Assembly: GCA_016840855.1 (NCBI GenBank) | Contig: JAEORO010000069.1 | Coordinates: 32,001 to 96,000, forward strand | Reading direction: 5' to 3' | DNA: 64,000 nucleotides | From: Candidatus Thorarchaeota archaeon | GTDB taxonomy: Archaea > Asgardarchaeota > Thorarchaeia > Thorarchaeales > Thorarchaeaceae | In this document: positions 1-64,000 of the stretch, one piece after another | Layout: every line of letters begins with the position of its first letter | Numbering within the stretch: the stretch's first letter is position 1 | The notes under the pieces: model-generated | Database searches by the model: none | What the model was told of the DNA's origin: nothing | Seen by the model: the letters and a program-made list of their open reading frames with translations, nothing else | Program-made: the position numbers and the translations under genes

Positions 1-1290
1 TGTGTTTCGCTCAGCGACGAAGCTTCGAAGACCGTCCCGTCCACCAATTCCATAAGGAACAACTGGACCATTGAGAGTTATTTCATCAATCTCATGTGCT
101 ATCTTCACTAGCTCTTTCCATTCTTCTGGCTCCTTGTAATTAGTCACCATGAAGGCTAACCAATCCCTTGGTAGAATCTGTCCCCCAAAACCCGCTTTCG
201 TGTATCCTCTTTTCTCTATGAGTTCCTCTTTCCAAATTCTATACAAGAAGGTTATATCATCAATTCGAAGAGATCCTGCTCCAAAGAAGTGCCAGACACC
301 TGTGTTGAAAAGGTCTGTTAGTCCCGTCAAAATTCTACCAAAATAATCATCAGCTGGAGCGCGATCGCCTATTTCTCCACCAAGCTCATTGATTTTCGCT
401 ATTATCATCTTCTTCCGATGGTCAACAATTTCCTGCTCGTAACCGAAAATATCCATCATTAAGAAGAGCACTTCAGGTGCTGTTGGAGCAACCCAGAGGT
501 ATATGCCTTGCATGTACTCATCACCTACATGCTGGTTGATGAAGTGACCAAACTCAATAACATCATCAAGTGTCTTCATTGTGGCGGTTAACCGCTCTGA
601 GATATCAGTGGTTGGTCGAACTCGCAAGGTTAATTCAGTACAGACTCCAAGAATTCCTTCTGCACCAATGAACATACCAGCGAGATCAGGACCGAGACAT
701 TGACGCTTGAATTTACCTGCACTTGGCCATGCTGCTGACCCAGTTTCTACTACATCTCCATTTGGCAAGACCATCTCCAAAGAGATGATATCTTGGTTGC
801 CATGGAAGCCAAACTTAGCTGTGGAATGAGGTCCACCTCCTGCCTTCATGACCGACCCACCAACAGTCATTGCAGGACCTCCAGCTTCACTACAAAGATA
901 TGTGAGTCCCTGCTTTCTCAACTCTCGGTCTAATTTCGCCCATGTGCAGTTGGGTTGCACTGTTGCTACAAGGTCTCTCGTATTGATTTCAATGACCTTA
1001 TTCAAGCGTCCCATATCAAGCATAATTCCAGGTTCTTGCGGGAGATAGGCATCCCAATGAGAAGTGCCTCCCCCACGTATGTATACCGGAATTTCATGAC
1101 TGTTTGCAATCTTTAGAATGGTTTGAATCTCTTCTCTAGATTCGGGTAGGACAACATGAGTTGGTATTTTCTGCGCTGCAGGGCTAAGGTCACGACTATA
1201 TGGAATCAGGTCGAACTTTTTATCGGTGACTCGATTCGGACCTACAACCTCTTGAAGAAGGCTTGTAACCTTCTTAATATCGACCATCAT
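1..1290 (-). CDS. FAD-binding oxidoreductase (GlcD/VAO-type), C-terminus runs off the window start
   Basis: Read by hand; not in the ORF track because its stop lies outside the window. Translation begins MMVDIKKVTSLLQEVVGPNRV and includes THVVLPESREEIQTILKIANSHEIPVYIRGGGTSH (FAD_binding_4 signature) and GPDLAGMFIGAEGILGVCTELTLR. Confidence 0.85.
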   Translation of the reverse strand, partial: MMVDIKKVTSLLQEVVGPNRVTDKKFDLIPYSRDLSPAAQKIPTHVVLPESREEIQTILKIANSHEIPVYIRGGGTSHWDAYLPQEPGIMLDMGRLNKVIEINTRDLVATVQPNCTWAKLDRELRKQGLTYLCSEAGGPAMTVGGSVMKAGGGPHSTAKFGFHGNQDIISLEMVLPNGDVVETGSAAWPSAGKFKRQCLGPDLAGMFIGAEGILGVCTELTLRVRPTTDISERLTATMKTLDDVIEFGHFINQHVGDEYMQGIYLWVAPTAPEVLFLMMDIFGYEQEIVDHRKKMIIAKINELGGEIGDRAPADDYFGRILTGLTDLFNTGVWHFFGAGSLRIDDITFLYRIWKEELIEKRGYTKAGFGGQILPRDWLAFMVTNYKEPEEWKELVKIAHEIDEITLNGPVVPYGIGGRDGLRSFVAERNT

Positions 1291-1408
1291 GAATCGCTCC
1301 AATGACACCAGAATAGTATAAGATGTCCAGAGTAGTGCCCACCGATTAATTAAAGACTACGGTCTGAACCCGATTTAAGAAGAGATTAGAAAAATTAGAG
1401 GAATAGGA

Positions 1409-2542
1409 ATGAACATGAAACCTAGGGAGAGATTTCATGCTGCTGTTAATCATGAAGAGCCTGATCGAGTACCGATGGACTATTGGACAACTCCACAAGC
1501 ATATGAGAACTTACGGGATTATTTAGCCATAACTGCTCCAGAAACACAAGAATGGGGAATAATGGCTACATGGAAAACATCGGAAGAGCTATTGAAACGT
1601 CTTAATGTTGATTTTAGACGAGTATACATGAAATCCTCAGCTAGTTTTGCACCTCAGCCACTTCCAGATGGGTCTATTGAAATTGAGTTCAAATGCGGTA
1701 TGAAAGTAATAGGAGGTTACAACGAAGTCACCTACTATCCTTGGGCTGATTTTACGGAAGTTGAACAAATCGAGGATTTTGATTGGATTGATCCAGATGA
1801 TCCATCAAGATTGGATGGAGTTAGGGATTGGGCTGAATATCTACATGAGAGAACAGATTATGCAGTTGTAGGAATGGTTGGAGGGCCTTGGGGTGTTTTC
1901 GAGATTGTGGCTCATTATATGCGAGGGTTTGACAAGTTCCTAATCGACCTGCTAAGAAGACCAAACCTAGCGGATGCAATGATGGAGAAGAGCATGAAAC
2001 TTGCCTTAGAGATGAATCGAGTCTTCTTGGATGAAGTTGGAGAGTATTTAGACATCGTGCAAGTTGGGGATGATCTTGGACATCAAGATGGTCTTCTCAT
2101 AAGTCCAAGAGTATACAGAAAAATGGTAAAACACAGACACAAGAGAATCTATAGTGATATTCATAAAAGAGCGCCTCACGTGAAAATTCTGTATCACTCG
2201 TGTGGTGCAATCGAGCCTATGATAGAAGACCTTCTTGAAGTTGATGTTGACATCTTGAATCCGATTCAGCCACTTGCAAAGGGAATGGATTCTGTTGAAC
2301 TCAAGAAGAAATATGGGGATAGGCTAACATTTCATGGAGGGATAGATCTACAACACGCTATGTCAGCTCAAGGTACAGTCAACGATGTGCGAGCAGAGGT
2401 TGATAGACGAATAAAAGCGTTAGCACCTGGAGGCGGCTACATACTCGCGCCTGCACATAACATACAACCAGAATCGACTCCAGAAAAAATCCTTGAGCTC
2501 TATGACTACGCATCTAAGAAAGGTGTGTATCATTTACGTTGA
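1409..2542 (+). CDS. Uroporphyrinogen decarboxylase-family protein (UroD/MtaA-CmuA-like)
   Basis: N-terminal PRERF..A.NHEEPDRVP, GDDLG.Q, YHSCG and GGGYILAPAHNIQ motifs. Confidence 0.85.
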   Translation: MNMKPRERFHAAVNHEEPDRVPMDYWTTPQAYENLRDYLAITAPETQEWGIMATWKTSEELLKRLNVDFRRVYMKSSASFAPQPLPDGSIEIEFKCGMKVIGGYNEVTYYPWADFTEVEQIEDFDWIDPDDPSRLDGVRDWAEYLHERTDYAVVGMVGGPWGVFEIVAHYMRGFDKFLIDLLRRPNLADAMMEKSMKLALEMNRVFLDEVGEYLDIVQVGDDLGHQDGLLISPRVYRKMVKHRHKRIYSDIHKRAPHVKILYHSCGAIEPMIEDLLEVDVDILNPIQPLAKGMDSVELKKKYGDRLTFHGGIDLQHAMSAQGTVNDVRAEVDRRIKALAPGGGYILAPAHNIQPESTPEKILELYDYASKKGVYHLR

Positions 2543-2548
2543 GTAGAG

Positions 2549-3217
2549 CTAAGGGATTGGTCGCTCTTTGTGAAGGTCATGAGGGTCTTTTCCTTCATCT
2601 AATTTTTCAGACCACCACTTATCAGTCCCCACAACTGCTTCTGCGTGTCTTAAAACATCCTCAATTCGACTAGCTGGAATCACAATAATTCCATCACCAT
2701 CTCCAAATACTAAATCTCCTGGATTCACAGTGACTCCACCGCAGACTATAGGACTTTGGACCGACTCCATATCTAAACGGCCTCTCATTGTACCGGGATG
2801 ACGACCGCGGGCAAAAACTGGGAAATTTAATTTATCAATATCATAGATATCTCGGGAGGTGCCATCAACAACTGCTCCGCGAACACCTCGCTTTAAACCA
2901 ATCTTCGTTAATATCTGCCCCCATGCTGAGCAATCATTTGCGCCAGCCATGTCAATAACAAGAATGTCACCATCTGAGGCTTCGGTCCCCAGACTCATGA
3001 ATACATCAAGTTGATTCTCGTCATATGGTCGATTCGCAGGAGCGCGTTTTAGTTTCCCAGTTCGTGCGAATCCAGCCATTCGGTTATTTTTTGTTAGAGG
3101 TGTAATTCCTCTGTCCATGCATACCTGTCCAAGTCCAACCTCATCTGCAGCATCTGAAAGAGCTGCAACATAGAGTTTCATTGTACGTTTGATAATTAAA
3201 ATTCTATCAGTCGTCAT
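2549..3217 (-). CDS. RraA family protein / HMG-CHA aldolase-like
   Basis: SAWGQIL, GAVVDGTSRD and V.PGDLVFGDGDGIIVIP motifs; start placed at MTTDR. Confidence 0.85.
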   Translation of the reverse strand: MTTDRILIIKRTMKLYVAALSDAADEVGLGQVCMDRGITPLTKNNRMAGFARTGKLKRAPANRPYDENQLDVFMSLGTEASDGDILVIDMAGANDCSAWGQILTKIGLKRGVRGAVVDGTSRDIYDIDKLNFPVFARGRHPGTMRGRLDMESVQSPIVCGGVTVNPGDLVFGDGDGIIVIPASRIEDVLRHAEAVVGTDKWWSEKLDEGKDPHDLHKERPIP

Positions 3218-3222
3218 AGAAG

Positions 3223-3696
3223 TCACTTCCTTTCCCAACGATAAATGCAGAAATCATCGCCACGCATCATGCACTTGGGCAATGACATCGACACATTAGG
3301 ATCAATAGCTTGACCAATTCCCTCGTCTATTTTAGTTACATGCTCGCATATATCCAGACTAGCTCCTCGCGCCTTGAAGGATTCTATCCATGGACAATAC
3401 GTGACCTTCAAATCAAAACGTTTGGCAGTCTGATTTTCTACAGAGAGTTCAAATCCAAAGTAAGGATAGCTTCCATGAAAGAACTCGAAAATGGATTGTA
3501 GGTCACCTTTTCTCAGAGTGCCATTCTTGATTCCAGCATTACCAAGCTCCAAACCATGAAGACGATTGACCTCCCCAATCTCTTTCAATCCTTCATCACC
3601 CATCAGTCGGCGGATCGTTTCAACATAGATTACATGTGTATCTGCAAGAGTGTTCATGTTGGTTTTTCGAACTTCCTCGGCACTTGGATTGGACAT
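3223..3696 (-). CDS. ATC hydrolase-like / V4R-fold protein
   Basis: V..CPW...C...D.G...DP......CMMRGDDFC pattern. Confidence 0.6.
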   Translation of the reverse strand: MSNPSAEEVRKTNMNTLADTHVIYVETIRRLMGDEGLKEIGEVNRLHGLELGNAGIKNGTLRKGDLQSIFEFFHGSYPYFGFELSVENQTAKRFDLKVTYCPWIESFKARGASLDICEHVTKIDEGIGQAIDPNVSMSLPKCMMRGDDFCIYRWERK

Positions 3697-3842
3697 AGTT
3701 AAGCACAAACCTTACTGAGTTGGATGATTAATTACCAGATGTAACTTAAAACTTCTCTGAAGTACATGATGATTTTTCTTAAAGTATGATGGTCCATTAG
3801 ATAGGTTATATAAACTAGGAATATTCTCGCAGCATCAGAAGG

Positions 3843-5012
3843 GTGACACCTATGCTTGCTGAGAGAAATATAGATGTTCCAGCTAGTGAAATCCGTAAAA
3901 TCTTCAACATGATTATTGGAAGAACTGATGTCTTTGACATGACTGTTGGCATACCTGATTTCGACACACCTGAACACATCAAGGAAGCTGCAAAGAAAGC
4001 TATAGACGATGGATTTACTAGGTACACTCACAATGCAGGTTATATAGAGGTTAGAGAAGCACTTGCGCAGAAACTCAAGCGAGACAATAATATCGAAGCA
4101 GATCCAGTTAGTGAAATGGTACTAACCGCTGGAGGTATGGGGGCACTCGTTCTAGCTAATTTGGTGATGATAAATCCTGGTGATGAGGTGATTTATCCTG
4201 ATCCTGGTTTTGTAAGTCATTACGCTCACATAAAGCTAGCAGGAGGTATACCAATCCCCATACAATTGAAGAAGGAAAATAGGTTTGGTCTTTTGTCGGA
4301 GGATGTAGAACACAAAATTACTCCTAAGACGAAAATGATTGTTCTTAACTCACCCAACAATCCAACTGGTGGAGTCACTCCCAATAGTGAATTGAAAAGA
4401 ATTGCTGAACTATGTATTGAGAATGACATCTATGTCATAGCTGACGAAGCATACGAGAAGTTTAGATATGTAGATGAAGAACCACTGTTCATCGGTTCTC
4501 TGCCAGAAATGAAAGAGAGGACAGTTTCGATATTTTCGCTTTCTAAAACATATGCAATGACAGGCTGGCGAATAGCTGTGGCTACAGGATCCAGTGAGAT
4601 TATCGGTGCTATGACCAAACTACAAGAACATGTAATCGCAATGCCGACTTCAATTGCACAAAAAGCTGCAGCAGCAGCGGCTGTTGGCCCTCAAGACTGC
4701 GTGGCTGATATGCTCAAAACATTTCGAAAACGACGAGACCTTATTACTAAGGGATTAAACGATATTGAGGGAGTTGAAATAGCTCCTCCTGGAGGCGCAT
4801 TCTACGCATTCCCAGATGTTTCTGCGTATGGCGTGAAATCATATGATCTTGTTCACAAAATTCTGAATGAAACCAATGTTGTTACAATCCATGGAACAGC
4901 TTTTGGAAAATACGGTGAGGGATTTCTCAGACTTTGCTATGCAGTTTCAACAGAGAGAATTAATGAGGCTCTCAGTAGATTGGATAGCTATTTACCAAAA
5001 TTGCTGCATTAG
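3843..5012 (+). CDS. PLP-dependent class I aminotransferase (aspartate aminotransferase family)
   Basis: G.PDFDTP, NSPNNPTG, DEAY and SLSKTYAMTGWRI (PLP lysine) motifs. Confidence 0.93.
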   Translation: MTPMLAERNIDVPASEIRKIFNMIIGRTDVFDMTVGIPDFDTPEHIKEAAKKAIDDGFTRYTHNAGYIEVREALAQKLKRDNNIEADPVSEMVLTAGGMGALVLANLVMINPGDEVIYPDPGFVSHYAHIKLAGGIPIPIQLKKENRFGLLSEDVEHKITPKTKMIVLNSPNNPTGGVTPNSELKRIAELCIENDIYVIADEAYEKFRYVDEEPLFIGSLPEMKERTVSIFSLSKTYAMTGWRIAVATGSSEIIGAMTKLQEHVIAMPTSIAQKAAAAAAVGPQDCVADMLKTFRKRRDLITKGLNDIEGVEIAPPGGAFYAFPDVSAYGVKSYDLVHKILNETNVVTIHGTAFGKYGEGFLRLCYAVSTERINEALSRLDSYLPKLLH

Positions 5013-5061
5013 ATATACCAGATGCGAAAAGTAATGAACAGAAAAATCGGTAGTTTGAGAG

Positions 5062-7374
5062 ATGACGTTCCGTAGTAAGCAACTCAAGCAAAGAATGCTT
5101 GAAGCGGTTCCAACGATATCATCTGAGAGAGCTGTCCTTTTCACAAATTACGTGAAAGAAAATTGGTCCAAACCAGTGATATTACGGAATGCAGGCGCTT
5201 TTGCTCATGTTCTGGATAATATGACTATTAGAATAGAGCCGGATGAACTAATCGTTGGTAATATGGGACCGACACCACGTTCGTGTCAGGTGTTTCCAGA
5301 GTATAGCTGGAAGTGGATTGAAGAAGAACTAGATCGGTTTGATAAACGTAGGACTGAACGCTTCTCAATAAGCGAGAAGGATAAGCAGAATCTCCGGGAA
5401 GTTTTCAAATTCTGGAAAGGTAAGAGTACCGCAGAAATTTCTGGAGAACTAATACCTAATGAATCTAAAGAAGCATCTAGCGTCGGATTATTTACGATTG
5501 GGGCGCCTGGGACGGGAATTGGTCATGTAATTGCAAATTATGAGAACGTTCTGAGGAAGGGATTCCTGAGAATCCTAGATGAGATAGAAGACAAAGAAGG
5601 TGATTACTTCGATGCAGTCCGTACTGAGATAATTGCAGTTCTCAGGTTTGCAGAACGATTCTCTCACCTTGCCTGCGAAATGGCGGAGATTGAAACAGAT
5701 GAACTGAGAAGGCATGAGTTAAGAGAGATATCAAGAATCTGTAATAAGGTCCCAGCTAAACCTGCAGGAACGTTTCATGAAGCTATCCAATCTTTCTGGT
5801 TTATCCATTTATTGATGCAGACTGAATCAAATGGTCATTCAATGTCTACAGGTAGATTTGATCAGTACATGTTTCCATACTATAGAACAGACATTAAGAA
5901 TGAACGGATAGATCGAGAAAGAGCAATTGAATTGCTTGAGCTACTCTGGATTAAGCTGACTTCTCTCATCAAGATTAGAAATGAATACTACAGTATTGCA
6001 TTTGCAGGACATCCAATGTTTCAGAACCTCACGATTGGTGGTCAAAACGCAGATGGCTCTGATGCTACAAATGATCTCACGAAACTAATCCTTGAAGCCA
6101 CTGCAGACATCAGAGTCACTCAACCAAGTGTGTCATTCCGTTGGCATAAGAACACACCTGAGGACATCAAGCTGAAAGTTGTTGATGTAATCTCGAAAGG
6201 TCTGGGAATGCCAGGACTCTTCAATGATGATGCAATCATACCAATGATGATAGAAAAAGGCACGAAACCTCCAGAGGCTCATGAATATTCTGTTCTTGGT
6301 TGTGTTGAGCCAATTATCGGTGGAAAATCTGATCCTAGACAGAACATAGGGTATGTCAACTTACCGAAGATTCTTGAGATTGCCTTGAACAACGGAAGAG
6401 ATCCTAAGTCAGGTAAAGTAATTGGGAGGGAAACAGGTGACCCTCGGGATTTCAAATCGTTCAGTGAACTTTGGCTGGCGTATGAAGAACAGATTGACTA
6501 CACGATAGAATTACTGACACGCGCAGACAGAGTTGCAGCTGCTGTACATGCCCAAAATACACCAACGCCATTCATCTCAGCCTTACTTGAGGGATGCAAT
6601 GAATCTGGCAAAACAATGCAAGAAGGTGGAGCAGTCTATAATTCAGGAGGGATTATGGGAGTTGGAATTGCGATTGCTGCTGACTCACTAGAAGTCCTCC
6701 AGAAATTCGTTTTCGAAAAGAAAGAGATATCGATGAATGAGCTACTTGAGATACTTTCTAGCAATTATGAAGGTCATGAAGAGCTCAGAATAAGATTAGA
6801 GAATGACCCTTCAAAATATGGGAATGATATTGAAAGAGTGGATTTCCTTGCTAGAGATATTGGACGAGCTTTTTGTAATTCAATACAGAGCAGAATGACA
6901 ACAAGGAATGGACCATATCATGGTGCTCTTTTCTCAGTATCGATGTACATTCCGCAAGGAGAGGTTTTAGGTGCCACTCCAGACGGCAGGAAAGCTGGCC
7001 ATATGATCTCAGATGGAGTTTCTCCAACACAGAATAGAGATGTGAATGGACCTACTGCTGCGATGAAATCCGTTTCAAGGCTTGACCATGGATTGTGCTA
7101 TAATGGTACACTCTACAACATGAAATTCACACCAGACTTCTTTGACACTGAATCAAGAAGAAAGAAATTCATCAATATGGTTGACACGTATTTTAGGATG
7201 GGAGGATTCCATGTCCAATTCAATGTAGTTTCTCGAGAAACATTAGAAGATGCAAAAGTCAACCCTCTACAGCATAGAGATCTTATTGTTCGAGTAGCAG
7301 GATATAGCGCGTACTTTATTGAGCTAGATCCGTTTGTTCAAGACGAAGTCATTGCACGAACTGAGTTCTCATAA
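5062..7374 (+). CDS. Glycyl radical enzyme (PFL2 / diol-dehydratase-like eliminase clade)
   Basis: GCVEP Cys loop, C-terminal RVAGYS Gly loop, SNGHS..GRFDQY, ATPDGR and SDGVSP motifs. Confidence 0.93.
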   Translation: MTFRSKQLKQRMLEAVPTISSERAVLFTNYVKENWSKPVILRNAGAFAHVLDNMTIRIEPDELIVGNMGPTPRSCQVFPEYSWKWIEEELDRFDKRRTERFSISEKDKQNLREVFKFWKGKSTAEISGELIPNESKEASSVGLFTIGAPGTGIGHVIANYENVLRKGFLRILDEIEDKEGDYFDAVRTEIIAVLRFAERFSHLACEMAEIETDELRRHELREISRICNKVPAKPAGTFHEAIQSFWFIHLLMQTESNGHSMSTGRFDQYMFPYYRTDIKNERIDRERAIELLELLWIKLTSLIKIRNEYYSIAFAGHPMFQNLTIGGQNADGSDATNDLTKLILEATADIRVTQPSVSFRWHKNTPEDIKLKVVDVISKGLGMPGLFNDDAIIPMMIEKGTKPPEAHEYSVLGCVEPIIGGKSDPRQNIGYVNLPKILEIALNNGRDPKSGKVIGRETGDPRDFKSFSELWLAYEEQIDYTIELLTRADRVAAAVHAQNTPTPFISALLEGCNESGKTMQEGGAVYNSGGIMGVGIAIAADSLEVLQKFVFEKKEISMNELLEILSSNYEGHEELRIRLENDPSKYGNDIERVDFLARDIGRAFCNSIQSRMTTRNGPYHGALFSVSMYIPQGEVLGATPDGRKAGHMISDGVSPTQNRDVNGPTAAMKSVSRLDHGLCYNGTLYNMKFTPDFFDTESRRKKFINMVDTYFRMGGFHVQFNVVSRETLEDAKVNPLQHRDLIVRVAGYSAYFIELDPFVQDEVIARTEFS

Positions 7375-7449
7375 GGAGATACATTACGACAGATTTAACA
7401 TTTCCATGATTGAGTATGTTATTGTTAAACCTCTAGTGTGGTGTGAATA

Positions 7450-8445
7450 ATGGGTTATGATGTAGTTACTTTTGGAGAAGTGATGCTTCGACTCTCTCCT
7501 CCTGACTTCAAAAGGTTCGAACAAACAGAGAGCTTCAACGCTAATGCAGGTGGCGCAGAAATGAATGTCTCTGTAGCTTGCGCGCGATTAGGATTAAATT
7601 CTGCATATGTCACAAAGCTCGGTGACAACTCTATTGGACATTTCATTAGGAATAAAGCTCGAGAACATGGAGTTGACACATCACACATCCTCTGGGATGC
7701 TAGTAATAGGTGTGGGATCTATTTCGTTGAGTTTGGAGCAGCTCCTCGCACAAATCGCGTGATCTATGACCGAAAGGAATCTGCAATTAGTAAGATAAAA
7801 CCTGGCGAGGTAGATTGGAAAAAGATATTGAAAGGAACTAAGCTATTTCATACAAGTGGGATTACGCCTGCGCTTAGCGCGAATTGTGCAGAAGTGACGA
7901 ATGAAGCACTCAAGACATGCAAAGAATTGGGTGTGAAGGTGTCCTATGACGTAAATTACAGAGGAAAACTATGGACATCAAAAGATGCGCAGAAGTTCAC
8001 AGAACCTGCTTCTGAGTTCATTGATATATTAATCACAACTGAAGAAGACACCAAGGTTGTCTATGGGATTGAGGGCAAGGACTATGAAGATGTTGCAGCG
8101 AAACTAATTGATAAGTTCGGATTCGAGGTAGTTGTCATTACTCTAAGAGAAACCCCATCGGTCTGGTTCAACAAATGGTCTGTTTTTGCTTATTCTAATG
8201 GCAAGGTTTACAGAAGTCCAGTCTATGATGTGGAGATTGTAGATAGATTAGGTGGAGGCGACTCTTGCAGTGCTGGATTTATTTATGGATACATTGAGTT
8301 GAAGGACTTACAGAAAGCGGTTGATTTTGGCTCGGCTTTCTCTGCATTGAAACACTCCGTTCCTGGAGATCTAGCATTTGTATACAAGTCAGAGGTTGAA
8401 GAGCTCATCAAAGGGCGTCAGCGAGGATTACGCATTGAGAGGTGA
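7450..8445 (+). CDS. kdgK: 2-keto-3-deoxygluconate kinase (PfkB family)
   Basis: FGEVMLRLSPP, GGAE.NV, YDR..SA, SGITPALS, DVNYR..LW and DRLGGGD motifs; stop overlaps the eda start. Confidence 0.85.
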   Translation: MGYDVVTFGEVMLRLSPPDFKRFEQTESFNANAGGAEMNVSVACARLGLNSAYVTKLGDNSIGHFIRNKAREHGVDTSHILWDASNRCGIYFVEFGAAPRTNRVIYDRKESAISKIKPGEVDWKKILKGTKLFHTSGITPALSANCAEVTNEALKTCKELGVKVSYDVNYRGKLWTSKDAQKFTEPASEFIDILITTEEDTKVVYGIEGKDYEDVAAKLIDKFGFEVVVITLRETPSVWFNKWSVFAYSNGKVYRSPVYDVEIVDRLGGGDSCSAGFIYGYIELKDLQKAVDFGSAFSALKHSVPGDLAFVYKSEVEELIKGRQRGLRIER

Positions 8446-9101
8446 AAAGTGTGTGGAACAAGGAAAATACAATGAAACTGATTCATGATACAGCACTTAT
8501 TCCAATAATCCGTGTTGAGTCGGCAGATATTGCATTCAAAGTGGCGGATGCATTTCTGCAAGGCGGAGTCAATATTATAGAAGTGACCATGAGTGTTCCG
8601 GGTGCAATAGATGTCATGAAACAGCTTTTGGAGAATTATGGGAAAAAAGTCCTAATTGGTACAGGAACAGTGGTGGACAGCAAAATGGCGAAAGAAGCCA
8701 TCAAAGCTGGTAGTAAATTCATAGTCAGTCCGAATTCTTCTAAGAGTCTGATTGAAACCGCTAACAAACACTCGACACCCATAATTCCTGGAGCTCTTAC
8801 ACCAACTGAGATATTCAATGCGTATTCAATGGGTGCAGATGCTGTGAAAGTCTTTCCATGTGGAAATGTAGGAGGTGCAGAGTATCTAAAGGCCATAAGA
8901 GCACCATTACCGCATATTCCTCTTGTTCCAACTGGAGGAGTCGATTTAGATTCTGCAGGACCAATGCTTGAAGCAGGTGCTTTTGCGTTAGGAGTAGGTG
9001 GAGCCATAACAGACAAGAAAGCAATCAAGGAAGGTAAGTATGAGGTCATCACTGAAAATGTGAAAAAATTCCTTGAGATTGTGAAGGAATATCGAAGTTA
9101 G
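8442..9101 (+). CDS. eda: KDPG/KHG aldolase
   Basis: IIR, IEVT, IGTGTV, FIVSP, TPTEI, VKVFP (Schiff-base Lys) and VPTGGV motifs. Confidence 0.9.
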   Translation: MKSVWNKENTMKLIHDTALIPIIRVESADIAFKVADAFLQGGVNIIEVTMSVPGAIDVMKQLLENYGKKVLIGTGTVVDSKMAKEAIKAGSKFIVSPNSSKSLIETANKHSTPIIPGALTPTEIFNAYSMGADAVKVFPCGNVGGAEYLKAIRAPLPHIPLVPTGGVDLDSAGPMLEAGAFALGVGGAITDKKAIKEGKYEVITENVKKFLEIVKEYRS

Positions 9102-9943
9102 CTATTGGTTCGTAGGATGGCAATCATGTGAGTGCCACCATCTATTGCACCAGGCTCCTTGCAGAACTCAAGTTCCCATTTCAGGAACATGTTCCACTTC
9201 TCTTCATCACCCATTAACTCTGTAAGGTATTCCTCATTAAACAAACCTGTTGATAGAAAATTTGCTGCCGATATGTCTAGAATTTCAACAGGATATCTAG
9301 AAAGAAGTTCTCGATATTCACTCCAGCGAAACATATGGCATTGATGAGTTCCTTTGTCTGCCATCTTTCCTAGGACATCTCCTGTATCCACGATGGCATC
9401 GAAATTCTCCAAGCCCATATGATCCCATTCATCAAAGACATTCCTGATGAGATGATGAAATGTACCAAGACATGACATCACACTGGTGAGGATGATTCCA
9501 CCAGGTTTTGTTACTCTGATCACCTCGTCCAAAGCCTGGTTAACGAATTCAAGAACATAGCTTAGAGGACCGCCAAATACCACTGTTGAGTCAAATTCAT
9601 TGTCAGGGATTCCATCTAGATTGAGAATATCTAATTTCCGTCTCCACTCAATGCAATCTTCATATCCAGCTTCTCTGACTTTGTCTTCATTCATCTTCAG
9701 CTGCGCGTTGGCAATATCAACTATCCCAATTCTAGCTCCTATCTTTGCCAGTTCAATCGTAAACCTACCTGGACCAGGCCCTATCTCAAGAACTCGATCA
9801 CCTTTCTTGATGTACTTCCGAAGATAGTATTGGTGAATATGAAACTGAACCTTACCTCTAGGAGTTCGGTCGAGTCGTTCCCATTCTAGATGAGCGTCTT
9901 TGTCAAAATGACCTTCAATTATCTTCGAGTCGTACTTTTTCAT
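9098..9943 (-). CDS. Class I SAM-dependent methyltransferase
   Basis: VLEIGPGPGRF motif I, GGPLSY, RVTKPGG. Confidence 0.85.
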   Translation of the reverse strand: MKKYDSKIIEGHFDKDAHLEWERLDRTPRGKVQFHIHQYYLRKYIKKGDRVLEIGPGPGRFTIELAKIGARIGIVDIANAQLKMNEDKVREAGYEDCIEWRRKLDILNLDGIPDNEFDSTVVFGGPLSYVLEFVNQALDEVIRVTKPGGIILTSVMSCLGTFHHLIRNVFDEWDHMGLENFDAIVDTGDVLGKMADKGTHQCHMFRWSEYRELLSRYPVEILDISAANFLSTGLFNEEYLTELMGDEEKWNMFLKWELEFCKEPGAIDGGTHMIAILRTNS

Positions 9944-10086
9944 TACTCTTCACTCCTCTCCAACACATAAAGAAAGCGAAATGGTGTACTAAAAGCATAT
10001 GGTCAACCCTGATTGTTTAGAAAAAACCGGGAAAGGAAACAACTAAATCATCCTTTAGCTGCACGATGCCCTCGGAGTATTGAGAG

Positions 10087-10413
10087 ATGACTCAAGACTT
10101 ACTTGAACTCATGCAGGAAAGAATTACTATTGGACTTGAACGAGAGAAGACATTAGAAGCCATCGAAGGATGGGAGCGAACAGCACAACTGAGCTTGAAA
10201 GAAGGGCCAGAATATCACTTCATTGTAAAAGATAACAACATCACAGTTCATGAAGGTCCTATAGACAATCCTGACATGAGAATACAAAGCGATGAGGATA
10301 CAATTCGAAAACTATTCCTTGAGGAAATGAGCGCAGCATCAGCACTACTGAAAAGGAAGCTGAAAGTGAAAGGTTCGGCTTCAGACCTTATGAAAATAAG
10401 ACATATCTTCTAG
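10087..10413 (+). CDS. SCP2 sterol/lipid-binding domain protein
   Basis: 108 aa; G....PD..I...........A....KLKVKG pattern typical of SCP2. Confidence 0.8.
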   Translation: MTQDLLELMQERITIGLEREKTLEAIEGWERTAQLSLKEGPEYHFIVKDNNITVHEGPIDNPDMRIQSDEDTIRKLFLEEMSAASALLKRKLKVKGSASDLMKIRHIF

Positions 10414-10441
10414 CAGTAGGTCATCTTCTGGAGGACATAGT

Positions 10442-11863
10442 TTGGATAAGACGATAGTGGAAGAACTATCAAAGATTGTTGGTGAAGAATATATCTCTAC
10501 GAGAAGAGATGTACTTCTTGCTTATTCCACTTCTGCGTCAATGAGTTATGATACTGTAATGCCAAGTGCAGTAGTCAGACCAGGAACGACAGAAGAAGTA
10601 TCAAGAGTTCTAAAAGTAGCAAACAAATACAAGATTCCCGTGACACCAAGATCTGGTGGTTCAAGTCTCCAAGGTGAAGTCATTCCAGAAGCAGATAGTC
10701 TAGTAGTCGAACTTTTGAGACTTGATGATATTGTCTTGTATAAGGATCTACGGTCAGTTACAGTTGGAGCAGGTGTTACTTTTGGTGCCTTAGATAAGTA
10801 TCTGAATGAACATGACCTCTGGGTTCCGTTCTATCCAGGATCTTCTTTGGTTGCAACATATGCAGGAAATGTTGCTGTAAATGGAGCAGGGTTTGGGTCA
10901 GGAGTCTTTGGATGTATAGCAGAACTCGTGATGGGGCTTGAAGTTGTTCTACCAGATGGAACTATTATCCAAACAGGTTCTGAAGCGAATCCTAACTCAC
11001 CAGGACCCTTCCTGCGGTATGCCTTTGGTCCAGACCTCACGGGTCTTTTCATAGGGTCTCTTGGTAGCTTTGGAATCATCACAAAGGTCTCTCTGAAGAC
11101 TCATAAAAGAATGAGATTCTTTGATTATAACACATATGGGTTCGACGAAGTTGAGAATGCAGAGAGATTCTTGTTAGAGTTGAAAGAGAACGAGATCAAT
11201 GCTATTTGGATGGCTCTTTATGAGGGTAGTATTCTTGATTTCTTTCTTGATATGGTAGGTGAAGAGTATGGTGTTCCAGAATATGATTGGCCAAAGTTCA
11301 CTGTGTCTGTGGCTATAGGACGAGTAAGGATAGATCAACTCAAGAGTGATATGAGAGCTGCAAAATCCGTTTGCGAACAATTAGGTGGACATGTCATCGG
11401 AATCAAGGAACTACCTAAGAACGAGTGGGAGGACCGCATGAGAGAGCTTGCAAGGTCTTCATATGTTCATGGTTGGCACTGGCGAATCCTTTACCATCAC
11501 CAAACGCCTATCAATTGGCACAAATCAGTAGAATCTTTGTGGTCAGTTATGGATGAGTATGGTGTCCTTGGACACACAGCAGGGTTCCAATCAGGGCATG
11601 CTAGCTACAACTTATATCCGCAGCTATATTTCGACCCGCAGGATAAGGAGGAGGAAATGAAAGTCAAAGAGGCTCACAGAGACCTCTGTCACCGACTTTT
11701 CAAAACAGGAGCAGTACCTTTCAAGCTGGCAAGATACTGGGTAGATGGAATTTCTGAGATGGACAGTTATCTCCAATTTTTAAACGAAATGAAGAGGAAT
11801 GTTGATTCAAATGAGATTCTGAATCCAGGAATTCTGCCAAAACCGAAGGGAGGGGAAAACTAG
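10442..11863 (+). CDS. FAD-binding oxidoreductase (GlcD / alkyl-DHAP synthase-like), paralog 1
   Basis: VVRPGTTEEV..V...IPVTPRSGGSS, GLEVVLPDG, GPDLTGLFIGSLGSFGIITK and ILNPG motifs. Confidence 0.88.
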   Translation: MDKTIVEELSKIVGEEYISTRRDVLLAYSTSASMSYDTVMPSAVVRPGTTEEVSRVLKVANKYKIPVTPRSGGSSLQGEVIPEADSLVVELLRLDDIVLYKDLRSVTVGAGVTFGALDKYLNEHDLWVPFYPGSSLVATYAGNVAVNGAGFGSGVFGCIAELVMGLEVVLPDGTIIQTGSEANPNSPGPFLRYAFGPDLTGLFIGSLGSFGIITKVSLKTHKRMRFFDYNTYGFDEVENAERFLLELKENEINAIWMALYEGSILDFFLDMVGEEYGVPEYDWPKFTVSVAIGRVRIDQLKSDMRAAKSVCEQLGGHVIGIKELPKNEWEDRMRELARSSYVHGWHWRILYHHQTPINWHKSVESLWSVMDEYGVLGHTAGFQSGHASYNLYPQLYFDPQDKEEEMKVKEAHRDLCHRLFKTGAVPFKLARYWVDGISEMDSYLQFLNEMKRNVDSNEILNPGILPKPKGGEN

Positions 11864-13270
11864 ATGGATGCGAAAATAGTTGCTGGTTTCGAGGAGATTG
11901 TAGGTAAAGAATTCGTGTCCACAAAAGCAGATGTGCTACTCACTTATTCTCAAACAGCATCTATGGCTGCAGATCCAGTTATTCCTGAATTGGTTATTCG
12001 TCCAGCGAATACAGAGCAGGTTTCCAAAATACTGATGCTAGCGAACGAGCACAAGATACCAGTAGTTCCAAGATCGGGTGGTTCAAGTCTGCAACAGGAA
12101 GCTATACCAAAACCAGGTTCAATTGTCATAGAACTCCTGCGGTTAACAGAAATTAAACTCTACAAAGACCTCCGATCAGTAGCCGTAGGTGCTGGAATTA
12201 CCTATGGTGAATTGGATAAATTCCTTAGCAAGCATGATCTTTTTTTGCCTGTGTGCCCGGAATCTGCGCTTGTCTGTACAGTCGCAGGGAATATTGCAGT
12301 AAATGGCGCAGGACCTGGCTCAAGCCTGTATGGATGTACTGGGGAGATGGTTCTTGGACTTGAAGTTGTTTTGCCTAACGGTTCGATTATCCAAACAGGC
12401 TCTGAAGCCAATCCTTATGCTCCAGGACCATTTATTAGATATGCATTTGGCTCAGACATCACAGGTCTCTTCATTGGCTCACTTGGCAGTTTTGGTATTA
12501 TCACAAGAGCATCTATGAAGATATTCAGACGACCAAAATATCTAGATTATAATTTGTACGGATTTGATACTGCAGAGCAAGCAGAACAATTTCTGGACGA
12601 GATAAAACAGAATGATATTAGCGGCCTTTTTACCTCAATATATTCTGGTGAGGTTCTTAGTTTATTTTGGGACTTATTGGCAGAGGAGTTTGGTTACCCA
12701 ACCATTGAATTTCAGAATCGGTCAGTATCGATGACAATTGGCAGAAATCGTGAAGACTTAGTGAAGAGTGATGCTAAACTTGCGTCTGAAATCTGCAAGA
12801 GTCTTGGAGGAAGGGTTTTGGATGCGAAGGAACTTATTCATTTTGAATGGGAAGGTCGTCTATGGAATTTTGTGAGAGCTTGCTATGCTCACGGATGGCA
12901 CTGGCGAACAATATACCACCATCAAGCTCCTAGAAATTCCCACAAATCAGTTGATCTAATCATGGAAGCGATGGACCGGTATGGGTTCATGGGACACACT
13001 GCTGGTTTTCAAACTGGACATTCTTCTATGAACATGTATCCTCACATGTACTTTGATCCACAAGATAAAGAGGAAGAGATGAAAGTGCGTAATGCTCACA
13101 AAGAACTTGCCAAATCCCTCTTCAAATCTGGTGCAGTGCCCTTCAAACTTGCTGAGTATTGGAAAGATGCGATTGAAGACATGGATGATTATATGACATT
13201 TCTCAAGTTAATCAAGCATACAATTGACCCGAATAACATAATGAATCCTAGAGTACTTGGAGGAATCTAG
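11864..13270 (+). CDS. FAD-binding oxidoreductase (GlcD / alkyl-DHAP synthase-like), paralog 2
   Basis: Same motifs as the upstream paralog, with shared blocks HGWHWR..YHHQ, GHTAGFQ and YFDPQDKEEEMKV. Confidence 0.88.
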   Translation: MDAKIVAGFEEIVGKEFVSTKADVLLTYSQTASMAADPVIPELVIRPANTEQVSKILMLANEHKIPVVPRSGGSSLQQEAIPKPGSIVIELLRLTEIKLYKDLRSVAVGAGITYGELDKFLSKHDLFLPVCPESALVCTVAGNIAVNGAGPGSSLYGCTGEMVLGLEVVLPNGSIIQTGSEANPYAPGPFIRYAFGSDITGLFIGSLGSFGIITRASMKIFRRPKYLDYNLYGFDTAEQAEQFLDEIKQNDISGLFTSIYSGEVLSLFWDLLAEEFGYPTIEFQNRSVSMTIGRNREDLVKSDAKLASEICKSLGGRVLDAKELIHFEWEGRLWNFVRACYAHGWHWRTIYHHQAPRNSHKSVDLIMEAMDRYGFMGHTAGFQTGHSSMNMYPHMYFDPQDKEEEMKVRNAHKELAKSLFKSGAVPFKLAEYWKDAIEDMDDYMTFLKLIKHTIDPNNIMNPRVLGGI

Positions 13271-13272
13271 TA

Positions 13273-14433
13273 ATGACAGAGATTGACCTCGATGACCTCA
13301 TTGAGAACCTGATGCAATGCCGAAGATGCGGGATTTGCAGAAATGCTGTGTATGAAGACAGAGGATTTGATGGAGTCTGTCCAGTCTGGAAAAACTCGTA
13401 TGGATTTGAAACTAGTTTCATGCGTGGTAGAATTCAAGTTGCATTAGCTCTCCTTGAGGGCACTCTAGAGAGAACAGCAGAGAATGCTGAAGCACTATTT
13501 ACTTGCACACTATGTGGGAACTGCACTGAAATCTGTGCCGCTGAATTTGATCCAACAGATTGTCTCGAAAAAGTCAGAGAAGTTCTTAATGAAATTCCAA
13601 ATGATGTTCGGGATGAGCTCACGAAGAGGATAATGGAATATAACAATCCCTATACAGAGAGTGGTTTAACCAAGCGTGACTGGACTGCAGAAGTTGGTTT
13701 TGAAATCCCACTCAAAGGCGAAATTCTCTATTATACTGGATGTACTGCAGCAACAAAACTACCAAACATTGCTAAATCAACGGTGAAAATCCTTAAAGCT
13801 GCTGGAGTCGATTTTGGAGTCCTCGCAGACGAGCCATGTTGTGGTAGTGTTATGTTGAGGACTGGGAGAAGAACAGATGCGACTTTAAATGCTGAAAAGT
13901 TTGCTGAGAGAATGAGGGATGAAGGAATCAAAAAAATCGTTGTAACCTGTGCTGGATGTCTTAATACACTGCGAGAAGATTATCCAAAGCTCAAAGTGAA
14001 TATTCCTGAAGCGAAGCATGTGGTTGAAGTCCTTCCCAGAATAATCCGAGAGAAGAAACTCAAATTGAAACCTCTTGGCAGAGATATTAAAGTTACATAT
14101 CACGATCCATGTCATCTCTCCAGAGCTTTAGGGCTATATGAAGAACCAAGAGATTTAATCAAAATGATTCCAGGTCTACAGCTTGTGGAAATGGAAACCA
14201 CAAGAGAAACTGCTATGTGCTGTGGAGCAGGTGGTGGACTTCGTTCTTTTGATTCAGAACTTTCAAAGAGAATAGCAGCTGATAGGGTGAAAAGTGCTCA
14301 TACAGTAGAAGCAGAAATGATTGTGACTTCTTGTCCGTTCTGTGAGCATAATCTCAAAGAAGGAGCTAGAAAAATAAACAGCTCTGTGCGTGTAGTTGAT
14401 GTTGTGGATCTTCTAGCTGAAAGTCTAGATTGA
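13273..14433 (+). CDS. Fe-S oxidoreductase (GlcF/HdrD-like, two 4Fe-4S motifs plus CCG domains)
   Basis: CRRCGIC...CP, CTLCGNC...C, two CCG motifs, YHDPCHL and SCPFC. Confidence 0.9.
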   Translation: MTEIDLDDLIENLMQCRRCGICRNAVYEDRGFDGVCPVWKNSYGFETSFMRGRIQVALALLEGTLERTAENAEALFTCTLCGNCTEICAAEFDPTDCLEKVREVLNEIPNDVRDELTKRIMEYNNPYTESGLTKRDWTAEVGFEIPLKGEILYYTGCTAATKLPNIAKSTVKILKAAGVDFGVLADEPCCGSVMLRTGRRTDATLNAEKFAERMRDEGIKKIVVTCAGCLNTLREDYPKLKVNIPEAKHVVEVLPRIIREKKLKLKPLGRDIKVTYHDPCHLSRALGLYEEPRDLIKMIPGLQLVEMETTRETAMCCGAGGGLRSFDSELSKRIAADRVKSAHTVEAEMIVTSCPFCEHNLKEGARKINSSVRVVDVVDLLAESLD

Positions 14434-14496
14434 AAAGAAGTGGGGGAGAAACTACGAGTGTAGTCCTACCCCAACTAATATGATTTCAATTTAGGA

Positions 14497-15009
14497 TTAG
14501 TAGCCATCGCTTCTATCGCGATAGCCACCGCTACGACGACGATCCCGGCCCCCATAACCACGGTCTCGACCGTAGCCTCCGCCTCCGCCGCCTCTTCCAT
14601 ATCCACGACCGCCACCACCATATCTTGGGCGACGCTCATGTTCCTGCTCACTCATGTCAACCTCACTATTTACCTCTTCGATAGCTGTTTCAGCTTCCTT
14701 TAGAGTACCATAGCGGCCGATATTGAGTCTTAAATGACCTTGAAAGAGGGTTGTGTACCCGTTCTCGAGTCGATAGGTCTTCTCAACTTCAACCTCATCA
14801 ATTGAGGTGTCCCAAAGGGGTACTGTCACAAGACCAGTATTGTCACCTACAATTGTATCACACACACGGTGTTGTTCTCCGTCAGCTCTGGATGCTACCT
14901 CCCTGACTTCACCTTTTTCAATTACCTTGAATGAAATGTTCACACTCTTCATTCTTGGCTTTAGTTCTGAAATTTGAGCTTCGATTGGCTCTCTATCTTG
15001 ATATCCCAT
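14497..15009 (-). CDS. Single OB-fold ssDNA-binding protein with an RGG/YGG-rich tail
   Basis: ISELKP....V......V.......VGDNTG.V...LWD....LENGYT..FQG.LRLNIGRYG, followed by a Gly/Arg/Tyr-rich tail. Confidence 0.85.
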   Translation of the reverse strand: MGYQDREPIEAQISELKPRMKSVNISFKVIEKGEVREVASRADGEQHRVCDTIVGDNTGLVTVPLWDTSIDEVEVEKTYRLENGYTTLFQGHLRLNIGRYGTLKEAETAIEEVNSEVDMSEQEHERRPRYGGGGRGYGRGGGGGGYGRDRGYGGRDRRRSGGYRDRSDGY

Positions 15010-15160
15010 GGTCTATCACCTTGGATTTGCAGGCTTTCAAAAGTAGAATCTTCCTCAGGGATCGCAAAGCTGTGCCTGGAACTCTGGAGCATGTGATTCA
15101 ATAATTTGAGGGCACTGCTGAGTTATGAAATAAATGAATCCCCTATAAGAATTCCCCATA

Positions 15161-15435
15161 TAACATAAAAAGAGGTGGACGAAGGCGACACCGATGTGCC
15201 CGATTTTTTTGGGCTCGAGGTCCACCCTCTTTTAGTTATTTTGAACATGAGTGGCGCTCCAGTACACACATTGCCAAGACACTTCTCTGAACCCTCGGGG
15301 GTGAGAGCACGAATTTCCCTGCAGATGGACATTCGTATACGCCAGTGCAATGCGGTCGCATCGTTCCCACGACTCTTCGACGATGCGTGGAGCAATGGGG
15401 CGTCTGCCATTCGTCCGAAATAATGTATGCAACAT
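15161..15435 (-). other. GC-rich structured element: putative ncRNA or 67-aa small ORF (15232-15435), followed by a stem and U-tract
   Basis: Several nested inverted repeats (see findings); not recognisable as RNase P, SRP RNA or tRNA. Confidence 0.35.
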
Positions 15436-15475
15436 ACCAACATAAGTCCTTCCCCAACAGATAAAATGCGAAAAC

Positions 15476-15495
15476 TATTCTATATCCATAGAATA
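15476..15495. promoter_or_regulatory. Palindromic operator-like site TATTCTAT-ATCC-ATAGAATA
   Basis: Perfect 8-bp inverted repeat in the divergent intergenic region upstream of ino1. Confidence 0.35.
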
Positions 15496-15536
15496 ACTTA
15501 TAAGAAATCCAGAGGTTTTGACGATTAGAGCCAGAG

Positions 15537-16613
15537 GTGGCATATTTGAACGGAATAAAGGTCGCAATTGTTGGAGTTGGCAACTGCGCAAGTGCACTTG
15601 TGCAAGGTGTTGAATTCTACAAGGATGCAAAAGCAGATGGTGATGTCATAGGCTTAACACATCCAGACTTTGCTGGTTATCATGTAAAGGACATTCGTTT
15701 TGTAGCAGCATTTGATGTAGCAGACACAAAAGTAGGCTTTGACCTAGCAGAAGCTATTTTCGCCAAACCAAACAATGTGATGCGTTTTGCAGAAGTGCCA
15801 ACAACCGGAGTCAAGGTCAGGAAAGGACAAGCGCTTGATGGAGTAGACGATATGCTCAAAGCATTAGTGAAAATCTCATCAGAAAAGGATACAGATGTTG
15901 TGAAAGTCCTCAAAGACTCTGGTGCAGAGATACTCATCAATCTAATTCCAGGTTCAGCTGAAGAAGCAACTAAGTTCTATGCGAAAGCAGCTCTTGATGC
16001 AGGATGTGCATACATAAATGGCACACCAATACCGATTGCTTCTGATTTGGAATGGAGTAAGAAATTCGAAGAGAAAGGACTTCCTCTTGTGGGAGATGAT
16101 ATTCAGGATCAATTGGGTTCAACAGTCTTTCATCGTAACATTTTACAGCTTCTTGTATCAAGAGGTGTCAGGGTGGATAAAAGCTATCAATTGGATGTAG
16201 GCGGTGGTGCAGAGTCACTCGATTCGCATTATAGGGGTCGAATGAGAAAACGAGGAGTGAAGAGTGAAGCCATCAGTCAGGATTTACCATATGATGCACC
16301 TCTAGTTGCTGGCTCAAGCGATTACGTTGATTTCATGGCTAACGCTAGAGACTCCTACTTTTACATCAATGGCCGACAATTTGGTGGAGCACCTATCAAA
16401 ATAGACATCCGAATGGAAGTTACTGATGGGCCAAATGCAGGTCCTATTTTAATGGATGCAATAAGAGGAACTAAGCTTGCTTTAAAGAGAGGTCTTGGCG
16501 GGTCTCTAGAATCAATCTCAGCTTATGGGTTTAAGATGCCTCCTGCTCCTACAACAATGTATCGAGCTGAAAGATGGGTTGAGGAGTTTCTATTAGGAAA
16601 AAGAAAGCTCTAG
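15537..16613 (+). CDS. ino1: myo-inositol-1-phosphate synthase
   Basis: IKVAIVGVGNCASALVQG, FVAAFDV...KVG.DL.EAI, GDDI..QLGST..H. Confidence 0.88.
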   Translation: MAYLNGIKVAIVGVGNCASALVQGVEFYKDAKADGDVIGLTHPDFAGYHVKDIRFVAAFDVADTKVGFDLAEAIFAKPNNVMRFAEVPTTGVKVRKGQALDGVDDMLKALVKISSEKDTDVVKVLKDSGAEILINLIPGSAEEATKFYAKAALDAGCAYINGTPIPIASDLEWSKKFEEKGLPLVGDDIQDQLGSTVFHRNILQLLVSRGVRVDKSYQLDVGGGAESLDSHYRGRMRKRGVKSEAISQDLPYDAPLVAGSSDYVDFMANARDSYFYINGRQFGGAPIKIDIRMEVTDGPNAGPILMDAIRGTKLALKRGLGGSLESISAYGFKMPPAPTTMYRAERWVEEFLLGKRKL

Positions 16614-16617
16614 GAAA

Positions 16618-17022
16618 TTATCTGTGTTGCTTAAGATACTCATCAAGCATTGATTTTAATGGATCAAGTTTACTAATGACAAGAAATTCGGTGTCTTCTC
16701 CTATCTCACTCAAAGTTTCATTGAAGGATATTACACTGTGAAAATCTTGGATAAGATTCTCTTTTGCAGCTTTGGTTCGAGCCGATGGGTCATAGACAAC
16801 AATTTTATTTTCTGGCTCAAAATTCACAACTACACTCCTACTGAGGTACATGACCTTCTTACACTTCGGGCATTGGACTCGATTTGCTTTGCCAGCTTTT
16901 AGGGCTTTGATCATATCGCGGTCTTCTGAAAGATCAATATGATCTACTACATTTGCTTCATAGACATTCTTGCATTTAGCGCATTTTATTTCTGCTAAAC
17001 TTGTACTGGCCAAAATTCTCAC
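16618..17022 (-). CDS. CpXC-like zinc-binding protein
   Basis: Two CxxC pairs (CAKC, CPKC) and the G..N...CP.C pattern. Confidence 0.65.
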   Translation of the reverse strand: MRILASTSLAEIKCAKCKNVYEANVVDHIDLSEDRDMIKALKAGKANRVQCPKCKKVMYLSRSVVVNFEPENKIVVYDPSARTKAAKENLIQDFHSVISFNETLSEIGEDTEFLVISKLDPLKSMLDEYLKQHR

Positions 17023-17074
17023 CTAGACTATTTTGAATTCCTTGATAGTACACTTAAGAATTATGCACCGAACA

Positions 17075-17761
17075 TTAACTCTCAGGAGTCTTAGAATTAC
17101 CATCTTTTTCTTCTTGTATGTAATCTTCGTTTCGAGTTAATTCATCTTCAAGAATATCTTGAAGTATATCAGATTCTTGACCTTCGGTTTTCCTCTTAAA
17201 AAGAATTCCAGTTATGATTGCAGTTAATGCAATTGATGCAACAACAATGGGCATGGATTCAAAGAATCCACCACCCAAGGCAAGTCCACTTAAAGCTATT
17301 ACTGCCCCTGCAATTGTAACAGCAACTTTTCCCGTAAAGTAACTGATTATAAATTTGACAGTATTATATTTAGCAAGTCCGACATAAACAATCAATGGAT
17401 CGTCAGGTACTGGAGAAGCCGCTGCAATAAAGAGTGCAAGAGCACCCCATTTCTCAACACGCTGTTTCTCTGTGTCAAGAGATGCTAAACGTGCCTCAGA
17501 TAGAACTGCTCTTGACCCTCTTACGACATAAAAATGGATCAGTTTTGCCAGAGTAGCAGTAATAGCTACAATTACGCCTATGAGAATTGCGTCAATTAAT
17601 CCTACGGGCATTAGAATTGAAAAAACGAGGACAGCAGCACCAGCAAGAACCATGTTGCTAGGACTAAGGAAGGGAATCATGTTTATTGCAAAACAAATAA
17701 TGAAGAGACCTACATATCCCTGACTAATCATGTCCAGAATGAATTGAACAATGTTCTGCAT
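17075..17761 (-). CDS. DedA/VTT family membrane protein
   Basis: Multiple TM segments; N.IPF and FIAAASPVPDD...V.VG motifs. Confidence 0.75.
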   Translation of the reverse strand: MQNIVQFILDMISQGYVGLFIICFAINMIPFLSPSNMVLAGAAVLVFSILMPVGLIDAILIGVIVAITATLAKLIHFYVVRGSRAVLSEARLASLDTEKQRVEKWGALALFIAAASPVPDDPLIVYVGLAKYNTVKFIISYFTGKVAVTIAGAVIALSGLALGGGFFESMPIVVASIALTAIITGILFKRKTEGQESDILQDILEDELTRNEDYIQEEKDGNSKTPES

Positions 17762-17805
17762 GTTTTATGCACCAATGTGGTAGCATGAGGCTAGGAATCA
17801 TAGAA

Positions 17806-18228
17806 TCAAACTGATACGTGTTCGATTACGACTCTTTGAACTCCATCAAGAACCTTGAGAGAACTCTCTAATTCATTTATGTCTGAGCTAAGTTGTCCAG
17901 GGTTAAAGTAACACTCGTAGAAACATCTTGTTCCTCGGAGACACACTCCCGTTGAGAATAAGAGATCAACGAGACCTGCTCTTTTGAATATTTGAGAGAG
18001 TTTGGTCAAGAAGTCATTTGTGAGCTTTCCAATCTCAAGACTCAGAAATAATACTTCGTCACTCTCTAAAGGAAATATCTTAATGAGTCGGTCCTTGTGC
18101 ACTAGCACCATCAGACCTTGACCAGTTCCCATGGCGTTTTTAAAAGCCTTAGGAAATTTTACGGTTTCACTTTCATCAAAAACTAGTACTTTTCCGGCGG
18201 TTGCACCTTCATAGGTTTCGTCTGACAT
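17806..18228 (-). CDS. Hypothetical protein, possibly AbrB-like N-terminus plus ACT-like domain
   Basis: Start placed at MSDETYEG after GGAG; C-terminal LKVLDGVQRV is ACT-like. Confidence 0.5.
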   Translation of the reverse strand: MSDETYEGATAGKVLVFDESETVKFPKAFKNAMGTGQGLMVLVHKDRLIKIFPLESDEVLFLSLEIGKLTNDFLTKLSQIFKRAGLVDLLFSTGVCLRGTRCFYECYFNPGQLSSDINELESSLKVLDGVQRVVIEHVSV

Positions 18229-18395
18229 CAGCATTTGTCTCCGTAGCGAAATCCTGCTGATGTAAGTCCTCAAACTCGTTAATAAGTAAATCTCTACTGT
18301 TTGGTCTGATGTGTGGTCCTTTTGTATTGTAATCAAAAACAATACTTTGACCTATGATGAGGCTGTCAGAAATAGAAAAAGGCCCTTATTATGAT

Positions 18396-18626
18396 ATGAG
18401 AGAAGTATCAGAATTGAGAATACAGTATCAATGCGAATATCGCCTGCTTCTGAAACAACAGTTTGGAGAATCTCATTCATCTAAGAGCATTACTGGAACA
18501 AAATTACATCAGCGTGTTGCACTTGTAGATAATAATCAAAATTTCAAAAGAAATGAAATTCAACTTCTGCCTCTATTGGTAATCATACTTACTTTGATTA
18601 TTGGCATCTTCTGGATCTTCGGGTGA
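18396..18626 (+). CDS. Cas4-like nuclease N-terminal fragment with a C-terminal TM helix
   Basis: EVSEL..QYQCEYR.LL......TG.KLH resembles the Cas4/PD-(D/E)XK N-terminal Cys and GxxxH motifs; ends in hydrophobic LLPLLVIILTLIIGIFWIFG. Confidence 0.6.
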   Translation: MREVSELRIQYQCEYRLLLKQQFGESHSSKSITGTKLHQRVALVDNNQNFKRNEIQLLPLLVIILTLIIGIFWIFG

Positions 18627-18630
18627 TTTC

Positions 18631-19287
18631 ATGAGTGATCTGATCAGCCTTCTTATGCTCATGTTATTTCTCTTTGGAATTCTTCTTCTTGTGAGAGATC
18701 TAAGAACTGGTTTCATCACAATTGGAATGAAGATAAAATACGCAAGTCCAGCGCAATTTAGCCTGTCAGAATTTCTCAAAATGGATTCAAGCCAAGAGAG
18801 GCTCATTAAGTATTATTACTTCTCAGAGGAAAATGTGAAGTCATTGGGTCACCGCTATACTGGAAGATTTGATGGAGGAATTCTCCATTGGGAAGAGACT
18901 GCAATATTGGATCTTGTAATAGAGTACAAATTTCCTACATTGTATCTCCCAAAACAGGCAAGGTTAGAGGATGTCTTTCAACTGGAACTCTATGCCCTTG
19001 CACTCCATGAATGTGGTATTTCATGTTCTTCAACAATTCTTGTAACAATTTACTGTCTTCAAGAGAATGCAGAGAGATGCATGAGTAAGAAATCATTCAG
19101 AGACTGCTGGCGATGCAATGCTGGAAGAAAATTCACAACACGATTCAAGCCTAAGAGAGTGTTGAAAGAACTGAAGAGATTGGATGAAATTTGGTATCAT
19201 GGGAGAAGACCAAAGCCTACCAAAGACGCAAATCGCTGTAGGATTTGTCCATATAGCCGCGGTAAGTGCAATTTTTCATCTGTATGA
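18631..19287 (+). CDS. Cas4-like PD-(D/E)XK nuclease core with an N-terminal TM helix
   Basis: GRFD, IEYK, QLELYA and C-terminal CRICPY....C; GGTGA SD before ATG 18631; hydrophobic N-terminus. Confidence 0.7.
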   Translation: MSDLISLLMLMLFLFGILLLVRDLRTGFITIGMKIKYASPAQFSLSEFLKMDSSQERLIKYYYFSEENVKSLGHRYTGRFDGGILHWEETAILDLVIEYKFPTLYLPKQARLEDVFQLELYALALHECGISCSSTILVTIYCLQENAERCMSKKSFRDCWRCNAGRKFTTRFKPKRVLKELKRLDEIWYHGRRPKPTKDANRCRICPYSRGKCNFSSV

Positions 19288-19354
19288 ATCTTGATACTAG
19301 AGGGATACAGCAACACAGACCTTTTTTACCTCATAGACTTTACTGAAAATTGCC

Positions 19355-19771
19355 ATGGTTCATTCATTAACAAGACTTCTTACGCATGTGATGACTGCAA
19401 AGAGAGACCTCAAACGTGTTTACTATACCAGCCGTAACCAAGATGCAAAACTAGATTCAAAGGAACTTGTTGCAGCTACAATTACACTCCAGAAGCTACT
19501 TGAAGACCTCATAGCGAAACGTCGAACAATCAGGGTAGCCAAGAAGATATTGGAGGACAAGAAAGCGGAACTGAATCTTCGTCAGTGGGCAATTGGATTT
19601 CCGCGGCGTGTTAGAGATTTCCTCTCAAAATCAAAGAAGCTAGAACAGCAGCATCTTCGTAAATATCAGCAAGCACTCTTGGAATATATCAATAACATAA
19701 GCACAGAACTTACTAAATGGATAGAGGATATTGAAACTCTAAGAGGAATGCCTCATCCACCAAAGGGATAG
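19355..19771 (+). CDS. Basic helical / coiled-coil hypothetical protein
   Basis: 138-aa ORF, Lys/Arg/Leu-rich heptads. Confidence 0.6.
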   Translation: MVHSLTRLLTHVMTAKRDLKRVYYTSRNQDAKLDSKELVAATITLQKLLEDLIAKRRTIRVAKKILEDKKAELNLRQWAIGFPRRVRDFLSKSKKLEQQHLRKYQQALLEYINNISTELTKWIEDIETLRGMPHPPKG

Positions 19772-19772
19772 G

Positions 19773-20852
19773 CTACCAGCGTAATCGTGCAGCCATCCCG
19801 CCAAAAGCTTTCAGTTGTGCTCCAGATTCTGTTTGATTTGAAAAAACAAGAAGCTGAGACCCATAATTAGCTGTTTCTTCATAAAGTTCATCCATCTGAT
19901 CAGCAAGATCTTCGGAAACCATGATTGTATCTACACGGCCTTGACGGAGTGCATCCATGACTTCTTTCTTGCCATAGGTGACAGTATTGAGCCCTTTCAA
20001 GAGGTCACCCATAAAACCGTCCCAGGTCTGCCGCTCAGCATAGATTTCAGTTTCACGGAGCACACGAGATGCCTCTTTCATTGCTTGGAACAAACCAGTT
20101 TCATCAATTACACTCACCGGAATGATGGTTTCTGCAACCTTCTCTCGCAGACGATAGTCCAGGTCACCCTTTTCTAGGAACTCTTGACAACGGATTGTAT
20201 TACCACCCAAGACAATTGCATCAACGTTATCCAAGTTATCAAGAAGAAGTTCACCTAGCAAACGTCCAACATGCTTGAAGAACTCAAGCATCTTTTCTTC
20301 ACGAATTCGTAAGTAACGTTTTGCACTCTGTCCACCAGCTCTTGTTTTCCCGATGATATAGAAGTCCTCATCACGGACCAGCTCCATATGCTTTCCACGA
20401 AGATAACCTATCGTTACCTTTCCGCCTTCGATTAGTACTATAACAACCAAACTCTTTGGCTGCGTCATTGTCTCGAGTTCTTCAGTAACAAATTCACGGC
20501 CACAGAGATATACGAATTGCGAAATTGGTGAAGGGGGAACTATGATCTCACGTATCTCTTCGTTTGTTCCTCCTTCTTCCTTAATACCAAAAAAGAAGGC
20601 AATACCGTTTTCAGGTAGCTGTGTAATCTTGGTGAGTTCACTGAGAATAGCTGTAAGATTATCTGAAACGTTCTTTCGATTCGCTTTGCTTTTGATGTTC
20701 TCTGCACCTGCAAGTTCAGTTTTTACAAAGCTTATGACATCAGTCAGGTTCTTTGAGGGGGGGATGTAGATTGTGGTGAAAGAACTATGGCGTCCTTGGT
20801 AAGCTTTTAGCTGCTCTATTTTGCGCTTTAGCCTATATCGATTCAAGGACAC
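19773..20852 (-). CDS. prf1: Peptide chain release factor aRF1
   Basis: NIKS, YLCGREF (YxCxxxF), GGQS and C-terminal FGG.AA.LR motifs. Confidence 0.92.
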   Translation of the reverse strand: MSLNRYRLKRKIEQLKAYQGRHSSFTTIYIPPSKNLTDVISFVKTELAGAENIKSKANRKNVSDNLTAILSELTKITQLPENGIAFFFGIKEEGGTNEEIREIIVPPSPISQFVYLCGREFVTEELETMTQPKSLVVIVLIEGGKVTIGYLRGKHMELVRDEDFYIIGKTRAGGQSAKRYLRIREEKMLEFFKHVGRLLGELLLDNLDNVDAIVLGGNTIRCQEFLEKGDLDYRLREKVAETIIPVSVIDETGLFQAMKEASRVLRETEIYAERQTWDGFMGDLLKGLNTVTYGKKEVMDALRQGRVDTIMVSEDLADQMDELYEETANYGSQLLVFSNQTESGAQLKAFGGMAARLRW

Positions 20853-21176
20853 TTTTTGTCACCTTCACACTGTATATCTTTGCTGATTATTAAAAATCAG
20901 AGGCAGGTCAAATCCGCCAACTGAGAACCTCAATTGAGCATATTTGAACATTACGACATAACGATTATTGTGCAGACGCTTGTGAAGACCATTCATAATT
21001 ACGGCGACAGATTAAAAAGGTGAGGGCATCGTTGAAACTTTCAACAGGTGAAGGACGGATGGATAACCGCCAATTTACATCAAGCCCATAAGGGATCATT
21101 TGTCATGCCATAATAGTGAAAATCTGGTGGGTCCATCATGCTTCAATCTGATTGTTTTAGGAGTTTTGATTAACAC

Positions 21177-22685
21177 ATGAGTGAACAGCTGACAGAAGGT
21201 GAGAGAATAGTACTAAGAGAACTATTGAATCTAGGCCAGCGTGTTTCATCGTCACAACTTGCCAGTAATCTCAAGCAAGGTGATGAGCGAGTAATTTCTA
21301 TCCTCAACTCATTAGCTAGTCGTAGTTTTGTGCAAATTCAAACTAGAGAGATTGTGTCATATTCGCTTACAGATGAAGGAATAAGCTATGCAGAGATTGG
21401 ACTTCCTGAAATCCGTCTTTTTAATGGAGTTAAAAAACTAGGAGGGAAGGCTACCTTTGATGAAGCTGTTGCTCAAGCAGAATTAGACTCAGAAACTACA
21501 AGAATCGCAATGAACTGGGCTCGGAAAAATGGATGGCTAGAAATATCGAAAGAGGACGATGTCACTATCCTCCAGTGTTCAGTTGACATTGCAGAATCAG
21601 ACATATCTGAGGTTCTTGATTTACTGTCATCAGGAAGAGAATTACTATCAAAAACACATGCTGAATCTTTGAAGATAGCCTTAGAGAGAAAACTAGTCTA
21701 TGAGATTATCACCAAGAGATTTGAAGCTGAGATTGTCCAAGCTAAAATTGGAGAGATTGAGCAATTAGTTGAAGGTGTCGTGAAAGGGATTGGAGATATT
21801 ACTCCAGAGCTTCTTGCAAGTGATGCATGGAAAACTGCAACTTTCAGACCATATAATGTTGACATACAACCAGCTTATCGTAACTACGGCAAAAAGCATC
21901 CGTATGCAGAGTTCAACGATTGGTTAAGAGAAATAATGATCGGATTAGGATTCACTGAATGGTTCGGACCATATGTGGAAACTGAATTCTGGGCTCATGA
22001 TACACTCTTCGTCCCTCAAGACCATGTTGCTAGGGAAGTCCAAGATCAATTCCGTGTTGTAGCCCCATACAGTCATGGGCAAATCAGCGATAAGAAATAC
22101 TACAATACTGTAAAGGAGGTTCACGAGAATGGTGGTCACACAGGATCAAAAGGATGGGATTGGCCATACCATGAAGAAATAGCAACACGCCTATGTCTAC
22201 GTCCACATACAACTCCTGTTTCTATGAGGTTTCTTTATGAACATCGTAAAGGTCCTCAGAAGATGTTCATAATTGATAGGAATTTCAGGTCTGAAACTCT
22301 TAGTGCAACACACGCACAGGAGTTCGATCAGTGTGAAGGAATAATTATGGACAAAGGATTGACATTGCGAGACCTGCTTGGATATCTTACCTCAATATGC
22401 AAAGGTGTTGGCATTGAGGAACTTAAATTCAAACCTGGTCAGTTCCCATTCACAGAGCCTAGTGTTGAAACCTTTGGAAAGCATGAGAAGCTTGGGTGGA
22501 TTGAACTTGGAGGTTCAGGGATTTTCAGACCTGAAGTCACTCAGCCTCTTGGAATTAAGGACACAGTTCTTGCGTGGGGAATTGGAAGTGGAAGGCTGTA
22601 CATGGCTTCAATGGGAATTAATGACATAAGGGACCTTTTCTCGCGAGATTTGACCTGGCTTAGGAGGAGCTACTTCATCAGGTAG
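21177..22685 (+). CDS. pheS: Phenylalanine-tRNA ligase alpha subunit (archaeal/eukaryotic type)
   Basis: GKKHP, FVPQDHVARE, LRPHTT, FRSE and FPFTEPS motifs; N-terminal wHTH domains. Confidence 0.95.
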   Translation: MSEQLTEGERIVLRELLNLGQRVSSSQLASNLKQGDERVISILNSLASRSFVQIQTREIVSYSLTDEGISYAEIGLPEIRLFNGVKKLGGKATFDEAVAQAELDSETTRIAMNWARKNGWLEISKEDDVTILQCSVDIAESDISEVLDLLSSGRELLSKTHAESLKIALERKLVYEIITKRFEAEIVQAKIGEIEQLVEGVVKGIGDITPELLASDAWKTATFRPYNVDIQPAYRNYGKKHPYAEFNDWLREIMIGLGFTEWFGPYVETEFWAHDTLFVPQDHVAREVQDQFRVVAPYSHGQISDKKYYNTVKEVHENGGHTGSKGWDWPYHEEIATRLCLRPHTTPVSMRFLYEHRKGPQKMFIIDRNFRSETLSATHAQEFDQCEGIIMDKGLTLRDLLGYLTSICKGVGIEELKFKPGQFPFTEPSVETFGKHEKLGWIELGGSGIFRPEVTQPLGIKDTVLAWGIGSGRLYMASMGINDIRDLFSRDLTWLRRSYFIR

Positions 22686-24365
22686 GTGATAAGAATGATT
22701 ATAGAATGTCGAATCGATGATCTTCTTTCATTAATAGGAAAGAAACTCACCATGCAAGAGCTAGAAGATACGCTATTTCTGATAAAAGCTGAGGTTGAGA
22801 ATGTAGATGGAAACATCATTGAGATAGAAGTGAATCCAGACCGCCAAGATATGCTATCCACAGAAGGCATAGCTAGGTCAGTTAGGTCATTCTTGAGTAT
22901 TGAAACAGGATTGAAGACATATGCTGTGAAAAAATCAGGGAAACAAGTCATTGTCAAAACAGGACTTGCAAAAATCAGACCCTTCATTTGCTGCTCTATC
23001 ATTAAGGGTGTACCTTCTGATGATGAATTGATAAAGGAATACATGCACCTGCAAGATTCTCTAACATCAACACATGGAAGGAATAGAAGCAAAGCCAGCA
23101 TTGGTCTCTATGTATACGACGAACTTGAATTCCCAGTGATTTATGGATTGCGTGCTCCTGAGATGATCAAGTTCATACCATTAGGTTATGAGAAAGAGAT
23201 GGATGGTCCAACAATTCTGAATCAACATGAGAAAGGAGTTGAATTTGGGCCCATTATTCAGAAACATAAGAAATGGCCATTACTCTATGACTCTAAAAAT
23301 CAAATTTTGAGTCTCCCTCCAGTCATCAACAGCAACCACCTAGGACGAATAACCACAGAAACCAGGAATATATTCGTTGAAGTTACAGGGACACATTTGC
23401 CGACAGTACATCAAGCTCTGAACATCATCACCGCATCCCTTGAAGAAAGAGGGGGTAAAATTGAGTCTGTTACAGTCGTATATCCTGATGGCACTACTGA
23501 TGAAACTCCAGATTTTAAGCCGGATCGAATAAGGATCAACGTGGACGACGTTAATTCGCTTTTAGGTCTCGATTTATCAGAAAGTCAGATTGTCAGAGCA
23601 TTGGAAAGAATGGGTTATGGAGCAAAAACAACGAAAGCAAAACAAATTCAGGTGTTCATCCCCAAGTTCAGAATGGACATTCTTCATCCCGTCGATATAA
23701 TCGAAGACATAGCTATCGGATATGGATATGACCGATTGGAGCCCGCTATGCCCCAAACAATGACTATGGGAAAAATCAATCCGATAACTAGAATCAAAAA
23801 CAAGATTCGAGATTTATTGGTTGGACTTGGCTATCAAGAAGTCATGAACTACATCATGAGTTCTCCTGATTTACTGAATGAAAAAATGAATCGAAATCGG
23901 CCACTGGTAGAAACTGGTAATCCAAAGAGTCGCAACTACTCGGTCCTCAGGAACTCTCTTCTTCCAATTCTCCTTGATTTCATTTCACAGAATCAACATG
24001 CGGATTATCCACAGAAGATCTTCGAGGTTGGAGATGTGACAGTTCCGGATGAGTCAAAGGAAACCCGCGCAAACCAGGTTACGTCGATTTGCGGTGTGAC
24101 GACAGATGTAAAGGTAAACATCACTAGTCTAATGAGCGAGATAGGATTTCTTTTACGTAATCTTGGATTAGACAAACAATTCACGTTCGAATCAGAAAAG
24201 AGCACAGACTTCATTGAAGGTAGGTGCGCAAGCATTAAGATTAATGATGAACCATGGGGATCTTTTGGAGAGATTTCTCCCAGAATACTCTCTAACTTCG
24301 GAATTGGCTATCCAATCGTAGCTTTCGAGATTCACATTCCAAGAAATGCAGATTGGATTACGTAA
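22686..24365 (+). CDS. pheT: Phenylalanine-tRNA ligase beta subunit
   Basis: PDRQDMLSTEGIAR, SLPPVINS, R.DILHPVDIIEDIAIGYG and LR.SLLP motifs. Confidence 0.95.
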   Translation: MIRMIIECRIDDLLSLIGKKLTMQELEDTLFLIKAEVENVDGNIIEIEVNPDRQDMLSTEGIARSVRSFLSIETGLKTYAVKKSGKQVIVKTGLAKIRPFICCSIIKGVPSDDELIKEYMHLQDSLTSTHGRNRSKASIGLYVYDELEFPVIYGLRAPEMIKFIPLGYEKEMDGPTILNQHEKGVEFGPIIQKHKKWPLLYDSKNQILSLPPVINSNHLGRITTETRNIFVEVTGTHLPTVHQALNIITASLEERGGKIESVTVVYPDGTTDETPDFKPDRIRINVDDVNSLLGLDLSESQIVRALERMGYGAKTTKAKQIQVFIPKFRMDILHPVDIIEDIAIGYGYDRLEPAMPQTMTMGKINPITRIKNKIRDLLVGLGYQEVMNYIMSSPDLLNEKMNRNRPLVETGNPKSRNYSVLRNSLLPILLDFISQNQHADYPQKIFEVGDVTVPDESKETRANQVTSICGVTTDVKVNITSLMSEIGFLLRNLGLDKQFTFESEKSTDFIEGRCASIKINDEPWGSFGEISPRILSNFGIGYPIVAFEIHIPRNADWIT

Positions 24366-24469
24366 AGAGCTAAATTAAAACAAGTTTAATCTCCGCAGAA
24401 AAGATATAAAACAAGACTCGTGAAGAGTGAGAGTACGTCCGGAAAGCGATAACTCGGGGTTGCCAATGT

Positions 24470-25078
24470 ATGACGCAGAGAATTGATACTTCAGAAACCA
24501 TATCTGACACAGACACGTCCGATGGCTTTGAAGGGTACAAGTTTCGTGTGGTCCTACTAGGAGAGGCAGCCGTTGGGAAAACATCGCTTGTAAGGAGATA
24601 TACTGAGAACGTCTTTGATGAAGAGTATAAACAGACCATTGGAACTACATTCGCGACAAAAGACATTGATGTGACAGATAGCGAGGGCAGTATTCGTAAG
24701 GTTCGTTTGAACGTTTGGGATATGGGTGGTCAATCAACATACAGAGAACTTCGAAGGCAATTCATGAAAGGTGCGTCAGGTGCCATCATTGTATATGACG
24801 TTACACGTCCTGAAACATTCATGGCAATGAACAATTGGTTTGAATCGTTCAGAGAGGTTTGTCCTGCTTCGCCTGTTATCATTAGTGCTAACAAGATTGA
24901 CCTCGCCGATCAAAGGATGGTCCCTCAGGAACCTGGATTGATGCTTCGCGATTGGTTCCAAGCGGAGTATTTTGAAACTTCAGCAAAAACTGGCGACGAG
25001 GTAAACAATGTGTTTACTCGTATTGCAGAGGTTGTTCTGGGAAAGGCTCTATCAGAAGCTAAAGGTCCTTTGATGTAG
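24470..25078 (+). CDS. Rab-like small GTPase
   Basis: G1 GEAAVGKT, G2 TIG, G3 WDMGGQ, G4 NKID, G5 ETSAK. Confidence 0.92.
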   Translation: MTQRIDTSETISDTDTSDGFEGYKFRVVLLGEAAVGKTSLVRRYTENVFDEEYKQTIGTTFATKDIDVTDSEGSIRKVRLNVWDMGGQSTYRELRRQFMKGASGAIIVYDVTRPETFMAMNNWFESFREVCPASPVIISANKIDLADQRMVPQEPGLMLRDWFQAEYFETSAKTGDEVNNVFTRIAEVVLGKALSEAKGPLM

Positions 25079-25093
25079 ACCTATCCAGACGAG

Positions 25094-25516
25094 GTGAAGA
25101 GAAATATGAAAGTAAGGGACTTCATGACTTCATTAATCATCACAGCAGAAGTAGACACTCCTGTGACAGATGCAGTCAGATTGATGGCTGTTGAAGATGT
25201 TGGAAGTCTCTTGGTCACAAAAGCAGATGTTCTCGCAGGTATGGTCACTCTTCGTGAAGTCATTGGAGCACAACTTCTTTCCGAGGAATTATACCACACT
25301 CTTTGCTTGGAAGATATCATGACAACTCCAGTCGTCACCATCGGACCTGAAGCAGATATTGGGCAGGTAATCACCCTAATGAATCAAACTGGGAAACGAC
25401 ATATTCCAGTCATTGAAGGAAATGATATCATTGGTTTGGTGGCCACCACAGACATAATCAGAGTACTTGCTACTGTGAAGCTTATTGCTGATGGAGCCCC
25501 GATGCTTGAAGATTAA
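25094..25516 (+). CDS. CBS domain pair protein
   Basis: VRDFMT, DIMTTPVVTI and IPV...IIG motifs. Confidence 0.85.
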   Translation: MKRNMKVRDFMTSLIITAEVDTPVTDAVRLMAVEDVGSLLVTKADVLAGMVTLREVIGAQLLSEELYHTLCLEDIMTTPVVTIGPEADIGQVITLMNQTGKRHIPVIEGNDIIGLVATTDIIRVLATVKLIADGAPMLED

Positions 25517-26244
25517 GCAGGTTTGTATTTTGGAATCTCATCTTTGATTTCTTTCTTGAGCTTTATCACATCACGAGCTTGGAGTTCATGGCGTTTCTGA
25601 TATCCCCCCACAATTCCGGCCCATCTATCAATATGAACCATAATTGGGTCACTTGGCACAATCTTCAAAATTGCCGCTTTTGCCTCAGCCATGGCATCAA
25701 GAACATCCCCTGCAATACAACCCATTTTTAGAGATTTAACAATTGAATTCAAATGACCTGCAATTTGCATTGCGCGATCTGCAGGGAGAGCTGTTGGAGC
25801 AAAGGTAGCAACGGGTTCAGGTTCAGGCTCAGGGGTGACAACTGGAGCAGGTTCTGGAGTCGGCGTGGGCGTTGCTTTAGGAGGAGGAGTTGGTGCAGCT
25901 GGTTTTGGAGGAGCAGTTTCAGGCATCTTAGTCAACATTTCATCAATGAGAGCAATCATTTCATTCCTGAGTTTTTCCATTGATTGTTGAACAAATACTC
26001 GAATGGCTCCAACTTCCTGTACGACCATATTGGCAAGAGCCTCTTGATTATCAGGAGGTGATGCAGCTGAGGTCTGCTTACCTATTGCAGCAATAATCTC
26101 ATCCTTGGCAACTCGCACCTCAGATTTAATCTCAGTCACTGTACCAAGAATTGTAATCATGCGTTTTAGAGTTTCACCAAGTTGATTGATGCTCTCTTCA
26201 ATCTTCGTTAAACGACTTAGAAATTGCTCTGCCAAGATAGTCAC
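25513..26244 (-). CDS. Hypothetical protein: N-terminal coiled coil, Pro-rich linker, helical C-terminal domain
   Basis: Heptad-like N-terminus; PPKPAAPTPPPK..PEPEPEP linker. Confidence 0.7.
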   Translation of the reverse strand: MTILAEQFLSRLTKIEESINQLGETLKRMITILGTVTEIKSEVRVAKDEIIAAIGKQTSAASPPDNQEALANMVVQEVGAIRVFVQQSMEKLRNEMIALIDEMLTKMPETAPPKPAAPTPPPKATPTPTPEPAPVVTPEPEPEPVATFAPTALPADRAMQIAGHLNSIVKSLKMGCIAGDVLDAMAEAKAAILKIVPSDPIMVHIDRWAGIVGGYQKRHELQARDVIKLKKEIKDEIPKYKPA

Positions 26245-26428
26245 CTACAGTCCAAATTACATCCGCGTATGGAAAATGTCAAGTATAATCCTTACTGTGA
26301 TAGACCCATTTTTGTATTACTCATCATTCTTACAAATCGCAATGATAGCTCGACAATATACTCAGAACTATTATTAACCCAACAATGGCAGAAATAAATG
26401 GTAGTGAAAATTAGGACGTTGTGCCACC

Positions 26429-27025
26429 GTGATGGAAGACGCTAGCCACATGCTCAAAATGGTCGCTCTAGGTAATGGAGCAGTAGGCAAGACTAGCTGT
26501 ATTAAGAGATATACGGAAGACAGCTTTAGCGAACGCTATATAGCTACTATTGGCACAACATTTGCTCTAAAAACAGTAAATACTGTATCACCAAGTGGCA
26601 GTACAATTACAGCACGAGTTGTCCTTTGGGATCTTGCAGGACAACCCACCTACAACGAGCTGAGAAGAAGGTATATGGCCGGCGCTTCAATGGCTATCAT
26701 AGTGTACGATGTGACTCGACCTCAGACTTTTTTGGACATTGGTGAGTGGTTCACCAAGTTTATCACTGTGTGTCCAAATGCTGTGGTCGCGGTTGTTGCT
26801 AACAAGATTGACCGCGAAGACAGATTGGTTCCTCCAGAAGCTGGAAAAATGGTCACGCAATGGTTGGATGTCTTGCACTATGAAACTTCAGCTAAGACGG
26901 GTGAAAACATCAACACCCTCTTTACTGATTTAGTTCAAAGGGCAGTGGCAAAGCAAGCTGAATTGGGTCAGCTTGATCAATTGTCTGGAACCCAACCACC
27001 AAAACCATTCAAGCTAGGCGTCTGA
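26429..27025 (+). CDS. Rab-like small GTPase
   Basis: GNGAVGKT, TIG, WDLAGQ, NKID and ETSAK motifs. Confidence 0.92.
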   Translation: MMEDASHMLKMVALGNGAVGKTSCIKRYTEDSFSERYIATIGTTFALKTVNTVSPSGSTITARVVLWDLAGQPTYNELRRRYMAGASMAIIVYDVTRPQTFLDIGEWFTKFITVCPNAVVAVVANKIDREDRLVPPEAGKMVTQWLDVLHYETSAKTGENINTLFTDLVQRAVAKQAELGQLDQLSGTQPPKPFKLGV

Positions 27026-27051
27026 GAGGACTACTAGGAAGGATTTGGATA

Positions 27052-27585
27052 GTGTCAAAACTTCAATATTTGAAAGGTGGAATTGGACATCTTTTTCTTC
27101 TCATGATAAATTTCTCCGTTTTGGTTGGAATTATTGAAAGTCTTCAGCTCTTCACACCGTTCTTACCAACTCTGAATGCATTGGTTTTAGGGTACATGCT
27201 GTGCCATACTTTCATTCTTCTGTCGATTCAACAAGGCATCCAAATTCTAGAGTTCATTCGATTGCGTATGCCCACCGTTCTCATCGCATATTACTTTCAG
27301 ATTAGCGATCAAGAAACCATAAAGGTGCCACTTTTTGATCCTACTAAAAGCAGGTTGGCTGTGTTTATTCTCCTTCTTGTAATAACTGGGGGACCAATCC
27401 TTTATCCAATTTTCGCGGTGTATGGATTCCTATTGGTGTGGGGACATTTCGCCATTATAGCTCTGGATCCCGCAAGGATCGTATGGTACTTTGGGATATT
27501 CATAAATTATGCTCCTCCATTATTACTCATTATTGCAGCAATAATTGTTGGTTCTATAGTAATGATAGAAATGAAACATGTGTAG
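27052..27585 (+). CDS. Integral membrane protein
   Basis: Four to five hydrophobic segments. Confidence 0.7.
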   Translation: MSKLQYLKGGIGHLFLLMINFSVLVGIIESLQLFTPFLPTLNALVLGYMLCHTFILLSIQQGIQILEFIRLRMPTVLIAYYFQISDQETIKVPLFDPTKSRLAVFILLLVITGGPILYPIFAVYGFLLVWGHFAIIALDPARIVWYFGIFINYAPPLLLIIAAIIVGSIVMIEMKHV

Positions 27586-27588
27586 TCG

Positions 27589-28884
27589 TCAGAAACGGAA
27601 TCTTGAATCTACAATTGTATCAGTTCTCCTTGGACCAACAGAAACCATAGCTACCTTTGATCCAGTTGATCTTTCTATAAAACCGATATAATTTTGTAAT
27701 TGACTAGGAAGGTTGTTAAAATCGCTATGTTCAGGAGAAGGTTCAATCTCTTCTGTCCAACCCGCCATCTCATCATAGATAGGAACAACCTCTGAAAGCA
27801 TTTCTGTGTAACTGGGAAATGTCGAAGTTTCAGTACCGTTTACATCATATGCTACGCAGACTTTTAGAGGATTAATGCCTGTTAGAACATCGACTTTGGT
27901 CAAAGCAAGGTGTGAGCACCCATTTATACGAATGGCATATCTTAGTGCAACTAAATCTAACCATCCACATCTTCGTGGACGACCAGTAACCGTTCCAAAC
28001 TCTTTCCCTCGGTTCTGCATTCTATGACCAATGTCATCTTTAAGTTCTGTAGGAAATGGTCCGGTTCCAACGCGTGTCATGTAAGCCTTGCAGACACCTA
28101 GTACAGCGTCAAGCCTTGAAAATGGTACTCCGGTCCCAACAGATGCAGCTGCAGAAACGCAATTTGAACTAGTAACAAAGGGATAAGTCCCATGGTCTAT
28201 GTCGAGGAGAGTTCCTTGAGCACCCTCAAAAAGAACGCGTTTGCCTGTATTGAATGCCGACTCCAAGTACTCTCCTGAATCACCTACATATGGTAGCAAC
28301 TTCTTAATGATAGACGAAAATGATTCCAATGAAGCTATGTATGGGTCATCAACTACTGTCCCATATATCTTCTCAATGATTGATTTTGCTGAAGACTCTA
28401 ACACTGACCACTGTTCACTATTACGTTGAGTAAAATCACTGAGCCTGACGCCTACTCTAGCCACTTTATCACAGTACGTAGGACCTATTCCTCTTTTTGT
28501 GGTTCCGAGTTTCATGTTTCCTTTGGCAGTCTCGTTAAGACCATCAATCTGAATGTGAAAAGGTGTAATCAGATGTGCGCGGTCACTGATCAACAGATCA
28601 ATCTCTATCTTAGCCTCTCGAAGAGCCTCAATTTCTTCTATAAGAACTGTAGGGTCAATAACAACACCATTACCAATCACCGTTCTCTTTCCACGTACTG
28701 CACCGGTAGGCATGATTCTGAATTTGTGAGTGTCGTTTGCAACTATTACCGTGTGCCCTGCGTTACTACCACCTTGAAATCTGACAACAATATCGAAGTT
28801 CTCGGATAAGACATCAACAATCTTACCTTTACCTTCATCACCCCATTGAAGACCTATGACGACCAAGCCCTGCGGAGATTTCAT
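27589..28884 (-). CDS. purA: Adenylosuccinate synthetase
   Basis: QWGDEGKGK, GG.NAGHT, GTT.RGIGP, EGAQG, GTYPFVTSS and TGRPRRCGW motifs; start placed at MKSPQG. Confidence 0.96.
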   Translation of the reverse strand: MKSPQGLVVIGLQWGDEGKGKIVDVLSENFDIVVRFQGGSNAGHTVIVANDTHKFRIMPTGAVRGKRTVIGNGVVIDPTVLIEEIEALREAKIEIDLLISDRAHLITPFHIQIDGLNETAKGNMKLGTTKRGIGPTYCDKVARVGVRLSDFTQRNSEQWSVLESSAKSIIEKIYGTVVDDPYIASLESFSSIIKKLLPYVGDSGEYLESAFNTGKRVLFEGAQGTLLDIDHGTYPFVTSSNCVSAAASVGTGVPFSRLDAVLGVCKAYMTRVGTGPFPTELKDDIGHRMQNRGKEFGTVTGRPRRCGWLDLVALRYAIRINGCSHLALTKVDVLTGINPLKVCVAYDVNGTETSTFPSYTEMLSEVVPIYDEMAGWTEEIEPSPEHSDFNNLPSQLQNYIGFIERSTGSKVAMVSVGPRRTDTIVDSRFRF

Positions 28885-28990
28885 AATCCGGAGCGATATT
28901 CGGTTGTAGATAACCATTCTGCCTAATGTTGGATTTAGGTTGTCATGGTCTAATTTAAATTCCAGAGCGCCTTTTGATTGTCGATAGATA

Positions 28991-30343
28991 TTGAAGAGAC
29001 CTGATGTTGTCATTGTTGGAGCTGGTTCCGCAGGATGTGTCACTGCAAGAAGGTGTGCAGAGCTTGGGCTGAAAACACTTCTTTTGGATAGAAAACCAAA
29101 GGAAGAAATCGGTCAAAAAGTATGTGGAGATGAGGTTAGTAAGGCTCATTTTGAAGCGACAGGGATAGATTACCCAGAGGACAAAGAAATTTCATCAGTA
29201 ATTTCGGGAGCTGATGTCTATCCTCCCAACATGAAAAACGAATTAAAGGTCAGAGATTGGGCGGATTTTGATGGATGGACGGTAAATCGACTCATCTTTG
29301 GGCAAAGACTCTTGCGTGAAGCTATTAGCGCTGGAGCGACATTCATGCCCAATATCCATGTTGGAAGCCCCATGATGATAGGCGATCAGGTCACAGGTGT
29401 CCAGTACAAAGACCTCTCCTCAGGAGATTCAGTCATCATAAAGAGTAAGGTCGTTGTTGATGCCAGTGGATTTGCAGCAGTGATTAGAAACAAATTGGAC
29501 AATGCTCTAGTCGAGAACGACATCAGCAAAGAGGACATCGCACTCTGCTATAGAGAAATTCTCACCTTGAAGATGCCTTTAGCTGAGCCTGAAGTAGCTC
29601 GTGTCTTTCTTGGAGGCGAAATTGCACCAAAAGGGTATGGCTGGATTTTTCCGAAGGGTGCAAAAGTAGTTAATGCAGGCATTGGTATAACTGGAGGAGA
29701 TGGTCGAGGCTCGCCCAAATCACATTTTGTGAAGTTTAAAGAAACCTATCCACTTCTTTTTGGGACTAAGGTGATTGATGGAAAAGGAGGCGCAGTGCCA
29801 GTTCGACGACCACTAAAGAGTCTAGTTGGAGATGGTATTGCTTTTGTTGGAGATGCAGCATTACAAGTCAATCCAATCCATGGTGGTGGGATAGGAGCTG
29901 GAATGAGAGCGGGAATAATCCTAGGTGAAGTAGTACGAGGTGCGATAGCTAGAAGGGATGTTTCTGCAAATGGACTTTGGTCATATAACACAAGATATCT
30001 CTCGAGTTTTGGTCAAAGGCTTGCATCACTTGAAATCTTCAGGAGACTCCTCCAAAGTGTTTCTGATGAAGATATGGACTTTGGTTTCGAACGGAAACTC
30101 TTGGAAGCAGAGGACCTGATGGCTGCAAATCGTGGTGATGGTTTCTCACTTAGTATCGTTGATAAATTAAAGAGAGTAAAAAGAGGAGCAGGTAGAATTT
30201 CACTCTTAATCAAATTACAAAAAGCTGCGGGATTGATGAAGAAAATGAATAAAGCATACAGCAACTACCCTAACAGCCCTGACAAACTTGATAGCTGGGA
30301 AAAAACTGTTCTAGATATTATTGAATCAGCTAATTTCGAATAG
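28991..30343 (+). CDS. Digeranylgeranylglycerophospholipid reductase (GGR family)
   Basis: VGAGSAG, KVCGD, PKGYGWIFPK and VGDAA.QVNPIHGGGI motifs. Confidence 0.88.
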   Translation: MKRPDVVIVGAGSAGCVTARRCAELGLKTLLLDRKPKEEIGQKVCGDEVSKAHFEATGIDYPEDKEISSVISGADVYPPNMKNELKVRDWADFDGWTVNRLIFGQRLLREAISAGATFMPNIHVGSPMMIGDQVTGVQYKDLSSGDSVIIKSKVVVDASGFAAVIRNKLDNALVENDISKEDIALCYREILTLKMPLAEPEVARVFLGGEIAPKGYGWIFPKGAKVVNAGIGITGGDGRGSPKSHFVKFKETYPLLFGTKVIDGKGGAVPVRRPLKSLVGDGIAFVGDAALQVNPIHGGGIGAGMRAGIILGEVVRGAIARRDVSANGLWSYNTRYLSSFGQRLASLEIFRRLLQSVSDEDMDFGFERKLLEAEDLMAANRGDGFSLSIVDKLKRVKRGAGRISLLIKLQKAAGLMKKMNKAYSNYPNSPDKLDSWEKTVLDIIESANFE

Positions 30344-30352
30344 AGAAAGGTG

Positions 30353-30373
30353 GATGGTCTCTGGGAGACCATC
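30353..30373. terminator. Hairpin between convergent GGR and radA
   Basis: GATGGTCTC-TGG-GAGACCATC, a perfect 9-bp stem. Confidence 0.5.
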
Positions 30374-30386
30374 AATACTTCTATGA

Positions 30387-31442
30387 TCAAACGTCACGAA
30401 TGCCTTCTTTCAAGACGGTGAATACCGCTTCACCTTCAGGAAGATTAGGCGAGTCTACAAGACGACAGATCCTTCGTTCGCCCTTTGACTTTCTGAGATA
30501 GCAGCGGGTTTGAGGTACATGTGCAAGTACATGTCCACCTACTGGAGCGGTTGGATCTCCAAAGAAAGCATCAGGTCGAGACATCACTTGATTTGTGATG
30601 TAAACAGCCATGTTGTTAATCTCTGCGCCTCGCTGAAGATGGTGCAGATGCTTGTTTAACTTCTGCTGCCTTGCTGCAAGAGTGCCTCTACCGGTATATT
30701 CTGCTCTGAAATGACTTGTGACTGAGTCTACGACTAGCAACTTGGCATTGTGCTCAGTAGCCATTTCCATGGCTTGATCACAAAGTAGGATCTGATGATC
30801 TGAATTATAGGCACGAGCCCATACGACATTCTTCAGAACTTTTGCACTATCCATTCCATATGCTTCAGCCATGTCAACAAGACGTTCTGGTCGAAAGGTA
30901 CCTTCAGTGTCAACGTAGATGGCTTTTGCATTCAATCCACCATCTTCAGGCAAGCGTTGTATATTTACGCATAATTGATGCGCCATTTGAGTCTTTCCAG
31001 ATCTGAAAGAACCATACATCTCAGTAATAGATTGTGTTTCAATGCCGCCACCAAACAATTCATCGAGAGCTTTCGATCCTGTTGAAATTCTACCAGCAGT
31101 TCTTCGGCGTTCGAGAAGAAGGTCCGCTGTTTCGAAACCGATATCCAGCATCTCACGAGCTGCTTTGATAATCTTCGTAGCAGTCGTTTCACCAATTGAT
31201 CCTGCAGCAGCAAGTTCACCTGGTGATGCAACAGCGATTGCTTCAACATTCTTATAGCCGGACTCAGCTAGACGTTTTCCAATAGCTGGACCTACACCCG
31301 GAAGATCAGTGACTTCAATGCCTGAAACGCTGGAGTCATCTCCTCCGGAGTCTTCTAATGTTTCTTCTTCAGTTCCTTCAAATTCCTCGTAATCCATTTC
31401 CTCGTCGTCGTGTTCTTCATCTGCTGCCTTCTTTGGTGACAA
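30387..31442 (-). CDS. radA: DNA repair and recombination protein RadA
   Basis: HhH LPGVGP, Walker A GSFRSGKTQ, DTEGTFRPER, LVVDS and RLVDSP.LPEGEA motifs; acidic N-terminal extension. Confidence 0.96.
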   Translation of the reverse strand: MSPKKAADEEHDDEEMDYEEFEGTEEETLEDSGGDDSSVSGIEVTDLPGVGPAIGKRLAESGYKNVEAIAVASPGELAAAGSIGETTATKIIKAAREMLDIGFETADLLLERRRTAGRISTGSKALDELFGGGIETQSITEMYGSFRSGKTQMAHQLCVNIQRLPEDGGLNAKAIYVDTEGTFRPERLVDMAEAYGMDSAKVLKNVVWARAYNSDHQILLCDQAMEMATEHNAKLLVVDSVTSHFRAEYTGRGTLAARQQKLNKHLHHLQRGAEINNMAVYITNQVMSRPDAFFGDPTAPVGGHVLAHVPQTRCYLRKSKGERRICRLVDSPNLPEGEAVFTVLKEGIRDV

Positions 31443-31644
31443 ATAGAAGACCTCCCATTATCACTCAACTTTGATCTTCAGATTTTGTTGAGTATCTAGA
31501 CGTGATAGTGTTGATTCACTGAGTATAAAAATAGCACTAGTGAACAGACCGAGTGATTAGACTATAACACTTCTAAAGAAGTTGACTCTATATACATCAA
31601 TCATTCCTAGATTCGTTACAATAATGATGTAATAGTAATCAGTT

Positions 31645-31971
31645 TCAACCACGCGTTAATGTGACAAGAATAAACTCTTCTTGAGGAGCGATTCGAATTC
31701 CACCCATGTTTGTTTGTATCTGAATGAATGCTAACTCTCCGCCTTCTTTAACACCTCTGACTATCTCCCAAGTCTTGCCAATCAATGCGCTTAGAAGTGC
31801 AGAAATTTCTTCGGCACGCTCTAGCGTAACACCCCAAGTGTTTATGGGAAATCCTTCAGGGCTTATGAATAATGCAGCATAGACATCTGGAAACTTGCTT
31901 GTAATATTTTGAATAATCCTCTCGAATATTTCACGCTTTGGCATTGCTGGCATGTTTTTGTACACATCCAT
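31645..31971 (-). CDS. Roadblock/LC7 domain protein
   Basis: AALFISPEGFPI....ISALLSAL....I.IQT..G.I.I pattern. Confidence 0.75.
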   Translation of the reverse strand: MDVYKNMPAMPKREIFERIIQNITSKFPDVYAALFISPEGFPINTWGVTLERAEEISALLSALIGKTWEIVRGVKEGGELAFIQIQTNMGGIRIAPQEEFILVTLTRG

Positions 31972-32129
31972 AGCAGTTTCTGGGTGTTCTGTATCTGAAA
32001 GGTGTTAAATGGACAAAGAAAAAGCTTGCTGTCATATAACTACCGGAAATATCCAATTTTCTAAAATGATTTCAGGAGATAAATTATAGAAAAGATTGAA
32101 GATTGGGTGTGAAATCCTGAAAGCAATCG

Positions 32130-32765
32130 GTGAATCTAGTGAAGTATCATGATGAGCTTCTTGAGTTAGAAGGAACAGGTATAACTATCTCGCGTATAAT
32201 TTCCAGACTTACGCCAGCTCCGCTCATAAACCTGTATATTGGGATTATATTTTCGATATCATCACCAATTGGTTTGGGACCTGTTCTTGATGCCGCATCA
32301 TCAATCATTATTTGTATAGTCATAATGGTCGTGCTCCCTGTTACACCTATTATCCTTGAAGCTTTGAAAGGGAATGTGGACTTGGATGTTTCCAAGCGTG
32401 AGAGTAGAACTAAGTTCTTTTTGTTTTCAATGATGTGCTATGTTATAGCATTCGCAGTATATGGCATACTGAGATGTCATATTATGAGCACGCTTGCTGT
32501 GACTTATTTTACTGTCACTTTGGGAGTTACATTGGTAAGCTTGAAATCGAAGATATCGGTTCATGGAGCAGGAGTTGGAGGTCCAGGTGCCGCATTGATC
32601 TATGTATATGGTCCTTTTGCTCTCATTGTTGGCATCATATGGGCGCTTGTAATTTACTCAAGGGTTACATTGAAACAGCACACTCTCATGCAGTCAATTG
32701 CTGGAGTATCACTTGGAGCAGTAATCGCGTGGATTACGTATTTCTACATCTATATCCCAATATGA
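32130..32765 (+). CDS. PAP2-like membrane protein
   Basis: KISVH and SRV.LKQHT..Q..AG motifs within TM segments. Confidence 0.7.
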   Translation: MNLVKYHDELLELEGTGITISRIISRLTPAPLINLYIGIIFSISSPIGLGPVLDAASSIIICIVIMVVLPVTPIILEALKGNVDLDVSKRESRTKFFLFSMMCYVIAFAVYGILRCHIMSTLAVTYFTVTLGVTLVSLKSKISVHGAGVGGPGAALIYVYGPFALIVGIIWALVIYSRVTLKQHTLMQSIAGVSLGAVIAWITYFYIYIPI

Positions 32766-32871
32766 TAAAAATGCACATTCAATTATTTTGTACTAAATCA
32801 GTTCATATGTGAACTTTCAATTTCTATCCTGAAGCCAGAGAGCTATCTAACCATAGGAATGTCATCCGACA

Positions 32872-34110
32872 ATGAATGATCAAGTAATTTGTCCCACCTG
32901 TGGGAAACGCGTCAGAAGAGGATCGACATTCTGCATAGGTTGTGGAAACAAAGTGCCTGAAGATTTGCCATCAGCGCCACCTGAACCAACACTCGAAGAG
33001 TCTGAGATATTAGATGAAGCCGATAAATTGCCGGGTTTAGATGAATCTGCTTTAGATGAAACTCCTGCTGAAGAACCTATTGCAGCAGATTCGGAGGTAT
33101 TACCTCCAGTTGGAGAGGATTTCAGTTGGGATGATGGAGAATTATCATCAGTTGAATTGAAACCAATTGAAGAAGATATTTCATTCGTTGAGGAATCTTC
33201 TACTGAAGAAGAGTCCGAGGTATCGATTGAAACTTCAGAGGAAGAGCCTGAGCAAGAAGAAGGAAAGAGTACTGATATGTCATGGGAGGAAGGTGTTGAA
33301 GATGTCAAAGTGGGAATGCCATTCACGGAGATAGAACCTCCCAGGGTTTATGATGAGGAGATTCCAGTAACGACGGAAGAGGCTCTAGATCACCTATTTC
33401 CTGAAGGAGCTCCAAAGGAGCTTCGCGAGGAAGCAAGAGAAGCTGTTGAACACCTATTTCCTGAGGGGAGAGGAACTACTACAAAAACGTTCATTGATGT
33501 GGTCGTTGGAAAACCATCAAAGATTGATTTGAAAGGACCTCTCCAAGAGTTAGAAACTCCTGTATGTCCGAATTGTGGCGTTGCTCTCACCTCAGATGAG
33601 TTTGAGTATCCAAGCTATGTCTTTGAGGCTATGGGCAAAGCAAGGATTGATCATGGGGAACAACTCCTCCATGAGAATGAACACGAAAAAGCGATTGAAT
33701 CTTTTGAAATAGCCAAGATGCTTTTCGAAAGAGCAAGAAATGAGAAGGGCATCGCAGAAAGTACAAAGAGAGTTGATATTGGATATGATGCGATGGCCAA
33801 GTTCCATTTTGACCAAGGCGAGAACCATATGAAGGTCAACGAGTACGAATGGGCGATTGTTCAATTTAGGAAGGCAAGAGAACTCTATATGTTCAGCACC
33901 GATGCTAAGAAGCGAGCTCGTTGTTCAGAAAAAGTTAGAGAAGCGTATATAGAATGGGGAAAAGATTTGGAATCCCAAGGAGACCAATTATCCAAGCAGG
34001 GGAGTTCCCGGGATGCATTAGCCAAATATCAAGAAGCCGCAGCTAAGTATAGAGAGGGCGATGATCAAAAGAGGCTGAAAGGCCTTGACAAGAAAATCAG
34101 GAAAGCGTAA
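32872..34110 (+). CDS. Zinc-ribbon / acidic disordered region / TPR-like helical repeat protein
   Basis: CPTCG..FCIGCG, Glu-rich linker, CPNCG, then TPR/SNAP-like helices (AIESFEIA, AIVQFRKA, ALAKYQEAA). Confidence 0.75.
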   Translation: MNDQVICPTCGKRVRRGSTFCIGCGNKVPEDLPSAPPEPTLEESEILDEADKLPGLDESALDETPAEEPIAADSEVLPPVGEDFSWDDGELSSVELKPIEEDISFVEESSTEEESEVSIETSEEEPEQEEGKSTDMSWEEGVEDVKVGMPFTEIEPPRVYDEEIPVTTEEALDHLFPEGAPKELREEAREAVEHLFPEGRGTTTKTFIDVVVGKPSKIDLKGPLQELETPVCPNCGVALTSDEFEYPSYVFEAMGKARIDHGEQLLHENEHEKAIESFEIAKMLFERARNEKGIAESTKRVDIGYDAMAKFHFDQGENHMKVNEYEWAIVQFRKARELYMFSTDAKKRARCSEKVREAYIEWGKDLESQGDQLSKQGSSRDALAKYQEAAAKYREGDDQKRLKGLDKKIRKA

Positions 34111-34115
34111 GATTG

Positions 34116-35039
34116 CTAGTCTTTCCTCGGTTTGAACCCTGTGAGTCGAAGTATATTATCTCTAAAAATCAAATCAACATCTTCCTGTTTATAATTAAAT
34201 TTAGGTAACAAAGACTTGACTGCATTGTACTGCTCTTCTAGTATGTTATATCTAAATCCACGAGGAAAGAATGAAGAATCAGTCCCAAAAACAACTCTGC
34301 AAGAAGCCCCTGCTTTCAAGGCACGTTCAAAGATTTTAGTTATTGTTAAGTCCACCTCTTGATAGTTCATCCAGTTGTTGCTACCACTTGTATCCATCAC
34401 AACATTATGAGTCTGATACATGAGCATCAATACCTCGCGGAAAAATCCAGCTCCGAAATGGGCAATCATGAAGTTCAAATCGGGAAAATCAAGTGCAGGC
34501 TTTTGTATATCTAAGGGGTTTCCATAACGAAGGTTAGCCTGAGTCCCTATAGTTATACCAAAATGAAGAATAACCAGTAGTTTTTGCCTAAGAGCTTCCT
34601 CAAAGATTGGGTATACTCGATCATCATACACATGGAAATCCCAAGAGCTGGGGTATAATTTTATTCCTTGAAACTCATCCTTTCCAGCTCGTTTCACGTT
34701 TTCTACTGCGTTTTCATCAGCAGGATTGATATTAGCATACCCTAGAAATCGACCTGGAAACCGTTTTCTAGTCGCATTAAATTCATCCCAGACCTCTTCT
34801 CCAATCATCATACCAATAGCTGTAATTCCATACTTATCTAATTCATCAGCCCACATCTGACCAGCATCCCAAGTTTCATCAGGGATTGTAAGTTTTGGCA
34901 TATCAGTCTGAAAAGCGACTCTATTCTGCATTCGCTCAAGTGAAGCTCCGCTCTCTATCCATCGTTTAATTGTGTTATATGTAAAGAAGTGCGCATGACT
35001 GTCAATCACTTCAGTTCCAATTTTTGATATCACAATCAT
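34116..35039 (-). CDS. Amidohydrolase_2 family metallohydrolase
   Basis: IDSHAH, GIKLYP, HFG, AHFG and FGTDS motifs. Confidence 0.88.
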   Translation of the reverse strand: MIVISKIGTEVIDSHAHFFTYNTIKRWIESGASLERMQNRVAFQTDMPKLTIPDETWDAGQMWADELDKYGITAIGMMIGEEVWDEFNATRKRFPGRFLGYANINPADENAVENVKRAGKDEFQGIKLYPSSWDFHVYDDRVYPIFEEALRQKLLVILHFGITIGTQANLRYGNPLDIQKPALDFPDLNFMIAHFGAGFFREVLMLMYQTHNVVMDTSGSNNWMNYQEVDLTITKIFERALKAGASCRVVFGTDSSFFPRGFRYNILEEQYNAVKSLLPKFNYKQEDVDLIFRDNILRLTGFKPRKD

Positions 35040-35124
35040 CCTATCCCTAAGATTCTCTATAGCTATTCTAGTTCGAGCTCATTAGGTAATAAGAACTCAC
35101 TTGTGGCATGGATTGGATTTTAGG

Positions 35125-37296
35125 TTAAATCCAATCGCCAGTTTCGAGCTTTCGAGGAAGATACTCATCAGTGAGATACTCGAAACTGTGGCTAGCAAAG
35201 GCTTGAATCTCTGCCTTCTCTTTAAGCCTCAACATTAGTTCTAAATCTTCAACCCATGGTTTATTTCGTTTAACAAATGGTTCTTTCAGCATATCTTTGA
35301 CTCGTTTAATATCAGTAGGCTGCATTGGAATCCTTACTGCTTTAGGAATCTTATATTCATCCAAATCACGACTTAGGACACCAAGAAGCTTAAGCTCAGG
35401 GGTAGCAATGAATGGAGATTCGTAGCTAAGTCTCTTACTTCCTCTGAGAAAGACCGAATATATGTAGTGACCATAAGGATCAGAGTCAACAAGTGCAAAA
35501 GCTGGTATCTCAAGCTCTTTAACAAGCATCTTTAGAAAAGCTCTGGTAGCAATATCTCCTGAACCCTTACCAGTTATCACAATACATGGTTGACGATTCC
35601 AATATTTCGCTTCTGCTAGTCGCATAACTGCAGCATCCTTCTCAGATAATATGATGAACTCGGCATCACTTTCGACTATCTCTAGCTGGTCCAAGAAGGG
35701 TGTAACAGCCCATCCACCTGTACCCATCTTTGTAAGATCGATAAGATCACCGCCATCCCGAATAGTGACCCGACCCATTGCGGAACCACGAGCAGATGCC
35801 ACGACATGAATACTATCACGTGTGGTCTGAATCATTGAAGCAACGTCTTCAATGATCTTATCGCTGTACTTCTGTTCTCTAAATAGATTAACATCACTGT
35901 AGTAAACTTCTCTTTTGGTAGCATGTAAATTAGATTTGAGAAGGTTAAACACAATCTCCATCACGCGCGCGGTTCTTGTTGCATCAACAACTGATGCAAG
36001 CGAGTGATATGGACGAGATATTGTACGCATTCCCAGAAGGAGTAAGTCGCGTACCTCATCCCATACTATGTTGTCACCAGACCTGCTTGGGATATCAAAT
36101 GCAGGCCTGCCAGTCAACATGGTTTCGTTTAGAATATCGATTGCTGTATCTATAATCCTCTCAGTTGTATCATCTGCTGTGAGGTTTACAACTTCGACGG
36201 TTTCAATAATAGGTTCTACACTTTCACCAGGTTCTTTGGAGGCTTGAACTCGCTTCTCTGCAGCAGCCCAGTTTTCCTTCATCTCATCGGCTAAATTCTT
36301 GATGGTTGTAGGAACACTCAACCCCGATTCCTTTCTTGTTGGTTTGGGCTTCTTTTTTGGTGGTGGTTTGAGTGTCTTTGTTGGTCCTTTAACTGGAGGA
36401 GCTTTCTTACCAGGAACAGCTTTCTTTGATGGTTTCTCTTTTGTTGGTTTTTTCCGAGGTTTGGGTTCTATCACTGTTTCTTCCTTCTCTGGCGTCGTCA
36501 TTGTTTCTGTCGAAGTTGCAGGTGTAGGTGTAGGTGTAGGGATCGGTTCTACGGTCAGTTCAGCTAGTTCCTGTTCCCGAACCATATCTTTTGCAGCATT
36601 AACAATTGACGCTGCTCTCGCGATACTAAGGCCGCCAACTTTCTTTGCGACATTCTCAGGTGAGGCTCGAGCCAACCGAGCAACAGAATCATAACCAGCA
36701 CGCTCCATGGAAAGAGCAAGTTTAGATCCTAAGCCAGGAACATCTGTGAGCGATAGTTTCGGAGCTCTGATTTCCTCTTCTGGAGCCTCTGGCTGAGGTT
36801 CAGAAGGCTCTGTTATTGCAGGAGTTGATACACTTCGTTTCACCAGATCTTTTGCAGCATCTGTAAGTTTCTTTGCTCCGGCTTGACTAAGTCCCTCGAC
36901 TTTCTTCGCTAGTGAAGGAGGTCTTGCGCGAGAAATCTTTTCTACAGTTTCATATTTTGCTTTGATGAGCTTTTCTTGAAGTTTGGATCCTACACCAGGA
37001 AGGTCAGTTAAACTAAACGCACTTTCTGGTAGTTCGGTCGGAACCTCTTTCTTTGGTTTGGGTTCTTTCTTCTGCTTTTTCGACACAGCCTTCTTTTTAG
37101 GAACTACTTTCTTCTCAGAGCCTTTTTTTGACACACGTTTTGGTTTCTTTGAGCTTGCTGCTTTTTGGTCTGGCTTCTTTGTTTTCTTCTTTGTTGACTT
37201 TGCTTTGGTACTCTTCTTCGTCTTGGGCTCTTCAACAACCTCATTCAGTGTTGCTTGAATTGTAGTTGACTTTTCCTTGGCTTTTTTACGGCTCAC
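35125..37296 (-). CDS. top6A: DNA topoisomerase VI subunit A with a long N-terminal Lys-rich/HhH extension
   Basis: TKREVYY (catalytic Tyr), EKDA, G.G..ATR, DSDPYG and KAEIQA motifs. Confidence 0.93.
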   Translation of the reverse strand: MSRKKAKEKSTTIQATLNEVVEEPKTKKSTKAKSTKKKTKKPDQKAASSKKPKRVSKKGSEKKVVPKKKAVSKKQKKEPKPKKEVPTELPESAFSLTDLPGVGSKLQEKLIKAKYETVEKISRARPPSLAKKVEGLSQAGAKKLTDAAKDLVKRSVSTPAITEPSEPQPEAPEEEIRAPKLSLTDVPGLGSKLALSMERAGYDSVARLARASPENVAKKVGGLSIARAASIVNAAKDMVREQELAELTVEPIPTPTPTPATSTETMTTPEKEETVIEPKPRKKPTKEKPSKKAVPGKKAPPVKGPTKTLKPPPKKKPKPTRKESGLSVPTTIKNLADEMKENWAAAEKRVQASKEPGESVEPIIETVEVVNLTADDTTERIIDTAIDILNETMLTGRPAFDIPSRSGDNIVWDEVRDLLLLGMRTISRPYHSLASVVDATRTARVMEIVFNLLKSNLHATKREVYYSDVNLFREQKYSDKIIEDVASMIQTTRDSIHVVASARGSAMGRVTIRDGGDLIDLTKMGTGGWAVTPFLDQLEIVESDAEFIILSEKDAAVMRLAEAKYWNRQPCIVITGKGSGDIATRAFLKMLVKELEIPAFALVDSDPYGHYIYSVFLRGSKRLSYESPFIATPELKLLGVLSRDLDEYKIPKAVRIPMQPTDIKRVKDMLKEPFVKRNKPWVEDLELMLRLKEKAEIQAFASHSFEYLTDEYLPRKLETGDWI

Positions 37297-39296
37297 TCAA
37301 GCTCACCTTCTTCAATAACTTCTTCTTCATCATCTAGAGGGATGTCAGCAATAAGATCAGTTCCAAAAGCGTCAGTTTCAGTTTCTTCTTGATCTTCAAC
37401 AGTTTCGAAACCTGTGATTGAGTCCCTTATTTTACCTGCAATTGTTTCAGCATCAAAAAGAGGTTTCTTCTTACCATCATTGGCAATGGTCACCAGACTC
37501 TGTGCAAATTGGTCAGCATACATTGCAAGAATTCCAGCTCGTTTTGCCTTTCTTCGAGCTGTTTCACGTCGTGTTATGAATCTCCTAAATTTACGTCCTG
37601 CATCTTCAAGAGCGAGTTTAATCTCTCTAAGAAGCACCTCATCCTCTGCAAGAGCTTGTTTGCTCTGGCCCTTGAACATGACGTGAACATATGCTCCAGC
37701 AACGTGAATGAATACCATAACAGGACCACGAGGAATTCCATTGTCAAAAGTCTGCAGTTTATAGTTCCTCCAATTTACTGATGCAGTTGCTTTCCAGGTA
37801 GCACAATCACTATTATCTCTTAATTTTGGTACTCGATTTACAAACCTCCAAAGGACCATAGGTGCTGAAGAGGCAGGTTTTATTTCACCGCCATAAGCAA
37901 TGCAAACCTCGATGGCGAAAGAAAGACCTTTTCCAGATGTAGGTTTTCTTGTTACTGCAGCAACAAAGTCAGGTTTGTAGGCCATCTTTATTGTCTGTTC
38001 AAATATCTCTTCACCAACAGGAACAACTGTATCTGTAGGAGGAGCAATATAGTCCTCACTTGAAAAAGCTCGATAAAGGAGCTCGACCTCAGTCTTCGAA
38101 AGAGTGTCGGTAGGAGTTGTCATTTTAAGGTCATCTAGATGCCTTCTTCTGAGATCCTTACTAGCGTTCGATACAATTGTCTTTGCTTTATTAGTGCTAA
38201 GTCGACAAAATGCTTTGGTTAGAAAGCTTCTAAGATCAGGTTCTCTGGTTTCTCTTAAGAGATCTTGGAACTCACCAATCCTTATACTTGCAGGGTGTGG
38301 TTGAGCGTATTTTGGCTCTTCCGGAAAAGTACTAACTCTACGAGGATGTATGTGAACTACACCGTATGGATCAATGAAAATAATCGTGACATGGGAGTTC
38401 AGAAGCGAGGCCATCTCAGCATAAATGTCAGCATAACCTCGTCGGTATTGGATATTCAAATAATACAATCTAATGTAGGTGCCATGGTGAAATGGAAGAT
38501 CCATATTTACTGGTCCGCCAACATGTTCCTTTGTGTTTGCAGTAGTTGTGTAGAAGTTGGTGACAGTAGCAGTATCAGAGTGGAATCTTTTCGATATCGT
38601 GAAGATTGGTTTTCCAGTGGTATTCTGAGCATCACTGAAGGCTGAAGGTGCACCAAATCCTTGACTTCCTCTTGTTTGTCTTAGTTTCTCAGACTTACTT
38701 GACGCAAGATAGATGCCAAATTTCTCAAGGTCATTCGGGACCATACCAACGCCAGTATCAAAACAAGTGAACTCGTATACTTTGAAACCTTCTTCATCAT
38801 CAATAGATACTAAATCAGGCATTTGCACTTCCTTTAATTCCATAACGACTATTGGCTCTCTCTTTGACAATAATGAACGTAAAGGCATTACAAATTTTCT
38901 GAATTCTGTTATTCTTTCATCAATAGTTTCTTTTCGTCGCTGCGGAATTTCTATTTCCTTTCCAGCCTTCACATCTCTTTCAAGCTGCTTACTTAGGGCA
39001 ATGGTATCAATTTGGCCTTCTTCAAGTTTGGCTCGGACCTCAGCTATAACAGCGGGATCTAGTTGATCTTGAAGACGTGGGTGCCTTTTTGTCTTCCACC
39101 ACCAGCTTTCAAGCGCATCGATAGCGTTGTCCAAGAACTCGATCGCATATTGGGTATGCTTGTTAAGACCAGTTTCAAATCCAACAAGCTGCGTACGTTT
39201 TCGCATGAATTTTGCAATTGTCCCCTGCTTGATGTCTCCTGTTTCGACCTTGGCTGGGGCTGGTGTTGGATTTGAGTTCGATTTCTTATCGGACAA
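37293..39296 (-). CDS. top6B: DNA topoisomerase VI subunit B
   Basis: GHKL motifs EFLDNAIDA, DTGVGM, QTRGSQGFG and HGT; PHP; RFVNRVP. Confidence 0.93.
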   Translation of the reverse strand: MSDKKSNSNPTPAPAKVETGDIKQGTIAKFMRKRTQLVGFETGLNKHTQYAIEFLDNAIDALESWWWKTKRHPRLQDQLDPAVIAEVRAKLEEGQIDTIALSKQLERDVKAGKEIEIPQRRKETIDERITEFRKFVMPLRSLLSKREPIVVMELKEVQMPDLVSIDDEEGFKVYEFTCFDTGVGMVPNDLEKFGIYLASSKSEKLRQTRGSQGFGAPSAFSDAQNTTGKPIFTISKRFHSDTATVTNFYTTTANTKEHVGGPVNMDLPFHHGTYIRLYYLNIQYRRGYADIYAEMASLLNSHVTIIFIDPYGVVHIHPRRVSTFPEEPKYAQPHPASIRIGEFQDLLRETREPDLRSFLTKAFCRLSTNKAKTIVSNASKDLRRRHLDDLKMTTPTDTLSKTEVELLYRAFSSEDYIAPPTDTVVPVGEEIFEQTIKMAYKPDFVAAVTRKPTSGKGLSFAIEVCIAYGGEIKPASSAPMVLWRFVNRVPKLRDNSDCATWKATASVNWRNYKLQTFDNGIPRGPVMVFIHVAGAYVHVMFKGQSKQALAEDEVLLREIKLALEDAGRKFRRFITRRETARRKAKRAGILAMYADQFAQSLVTIANDGKKKPLFDAETIAGKIRDSITGFETVEDQEETETDAFGTDLIADIPLDDEEEVIEEGELE

Positions 39297-39594
39297 TGTA
39301 ATTCGCTCCTAATTAGGAATCTATTGTGCATCCTCTGTCAATTCGCTAGGATTGATTTCCATACGAAACGGCATTCTGCGCTGAATAGTCGGATTTCTCT
39401 TATTGTATATTAATCATTTCTGTCACTAATCCCTTCAAAACGCCTCTTTCTGTTATTTGGTACTAAATGAAGCACTTTTGAAGTCATAGATAGATTAGTA
39501 GAATGGTTAAAATCATATTAGAACACGTGTTCTAAACTTATCGGTCATGAATTGATATAGGAACAAACTTTTCCGAGGAACGCACGTCGATATC

Positions 39595-40404
39595 ATGAGC
39601 ATAATTATGAAGTCTACAATCATGTCTGCAATTGCCTTGAGATCGATTCCGATTATCAAATCAGGAGATGATTTGACTACATTAATTCTTGAATCAATTA
39701 AAATGGAAGGAATCAGCCTAGAAGATGAAGATGTTATAATCATCGCTTCCAAGATTGTTTCAAAATCTGAAGGAAGACTAGTTCGAGCATCAGATATCAG
39801 TGTTTCAAAACAGGCGGAGAAGATTGCTAAAAGAAATGCATTCGACCCAGTTCATGTGGAGCTTGCAATACGCGAATCAGCAGCGATACTCAAGATTGAT
39901 GGTGTGCTGATCACAGAAACACAATCAGGACTAATCTGTAACTTCAGTGGAGTCGACAAGTCTAACGCGCCTGTGGACGAATATGTTTTGCTACCAAAAA
40001 ATCCAGACTACTCTGCAGAACAGCTGCGTTTAAAGCTCGAGGGAAAAACTGGAGTGAAATTAGCTGTTATAATCTCAGACTCACACGGTAGACCTTGGAG
40101 AAAGGGATTGGTCAATGTAGCTATTGGATGCTCGGGAATTAATGCCTTCAAGTATAACAAAGGAAAAAATGATCTCTATGGAAGAATCTTGAAACGATCA
40201 ACTGTATGTCAGATTGATGAATTAGCTGCATTTGCTGAGCCATTGATGGGACAGGCTGGTGAAAGAGTTCCAGCTGTAATTATTAGAGGATATAGGTATT
40301 CGAAGGGGATGGAAAGAGCGGTAGATATCAATAGAGCAAAAGAAGATGATGTTTCACTACTAACTGAAAAAGAGAAAGTGATGGGCTCAAAAAAGAGCCC
40401 TTAA
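39595..40404 (+). CDS. cofE: Coenzyme F420-0:L-glutamate ligase
   Basis: IP.IKSGDDL, SKIVSKSEGR, GVDKSN, LP..PD.SA and DSHGRPWR.G motifs. Confidence 0.9.
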   Translation: MSIIMKSTIMSAIALRSIPIIKSGDDLTTLILESIKMEGISLEDEDVIIIASKIVSKSEGRLVRASDISVSKQAEKIAKRNAFDPVHVELAIRESAAILKIDGVLITETQSGLICNFSGVDKSNAPVDEYVLLPKNPDYSAEQLRLKLEGKTGVKLAVIISDSHGRPWRKGLVNVAIGCSGINAFKYNKGKNDLYGRILKRSTVCQIDELAAFAEPLMGQAGERVPAVIIRGYRYSKGMERAVDINRAKEDDVSLLTEKEKVMGSKKSP

Positions 40405-40414
40405 GTGAGTCTTA

Positions 40415-41176
40415 TTATCCTACTTTTTGTCCACATGAGTTGCAGAATCTTGCACCTTGCGGATAAGGTGTCCCACAGTTCATGCAGAATCCAGCTTGAG
40501 AGCCAGCAGGTACACCTGCACCTCTTACTGTCACAGAATCTGGCTGACCATCACCATCTCGATCGGTATATTGAATAGTCATGGAACCATGACCTCCGCC
40601 TTCATGTGCATGTGCACCTCCGGAGCCACCTTCGATTACGCCTCCGCAATTGGGGCAGCTTGGAACGTTTCCAGCATTTGTTCCGCAATACGGACATTTG
40701 CCTTGATTCTGTGCAGATGAAACATTAGCAATTATTGAGGGAATTACTTTCTTTTGTTTGAAATGGAATTCCATCGCACCTCCAGACTTGAGTTCTACAA
40801 TAAGCCTCTCGCCGCTTTGAGTGGCTTGACTAATGGCGATTAGAGGTAGAGCCAAACTCTCGGTGTTGCCATTTTGATCCTTGTTATAGTAACTCTCAGC
40901 AGTCCAAGAAGATATAGCGGTCCCAACAGCAGCATAAGTGATGCCCCTTGCTAGTGATCGTGTGACATGACGGCCAATGCCACCCATTTGTCTTCCTGCA
41001 CCTTCAAGCAGAGCTGCTCCAGCGACTGCGCCAGCAAGAGCGCCCCACTTTTTCAATCCGCTTTTTTTGGAAGGTTTCTTATACCAAACTAGACGGACGT
41101 CGGTAAGCTCTAGTGAGCCATCCTCTCCATCAAACTTCACATCTTTTTCGCGGACCATCTTTCTCTCGTAACTCAT
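40415..41176 (-). CDS. PH-like beta domain with a glycine-zipper insert and two zinc ribbons
   Basis: G.L.LTD.RLVW, GALAGAVAGAA, CPYCG..CPNCG and CMNCG..FCNSCG; start placed at MSYERK. Confidence 0.7.
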   Translation of the reverse strand: MSYERKMVREKDVKFDGEDGSLELTDVRLVWYKKPSKKSGLKKWGALAGAVAGAALLEGAGRQMGGIGRHVTRSLARGITYAAVGTAISSWTAESYYNKDQNGNTESLALPLIAISQATQSGERLIVELKSGGAMEFHFKQKKVIPSIIANVSSAQNQGKCPYCGTNAGNVPSCPNCGGVIEGGSGGAHAHEGGGHGSMTIQYTDRDGDGQPDSVTVRGAGVPAGSQAGFCMNCGTPYPQGARFCNSCGQKVG

Positions 41177-41333
41177 AGTACTTAGACCTGAGTCAGAATA
41201 AGAAACGGTTAGAAATTGCGGTCTATCAGACAATAGTATGCACCGATTGGAAATCAACGAGAGTAAGTATTAACTTTGTGCTGGCAGATAAAATGAAAGG
41301 GAGGCTACAAGAAATGCAGCCTCTTAGCTGAAT

Positions 41334-42842
41334 CTAATCTTCAAGGAGTATTCCTTCAGAGAGCTCCTCTAATCCACCAGCCTCTGGTTCTATCGGAGGC
41401 GATATAGCATCACCATTCGCCCAGGTTTCACCATCCGGTTCAGGAGGATCATGTCTAAAGCCATGGACTATTAACACGACCCCCGTCAAGGATACGAGAC
41501 CGCATGAAGCAAGTGTCAATGGGAATCCAATGATTGTTATCAACCATCCGAATAGAGCTATCTGAGGTATCGCAAACAAGGTTGCAACGGTTGGGAAGAG
41601 AGAGTACATGGAGTTCCTAATTTTATTCGGAATTACATCCAAAAGCACACGTTGTGTAAGGATCTCAGCAAAACCTCCAAAGAAACTGGTTGAAACAAAT
41701 GTTGTGAATATGAGAGCAATTGGAACAATATTCTCTGCAGGGAGACTCAAGAGTTGTATTTGGGTGAAAGGCCAGTAAAGGGTCCAGAGGCTTGTACTTG
41801 TATCAGTTGGTGGGAATAGTAGCATGATAGCAGCAAAAACCCAGAAGAAGACAAATCCACAGGTTTGCATAAGACGAAACCGTGGAATCCACTTCTTTGG
41901 TTCAAACCTGCGGGACCATATACCTGAGCGCTCTTGGGAGAAGATACCAGGAATAAAAAGTAGAGTCCTGAAACTTGCAACACCGACATCTGTGATCAAA
42001 TATAGGTAGTACATCGGAAATAGAATGAGGTTTCCCCAAACCATAATGCTGCTTACAGCTAACATGCTCCCTACTGCGATGTATCGAATAAATGCATGTC
42101 TGAAGAGATAGCTGACGCCACCTTTGAGTATGGAGAGGTATTCACCCATCTCTGGGCGTTGGCCTTTCTGAGCTCTTTGCTCCTCTACTTCAGGAAAGTC
42201 TCGTACGAGTCTGAAGACAAGCATCGCAAACACAAACGATAGGACACCTTGTAGTTGGAAAACCCAAGCTCTTGAGAATGCAGCAGCCATAATACTCCCT
42301 GGAATCAAAGAAGCTGTAGCTACTATCTGCATTACCATGCCCATGCGTCCCCAGAAAACGCCATACTGCTTTCTATCTGAGTCACCGGGCATAGCGATCC
42401 GATAATTATTGTCGAACCATGCACCCCATGCTCCACTGGATTGAGACTGCGCAAGGCCTTGTAGAGCATAAACCAACACAAGATACACGTAAGGAGTATC
42501 AACAGTCACTATGGAAATCATGAGAAATGAGATTCCATAGGTCACATTTGCACCAGCAATGATGTACCTCTGACCAATCCAATCACCAATAGCTCCAGTT
42601 GGATAGTCCAAGATAATTTGGACAACCATCTGAACCACAACCAAAGTCCCTACCAAGCCGATACCTTGGAGATACATTCCAGGACCGCCGCCAAGTGCCT
42701 CAGCAACAAAAATCACATAGAATGTCGTAGATAGGAAGAAAGTGAGATTAGCCAATGGCCCTAAAATTCCCATAATTTGTGCCAGTTTCACGACCTTGTC
42801 TGTGGCGTCCGGCAAACCAAGAAAGGATTTCATTCTACTCAT
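41334..42842 (-). CDS. MFS transporter
   Basis: About 12 TM segments; motif A-like DYPTGAIGDWIGQR; SGA..AWFDNNY; DVIPNKIRNS.YSL. Confidence 0.88.
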   Translation of the reverse strand: MSRMKSFLGLPDATDKVVKLAQIMGILGPLANLTFFLSTTFYVIFVAEALGGGPGMYLQGIGLVGTLVVVQMVVQIILDYPTGAIGDWIGQRYIIAGANVTYGISFLMISIVTVDTPYVYLVLVYALQGLAQSQSSGAWGAWFDNNYRIAMPGDSDRKQYGVFWGRMGMVMQIVATASLIPGSIMAAAFSRAWVFQLQGVLSFVFAMLVFRLVRDFPEVEEQRAQKGQRPEMGEYLSILKGGVSYLFRHAFIRYIAVGSMLAVSSIMVWGNLILFPMYYLYLITDVGVASFRTLLFIPGIFSQERSGIWSRRFEPKKWIPRFRLMQTCGFVFFWVFAAIMLLFPPTDTSTSLWTLYWPFTQIQLLSLPAENIVPIALIFTTFVSTSFFGGFAEILTQRVLLDVIPNKIRNSMYSLFPTVATLFAIPQIALFGWLITIIGFPLTLASCGLVSLTGVVLIVHGFRHDPPEPDGETWANGDAISPPIEPEAGGLEELSEGILLED

Positions 42843-42848
42843 GAATTT

Positions 42849-42956
42849 TCAGCACCCAATCGTTAGATTGTGATCTTTGTATGAACTTGAAGTTGATACC
42901 CTTCCTAGACTTGCCTGCTTAGTAGCCACATATGCAAGTTCTGGTTCACGTTTCAT
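42849..42956 (-). CDS. Putative 35-aa uORF MKREPELAYVATKQASLGRVSTSSSYKDHNLTIGC
   Basis: Read by hand; preceded by AAAGGAAG; its TGA is in frame, two codons before the MFS ATG. Confidence 0.3.
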   Translation of the reverse strand: MKREPELAYVATKQASLGRVSTSSSYKDHNLTIGC

Positions 42957-42977
42957 GTCTGTCAACTTCCTTTGGAT

Positions 42978-43038
42978 TGCAACGACCCTCGGATCACACA
43001 AACGAGGGCCGCTGCAGAATCTCCACCTTAGGAGATTC
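42978..43038 (-). promoter_or_regulatory. Tandem RNA hairpins upstream of the MFS gene
   Basis: Minus strand GAATCTCC-TAAGGT-GGAGATTC immediately followed by TGCAGCGGCCCTCG-N11-CGAGGGTCGTTGCA (14 bp including two G-U pairs). Confidence 0.55.
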
Positions 43039-43087
43039 GGAGATAGGAGATTTGTTCAGTGTAACTCTAATGTGAAATAGCATTGCT

Positions 43088-43210
43088 TTATTCTGACACG
43101 CTAAAACCGGCGTTACAAAGTGCTCCAAATGACTGAACACAGATCGTCTTATCCTCACTAGCTAAGCACAGCTTCGCTCTTGAGAGGATACCTGGTTGTG
43201 TCATAGTCAT
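43088..43210 (-). CDS. Putative 40-aa micro-ORF MTMTQPGILSRAKLCLASEDKTICVQSFGALCNAGFSVSE
   Basis: Read by hand; lies directly downstream of the second TATA-CCAAAACTG motif. Confidence 0.3.
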   Translation of the reverse strand: MTMTQPGILSRAKLCLASEDKTICVQSFGALCNAGFSVSE

Positions 43211-43371
43211 CACATCGCCAGTTTTGGTTTATACAACCAACCATATTTTGTTAATGGTTTGGATATAAACATTATTCTTAAAGCATTATTTTGTATCCTG
43301 TACTTAAAATTGCAATTATGTTGATATTTCAAACCAATTTTGTGAATATTAGACAGGACACACATGCGTTT

Positions 43372-43440
43372 CTACCTCCTGAAGAAGGCGGTTGTGATTG
43401 CTTGTGTTGTCATAATCTGTTTCTTGTTTCTGTTTGTCAT
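43372..43440 (-). CDS. Micropeptide P4 (22 aa) MTNRNKKQIMTTQAITTAFFRR
   Basis: GGAGGT SD 6 nt upstream; carries the TQAI..AF motif shared with P1 and P3. Confidence 0.65.
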   Translation of the reverse strand: MTNRNKKQIMTTQAITTAFFRR

Positions 43441-43444
43441 TTCG

Positions 43445-43540
43445 TTACCTCCGATAGGTATATGCATGGATGATAGCCTGAGTTCGACACAGACATCTGT
43501 TTGGTAATTTGGATTTGAGATCGTATTCAGATGAAGCCAT
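43445..43540 (-). CDS. Micropeptide P3 (31 aa) MASSEYDLKSKLPNRCLCRTQAIIHAYTYRR
   Basis: GGAG/GTGA upstream; carries TQAI..AY; start context TGTGAAAAATC-ATGGCT nearly matches P1. Confidence 0.65.
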   Translation of the reverse strand: MASSEYDLKSKLPNRCLCRTQAIIHAYTYRR

Positions 43541-43556
43541 GATTTTTCACACTCCA

Positions 43557-43685
43557 TTATAGGTTGGTCACAAGATATGCTATTTCTGAGACTAACTGAC
43601 CAGTTCTATGACCACTATGTGACCAATCACCTTTCATAGATGGATCGGTAGATATCCAGCAGATTTGTTTCTCAATGTGTTCCAT
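43557..43685 (-). CDS. Micropeptide P2 (42 aa) MEHIEKQICWISTDPSMKGDWSHSGHRTGQLVSEIAYLVTNL
   Basis: AGGTGA SD overlapping the P1 stop; fills the gap between P1 and P3; only a partial motif (AYL). Confidence 0.4.
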   Translation of the reverse strand: MEHIEKQICWISTDPSMKGDWSHSGHRTGQLVSEIAYLVTNL

Positions 43686-43690
43686 GCTCA

Positions 43691-43798
43691 TCACCTTACG
43701 ACAGTCAAGTAGGCATATGTCAGAGCCTGGGTTGTAAAAACAGCACCACTTTTGTTCTTCAGCGCAGATATGTTTCGTGAGTTAGTTGTTAGAGCCAT
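43691..43798 (-). CDS. Micropeptide P1 (35 aa) MALTTNSRNISALKNKSGAVFTTQALTYAYLTVVR
   Basis: TATATATA box about 33 nt upstream; carries the TQAL..AY motif. Confidence 0.65.
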   Translation of the reverse strand: MALTTNSRNISALKNKSGAVFTTQALTYAYLTVVR

Positions 43799-43820
43799 GA
43801 TATTTCACAAGAAATACTGC

Positions 43821-43885
43821 TCAGTTTTGGTATATATAGCGGAGCCACGTGAGAGGGTCACGAGAAGGAGTCACAATTTGTGACT
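43821..43885 (-). promoter_or_regulatory. Putative promoter of the micropeptide array: TATA box plus palindromes
   Basis: TATATATA at 43831-43838; CGTGA-N5-TCACG at 43848-43862; AGTCACAA-T-TTGTGACT at 43869-43885. Confidence 0.45.
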
Positions 43886-44054
43886 ATGAATTAATGAAAG
43901 GACAGAGCTAGAAACCATTGTCTTGTATGAGAAAAGAGTATCATATGTTTCAAAAAAACCATTATTCGTAGCAAAACCGACTTGATAGTCAAACATATTT
44001 AGCGGCATTGTCGGACCAAAAACACACCTAGAATCAATCCAGAGGTAGATCATA

Positions 44055-44936
44055 TTGGAGATTAAGAAAATCGCTGTTTTAGGCGCAGGTCTAATGGGAA
44101 ACGGAATTGCTCATGTATGTGCGCAAGCCGGGTATGAGGTCAAGATGCGTGACATAGACCAGAAGTTCATCGACAAGGGATTGTCCACTATCAAGAAGAA
44201 CTTGGAGAGAGGAATTGCGAAAGGAAAAATCACTCAGGACGAAGTTGACACAATTCTCACGAGAATCCATGGAGTCTTAGATCTTGAAGATGCGGTCAAG
44301 GATGCTGATCTTGTTATCGAAGCAGTTCCAGAAATTGTCAGTCTAAAGCTCGACATTTGGAAAGAGGTTGATACATTTGCACCAGAACATGCAATTCTGG
44401 CTTCTAACACATCTAGTATTAGTATCACCCAAATGGCTGCAGTCACAAAAAGACCAGAGAAGTTCATAGGAATGCATTTCTTTAACCCTGTTCCGATCAT
44501 GAATCTTGTAGAGATTATCAAGGGACAAGCCACCAACGATTCAACAGTGCAGATAATTGAGGATGTTTCAAAGAAGATTGGCAAGGAAACAGTACTTGTC
44601 AATGAAGCTCCTGGATTTGCAGTCAATAGACTACTTGTTCCAGCATTGCTTGAGGCTGTATTTGCCATCCAAGAGGGGGTAGCCACCGTTGAAGACATGG
44701 ATAAAGCGATTCATCTTGGGCTGAATTGGCCAATGGGTCCATTAACTCTGCTTGACTTTGTAGGTCTTGATACAACGTTACACATAGCAGATTACTTCTT
44801 TGAAGAGTTTAAGGACAGCAAATATAGGGCACCAACTCTATTGCGAAAAATGGTACGAGCTGGCTGGTTTGGTAGAAAATCAGGCATGGGTTTCTATGAC
44901 TACTCCGGCGAAAAACCCAAACCAAATAGATTCTAA
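44055..44936 (+). CDS. hbd: 3-hydroxybutyryl-CoA dehydrogenase
   Basis: GAGLMG.GIA, EAVPE, SNTSS, GMHFFNP and PMGPL.L.D.VGLD motifs. Confidence 0.93.
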   Translation: MEIKKIAVLGAGLMGNGIAHVCAQAGYEVKMRDIDQKFIDKGLSTIKKNLERGIAKGKITQDEVDTILTRIHGVLDLEDAVKDADLVIEAVPEIVSLKLDIWKEVDTFAPEHAILASNTSSISITQMAAVTKRPEKFIGMHFFNPVPIMNLVEIIKGQATNDSTVQIIEDVSKKIGKETVLVNEAPGFAVNRLLVPALLEAVFAIQEGVATVEDMDKAIHLGLNWPMGPLTLLDFVGLDTTLHIADYFFEEFKDSKYRAPTLLRKMVRAGWFGRKSGMGFYDYSGEKPKPNRF

Positions 44937-44944
44937 TGGAATTT

Positions 44945-44980
44945 TGACTGGTCTATGTTGACCAGTCATTCTATTCTTTT
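44945..44980 (+). terminator. Hairpin plus T-rich tract after hbd
   Basis: TGACTGGTC-TATGTT-GACCAGTCA followed by TTCTATTCTTTT. Confidence 0.55.
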
Positions 44981-45010
44981 ACATGAACAAAATACTTAGC
45001 ACCAATCATT

Positions 45011-45877
45011 TTGGAACAAGCAAGGGTGTTTCTTTTGAAATACAAAGAGAGCAAGTACATTGGATTTGATGGAATTAGGATGTTCTTAGCACTCTGGCGC
45101 CCCGATGATGATAAGCCAAGAGCACTAGTGATTGCACTACATGGATTGGGCAGTCATGCCGGAGATATGAAGAATATTGGGGAATTTCTCTCGGAGAGAG
45201 GAATTGCTGTCTTTGCACCTGATATGCGAGGGTTCGGACATTATTCTGGGACAAAAGGACATGTAATGAGTTTTGAAGAGTATGTAGAGGATATTCAAAA
45301 CTTGGTTATGCAAATAAAAGATCAATATCTGAACAAAATAACATACTTATTTGGCGCATCTTTAGGCGGTGTCAACGCAATAAGGTATGTTTTGAGATAT
45401 CCGAGGGTTGTCGATGGACTTCTTCTCCAATGTCCAGCTGTGAGCCAGAACCTGAAAATTGGGACTGGAAAACGGTTTGCGGGTAATATTCTCTCTCTAT
45501 TGAATGTGAAGAGATATGTGGATATTGGCATAGATTACGCGGATGTTTCCAGGAGTCCTGAAAATATTGAAAGACTTGAAAGAGACCCGCTTCGAGTCGA
45601 CATGGTCACTCCTCGGTTTGGCATTGAAGCACTGAAAGCATCAAAGGATGCGTTCCAAGCAGCCTCCGATATTACAATGCCAGTGATGATTCAGCAAGCG
45701 GGAGCTGATAAATTAGTTATTCCTGAAAAGACTAAGGAATTCTTTGATGCTCTAAGGTCAACCGATAAGACCTGGATGTTCTACGAAGGTCTCTATCACC
45801 AACTTCATGAAGAACCAGAGAAAGAACAAGTACTTGGAGACCTACATAGCTGGTTAGATAAACGCCTTCCAACCTAA
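45011..45877 (+). CDS. Alpha/beta hydrolase (lysophospholipase / monoglyceride lipase)
   Basis: HGLGSH, D.RGFG.S.G..GH, GASLGG nucleophile elbow and YHQLHEE. Confidence 0.88.
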   Translation: MEQARVFLLKYKESKYIGFDGIRMFLALWRPDDDKPRALVIALHGLGSHAGDMKNIGEFLSERGIAVFAPDMRGFGHYSGTKGHVMSFEEYVEDIQNLVMQIKDQYLNKITYLFGASLGGVNAIRYVLRYPRVVDGLLLQCPAVSQNLKIGTGKRFAGNILSLLNVKRYVDIGIDYADVSRSPENIERLERDPLRVDMVTPRFGIEALKASKDAFQAASDITMPVMIQQAGADKLVIPEKTKEFFDALRSTDKTWMFYEGLYHQLHEEPEKEQVLGDLHSWLDKRLPT

Positions 45878-48693
45878 TCTTTTTTTGACTCACGATGGTG
45901 CCCAAAAATTATATGCGGCGGGATTAAAAGCGCGGGGATACAGGTCACAAGAACGATACACCAGTCAATCAGGTTTATTGGTACGGTTTCAAAGAGCATA
46001 GCCAAAGGAGGGAAATAAATTGTTGCGAGAGTCAAAATAATTGACAAGGCAACAGCACCCATTAGCACCTTTGATTTACGCATTTCAGTCCTCCAGACTG
46101 GGTGATACTCATCCCGGCAATTCCATACAAACAGTAGTTCAAAGCACACAACACTAGCAAATACTGCAGATCGCCCATGAGTCAAGACATAAGCCCATGA
46201 AATTCCAGTTATTGGAGATATGTCAGAACTCCATATTACAGAGGGACCAGTAATGCCTGGAATCCAACCCCCATATGCCCATAATGACCAAATGAACACA
46301 CTAATTGATGATATGAATGCAACAGCACCAGCCGTAACAATGAAAGTAATCATACCACGGTCCATCATTTTAGCGCCGGGTTTCCGAGGAGGTCTATCCA
46401 TTACTCCAGATTCGGGAGGATCAACTCCAAGTGCTAGGGCAGGAAAACCATCAGTGGCGAGATTGAGCCAAAGTATCTGTATCGCGGTTATTGGTAGTGG
46501 TAATCCAAGCATCACAACTGTGAATATTAGAAATACTTCATCGAAGTTTGCGGCTAGCAAAAACCGAACGAATTTTCTAATGTTGGAATAAATCTCACGA
46601 CCTTTCTCAACTGCAGAAACAATAGTAGCAAAGTTATCATCTGTGAGGATAACATCCGACGCTTCTTTCGTTACATCAGCTCCTCGGATACCCATTGCGA
46701 TACCAACATCTGCAGTTTTAATTGCAGGCGCATCATTGACACCATCTCCAGTCATTGCAACAACTTGAGAATGTGACTTCAGAGCACCTACAATCTGTAG
46801 TTTATGTTCTGGAGCAACTCGAGCAAATACATTGCAGCGTTGAACTACTTCTTGAAACTTGCTGGGTGCCATCTCATCCAGTTCTGCACCACTGACCACC
46901 TCACCATCGACATCAATCAATCCAACGTCTCTAGCAATCGCTCGTGCAGTGAGCATATGATCGCCAGTAATCATAATTGGTCGAATTCCAGCTATCTTGC
47001 ATATTTCTATAGCATCACGAACTTCTTTTCGAGGTGGATCAATCATCCCAATCAATCCAACAAATATGAGGTTTCGTTCGACTTTTTCTGGTTCCCAATC
47101 AGCTAATTCGGATTCTAATGGACGGTATGCAAACGCTAGAACTCTCAGAGCTGCTTCTGCAAATCCAGCGTTTATGTGGATTATTGATTCTCTCTCTTCG
47201 TCAGATAACTCCCTAATATCATCATTTTCATAAATATGCGTACAGAGTGGAAGAAGAACTTCAGGAGCTCCCTTTGCATTAGCGACGAGGTTTCCATCTT
47301 CATCACGGATGATTGATGTCATTCGCTTTCTTGCAGAATCAAATGAGATTTCTGTTAATTCGGTATTACGGGACAATGTATCAGCATGAGACAGTCCTGC
47401 TTTTTCTGCAAGAACAAGAAGTGCTCCCTCAGTTGGGTCGCCAACAACACTATAATCGGCTTTTCCTGATGGATCTGGTTGTAACACAGAGTTACAACAA
47501 AGCTGCCCAATTTCAAGAAGTCTAACGACATGTGGATCTCCCATCACGCCATAATCTTCACTAGCACGCGTAAATTTTCCAGACTTATTATATCCCACCC
47601 CAGAAACTGAAATAGTCATTCCATTTACGAACATTGTTGTTGCAGTCATTTCGTTCTTTGTGATAGTCCCAGTCTTGTCTGAACAGATTATCGTCGTAGA
47701 ACCCAGCGTTTCCACTGAGGGGAGCCTTCTAACAATAGCATTCCTTGCCACCATTCGTTGTACGCCAATTGCAAGGGTTATTGTAACAACTGCAGGTAGA
47801 CCTTCAGGGATTGCAGAAACAGCAAGCGCAATAGCAGCTAATAATGCTTCCATGATTGTTTCTGCAGCATTCTTTATGACTTCAGCACCAAAGACAATAA
47901 TACAGAGAAATATGATGAGTATTCCAAGTTTCTTACCAAGGTCCTCCAAGTCAATTTGTAGTGGAGTCATGGTTTTTTCGCTACTTTGAACGAGTTCAGC
48001 TATTTTTCCAAACTGCGTTCTCATGCCTGTTGAAACAACTACAGCTTGGCCCTTCCCAGCAGTGATAGTAGTGCCTTGGAAAACCATGTTTTTCATATCG
48101 CCTACAACAGGTTTGCGAAGATGAATCGGATCACTCAGCTTTCGAACAGCAACAGATTCTCCGGTGAGTGGAGCTTCATCAGCCGATAAGCCCACAGCAT
48201 AGATAACTCGTCCATCTGCTGGAATAAGGTCACCAGCTTCAAAACCAAGAAGGTCACCGGGTACAACATCGCGAGCATCGATCTCAGTCCAGAGTCCATC
48301 TCGCATTGCTCGGGCTTTAGGTGCTGCCATCTCCTTTAGCGCTTCAAGCGCTTTTTCAGACTTGTATTCTTGCACAAAACCAAAGATGGCATTGAATACC
48401 ACTATCGCAGAAATGACAAGAGCATCAATCACACCGCCTTCATGGTCAGATGCTCCAGCGGATAAAACAGTGGTAAGAAGTGAGATGACAATTGCAATGA
48501 GGAGGATGATTACCATAGGATCCATAAATTGGTTAAGAAACATACGTAGGGGATTAATTCCCCCAGTTTCAACAAGCTCGTTAGGTCCATATTCCTTTAG
48601 CCTAACCCTTGCCTCTTTATTTGAGAGACCATTAGGTGATGAATCAAGACGTTGTAGTACATGTTCAACGTCGTTACTATACCACTCAGTCAT
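45874..48693 (-). CDS. Cation-transporting P-type ATPase (type IIA, Ca2+-like)
   Basis: TGES, IPEGL, DKTGT, KGAPE, TGD, GDGVNDAP and NLATDG motifs. Confidence 0.95.
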   Translation of the reverse strand: MTEWYSNDVEHVLQRLDSSPNGLSNKEARVRLKEYGPNELVETGGINPLRMFLNQFMDPMVIILLIAIVISLLTTVLSAGASDHEGGVIDALVISAIVVFNAIFGFVQEYKSEKALEALKEMAAPKARAMRDGLWTEIDARDVVPGDLLGFEAGDLIPADGRVIYAVGLSADEAPLTGESVAVRKLSDPIHLRKPVVGDMKNMVFQGTTITAGKGQAVVVSTGMRTQFGKIAELVQSSEKTMTPLQIDLEDLGKKLGILIIFLCIIVFGAEVIKNAAETIMEALLAAIALAVSAIPEGLPAVVTITLAIGVQRMVARNAIVRRLPSVETLGSTTIICSDKTGTITKNEMTATTMFVNGMTISVSGVGYNKSGKFTRASEDYGVMGDPHVVRLLEIGQLCCNSVLQPDPSGKADYSVVGDPTEGALLVLAEKAGLSHADTLSRNTELTEISFDSARKRMTSIIRDEDGNLVANAKGAPEVLLPLCTHIYENDDIRELSDEERESIIHINAGFAEAALRVLAFAYRPLESELADWEPEKVERNLIFVGLIGMIDPPRKEVRDAIEICKIAGIRPIMITGDHMLTARAIARDVGLIDVDGEVVSGAELDEMAPSKFQEVVQRCNVFARVAPEHKLQIVGALKSHSQVVAMTGDGVNDAPAIKTADVGIAMGIRGADVTKEASDVILTDDNFATIVSAVEKGREIYSNIRKFVRFLLAANFDEVFLIFTVVMLGLPLPITAIQILWLNLATDGFPALALGVDPPESGVMDRPPRKPGAKMMDRGMITFIVTAGAVAFISSISVFIWSLWAYGGWIPGITGPSVIWSSDISPITGISWAYVLTHGRSAVFASVVCFELLFVWNCRDEYHPVWRTEMRKSKVLMGAVALSIILTLATIYFPPLAMLFETVPINLIDWCIVLVTCIPALLIPPHIIFGHHRESKKD

Positions 48694-48848
48694 TTTGAAT
48701 ACTCCGAGTGCGAAGAGAATTCTACTCTGAGATGGTTATGAGCGCGGGGCACCTGAACAAAAACCTATCGGAGTTGGTAAAATCACAATTCGAAAATATT
48801 AAAGATAATCTGAGAGCGAAATGTTATTCGAATCAAAAGGTGATCAGT

Positions 48849-49469
48849 TTGTCTGAAAAATCGAAGTATAATTTCAAATGTTTAGAGAGTAAATGCGAAA
48901 CAAAAGCATGTCATATCAGACCTAGAGTTGGAGTCACTATTGGCGATCTTGCTCGCTGGATGAATCAGGGATATATAATGAATATCCTTCCGGGCATAGC
49001 GATTCACATGCCAGAGTCTGACAAGGACTCATTCTACTTCGAAACAGGTCGGAAGCCTCTAGCAAGTGATTCAGAATCAACTTCATGCATATTTTATAAT
49101 GAACAAGCAAATGCCTGTGAAATAAGATATGGCAGACCAATCTCATGCCAAACATATCCACTCGAATTCAACGGTGAAAAATATACCCTAAGTAGTAAAG
49201 ACTGTCCGGGTGTGGGACAAGGAGATGTGAGTAAGGAGGTACTTCAAGATGCTAGAAAGTTAGCCGAGCAAGAATACAAGGAGCGAATAGAAACCATGGC
49301 AGCACTTCCAGCAGTTTACTCTGTGATGATGAATCAAATGATACGACAGTCAGCGGAAGCGATGCAAAATCTTTCAGAAGAAGACCGCAAGAAGATGGAT
49401 GAAATCATTACAAAATCAAGAGGTGAACCAGCAGCTGAAGAGAGTCCATCTAGTGATCAATCAGAATGA
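48849..49469 (+). CDS. YkgJ / Fe-S cluster (CxxCxxCC-like) family protein
   Basis: FKC...C...C, CIFY....CEI...RP.SC..YP and CPG.G; start placed at TTG after AGGTGA. Confidence 0.75.
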   Translation: MSEKSKYNFKCLESKCETKACHIRPRVGVTIGDLARWMNQGYIMNILPGIAIHMPESDKDSFYFETGRKPLASDSESTSCIFYNEQANACEIRYGRPISCQTYPLEFNGEKYTLSSKDCPGVGQGDVSKEVLQDARKLAEQEYKERIETMAALPAVYSVMMNQMIRQSAEAMQNLSEEDRKKMDEIITKSRGEPAAEESPSSDQSE

Positions 49470-50559
49470 GATCTCGCGGCATGAAGGTTAGTAACTCGGG
49501 TCCATTCTCACGTACACAGATCAATTCCTCAATTCTTATTCCGAATTTCCCTTCCAGATAGATTCCAGGCTCAATACTATGACACATACTAACCTGTAAT
49601 TCTTTTGGACTACCTCTAACTAAGTAGGGAGGTTCATGAACTTCAAGTCCAATTCCATGGCCAAGGCGATGAGTAAAAAATTCACCATATCCAGCATCAT
49701 CAATTACTCTACGCGCGATACCATCAGCAGTTCCACAGGACATTCCTGGTATAATCTGCTTCAGAGCTGTTTCTAATGCTCGAAGCACGGTTGAATACAC
49801 TCGTTCAAGCACATCCGTCGGGTCGCCTGTAACTCCTACTCTGGTCATATCAGTATTATAACCATCTAATGAACAACCGCAATCCATTAGAACCACATCA
49901 CCTTTCCTCAATTCACGGCTACCAGAAACTGCATGCGGAAAAGCACTATTCTCACCAAATTGGACAGCAGCGAATGTAGGAGTAGCTCCTTGACAGCGGA
50001 CTTCATCGTTTACTATCTGCCTCACTTCAATTTCAGTCATTCCCAAGTTTGCTTTCTGAAACGCTCTTTGGACTGCATTACTAATAATTTGACCTGCTTG
50101 TTTCATCAACTGAATCTCACTATCTGATTTCTTAAGGCGCATGGTATCAATAATGGAACTCAATGAGGCGGATTTGTTAAAACCACCTATAGCAGCTTCA
50201 AGTGCCCAATATACGTTGAGGGGAGTATGGTCATCGAATAGGACAGACAACCCTCTGCCCTTTCCTCCAACGAGGTCTGTCACAATTGCATAGGGATCCT
50301 CATCATCCGCCCAAGATACAAACTCATTAATCCAAGTATTGGAACGAAGATTGGAAACTTCGAATGCAGGAGCAATGATTTGTGTTTCTGAGTCTTTCAT
50401 TATCAGAAGAGCAAGGAGTCGTTCATGCATCTCATATTCGAAACCTGTTAAATACTGAAAACTTGGTGAAGGTGTAAGAATGCCAAAATCAAAATTTGAT
50501 GTTTCAAGATGTCTGCGAATTTGTTCGATTCTCTTCTTGTAAATAGATTCATCGAGCAT
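49450..50559 (-). CDS. Xaa-Pro aminopeptidase (M24B)
   Basis: FPH, DCG...GY.TDMTR, HRLGHGIGLEVHE, IEPGIY and GIRIE motifs. Confidence 0.92.
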   Translation of the reverse strand: MLDESIYKKRIEQIRRHLETSNFDFGILTPSPSFQYLTGFEYEMHERLLALLIMKDSETQIIAPAFEVSNLRSNTWINEFVSWADDEDPYAIVTDLVGGKGRGLSVLFDDHTPLNVYWALEAAIGGFNKSASLSSIIDTMRLKKSDSEIQLMKQAGQIISNAVQRAFQKANLGMTEIEVRQIVNDEVRCQGATPTFAAVQFGENSAFPHAVSGSRELRKGDVVLMDCGCSLDGYNTDMTRVGVTGDPTDVLERVYSTVLRALETALKQIIPGMSCGTADGIARRVIDDAGYGEFFTHRLGHGIGLEVHEPPYLVRGSPKELQVSMCHSIEPGIYLEGKFGIRIEELICVRENGPELLTFMPRDLILIDH

Positions 50560-50608
50560 TTGTACGCTCTCACAACCAGAGATATCATAGAACCCTGTCT
50601 ACATAACA

Positions 50609-52066
50609 ATGCCGGTCACATCAATCGGGATTGCAAGAACTACAGTTAATAGGAGGACCAAGAGCCATCGAGAAACAGGAATGACCGAGACCGACCCTCT
50701 AGCAAAGAAGAATGAAGCTCGTCGACTTCCCTCTAGAGTATATCTTGTAGGTGCGCTAACTCAGTTCGGAGTGGGTTTGCATTCGCCATTTCTTCAGGCA
50801 TATCTTATTGATATGCAAGAAGCGCTAAGGGGAGTTCAGAATTTTATTGAACAAGGAGCATTTCGTAGTGTTGGAAATGTTGCACCAACAGTTCTCCAAC
50901 CGGTTTGGGGGGTAGCATCAGATAGAGCAAGGAACACAAGGGCATTTGTTGCATTTGGAACTCTGACAGGACTCCTTGTCGTATACATGTTCTTGTGGGC
51001 ATCAACACCTCTAGAGATGATCATTCTTTATGCCATTCAATCAATCCTCTTCAGTATACAAATACCAACCTGGCTTTCATTAGTTGGAGGATTGATGGAT
51101 GAAACAAACAGAGGCAATGAACTAGGCAAATTGGGTCTAGCAACAAATATTGCGTCACTTTCTGCGACACTAGTTTCAGGGTTCATCGCAGTTTTACCCA
51201 CACTTGCTCCATTCCTTCGAAATCTCTTTGGACCACTTGGTCTACTACTGTTCCCACTTCATATGGATGAACAGGCATTCAGAGTTGCGTATTACGGTCC
51301 ATTTTTCTTCACTGCAGTTGTAGGAATCATCTCATCAGTCTTGTCTTTAACAATCAAAGAACATCCTAAAACTAATGATAAATCTAAGAAATTCCCTCCA
51401 ATCCATCGATTATTATCTCAGCCTGGAGACTTTCGCAGATTTTGCTTCATTGCTGTGTTCTTTTCATTTGCTATGTCTATGGCATGGCCATACTTCATCA
51501 TAGTGCAGAAATCTTGGTTAAATAACACCAATCTCGAAATCGCAATTGCATCAGCAGTTATGACAATATCAATTGTTATATTCACAATGCCATTTGGTCG
51601 ACTTAGTGATAGAGTGGGGAGGAAGCCTTTAATCCTTCTTGGAAGAGGTTTCCTTTTTCTTGTACCTATAATGTACGCATTTGCTCAAAATGTATATTAT
51701 GTCTATGCGGCTAATATTCTCGCTGGGTTTTGTACAGCATCGGGTATGAATGCAATTACTGCGTACATATACGATATTTCACCAGAGGATGAAAGAGCAT
51801 CCCATCTTGCTGTTTATAATACCTTTATTGGAACTGTATATCTTGTTGGTTCATTAATCGCAGGAGTCCTTGGACAGACCATCTTTGAGTTATTTGGAGA
51901 TGCTCGATTTTCAGTCTTCCTTATGCTTATGTTGAGTGGAGTTCTAAGGTTTTTTGCCGCTTTCTTGTATATGTTAATCAAGGAACCAAAGGAGTACTCT
52001 ACTACTTTGTGGCTCGAACTTCGAGCACGTTTACCTGGTAGACGTCATGATGCAGATTTCGTTTAG
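50609..52066 (+). CDS. MFS transporter
   Basis: WG..SDR and FGRLSDRVGRKP motifs; about 12 TM; true start probably near 50681. Confidence 0.88.
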   Translation: MPVTSIGIARTTVNRRTKSHRETGMTETDPLAKKNEARRLPSRVYLVGALTQFGVGLHSPFLQAYLIDMQEALRGVQNFIEQGAFRSVGNVAPTVLQPVWGVASDRARNTRAFVAFGTLTGLLVVYMFLWASTPLEMIILYAIQSILFSIQIPTWLSLVGGLMDETNRGNELGKLGLATNIASLSATLVSGFIAVLPTLAPFLRNLFGPLGLLLFPLHMDEQAFRVAYYGPFFFTAVVGIISSVLSLTIKEHPKTNDKSKKFPPIHRLLSQPGDFRRFCFIAVFFSFAMSMAWPYFIIVQKSWLNNTNLEIAIASAVMTISIVIFTMPFGRLSDRVGRKPLILLGRGFLFLVPIMYAFAQNVYYVYAANILAGFCTASGMNAITAYIYDISPEDERASHLAVYNTFIGTVYLVGSLIAGVLGQTIFELFGDARFSVFLMLMLSGVLRFFAAFLYMLIKEPKEYSTTLWLELRARLPGRRHDADFV

Positions 52067-52133
52067 AATAGGATAGACTTAAGGAGATGTAGTAGAATCC
52101 TCATCGCCGAACAATTGAGAGGATTGCATTAGA

Positions 52134-52487
52134 TTGGAGAAAGAGCCCAGCTTTGAAGATAGTTGGAAGATAGAAATAAGAAGAGGCATTCTTCAATATG
52201 CAGTTCTTGCCATCGTAAATCGCCATGAGAAGGGAATACATGGTTATGGGATTGCGCGTGAACTTGAGGAGAAAACTGATGGTCTCCTTCAAGTTAAGGA
52301 GGGGACTCTTTACCCAATACTTCACCGGCTTCGGAAAGAAAGACTATTGAATGTGCATTCGGAAAAATCTGAATCAGGGCCTAGCAGGAAGGTGTATGTC
52401 CTGACGGGAGAGGGAGACCGCGTTTTTCGTCAGTTGACTGTTCTTGTTGGGGACATCTTTGAAAAATTGGAGGCGCTCAAGAAATGA
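52134..52487 (+). CDS. PadR family transcriptional regulator
   Basis: RRG.L..AVL, HGY.I, EGTLYP.LHRL and RKVY.LT..G motifs. Confidence 0.9.
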   Translation: MEKEPSFEDSWKIEIRRGILQYAVLAIVNRHEKGIHGYGIARELEEKTDGLLQVKEGTLYPILHRLRKERLLNVHSEKSESGPSRKVYVLTGEGDRVFRQLTVLVGDIFEKLEALKK

Positions 52488-52930
52488 GTGAAAATGATAT
52501 CGATCGTGTAATTGAGAAATACTTGAAGAGGATTACTAAACTATTACCAGATAGTTTTGAAACAGAGGATCTTCTAGATGATTTGAGGTCTCACATCTTT
52601 GAATCTTACAGAGTGAAAACAGAAAAGAGTCCGGATGAGGATAAGCAGATCCTGATTGCTGAGGTGCTTGAGGAATTAGGTTCTCCTGAGGAAATTGCCA
52701 ATGAATATGGTCAGGAGCAGGTTAAGAAAGATGAGGAAAAGAGCACGAGTGATAAATGGATATATTATACAATGCGTCTAGCTTTAGCAGTACTTGTAGT
52801 GGTCTTAGCATCATGGGCAGCTTCTATCATTACTGGAGGCGCAGTAGACTTTATGCTAGCAGTCATTGTTTTGCTTGCTTTTGCTGTTCTTGAGTGGTTA
52901 GTTAGGACACAACAAACAAAGGATGCTTAA
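52484..52930 (+). CDS. HAAS/DUF1700-like membrane protein (PadR partner)
   Basis: YL..I...L......L.SHI....LGSPEEIA..Y followed by two TM helices. Confidence 0.75.
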   Translation: MSENDIDRVIEKYLKRITKLLPDSFETEDLLDDLRSHIFESYRVKTEKSPDEDKQILIAEVLEELGSPEEIANEYGQEQVKKDEEKSTSDKWIYYTMRLALAVLVVVLASWAASIITGGAVDFMLAVIVLLAFAVLEWLVRTQQTKDA

Positions 52931-52932
52931 TC

Positions 52933-53502
52933 ATGCCTGTAAAAACATTTTACTTCGATAATGCGTCTCCGAACCATACGGAAAAGGTTCTAACAATAGT
53001 TAGAGAGCATCTCATCGAGAATCCTGCTATTGAATATGTTGTTGCTGCAACAACTGAAGGTGCTACTGGTATTGCAGCAGCCAAAGAATTCACAGATAAG
53101 AAGGTAGTAGTTGTATCACATCAAACTGGATTCGCAATCGAGAATAAGAACGAGCTCAGTGATGAAAATAAACAAGAAATTGAAAAGTTTGGAGCAAAGG
53201 TACTAACTGCAACGCACGCTTTTGCTGGCGTCGCTCGGAGCTTTAGAAAAGAATTAGGTACTTGGATGACTACTGAAATCGTTGCTGTGGCTTTGAAAAC
53301 TTTCGGTCAAGGGACGAAGGTTTGTGCAGAGATTGCCATGATGGCAGCAGACGCAGGCTTGGTCCCCGTTAACAAAGATATTGTATGTGTCGCGGGGACG
53401 GGGAGAGGAGCAGATACTGCATGGTTAATTAGAGCTGCATACTCTCACAAATTTCCTAAAATGAGAATGAAAGCCTGCTTGTGCAAACCTATAGAATTCT
53501 AA
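52933..53502 (+). CDS. Pyruvate kinase C-terminal-like conserved archaeal protein
   Basis: [32 protein letters not shown] and GTGRGADTA motifs. Confidence 0.85.
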
Positions 53503-54539
53503 CTGAATAAATCATGAAATCGAGAGAGATACTCTTTCTGTTCCTTATTGATTTTCTGAGGAATGTGAATGTTCACTCTAACAAGCTGATCTCCACTCCG
53601 ACCATCCTCGGTATGGACACCTTTGCCCTTCATGCGGAAGAGGGTTCCGCCTCCAGTACCTTGTTTTACTTTAATCATACTATTTCCCCACATTGTTGGT
53701 ACTTCAACATCTCCGCCTAAAACTGCTACTGAGAAGGGGATGTCAGTTTCAAGGTAGACATGAAGACCTCTTCTTACAAAGAGCTTGTGGGTTTCCACTG
53801 AGAACATAAGAATGAGATCTCCTGGAGGACCACCTCGAGCACCAAAATTACCTCCACCTTGGATGCGTATCCCCTGTCCATCTTCTATTCCAGGAGGTAT
53901 AGGAACTGTGGTTTCTTTCCGTTCATCTTGCAGTCCCGCCCCCTTGCATTTGGGGCATGGCGTATCAATTGATTCTCCAAGTCCATGACAGGTTGGACAT
54001 GTCTGCGCAACACTCATGAACCCACCCATTGACCTCACAACTTGCCCCTGACCATTGCAGGTCCTGCACGTTATAGGCGCAGTACCGGGTTTGGCTCCAC
54101 TTCCGCCACAATTCTCACAACTGACCTTTCTTTTGAAAGCAATCTCCTTTTCAGTCCCAAAGAATGCTTCATCAAAACTTAATTTGATTGTCATTCGTAA
54201 CGTTTGACCAGGAGATGGACCCGCTCTTCCTCTTCGTCCAAAGCCGATATCGCCAAACCCTCCAAATCCACGAAATAGAGAACTAAAGATATCTCCAAAC
54301 CCATCCATGTTAATACCTTGAAAATCTGCAGTACCGTAACGATCGTAGTTTGCACGTTTCTCAGAATCACTTAAGACATCGTAGGCTTCATTGATTCGTT
54401 TCAGTTTCTCCTCTGCGTTTTTGTCAGGATTGCGATCTGGATGATACTGTTTGGCTAGACGACGATATGCTTTCCTTATTTCATCCTGGGTTGCACTTCG
54501 ATTTACACCCAGAATGTCATAATAATCATCTTCTGCCAT
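53499..54539 (-). CDS. dnaJ: Chaperone DnaJ
   Basis: J-domain HPD, G/F region and four CxxCxGxG repeats. Confidence 0.96.
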
Positions 54540-54562
54540 AGAGTATCACCCATGATTTGGTA

Positions 54563-56452
54563 CTATTCTAAATCTTCAAAGTCAACATCCACAACATCTT
54601 CATCATCTTCTTTTGATGCTTGTCCAGATGTTGAATCAGTGGCTCCAGCACTAGCCATCGTGCTTGGATCAAATCCCATGGTGCCGGGTCCTGCAGGTCC
54701 TGGTCCTGCACTTGCATATACCTTTTCAGAAATCTTGTAGATAATCTGCTGGAGTTCATTGGTGCCGGATTTCATTTTCTCAAGATTGTCAGACTCTATT
54801 GCTTTTTGCAACTCAGCTGCTTTAGTCTCAAATTCCTTCTTAAGATCCTTAGGTACTTTGTCACCTAAGTCCTTGAGAAGCTTCTGACCCTGATAGATCA
54901 TTTGGTCAGCATCATTCCTAGTTTGAACAGCATCCTGACGCTTTGCATCGTCCTCAGCATATTTCTCTGCATCCTTAACCATTCGTTCCACATCTTGGTC
55001 CGAGAGATTGGTACTTGCAGTGATTGTAATAGATTGCTCATTTCCTGTTGCTGTGTCTTTAGCTTTGACGTTAGCTATTCCATTTGCATCGATATCAAAT
55101 GTAACTTCAATCTGAGGTGTAGCTCGTGGAGCCGGAGGTATACCTACGAGCTGGAATCGTCCTAAGGTCATATTATCAGCAGCCATTTTTCGCTCACCCT
55201 GAACAACATGAATATCAACAGCTGTTTGACCATCAGCTGCAGTTGTGAACATCTTGCTCTTTCTAGTTGGAATAGTTGTGTTCCGATCAATGAGAGGTGT
55301 AGCAATGCCTCCTAAAGTTTCGATGCTGAGTGTGAGTGGGGTCACATCCAGTAGCAGAATATCTTTGACAGATCCAGACAAAACTCCAGCTTGTGCGGCA
55401 GCCCCAAGAGCCACACACTCATCTGGATTGATGCTTTTGTCACCTTCTTTTCCAAACAGATCGCGAATGACATTCTGAATCATTGGCATACGTGTAGCTC
55501 CACCTACCAATAGAATCTTGTTGATTTGTTCAGGTTCGAGTTTTGCATCTCCGAGAGCTTGCCGTATTGGACCAATAGTGGCGTCAACCAAATCATCTGT
55601 CATTTTTTCAAATTGCGAACGGGTTATATCTAAATTGAGGTGTTTGGCACCACTTGCATCTGCTGTGATATATGGCAGATTAATGTTTGTCTTCATCACA
55701 GTTGAGAGTTCAATCTTTGCTTGTTCAGCAGCATCACGAACTCTTTGCATTGCTGAGAGATCTTTGGATAAATCAACACCAGTTTGATTCGTGAACTCAT
55801 CAACCATCCAATTGATTATTCGATTGTCCCAATCATCTCCTCCAAGTTGTGTATTTCCACTTGTTGAAAGAACTTCATATACAACCTCGCCTTCAACTGC
55901 GCCGATGTCCAAGATTGAAACATCAAATGTACCTCCTCCTAGGTCATAGACTAGGACTTTTACCTCCTTGCTTTTATCAAGACCATAGGCCAACGCGGAG
56001 GCTGTAGGTTCATTCACAATCCGTTCAACTTCAAATCCAGCTATTTTTCCAGCGTCTTTTGTGGCTTGTCTTTGACTATCATTGAAATAAGCAGGTACGG
56101 TGATCACAGCTTTTTGTATTGACTCACCAAGAAATGCTTCAGCATCGTTCTTCATCTTTTTCAAGATCATAGCTGAGATTTCCTGAGGAGTATATTCTTT
56201 ATCACCAATCTTAACCGTGTAATCCTGCCCCATCTTCCGTTTTATTGATCGAACAGTGCGGTCAGGCATTGATACTGCCTGTCGCTTTGCCAGCTCTCCA
56301 ACGATGATTTCACCATTTGGAGTAATTCCAACGACTGATGGAGTCAAACGCTTCCCTTCAGCATTTGGGATTATAGTTGGTTTTCCACCTTCCATATAGG
56401 CAATACCACTATTCGTTGTCCCCAAATCTATTCCAACAATTTTACCAGCCAT
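54563..56452 (-). CDS. dnaK: Chaperone DnaK (Hsp70)
   Basis: [25 protein letters not shown] and LLLDVTPL motifs. Confidence 0.98.
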
Positions 56453-56454
56453 TT

Positions 56455-57066
56455 CTATTCACCACTTTTTTCATCATCTAAATTTTCTTCAGCACTTATT
56501 TTGACAGCAGGGACATCATGACGATTCACACAGACAACAGCAGGACGCAAAACTTTCTCTTTTAACATGTATCCTCTCTGATATTCCTTGAGAATTATTC
56601 CATCCGGTTTCTCTGGATCGTTCATCCTTTGTACAGCATGCTGATAATAAGGATCGAACTCTTTCCCAATAGAGTCTATAGGACGTACTCCTTCCATTGA
56701 TAAGACCTTGCTAATCTGCTGTTCAATTGCACTTATTCCAGTCCTTGCTGCGTGTGGATCATTCGCGAAATCTAACTCAAGTGCTCGCAGAATGTTATCA
56801 TAAATACCAAGAACTTTCAAGAGGATCTCTTCACTTGCAAACTTGGCTGCTTCCGAAAATCGTGCATCCATTCGCTTCCTATAGTTATCGAATTCTGCTT
56901 GTAGTCTCTGAAGTCTATCAAGAAGATCACTCGATTTTTCACACTCTTCATCAATCTGTGAGAGAAGAGGGTCTTCGGGAGAAAGTTCAATGGTGTCATT
57001 ATTTTCTAGATCATCGTCAGATAAATCCAATTCAATCTCATGATCTTTCTCGTTATTATCCTTCAT
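56455..57066 (-). CDS. grpE: Nucleotide exchange factor GrpE
   Basis: [21 protein letters not shown] and QRGY.L...VLRPA.V motifs. Confidence 0.95.
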
Positions 57067-57270
57067 TCTACAGTCACACTGCCTAGTCCTAGTTTGCACT
57101 GACTGACAAATCATGCAGAAAGGGATCGTAATTGAGGGACTGATTCGATGTTTCAGCTCCCCTTGGTGACTTGGACCATTCCGTATCTAAATAAAGAAAA
57201 ACCTTTCGACATGGTAAAATTTGAAATAACCGAAAACAAAATCAAGGGGATTTTCTCGATTTCAAACAAC

Positions 57271-58017
57271 ATGCTAGACCCTGAGGATTTGAAACACGCA
57301 AAGCAACTAATAGCTAAGAGCACGAGAATAATCGCTTTCACAGGGGCAGGTATTAGTGTTGACTCAGGCATTCCGGATTTCCGATCTGAGGGAGGTCTTT
57401 GGGAACGATATGACCCTCATGAGTATGCAACTATTGAAAGCTTCATGCAAAACCCTACGAAATTTTGGACAATGGGTCGGGAACTGGTTGAAACGATACT
57501 CAAAGCTAAACCTAATGCAGCCCACAAAGCTCTCGCCAAGCTTGAAGCGGAAGGGAAACTAATTGGTGTGATAACTCAGAACATCGATAATTTACACCAA
57601 GCAGCTGGAAATAGAAATGTTGTTGAGCTACACGGGAATTATCTCCGCGCATACTGCATTGAATGTAATGCAGAATATGTAGGTGAAACAATACACCAGA
57701 GTGTTGCAAATGGTGAAATTCCACCTAGATGCGAAAAGTGTGCCGGAGTTCTAAAATCAGAGGCCATCTTATTTGGAGAACCGTTGCCAGAGATACCAAT
57801 GTCAAAAGCCATTGAGATGTGTCGTGATACTGACCTAATGCTTGTCATTGGGACAAGTCTCTCTGTGTATCCTGCAGCTTTTTTGCCCCAGCTCGCCAAG
57901 AACTCAGGTGCGAAGATCATTCTAGTAAATCTCGAAGGATTGAACCGTGATTCTGTAGCTGATATTGTCTTGAGAGGACGTGCATCAGATATTATACCTA
58001 AAATAGTAGATCACTAG
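57271..58017 (+). CDS. cobB: NAD-dependent protein deacylase (sirtuin)
   Basis: TGAGIS.DSGIPDFR, TQNIDNLH, ELHG, two CxxC pairs and GTSL.VYPAA. Confidence 0.94.
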   Translation: MLDPEDLKHAKQLIAKSTRIIAFTGAGISVDSGIPDFRSEGGLWERYDPHEYATIESFMQNPTKFWTMGRELVETILKAKPNAAHKALAKLEAEGKLIGVITQNIDNLHQAAGNRNVVELHGNYLRAYCIECNAEYVGETIHQSVANGEIPPRCEKCAGVLKSEAILFGEPLPEIPMSKAIEMCRDTDLMLVIGTSLSVYPAAFLPQLAKNSGAKIILVNLEGLNRDSVADIVLRGRASDIIPKIVDH

Positions 58018-58349
58018 GAAAGCAATGTATAAGCAAACCAAGAATAGACTCCAAGCACTCCTGGTATGACTATGACTGACAGGAAGATCGTAATAACTCC
58101 AAGGATGTATTGATTGTTGTCCATCATCCATAAACCCAGATACGAGAAAGCATAGGATATGACACATGTTGTGAATCCCAATAGAATGACAGGGAGAAGA
58201 GGTACCGCAATTGCGAGGTATCCTCCTGCTTGCGACCAAAGAACACCTCCGATTCTCAAAATAACAAAAAAACCTCTAACAGCTAGATACACGATAACTG
58301 ACACAAAAATACCAACATGAGAAAACTGTAAGCGTGCAGGAACGTACAT
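58014..58349 (-). CDS. Small membrane protein
   Basis: Three hydrophobic segments; start uncertain. Confidence 0.5.
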   Translation of the reverse strand: MYVPARLQFSHVGIFVSVIVYLAVRGFFVILRIGGVLWSQAGGYLAIAVPLLPVILLGFTTCVISYAFSYLGLWMMDNNQYILGVITIFLSVIVIPGVLGVYSWFAYTLLS

Positions 58350-58411
58350 ATTCGATTCGGCGCACTATTGTTATTAGTTCCTTTTTACGCTTTCTAAATC
58401 GGATAAAGCGA

Positions 58412-59425
58412 ATGTCTAAATCGGAACAAGGAATTCGTGAAAACCTAATGATAGATACGTCTTGGAAACTCGCAAGCATTGGGCAACTATCTATTCTTCT
58501 CGAGGCAAGTTCGCCAAAACCCGGAAACGTGAATAGACAATTCGGATTCTCAGATACAGATTATAGGCACTTCCTTGCAAGTGCCTCACTAATGGGAAGA
58601 GGTCTTCACCTTAGTGCCTCCAGAGGAGAAGCGCTAGCTGGTGGACAGTTGAATCCATCCAAACTTAGAATCGGAGAATTAATTCATCTCAGTACCTTGG
58701 ACACATTTACAGGTATTAACAAAAGGAATACAATACTTGGCACAATTCTTCTCTACGTTCCACTCATCATAGCAACAAGTGCATCAATCACAGAAAATGG
58801 ATGTTTTTCAATACAGGATTTACAAAACTGGTTGAGGAGGATTACAGAGAATACATCAGTAGAGGACACACGGAATCTATACAAAGCATTCCATCTAGTA
58901 AGATCAACAAATCCCAGAGCTGAAAGCTCAGCAAGTTGGACAGAAACTCATAGCAGGTATGATATCGATAATCCTCGTGTATTAGCGAATATTATTGAAG
59001 ATGAGCTGACTCTTTATGAGCTTTTCAAGCTATCAGCGGAAGTTGATGAGATTAGTAGTGAATGGGCTAATAATTTCGATTTGACTATCACCAAAGTTTT
59101 TCCATATCTCGATAATATAACTGATAATCTTGAGAACTTGGAGGAGGGAATTGTACAAACATTTGTTTGGTTACTTTCATTACGACCTGATGGGCTCATT
59201 GTGAAAAAAGCAGGCATTAAGCGAGCTGAGAATGTCAGGAAATTAGCTGAAAGGACAATGAATGCCTGGAATCATGATACTGGCTCACTTGAGTTAATGA
59301 AGAAGTTGGATGATGAGTTGCGTAGAGAGGGAAATGTTTTGAATCCAGGAACAACAGCGGATCTTGTATCAGCAGGTATCTTCTGCAAACTTGTTGCACT
59401 TGATTTTTCGCGAGAACTACCCTAG
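58412..59425 (+). CDS. citG: Triphosphoribosyl-dephospho-CoA synthase (CitG family)
   Basis: LEAS.PKPGNV, NT.LG.ILL..P and NPGTTADL motifs. Confidence 0.85.
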   Translation: MSKSEQGIRENLMIDTSWKLASIGQLSILLEASSPKPGNVNRQFGFSDTDYRHFLASASLMGRGLHLSASRGEALAGGQLNPSKLRIGELIHLSTLDTFTGINKRNTILGTILLYVPLIIATSASITENGCFSIQDLQNWLRRITENTSVEDTRNLYKAFHLVRSTNPRAESSASWTETHSRYDIDNPRVLANIIEDELTLYELFKLSAEVDEISSEWANNFDLTITKVFPYLDNITDNLENLEEGIVQTFVWLLSLRPDGLIVKKAGIKRAENVRKLAERTMNAWNHDTGSLELMKKLDDELRREGNVLNPGTTADLVSAGIFCKLVALDFSRELP

Positions 59426-59602
59426 AATCCCACTATAAACGACTACTGCAATAATGAATAGTATAGCAGCAGATGGGATAAGCATCATCATACCTTCTTG
59501 TCGTTTCCGTAACCGAACTTCATTTCTTGGACCAAAATAATATGCCAAAAGAAGAAACACTCCAAGAATAATCAAGAAAGCCGCAAGTCCTTCATGAGCC
59601 AT
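59417..59602 (-). CDS. Small two-TM membrane protein
   Basis: 61 aa; two hydrophobic helices flanking a basic loop. Confidence 0.65.
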   Translation of the reverse strand: MAHEGLAAFLIILGVFLLLAYYFGPRNEVRLRKRQEGMMMLIPSAAILFIIAVVVYSGILG

Positions 59603-59735
59603 AAAATATCGCCTGCCAGGGTCATTTCATTTCTTGTTATTAACATAATCATATTATTTCCTATCAGGATTTAAAGGTGGAATAGCTCGTTCAATAAATA
59701 GATAGCACAAGGAAAATTCATGTGTTGAAAATATT

Positions 59736-60002
59736 TTACACAAGAACTTGTCTGAAAACATGTTCAAACTTCATGCGTAATTCTCGAGCTCGTTCTACAT
59801 CAGCGGCATATAATGGCTGACGCATATCAGTAAGATTTGGTATTTTCTTGCATAGCTTTTGACCCATTAGTTTTCTTAAAGCAAAACTAACAGTTCTTGG
59901 TGCAAGGTCAACTCTACTGCTGATATCTTTAGGAGTCATAGGACCTTCGGTAGTCAATCTGTCCAAAACAATTATTGCACTGCGGGGTAGCTCAATGGAC
60001 AT
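59736..60002 (-). CDS. Winged-helix DNA-binding protein, paralog 2
   Basis: LP.SA..VL..L..EGPMTPK.I...V.LAPRT.SFALR.L.....PNL.DMRQP.Y. Confidence 0.8.
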   Translation of the reverse strand: MSIELPRSAIIVLDRLTTEGPMTPKDISSRVDLAPRTVSFALRKLMGQKLCKKIPNLTDMRQPLYAADVERARELRMKFEHVFRQVLV

Positions 60003-60151
60003 GGAATCTGTACCATCCCGTATTTTGTGGTCCTTTCTGTTCCCACATAATATTTGCACGGAGTAATTAATAAAGAAACGCTTTACAGCAGTTTTATCAA
60101 ATTGGAATAGCTACTCAAAAATGAGATGCCTAAATTACTCATTTTCATGTA

Positions 60152-60454
60152 CTAGTGAGTGAAAGAGTGACCAGATGGCCTAAAGGAAGATGATATTTGT
60201 GAGATCAGACCTGAGTCAAACCGAAGCTGGAGTTCTTTGACTCGATCCATATTGATATGATAGATTGGTTGACGCATGTCTGCCAGATTGGGTGTCTTTC
60301 GAATTACACGTTCACGAACGAGAGTTCTAAGTGCAAAAGAAATCGTGCGAGGCGCGAGCCCTACCTTTTCAATGATGGTCTTTGGAGTCATTGGTCCCTC
60401 GGCTGCAAGGCTGCCAAGGACTAAAATCGCACTGTTTGGAAGCTCCATAGACAT
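60152..60454 (-). CDS. Winged-helix DNA-binding protein, paralog 1
   Basis: Same motif string as the adjacent paralog. Confidence 0.8.
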   Translation of the reverse strand: MSMELPNSAILVLGSLAAEGPMTPKTIIEKVGLAPRTISFALRTLVRERVIRKTPNLADMRQPIYHINMDRVKELQLRFDSGLISQISSSFRPSGHSFTH

Positions 60455-60578
60455 CTGCAACTCACAATCCTACGGCATTGATAAATTCAAAATTTGAATA
60501 TAAGCAGTCTGTTCTAAGCATGATTCAGTTACACATTCCTGTATAATAGGATTCAAGAACTCCGAAAGTAAATCGAAA

Positions 60579-61571
60579 TTGAACATCATGGCGCACAAAG
60601 TGTTTGTTACTCGGAAAATTCCTCAAGAAGGCATCGACATGCTCACAAGCAAATTCGATGTCTCTATTTGGCAATCTGAATATCCTCCCACAAAAAATGA
60701 GATAATTGAAATGGCAGCAGACTGCCAGGGACTAATAACTCTCCTCTCAGACCCTGTTGATTCGGAACTGATCGCAAAACTTCCTAATCTAAGAGTGATT
60801 GCACAGTACGCTGTTGGTTATGACAATATTGATGTGAAAGAAGCATCAAAGAGGGGAATCCTAATCACCAATACTCCAGGAGTCCTAACAGAAACTACAG
60901 CAGATTTGACTTGGGCATTAATATTAGCTACAGCAAGACGTATTGCTGAAGCCGACAGATATGTCAGGAATGGAAAATGGCATGTGGCATGGGGACCTCA
61001 ATTGCTACTAGGAATTGATATTCACGGTGCGACTCTAGGCATAGTTGGCATGGGGAGAATTGGGCAAGCTGTTGCAAGAAGGGCAAGAGGATTCGATATG
61101 AGAGTCCTCTATCACTCCCGAAGTCGCAATGATGATGTTGCTGCTATGGAGAACCAAATGAACCTCAAACCAGCCAAATTGGAAACTCTTCTTCGTGAAT
61201 CCGATATTGTGAGTCTGCATGTTCCTCTTACCTCTGAAACCTACCATCTCATTGGGAAGAAAGAGATAGAAATGATGAAACAAGGTGCCATATTAATCAA
61301 CACCTCTAGAGGACAGGTTGTCAATCAAGAGGCATTAGTAGAAGCTCTTTCAACTGGAAAACTCGGAGGTGCAGGGATTGATGTATTTAGGGAAGAGCCA
61401 ATTAAGGAGGATGATCCATTGTTAGATCTTGAAAATGTGGTCCTTGTCCCACATATAGGAAGTGCCAGTAGAAAAACAAGGACAACAATGTCTGTAATGT
61501 GTGCAAGGAACGTTATTGCTGCTTTGAATAATGAGAAGCCGCCAAATATTGTAAACCCGGAGGTATTCTGA
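60579..61571 (+). CDS. gyaR: Glyoxylate/hydroxypyruvate reductase (D-2-hydroxyacid dehydrogenase)
   Basis: AVGYDNID, TNTPGVLTETTAD, G.GRIG, INTSRG and PHIGSA motifs. Confidence 0.9.
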   Translation: MNIMAHKVFVTRKIPQEGIDMLTSKFDVSIWQSEYPPTKNEIIEMAADCQGLITLLSDPVDSELIAKLPNLRVIAQYAVGYDNIDVKEASKRGILITNTPGVLTETTADLTWALILATARRIAEADRYVRNGKWHVAWGPQLLLGIDIHGATLGIVGMGRIGQAVARRARGFDMRVLYHSRSRNDDVAAMENQMNLKPAKLETLLRESDIVSLHVPLTSETYHLIGKKEIEMMKQGAILINTSRGQVVNQEALVEALSTGKLGGAGIDVFREEPIKEDDPLLDLENVVLVPHIGSASRKTRTTMSVMCARNVIAALNNEKPPNIVNPEVF

Positions 61572-62105
61572 TTGAGTATCGAGTGTATTAAAAAATTGAT
61601 GTCACGACAATCAATTAGAAGATTTACAAGTGAACCTATTCCTGATTCAACAATAGAAGAACTAGTAAGTATAGGAACTAGGGCACCGAGTGCAGGGAAT
61701 CGTCAGCCATGGAGGATTATTATTGTAACAAATAAGGATTTGAGGAAACATCTTGCAAATGATGCATTTAACCAAGATTTCATTGCTGGTGCACCGGTCA
61801 TCTTTGTCATATGTGCAGTCCCCGAAGAGTCAGCTGAAAGATATCATGATCGTGGAAGAACCCTCTATGTCTATCAAGATACAGCAGCTCTCACTTTGAA
61901 CATTCTATATGGCGCACATTTTCATGGGTATGGAGCGTGCTGGATAGGAGCGTTTGACGAGGATGCAGTTTCAAAAACTCTCAAAATACCATTCAACATG
62001 CGACCTGTTTCGATGATACCAGTGGGCAAAATTGATGGAGCTTGTCCACCTCTGCGACAAAGAAGAAAATCCTCTGAGATTATTATACAGGAGAGTTTTC
62101 CCTAA
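61572..62105 (+). CDS. Nitroreductase family protein
   Basis: R.SIRRF, APSAGNRQPW and G.GACWIGAF motifs. Confidence 0.9.
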   Translation: MSIECIKKLMSRQSIRRFTSEPIPDSTIEELVSIGTRAPSAGNRQPWRIIIVTNKDLRKHLANDAFNQDFIAGAPVIFVICAVPEESAERYHDRGRTLYVYQDTAALTLNILYGAHFHGYGACWIGAFDEDAVSKTLKIPFNMRPVSMIPVGKIDGACPPLRQRRKSSEIIIQESFP

Positions 62106-62194
62106 CCAAATTTAGTTTTAATTTGTTGAATTATGAAGTGACAAATGGAACTTCAGATTGGCTTGGGGTAGGTCCTGACGAGCTTCACTATTTG

Positions 62195-62233
62195 AAACAA
62201 GAAAAAGAAGGGGGATGGGGGCAAAGCCCCCAT
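62195..62233 (-). terminator. GC hairpin plus U-tract after the surface protein gene
   Basis: ATGGGGGC-AAA-GCCCCCAT (62215-62233), followed on the minus strand by CTTCTTTTTCTT. Confidence 0.55.
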
Positions 62234-62264
62234 GTTCCGTTAAACTATACTTCCTCTGTAGCTA

Positions 62265-64000
62265 CTACTTCTTCCTAATTAGGAAGAGTATCAACAGCAC
62301 AACAACACCAACACCGATTCCACCAATCAATCCAATAAGGAGTGGATCAAAAATCACCTCACCTGTTGTAGGTGTGGTTGGTGGGGTGGATGTAGTGGGT
62401 GGCGGTGTTGTGACTGGCACATTACCTGCAGAGAATGGACCACTGATTGAGTCTACGTATAGAGCCATTGGACCGTATGAGTCTGGTGGACTCTCAGCAG
62501 TACCGAGTGGTTCGCCGTCAACTATGATTCCAAGGTCAACGCTGTATACTCGTACTCTATAGTAGTAGTCGCCTTCAAGCCATCCATCCGAATCCCAGAC
62601 AAAGAACGTTTCAGTCAAGTTCTGCCCTAAGAGCTGGTATGTATCGCCTCCATCTGAGCTAAGCCAGACCATGTAGAAGATGGAATCATCCTCGTTTCGG
62701 TCTGTCGCTGAGAATGTGAAGTTATAGCGATCATCACCAAGATCGATAGCATCATTGATTGTTAGTTTCGGTCCGAAGAAGTTACGGAAGGTGACTTTTC
62801 CAAAGTCAATGAGCCAGACGACATCAGTTTCAGTCCAGCAGTACAGGTAGATGTCCATAGTCTTGTTGACTAGTATGTTATAGGTGTCATATGTGACAAG
62901 ATCTGTAGCACTTGGCAAGTCAATTGAAACCCTTGTGTCAACTTCAAGCATGTAGCTCTGATGGTTGTATGCCCAAGCCCAGCAGAACACACGGATGGCA
63001 ATGTACATGTCAGCAGGAGAAATGTATGTACCAGTTTCAGCTGCTCCACCGCCTCCGTTGTCCACAGACAGGAGCGCAGCTCCAGTGTTATCTGGAACCT
63101 CATTAAGCTCTACAAGCCCGTTAGAATTGAGATCATTCCATTCATAGACATCGAATGATGGGTCTGCACTGCCTTGTGCATCTAAGGTCACGACGACTGT
63201 GTCACCTGCAGATATGGGACCGACAGTTTGCCAGATGTAGATATCAGTGCTGGTCAATGGAACTGGCCAGGTATCAGCACCTTGGGGATCTGCATATGTA
63301 CCTGTTGGATGTGCATAAAGACCACTCAAGAGACTCAGTTGTGTACCAGTAATGACTGAGTATTCCGGAAGTCCAGCCACATCTGGAATGGTCCAATTGG
63401 TTGTCACGACAATATGGTCTCCAATCAACACATCATCCTCGGAGATGCTTGTTGGGGTTGTCATATCTTTAGCAGTCCACTTGAAATCGTTCTCAGCTTG
63501 CGTCAAGGCTGTTGGGCCATAGACCTGGAACGTAATTTTGATGGGTTCCGGTACATCCGCACCATCAAACACGTGGATGTTGTATTCAAACCAGTATGTA
63601 CCATTTATCAGATAGCCAGGATCCCAAATAATGGTGTTAGTCAAATCACCTGTTGGTTGTGGGTCAAATGGACGACCACCATCATTTGTGCCTGTGATAG
63701 TAGCACCGAGTTCATCCCTTAGTTGCATGTCAACTACAGTTCCTTGGTTCATCCACTCAGCTCTCATGACGAGAACTGATGCATTGATTGCATCGTTGTA
63801 CGGAATATCGATGTGGAATATTGTGAAACCACCGCCCTCTTGAGTACTGTCTGTACCAGGAGTGAAGTGTGTTATCGCTGTTCCACTATCGTATGGGGTC
63901 ACTTCGGGACCTGCTCCATCGACAAGGACCATTTCAGCACCCGCTGCACCATCAAGAGGCATCTCGACAGTGTAGGAGTATGGTATCTCGTGAGTGAAGC
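62265..64000 (-). CDS. Large secreted, membrane-anchored surface protein, C-terminal part (N-terminus beyond the window end)
   Basis: Frame stays open to the window edge; beta-rich acidic domains, DLNSNG Ca-binding-like loop, FN3-like YYYRVR, Thr/Pro linker, C-terminal TM helix plus RKK. Confidence 0.8.
   Translation of the reverse strand, partial: FTHEIPYSYTVEMPLDGAAGAEMVLVDGAGPEVTPYDSGTAITHFTPGTDSTQEGGGFTIFHIDIPYNDAINASVLVMRAEWMNQGTVVDMQLRDELGATITGTNDGGRPFDPQPTGDLTNTIIWDPGYLINGTYWFEYNIHVFDGADVPEPIKITFQVYGPTALTQAENDFKWTAKDMTTPTSISEDDVLIGDHIVVTTNWTIPDVAGLPEYSVITGTQLSLLSGLYAHPTGTYADPQGADTWPVPLTSTDIYIWQTVGPISAGDTVVVTLDAQGSADPSFDVYEWNDLNSNGLVELNEVPDNTGAALLSVDNGGGGAAETGTYISPADMYIAIRVFCWAWAYNHQSYMLEVDTRVSIDLPSATDLVTYDTYNILVNKTMDIYLYCWTETDVVWLIDFGKVTFRNFFGPKLTINDAIDLGDDRYNFTFSATDRNEDDSIFYMVWLSSDGGDTYQLLGQNLTETFFVWDSDGWLEGDYYYRVRVYSVDLGIIVDGEPLGTAESPPDSYGPMALYVDSISGPFSAGNVPVTTPPPTTSTPPTTPTTGEVIFDPLLIGLIGGIGVGVVVLLILFLIRKK

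Follow-up and report, generated by a model that had tools for sequence, protein, structure and literature searches.

The 1.2-kb gap between the genes for an MFS transporter and a 3-hydroxyacyl-CoA dehydrogenase in a Thorarchaeota genome encodes, as judged by comparative sequence analysis, a real and lineage-specific operon module that is found only in one family of Thorarchaeota. On the same evidence, three of its open reading frames (ORFs), P1, P3 and P4, are members of a multi-copy family of basic peptides of 22-38 aa. One operator-controlled promoter would drive a chain of closely spaced paralogous micro-ORFs, and the best reading of the module, to which we give a little less than an even chance, is that the peptides themselves are the functional product and act in trans. 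Coordinates refer to the window, which is the whole stretch of 64,000 nucleotides that was analysed (positions 32,001 to 96,000 of contig JAEORO010000069.1).

Organization of the locus

The gap and its flanks contain the following features.

41334-42842, minus strand: MFS transporter, 502 aa (Pfam MFS_1, E 1.8e-19)
42979-43038, minus strand: two adjacent conserved RNA hairpins in the leader (43017-43038 and 42979-43015; RNAalifold, 13 class-A loci)
43088-43213, minus strand: P6 ORF, 41 aa, possible divergent family member (…VQSFGALCNAG…; pN/pS)
43210-43365, minus strand: P5 ORF, 51 aa, conserved in sequence, without coding signature (pN/pS)
43372-43440, minus strand: P4, 22 aa, short family member (…TTQAITTAFFRR; profile E 1.5e-5)
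43445-43540, minus strand: P3, 31 aa, family member (…RTQAIIHAYTYRR; P4-type profile E 2.9e-10)
43557-43694, minus strand: P2 ORF, 45 aa from GTG, of doubtful coding status (open frame)
43564-43625, minus strand: near-invariant nucleotide element within P2, three direct TGGTCA repeats ~11 nt apart and then an inverted TGTGACC (alignment of 29 class-A and class-B loci)
43691-43798, minus strand: P1, 35 aa, founding type of the family (MALTTNSRN...TTQALTYAY...; sequence and profile)
43831-43838, minus strand: TATA box TATATATA of the cassette promoter (sequence)
43870-43884, minus strand: palindromic operator-like site GTCACAAATTGTGAC, upstream of the TATA box (sequence)
44055-44936, plus strand: 3-hydroxyacyl-CoA dehydrogenase, on the other flank of the gap

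Counted from the ATG at 43685, P2 is 42 aa long, and the start of P4 is an internal ATG within a 61-aa frame. A first-pass annotation had described P1 to P4 as four minus-strand ORFs, with a start context common to P1 and P3, SD-like ends of P1, P3 and P4 (AGGTGA, CGGAGGT and AGGAGGT) and a TATA box; the coordinates, the translations and each of these elements agree with the sequence, and the cassette is indeed co-oriented with the MFS gene, both lying on the minus strand. The MFS gene starts ~6 nt past the last leader ORF and ~530 nt beyond the end of P4, with structured RNA between, and the only T-run of at least five residues between P1 and the MFS start lies within P1.

A multi-copy peptide family confined to one archaeal family

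Peptides of the family begin with MAL[TA][TK] and end in the motif [ST]-T-x-A-[ILV]-x-x-A-[YF], followed by three to five residues. By sequence, membership is certain for P1, P3 and P4 and possible for P6. Membership was defined by a profile match, an open frame of 22-44 codons, the motif near the C-terminus and a cassette context, all of which are found for the window members; their profile scores (E 2e-16 for P1, and as listed above for P3 and P4) come from profiles that include the window's own P1, P3 and P4, to which the orthologues are 48-77% identical. The narrower motif TQA[IL]..A[YF] occurs three times in a six-frame translation of the whole 3.36-Mb genome, each time at this locus, against a chance expectation of ~0.32 from residue frequencies. 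Since this motif was defined from these same three ORFs, the comparative evidence is the stronger.

The short-peptide profile search that had been proposed with the first-pass annotation was productive: of 85 other genomes in the same taxonomic family, 81 have open copies detected with the P1 profile, compared with none of 314 genomes from other families of the phylum, and open frames are kept across 15 of the 16 genera sampled within the taxonomic family. Beyond what had been noted earlier are the conserved N-terminus (MAL..), the five cassette loci in the organism's own genome, among which the window array is one, and the abundance of the family, which comprises hundreds of copies across the taxonomic family with ~2-12 profile matches per genome.

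The array had not been recognized as a described system, and database searches bear this out. Pfam and NCBIfam returned no family at E<=10 for P1-P6, P8 and one paralogue, PHROGs gave only matches with E>=0.13, and a PDB profile search gave none at E<=10. Rfam covariance models produced only three chance-level matches (E 2.6-3.7), far under gathering scores. Foldseek comparison of a predicted model (pLDDT 68) with the PDB found no match, ESM Atlas yielded no usable match, and a degenerate pattern from the 5′ end of P1 had no match in viral contigs. An exhaustive protein search matched 28 representatives out of 1.84 billion; nearly all belong to the family and are 32-59 aa long, none connects it to a larger protein, and no source names them. 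No such peptides from Thorarchaeota or from Asgard archaea at large were described in the full-text literature searched, although supplementary tables may list small ORFs. Archaeal annotation routinely misses small ORFs, and we know of no experimental small-protein census for those Asgard archaea whose genomes come from metagenomes alone.

Selection on P1, P3 and P4

Broken frames in related genomes had been named as an observation that would count against the array. Among 16 orthologous (class-A) loci with ~70-74% DNA identity, intact frames are kept for P1 in 16, for P3 in 16 and for P4 in 14. In the codons for T, A, [ILV] and A of the motif, positions 1 and 2 are invariant, whereas position 3 has a diversity of 0.46-0.72. 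Pairwise pN/pS values are 0.43-0.59 in frame for P1, P3, P4 and the P4-type paralogues, compared with 0.9-1.3 off-frame; individually, the ratio is 0.57 for P1 against 0.92 and 1.29 in the other frames (59 unique copies), 0.52 for P3 against 0.99 and 0.90, and 0.43 for P4 in its correct frame. Within P4-type sequences, constraint is strongest over the first six codons (pS 0.71, pN 0.15, ratio 0.21), followed by the motif region (0.40) and the middle (0.76). At the N-terminal six codons of P1, synonymous sites are also constrained (pS 0.14), so conservation there is partly at the nucleotide level.

By these measures, the P1, P3 and P4 peptides are under purifying selection at their N-terminal and C-terminal ends. 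The earlier proposal of several paralogous micropeptides encoded in one polycistronic cassette is supported: the peptides vary in the middle and keep a conserved core, and codon-position diversity and frame-specific pN/pS point to selection on the peptide. In evolutionary terms, the family offers unusually clean proof that its ORFs are translated. Diversifying selection in the variable middle was considered and rejected, the ratio of 0.75-0.76 indicating relaxed constraint rather than a value above 1.

Nucleotide-level elements in the gap

Other parts of the gap are conserved differently. P2 had been counted among the micropeptides of the array, but as a conserved peptide it is not supported: its in-frame pN/pS is 0.79 compared with 1.07 and 0.80, diversity is nearly equal over the three codon positions, and conservation is at the nucleotide level. 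The P2 frame is open in 27 of 29 loci and a second frame in 10 of 29, some loci reading the conserved half of P2 in that second frame. The TGGTCA element, which directly precedes the P3 start region, has predicted pairs that never covary (compensatory change in 0 of 13, across the 29 class-A and class-B loci). Because its half-site is identical to that of the promoter operator, we infer that it is a putative DNA- or protein-binding element.

P5 has pN/pS values of 0.90, 0.69 and 0.77 by frame and forms a nucleotide block with identities of 0.68-0.89. P6 has a ratio of 0.49 in frame versus 0.95 and 1.20. It is similar to the third, motif-bearing ORF found in class-B loci and has no match to the family profiles at E<=0.01. 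In an alignment of 16 loci, P6 is clean in eight, reduced to a few bases in L008 and L010, and broken by frame shifts in six; of the eight counted as clean, L007 retains just 3 bases and L002 just 18, which brings to 4 of 16 the loci that in effect lack the ORF.

The two leader hairpins lie ~135-195 nt ahead of the MFS start and overlap mechanical ORFs designated 'P7/P8'. RNAalifold predicts 32 pairs, 6 of them with compensatory change, and one whole stem is replaced in two related sequences. The region carries no coding signature (pN/pS 1.09, 0.92 and 1.02), and its diversity is low at all codon positions.

Such elements raise the possibility that conservation throughout the gap reflects DNA or RNA elements (promoters, operator arrays, structured RNA), with the ORFs as by-products. 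The TGGTCA element in P2, the 'P7/P8' hairpins, the first six codons of P1 and the missing coding signature of P5 all accord with this proposal. For P1, P3, P4 and the P4-type paralogues, however, invariant codon positions 1 and 2 with a variable third cannot come from nucleotide-level constraint; the ratios are frame-specific (0.43-0.59 versus 0.9-1.3), and the frames stay open at 70% DNA identity and across 15 of 16 sampled genera. Sequence comparison therefore largely refutes the by-product reading for P1, P3 and P4, and as an account of the whole gap it is very improbable. Real micro-genes, operator repeats and structured RNA can evidently lie interspersed in a single "intergenic" gap of 1.2 kb, and each calls for its own kind of test.

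The cassette promoter

The TATA box stands ~33-40 nt upstream of the P1 ATG, with the motif TGTGAAATATC directly 5′ of that ATG, and an additional GTGACC half-site is found at 43856-43861. The operator-like pattern GT[CA]AC[AG]N3TGTGAC occurs in only five places in the organism's own genome, three of which are cassette promoters, and it is kept in cassettes of nine other genera. From the operator to codon 6 of P1, the sequence is 0.76-0.96 identical among the 16 class-A loci and 80-90% identical in many paralogous copies. A bacterial-type promoter and terminator scan of the window gave promoter-like sites at the level of shuffled sequence and no terminator-like sites. A TATAA only ~20 nt before the P3 ATG is a candidate internal promoter for P3. 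The family would have its own operator-controlled promoter and a defined regulon including two MFS exporter types.

Cassette architecture and the leader-peptide alternative

Across loci, 65 of 69 cassettes hold at least two family ORFs, and other genera likewise keep two subtypes together. The cassette is always at the 5′ end of its unit, first behind the promoter. The next start lies within -7 to +9 nt of the stop codon of a family ORF in 136 of 142 cases, and in 101 of those 136 an SD-like sequence lies within or close to the last codons. Any of the three stop codons may end the ORF (64 TAA, 46 TAG and 32 TGA over 142 family ORFs). The tail after the motif comprises three, four or five residues (FRR in 36, xYRR in ~50 and xTVVR in ~12) and varies with the type of junction, which fits an earlier caveat that the terminal Arg residues may reflect the SD of the next ORF.

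At least three unrelated genes are found downstream of the module, namely those for two MFS types and ORF3, a third micro-ORF; the third micro-ORF type of unit ends in a hairpin terminator. The second transporter type corresponds to Pfam MFS_3 ('transmembrane secretion effector'), and its gene comes next after a family ORF in 19 loci, starting exactly 5 nt past the stop codon in 16; two of the remaining loci have an alternative upstream start call and one is an exception. Orthologues of the window's MFS (>=72% identity) with available upstream sequence have two to four family ORFs upstream in 19 of 19 cases. The majority of cassettes have no transporter at all, a feature not recorded earlier, and four of the five loci in the organism's own genome have no long gene in the unit. 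Class-C units end in a covarying 15-bp hairpin and T-run, with 84% of cells paired versus 25-46% with partners slid, and three compensatory pairs; in 19 of 32 of these units, the stop codon is followed 12-42 nt later by the end of a convergent ORF (mechanical ORFs). An attenuator reading of class-C units, in which ribosome entry into the terminator hairpin controls read-through, is weakened by these 19 immediate convergent ORFs.

The main rival to a function of the released peptides is that the ORFs are cis-acting leader peptides, like conserved-peptide uORFs, and that the peptides have no role once released; we consider this possible, if on the unlikely side. Nascent chains of the P1 or P4 type would slow or arrest the ribosome near the stop codon, perhaps in sensing a small molecule, and the arrest would gate a termination-reinitiation relay that passes ribosomes on from ORF to ORF until they reach the MFS gene. 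The constant first position behind the promoter, the close and often SD-bearing junctions, the 5-nt spacing to the MFS_3-type start, the occurrence of one module ahead of at least three unrelated genes, its retention upstream of all 19 orthologues of the window's MFS and the C-terminal ~12 residues, which are the best-conserved part of the peptides, all favor such a role. Termination-reinitiation coupling has been documented in archaea (PMC6728339), and stop-codon arrest by a short nascent peptide in bacteria (PMC11890864). A position upstream of, and coupled to, a regulated gene fits the MFS loci (16/19; 19/19) but not the stand-alone loci, and many units have no gene to regulate (four of five loci in the own genome; a convergent ORF after the terminator in 19 of 32 class-C units). 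Furthermore, the distance from motif to stop codon varies from three to five residues with all three stops in use, rather than being fixed, the N-terminus is under peptide-level selection, and the window's MFS start lies well beyond P4, with structured RNA intervening.

A further proposal, which seems to us unlikely, is that these tandem conserved-peptide uORFs represent the first nascent-peptide-based translational control in archaea, with a ligand in the tunnel gating the relay that sets expression of the MFS exporter, and with the released peptides possibly also acting in trans. Were the cis reading true, the leader-peptide relay would be a mechanism not described in archaea in the literature searched; nascent-peptide control, if real, would mean that the archaea most closely related to eukaryotes have a prokaryotic equivalent of the conserved-peptide uORFs of eukaryotes.

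Exported or modified peptides as an improbable alternative

The peptides could also be exported or modified, either as unmodified cationic (archaeocin- or pheromone-like) products or as RiPP or cofactor precursors with a maturase elsewhere, the MFS protein serving for export or immunity. The tandem arrangement of paralogous peptide genes, variable in the middle and conserved at both ends, the presence of several loci per genome and the match of the second transporter type to MFS_3 are consistent with this idea, as are the Thr and Tyr of the family motif, potential modification sites that are invariant or nearly so in the alignments. Nevertheless, we consider it improbable. From 87 cassette loci, 454 ORFs with a length of 100 aa or more were clustered, and ten recurrent neighbor clusters were scanned with Pfam; these comprise ATC hydrolase, PolX, a TFIIB-type zinc ribbon, SMC_N, desulfoferrodoxin, GNAT, an ECF S-component and three without a family. 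Among these ten there is no radical-SAM, YcaO, lanthionine-type, protease or ABC-exporter gene, in agreement with the earlier remark that no modifying enzyme adjoins the array; enzymes encoded elsewhere are possible. Most cassettes, moreover, have no transporter. The peptides are hydrophilic (median GRAVY -0.53) with a median net charge of +5 to +6, and no signal peptide, Cys or obvious leader/core cleavage site was seen when the alignments were judged by eye. With this composition, they also do not have the hydrophobic transmembrane segment of a type I toxin or membrane micropeptide.

Proposed trans-acting micropeptides

If the peptides act in trans, termination-reinitiation coupling would lead to their production in a fixed ratio, and they would act inside the cell by binding a partner via the invariant Thr/Ala/Tyr core, in the simplest form as a pair of P1-type and P4-type peptides. 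At the window locus they would be co-expressed with the MFS transporter in one regulon, and could modulate it.

Several observations favor this trans reading. The invariance of motif codon positions 1 and 2, with position 3 free, points to selection on the peptide. The N-terminus is also constrained, which a C-terminal arrest motif acting purely in the tunnel does not predict. Stand-alone loci exist (four of five in the own genome), class-C units have no downstream gene to regulate, and two subtypes are kept together (65/69 cassettes). Coupling is tight (136/142), and coupled genes in archaea and bacteria, according to the title of PMC10666635, are often those for subunits of heteromeric complexes. 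A structural hint comes from AlphaFold2, which from a 44-sequence alignment predicts two helices with moderate confidence (mean pLDDT 68, and 78-79 in the half that holds the motif); the family peptides are probably helical.

Other observations disfavor the trans reading: the cassette is always 5′ in its unit, and, like a leader peptide, has the following ORF's SD within its last codons; an MFS_3-type gene adjoins a family ORF in 19 loci, with the 5-nt junction in 16. In addition, the N-terminal codons of P1 are constrained at synonymous sites, and a conserved helix face was rejected, the periodicity of conservation not being significant (the observed value was equalled or exceeded in 837 and 1515 of 5000 permutations). 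A complex prediction for P1 and P3 from their alignments (score 0.02, mark 0.32) was counted neither for nor against binding. Should the trans reading be correct, the cassettes would encode a lineage-specific set of coupled micropeptides.

Comparison with known systems

Arrest and regulatory leader peptides include bacterial TnaC, SecM and the Erm leaders, the fungal arginine attenuator peptide and plant CPuORFs. The Thorarchaeota cassettes resemble these in being short 5′ ORFs with a conserved C-terminal segment and a stop codon that adjoins the following cistron's ribosome-binding site and start, and in having transporter genes as frequent cargo. They differ in being archaeal, in forming tandem arrays of 2-4 paralogues of 22-38 aa and in a conserved N-terminus, as well as in a variable motif-to-stop distance, a free choice of stop codon and many units without a downstream gene. 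PepNL (PMC11890864) is a bacterial example of a short nascent peptide that arrests at a stop codon. Archaeal termination-reinitiation pairs (PMC6728339, PMC10666635) likewise have -4 nt overlaps or gaps of a few nucleotides and an SD-like sequence inside the upstream ORF; those pairs are ordinary protein genes, whereas in the present case a transporter can be preceded by as many as eight micro-ORFs in relay. No sequence relationship of the family peptides to arrest leaders or CPuORFs was found.

Small-protein modulators of transporters, such as E. coli MntS, SgrT, AcrZ and KdpF, are similarly shorter than 50 aa and co-regulated with or encoded beside a transporter; they share no homology with the Thorarchaeota peptides, which mostly come from cassettes that are not beside a transporter. 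RiPP and cofactor precursor arrays, exemplified by prochlorosin-type precursors and PqqA, are also multi-copy small genes with a conserved segment containing Thr and Tyr. Here, in contrast, no maturase is among the recurrent neighbors, and the usual precursor layout of conserved leader and variable core is reversed, with a C-terminal conserved segment and a variable middle.

Polycistronic micropeptide genes with a common motif are known from Drosophila tarsal-less/polished rice, the staphylococcal PSM-alpha operon and aureocin A70, the last being a multi-peptide leaderless bacteriocin operon. The Thorarchaeota cassettes lack homology to these, have ORFs joined by SD-in-ORF coupling and are confined to one archaeal family, and their peptides are hydrophilic and basic, unlike the hydrophobic or amphipathic products of the PSM-alpha and aureocin A70 systems, which have ABC exporters. 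What they have in common is one transcript, tandem paralogous ORFs of ~10-35 codons, a common motif and, as proposed here, the peptide as the product.

The micro-ORFs of the window locus

Inspection of the window sequence confirmed four packed minus-strand ORFs (P1 to P4) in the gap between two protein-coding genes, with the coordinates and translations given in the first-pass annotation.

Features of the gap and its flanks
41334-42842, minus strand: MFS_1 transporter gene, one flank
42979-43038, minus strand: two adjacent conserved RNA hairpins, coinciding with the mechanical ORFs P7/P8, in the leader some 135-195 nt ahead of where the MFS gene begins
43088-43213, minus strand: P6
43210-43365, minus strand: P5
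43372-43440, minus strand: P4
43445-43540, minus strand: P3
43557-43694, minus strand: P2
43564-43625, minus strand: near-invariant element in P2, three TGGTCA copies in direct orientation, spaced about 11 nt, then an inverted TGTGACC (29 loci, two cassette classes)
43691-43798, minus strand: P1
44055-44936, plus strand: 3-hydroxyacyl-CoA dehydrogenase gene, other flank

When all of the 3.36-Mb assembly was translated in six frames, TQA[IL]..A[YF] turned up three times, in P1, P3 and P4, against about 0.32 expected occurrences. Because the motif was itself defined from these peptides, the case for them rests on comparative data. In this copy only, P1 contains a five-T run (43736-43740, minus strand; codons for V-F-T). 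Oligo-T can serve as an archaeal termination signal, and transcription of the window copy might therefore end partly within P1.

A multi-copy, lineage-restricted family

The element is multi-copy rather than a one-off. A 700-nt region was matched in all 25 genomes of the genus, its own included (best E ≤ 7.4e-27), with full-length copies at 70-74% identity and many partial copies, comprising only the promoter and P1 start, at 80-90%; 16 genomes outside the genus gave matches only at E ≥ 0.00125. We retrieved 60 additional loci and, from each of 72 hits to the conserved anchor, walked through the ORFs that come after it. Every walked locus begins with a P1-type ORF (MALTTNSRN…[ST]T.A[ILV]..AY…R), after which come one to three more, each 22-38 codons long, opening with MAL[AT]K and closing with [IV]ST.A[ILV]..AY[FY]RR. 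At least two family ORFs are present in 65 of the 69 cassettes with enough sequence (two in 41, three in 23, four in 1). The own genome holds five family loci with ten profile-positive members.

Family loci of the own genome
Window: P1, P3 and P4
Contig C10: two members
Contig C256: two members
C86, about 34500-34830 (L183), minus strand: two members, different promoter
C107, 24141-24233 (L184), minus strand: one member

Despite its other promoter, the C86 locus retains the order P1-type, P4-type, third ORF and hairpin, while the lone family ORF on C107 has a hairpin and T-run of its own after it.

We extended the search beyond the locus, as the first-pass annotation had proposed, with a P1 profile (44 sequences). 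Of the 85 other genomes in the taxonomic family, 81 hold matching open frames of 32-44 codons (E ≤ 0.01), and these represent 15 of 16 genera. At E ≤ 0.001 the profile matched 78 of these 85 genomes and none of the 314 drawn from the rest of the phylum's families. In 20 loci from nine other genera, the promoter, P1 and a P4-type ORF are kept, followed by a third ORF or an MFS gene. Among 1.84 billion representative proteins there were 28 matches, nearly all family peptides; these included no link to a larger protein family, and no source names them. Searches of Pfam, NCBIfam, PHROGs, PDB, Foldseek, ESM Atlas and Rfam returned nothing for the cassette peptides or region.

Cassettes share a promoter comprising, in order, the palindrome GTCACAAATTGTGAC, an extra GTGACC, TATATATA, and TGTGAAATATC abutting the ATG. 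In the own genome the palindrome pattern has just five occurrences, three of them at cassettes. The other two are operator-plus-TATA promoters lacking a peptide cassette:

C240:24648 (L182), minus strand: precedes the gene for a 439-aa bactofilin-domain protein
C196:7580 (L181), minus strand: precedes the gene for a 385-aa protein

The 385-aa protein, for which no Pfam family was found, has by eye a hydrophobic stretch in its printed N-terminal region. Since the same promoter precedes two genes without a cassette, this arrangement suggests a small regulon under one regulator. Judged by these comparisons, the micropeptide genes constitute a real, previously unannotated and lineage-restricted family with what appears to be its own regulon.

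Selection on the encoded peptides

Among 59 unique copies of P1, pN/pS is 0.57 in frame, with 0.92 and 1.29 for the two alternative frames; for 39 P4-type copies, the values are 0.50 versus 1.05 and 1.28. Codons for the motif T, A, [ILV] and A exhibit zero diversity at positions 1 and 2 (for [ILV], position 2 only) and 0.46-0.72 at position 3. These observations agree with the first-pass claim that selection acts on the peptide rather than the DNA. The strain-level estimate proposed there, made as pN/pS on the 16 orthologous loci of class A, gave in-frame values of 0.59, 0.52 and 0.43 for P1, P3 and P4, whose frames are intact in 16/16, 16/16 and 14/16 loci. By this evolutionary evidence P1, P3 and P4 appear to be translated; that the region is purely non-coding, a reading excluded for these three ORFs, is highly improbable. 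The first six codons of P4-type ORFs (pS 0.71, pN 0.15) precede a relaxed middle (0.76) of variable length, and the family peptides are, on these measures, constrained at both ends. In P1 the first six codons are frozen at synonymous sites too (pS 0.14), which points to an additional nucleotide-level role beside transcription and translation start.

P2, which had been counted as a peptide of the array, lacks a coding signature in any frame (pN/pS 0.79, 1.07 and 0.80), its conserved half being the TGGTCA element. The initial observation of tandem motif-sharing micropeptides thus stands for P1, P3 and P4 and falls for P2 as a conserved peptide. The element lies within the transcribed region, shows no covariation, and is also open in a second frame in 10 of 29 loci; because its half-site is identical to that of the promoter palindrome, we read it as a putative binding-site array. 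No coding signature was found for P5. P6 carries one (0.49 versus 0.95 and 1.20), is similar to third ORFs that bear the motif at other loci, and is possibly a divergent family member, although family profiles do not match it. The paired hairpins at 42979-43038, with no T-run after them, show compensatory changes at six pairs; in two related genomes one of the stems has been replaced in full.

Units ending in a terminator hairpin

Class-C units end in a third micro-ORF and a hairpin terminator.

L076:1796-1855 (own genome, C10) and 32 more loci (alignment A4): terminal hairpin of the stand-alone cassette, 15 bp plus T-run

The third micro-ORF ends inside this hairpin, which is 84% paired versus 25-46% with the partners slid and contains three compensatory pairs. 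Its stop codon (…EVLALEAT) falls in the 3′ arm, and a Val codon (GTG/GTA) covaries with its partner base (GC 19, AU 8, GU 5). The variable part of the ORF lacks a coding signature, and the last nine codons carry one (0.32). In 19 of 32 units a convergent ORF has its end 12-42 nt past the stop, and such units therefore look self-contained. Downstream of one class-C orthologous locus (L026, L036, L039, L050, L051, L064, L089) an Acetyltransf_3-type GNAT acetyltransferase recurs on the same strand, possibly through plain synteny, about 720-740 nt past the hairpin in six; in L089 the distance is about 740 nt by one start, but a shorter ORF precedes. Immediately past several units (C10, about 16,640-16,790 of the extracted slice; L024, L045, L093, L097, L098) there are recurring translations of the kind that an opposite-strand tRNA gene would give; aragorn returned no tRNA.

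Coupling and possible modes of action

The next ORF starts between -7 and +9 nt from the stop in 136 of 142 family ORFs, and in 101 of those 136 an SD-like sequence lies in or near the last codons. This accounts for the terminal Arg-Arg of the peptides, as the first-pass annotation had cautioned.

Genes downstream of the 72 anchors
Window's MFS type: about 19-20 anchors, after a 530-nt leader
Second MFS type (Pfam MFS_1/MFS_3): 19 anchors, starting 5 nt past the family ORF stop in 16
Third micro-ORF, 34-40 codons: most remaining anchors

Synteny at the MFS gene, a further check proposed earlier, is retained: every one of the 19 window-MFS orthologues (≥72% identity) whose upstream sequence is available has 2-4 family ORFs there. 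This does not hold for most paralogues; overall it does for 23 of 63 loci.

The comparisons show a conserved module of promoter plus operator-like site that drives a relay of micro-ORFs in tight coupling, and several of these ORFs encode peptides under selection. Two mechanisms fit. The main rival, a relay acting in cis as a leader, draws support from the invariably 5′ position of the cassette, from junctions where the SD sits within the preceding ORF, from the 5-nt spacing to one MFS type and from how varied the downstream genes are; we consider it rather unlikely, though a serious contender. We tentatively favour peptides acting in trans because peptide-level selection acts on both termini, the two subtypes stay together across genera, a downstream target for regulation is missing from four of five own-genome loci and from most class-C units, neither the motif-to-stop distance nor the stop codon is fixed, and the peptides, which are basic and hydrophilic, are predicted with moderate confidence to be helical. 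In the simplest form of this trans action, a P1-type/P4-type pair, held at a fixed ratio by coupling, would act on a putative partner. The two mechanisms could operate together. Export or modification of the peptides seems improbable, as no maturase or peptide exporter was found among the ten recurrent clusters of cassette neighbours scanned.

None of the family memberships tested was established for the cassette peptides. Polycistronic genes for micropeptides sharing a motif are a known kind of system, to which the cassette bears a functional likeness without being a member. Such a likeness, again without membership, extends to leader or arrest peptides (PMC11890864) and to archaeal termination-reinitiation pairs (PMC6728339; PMC10666635).
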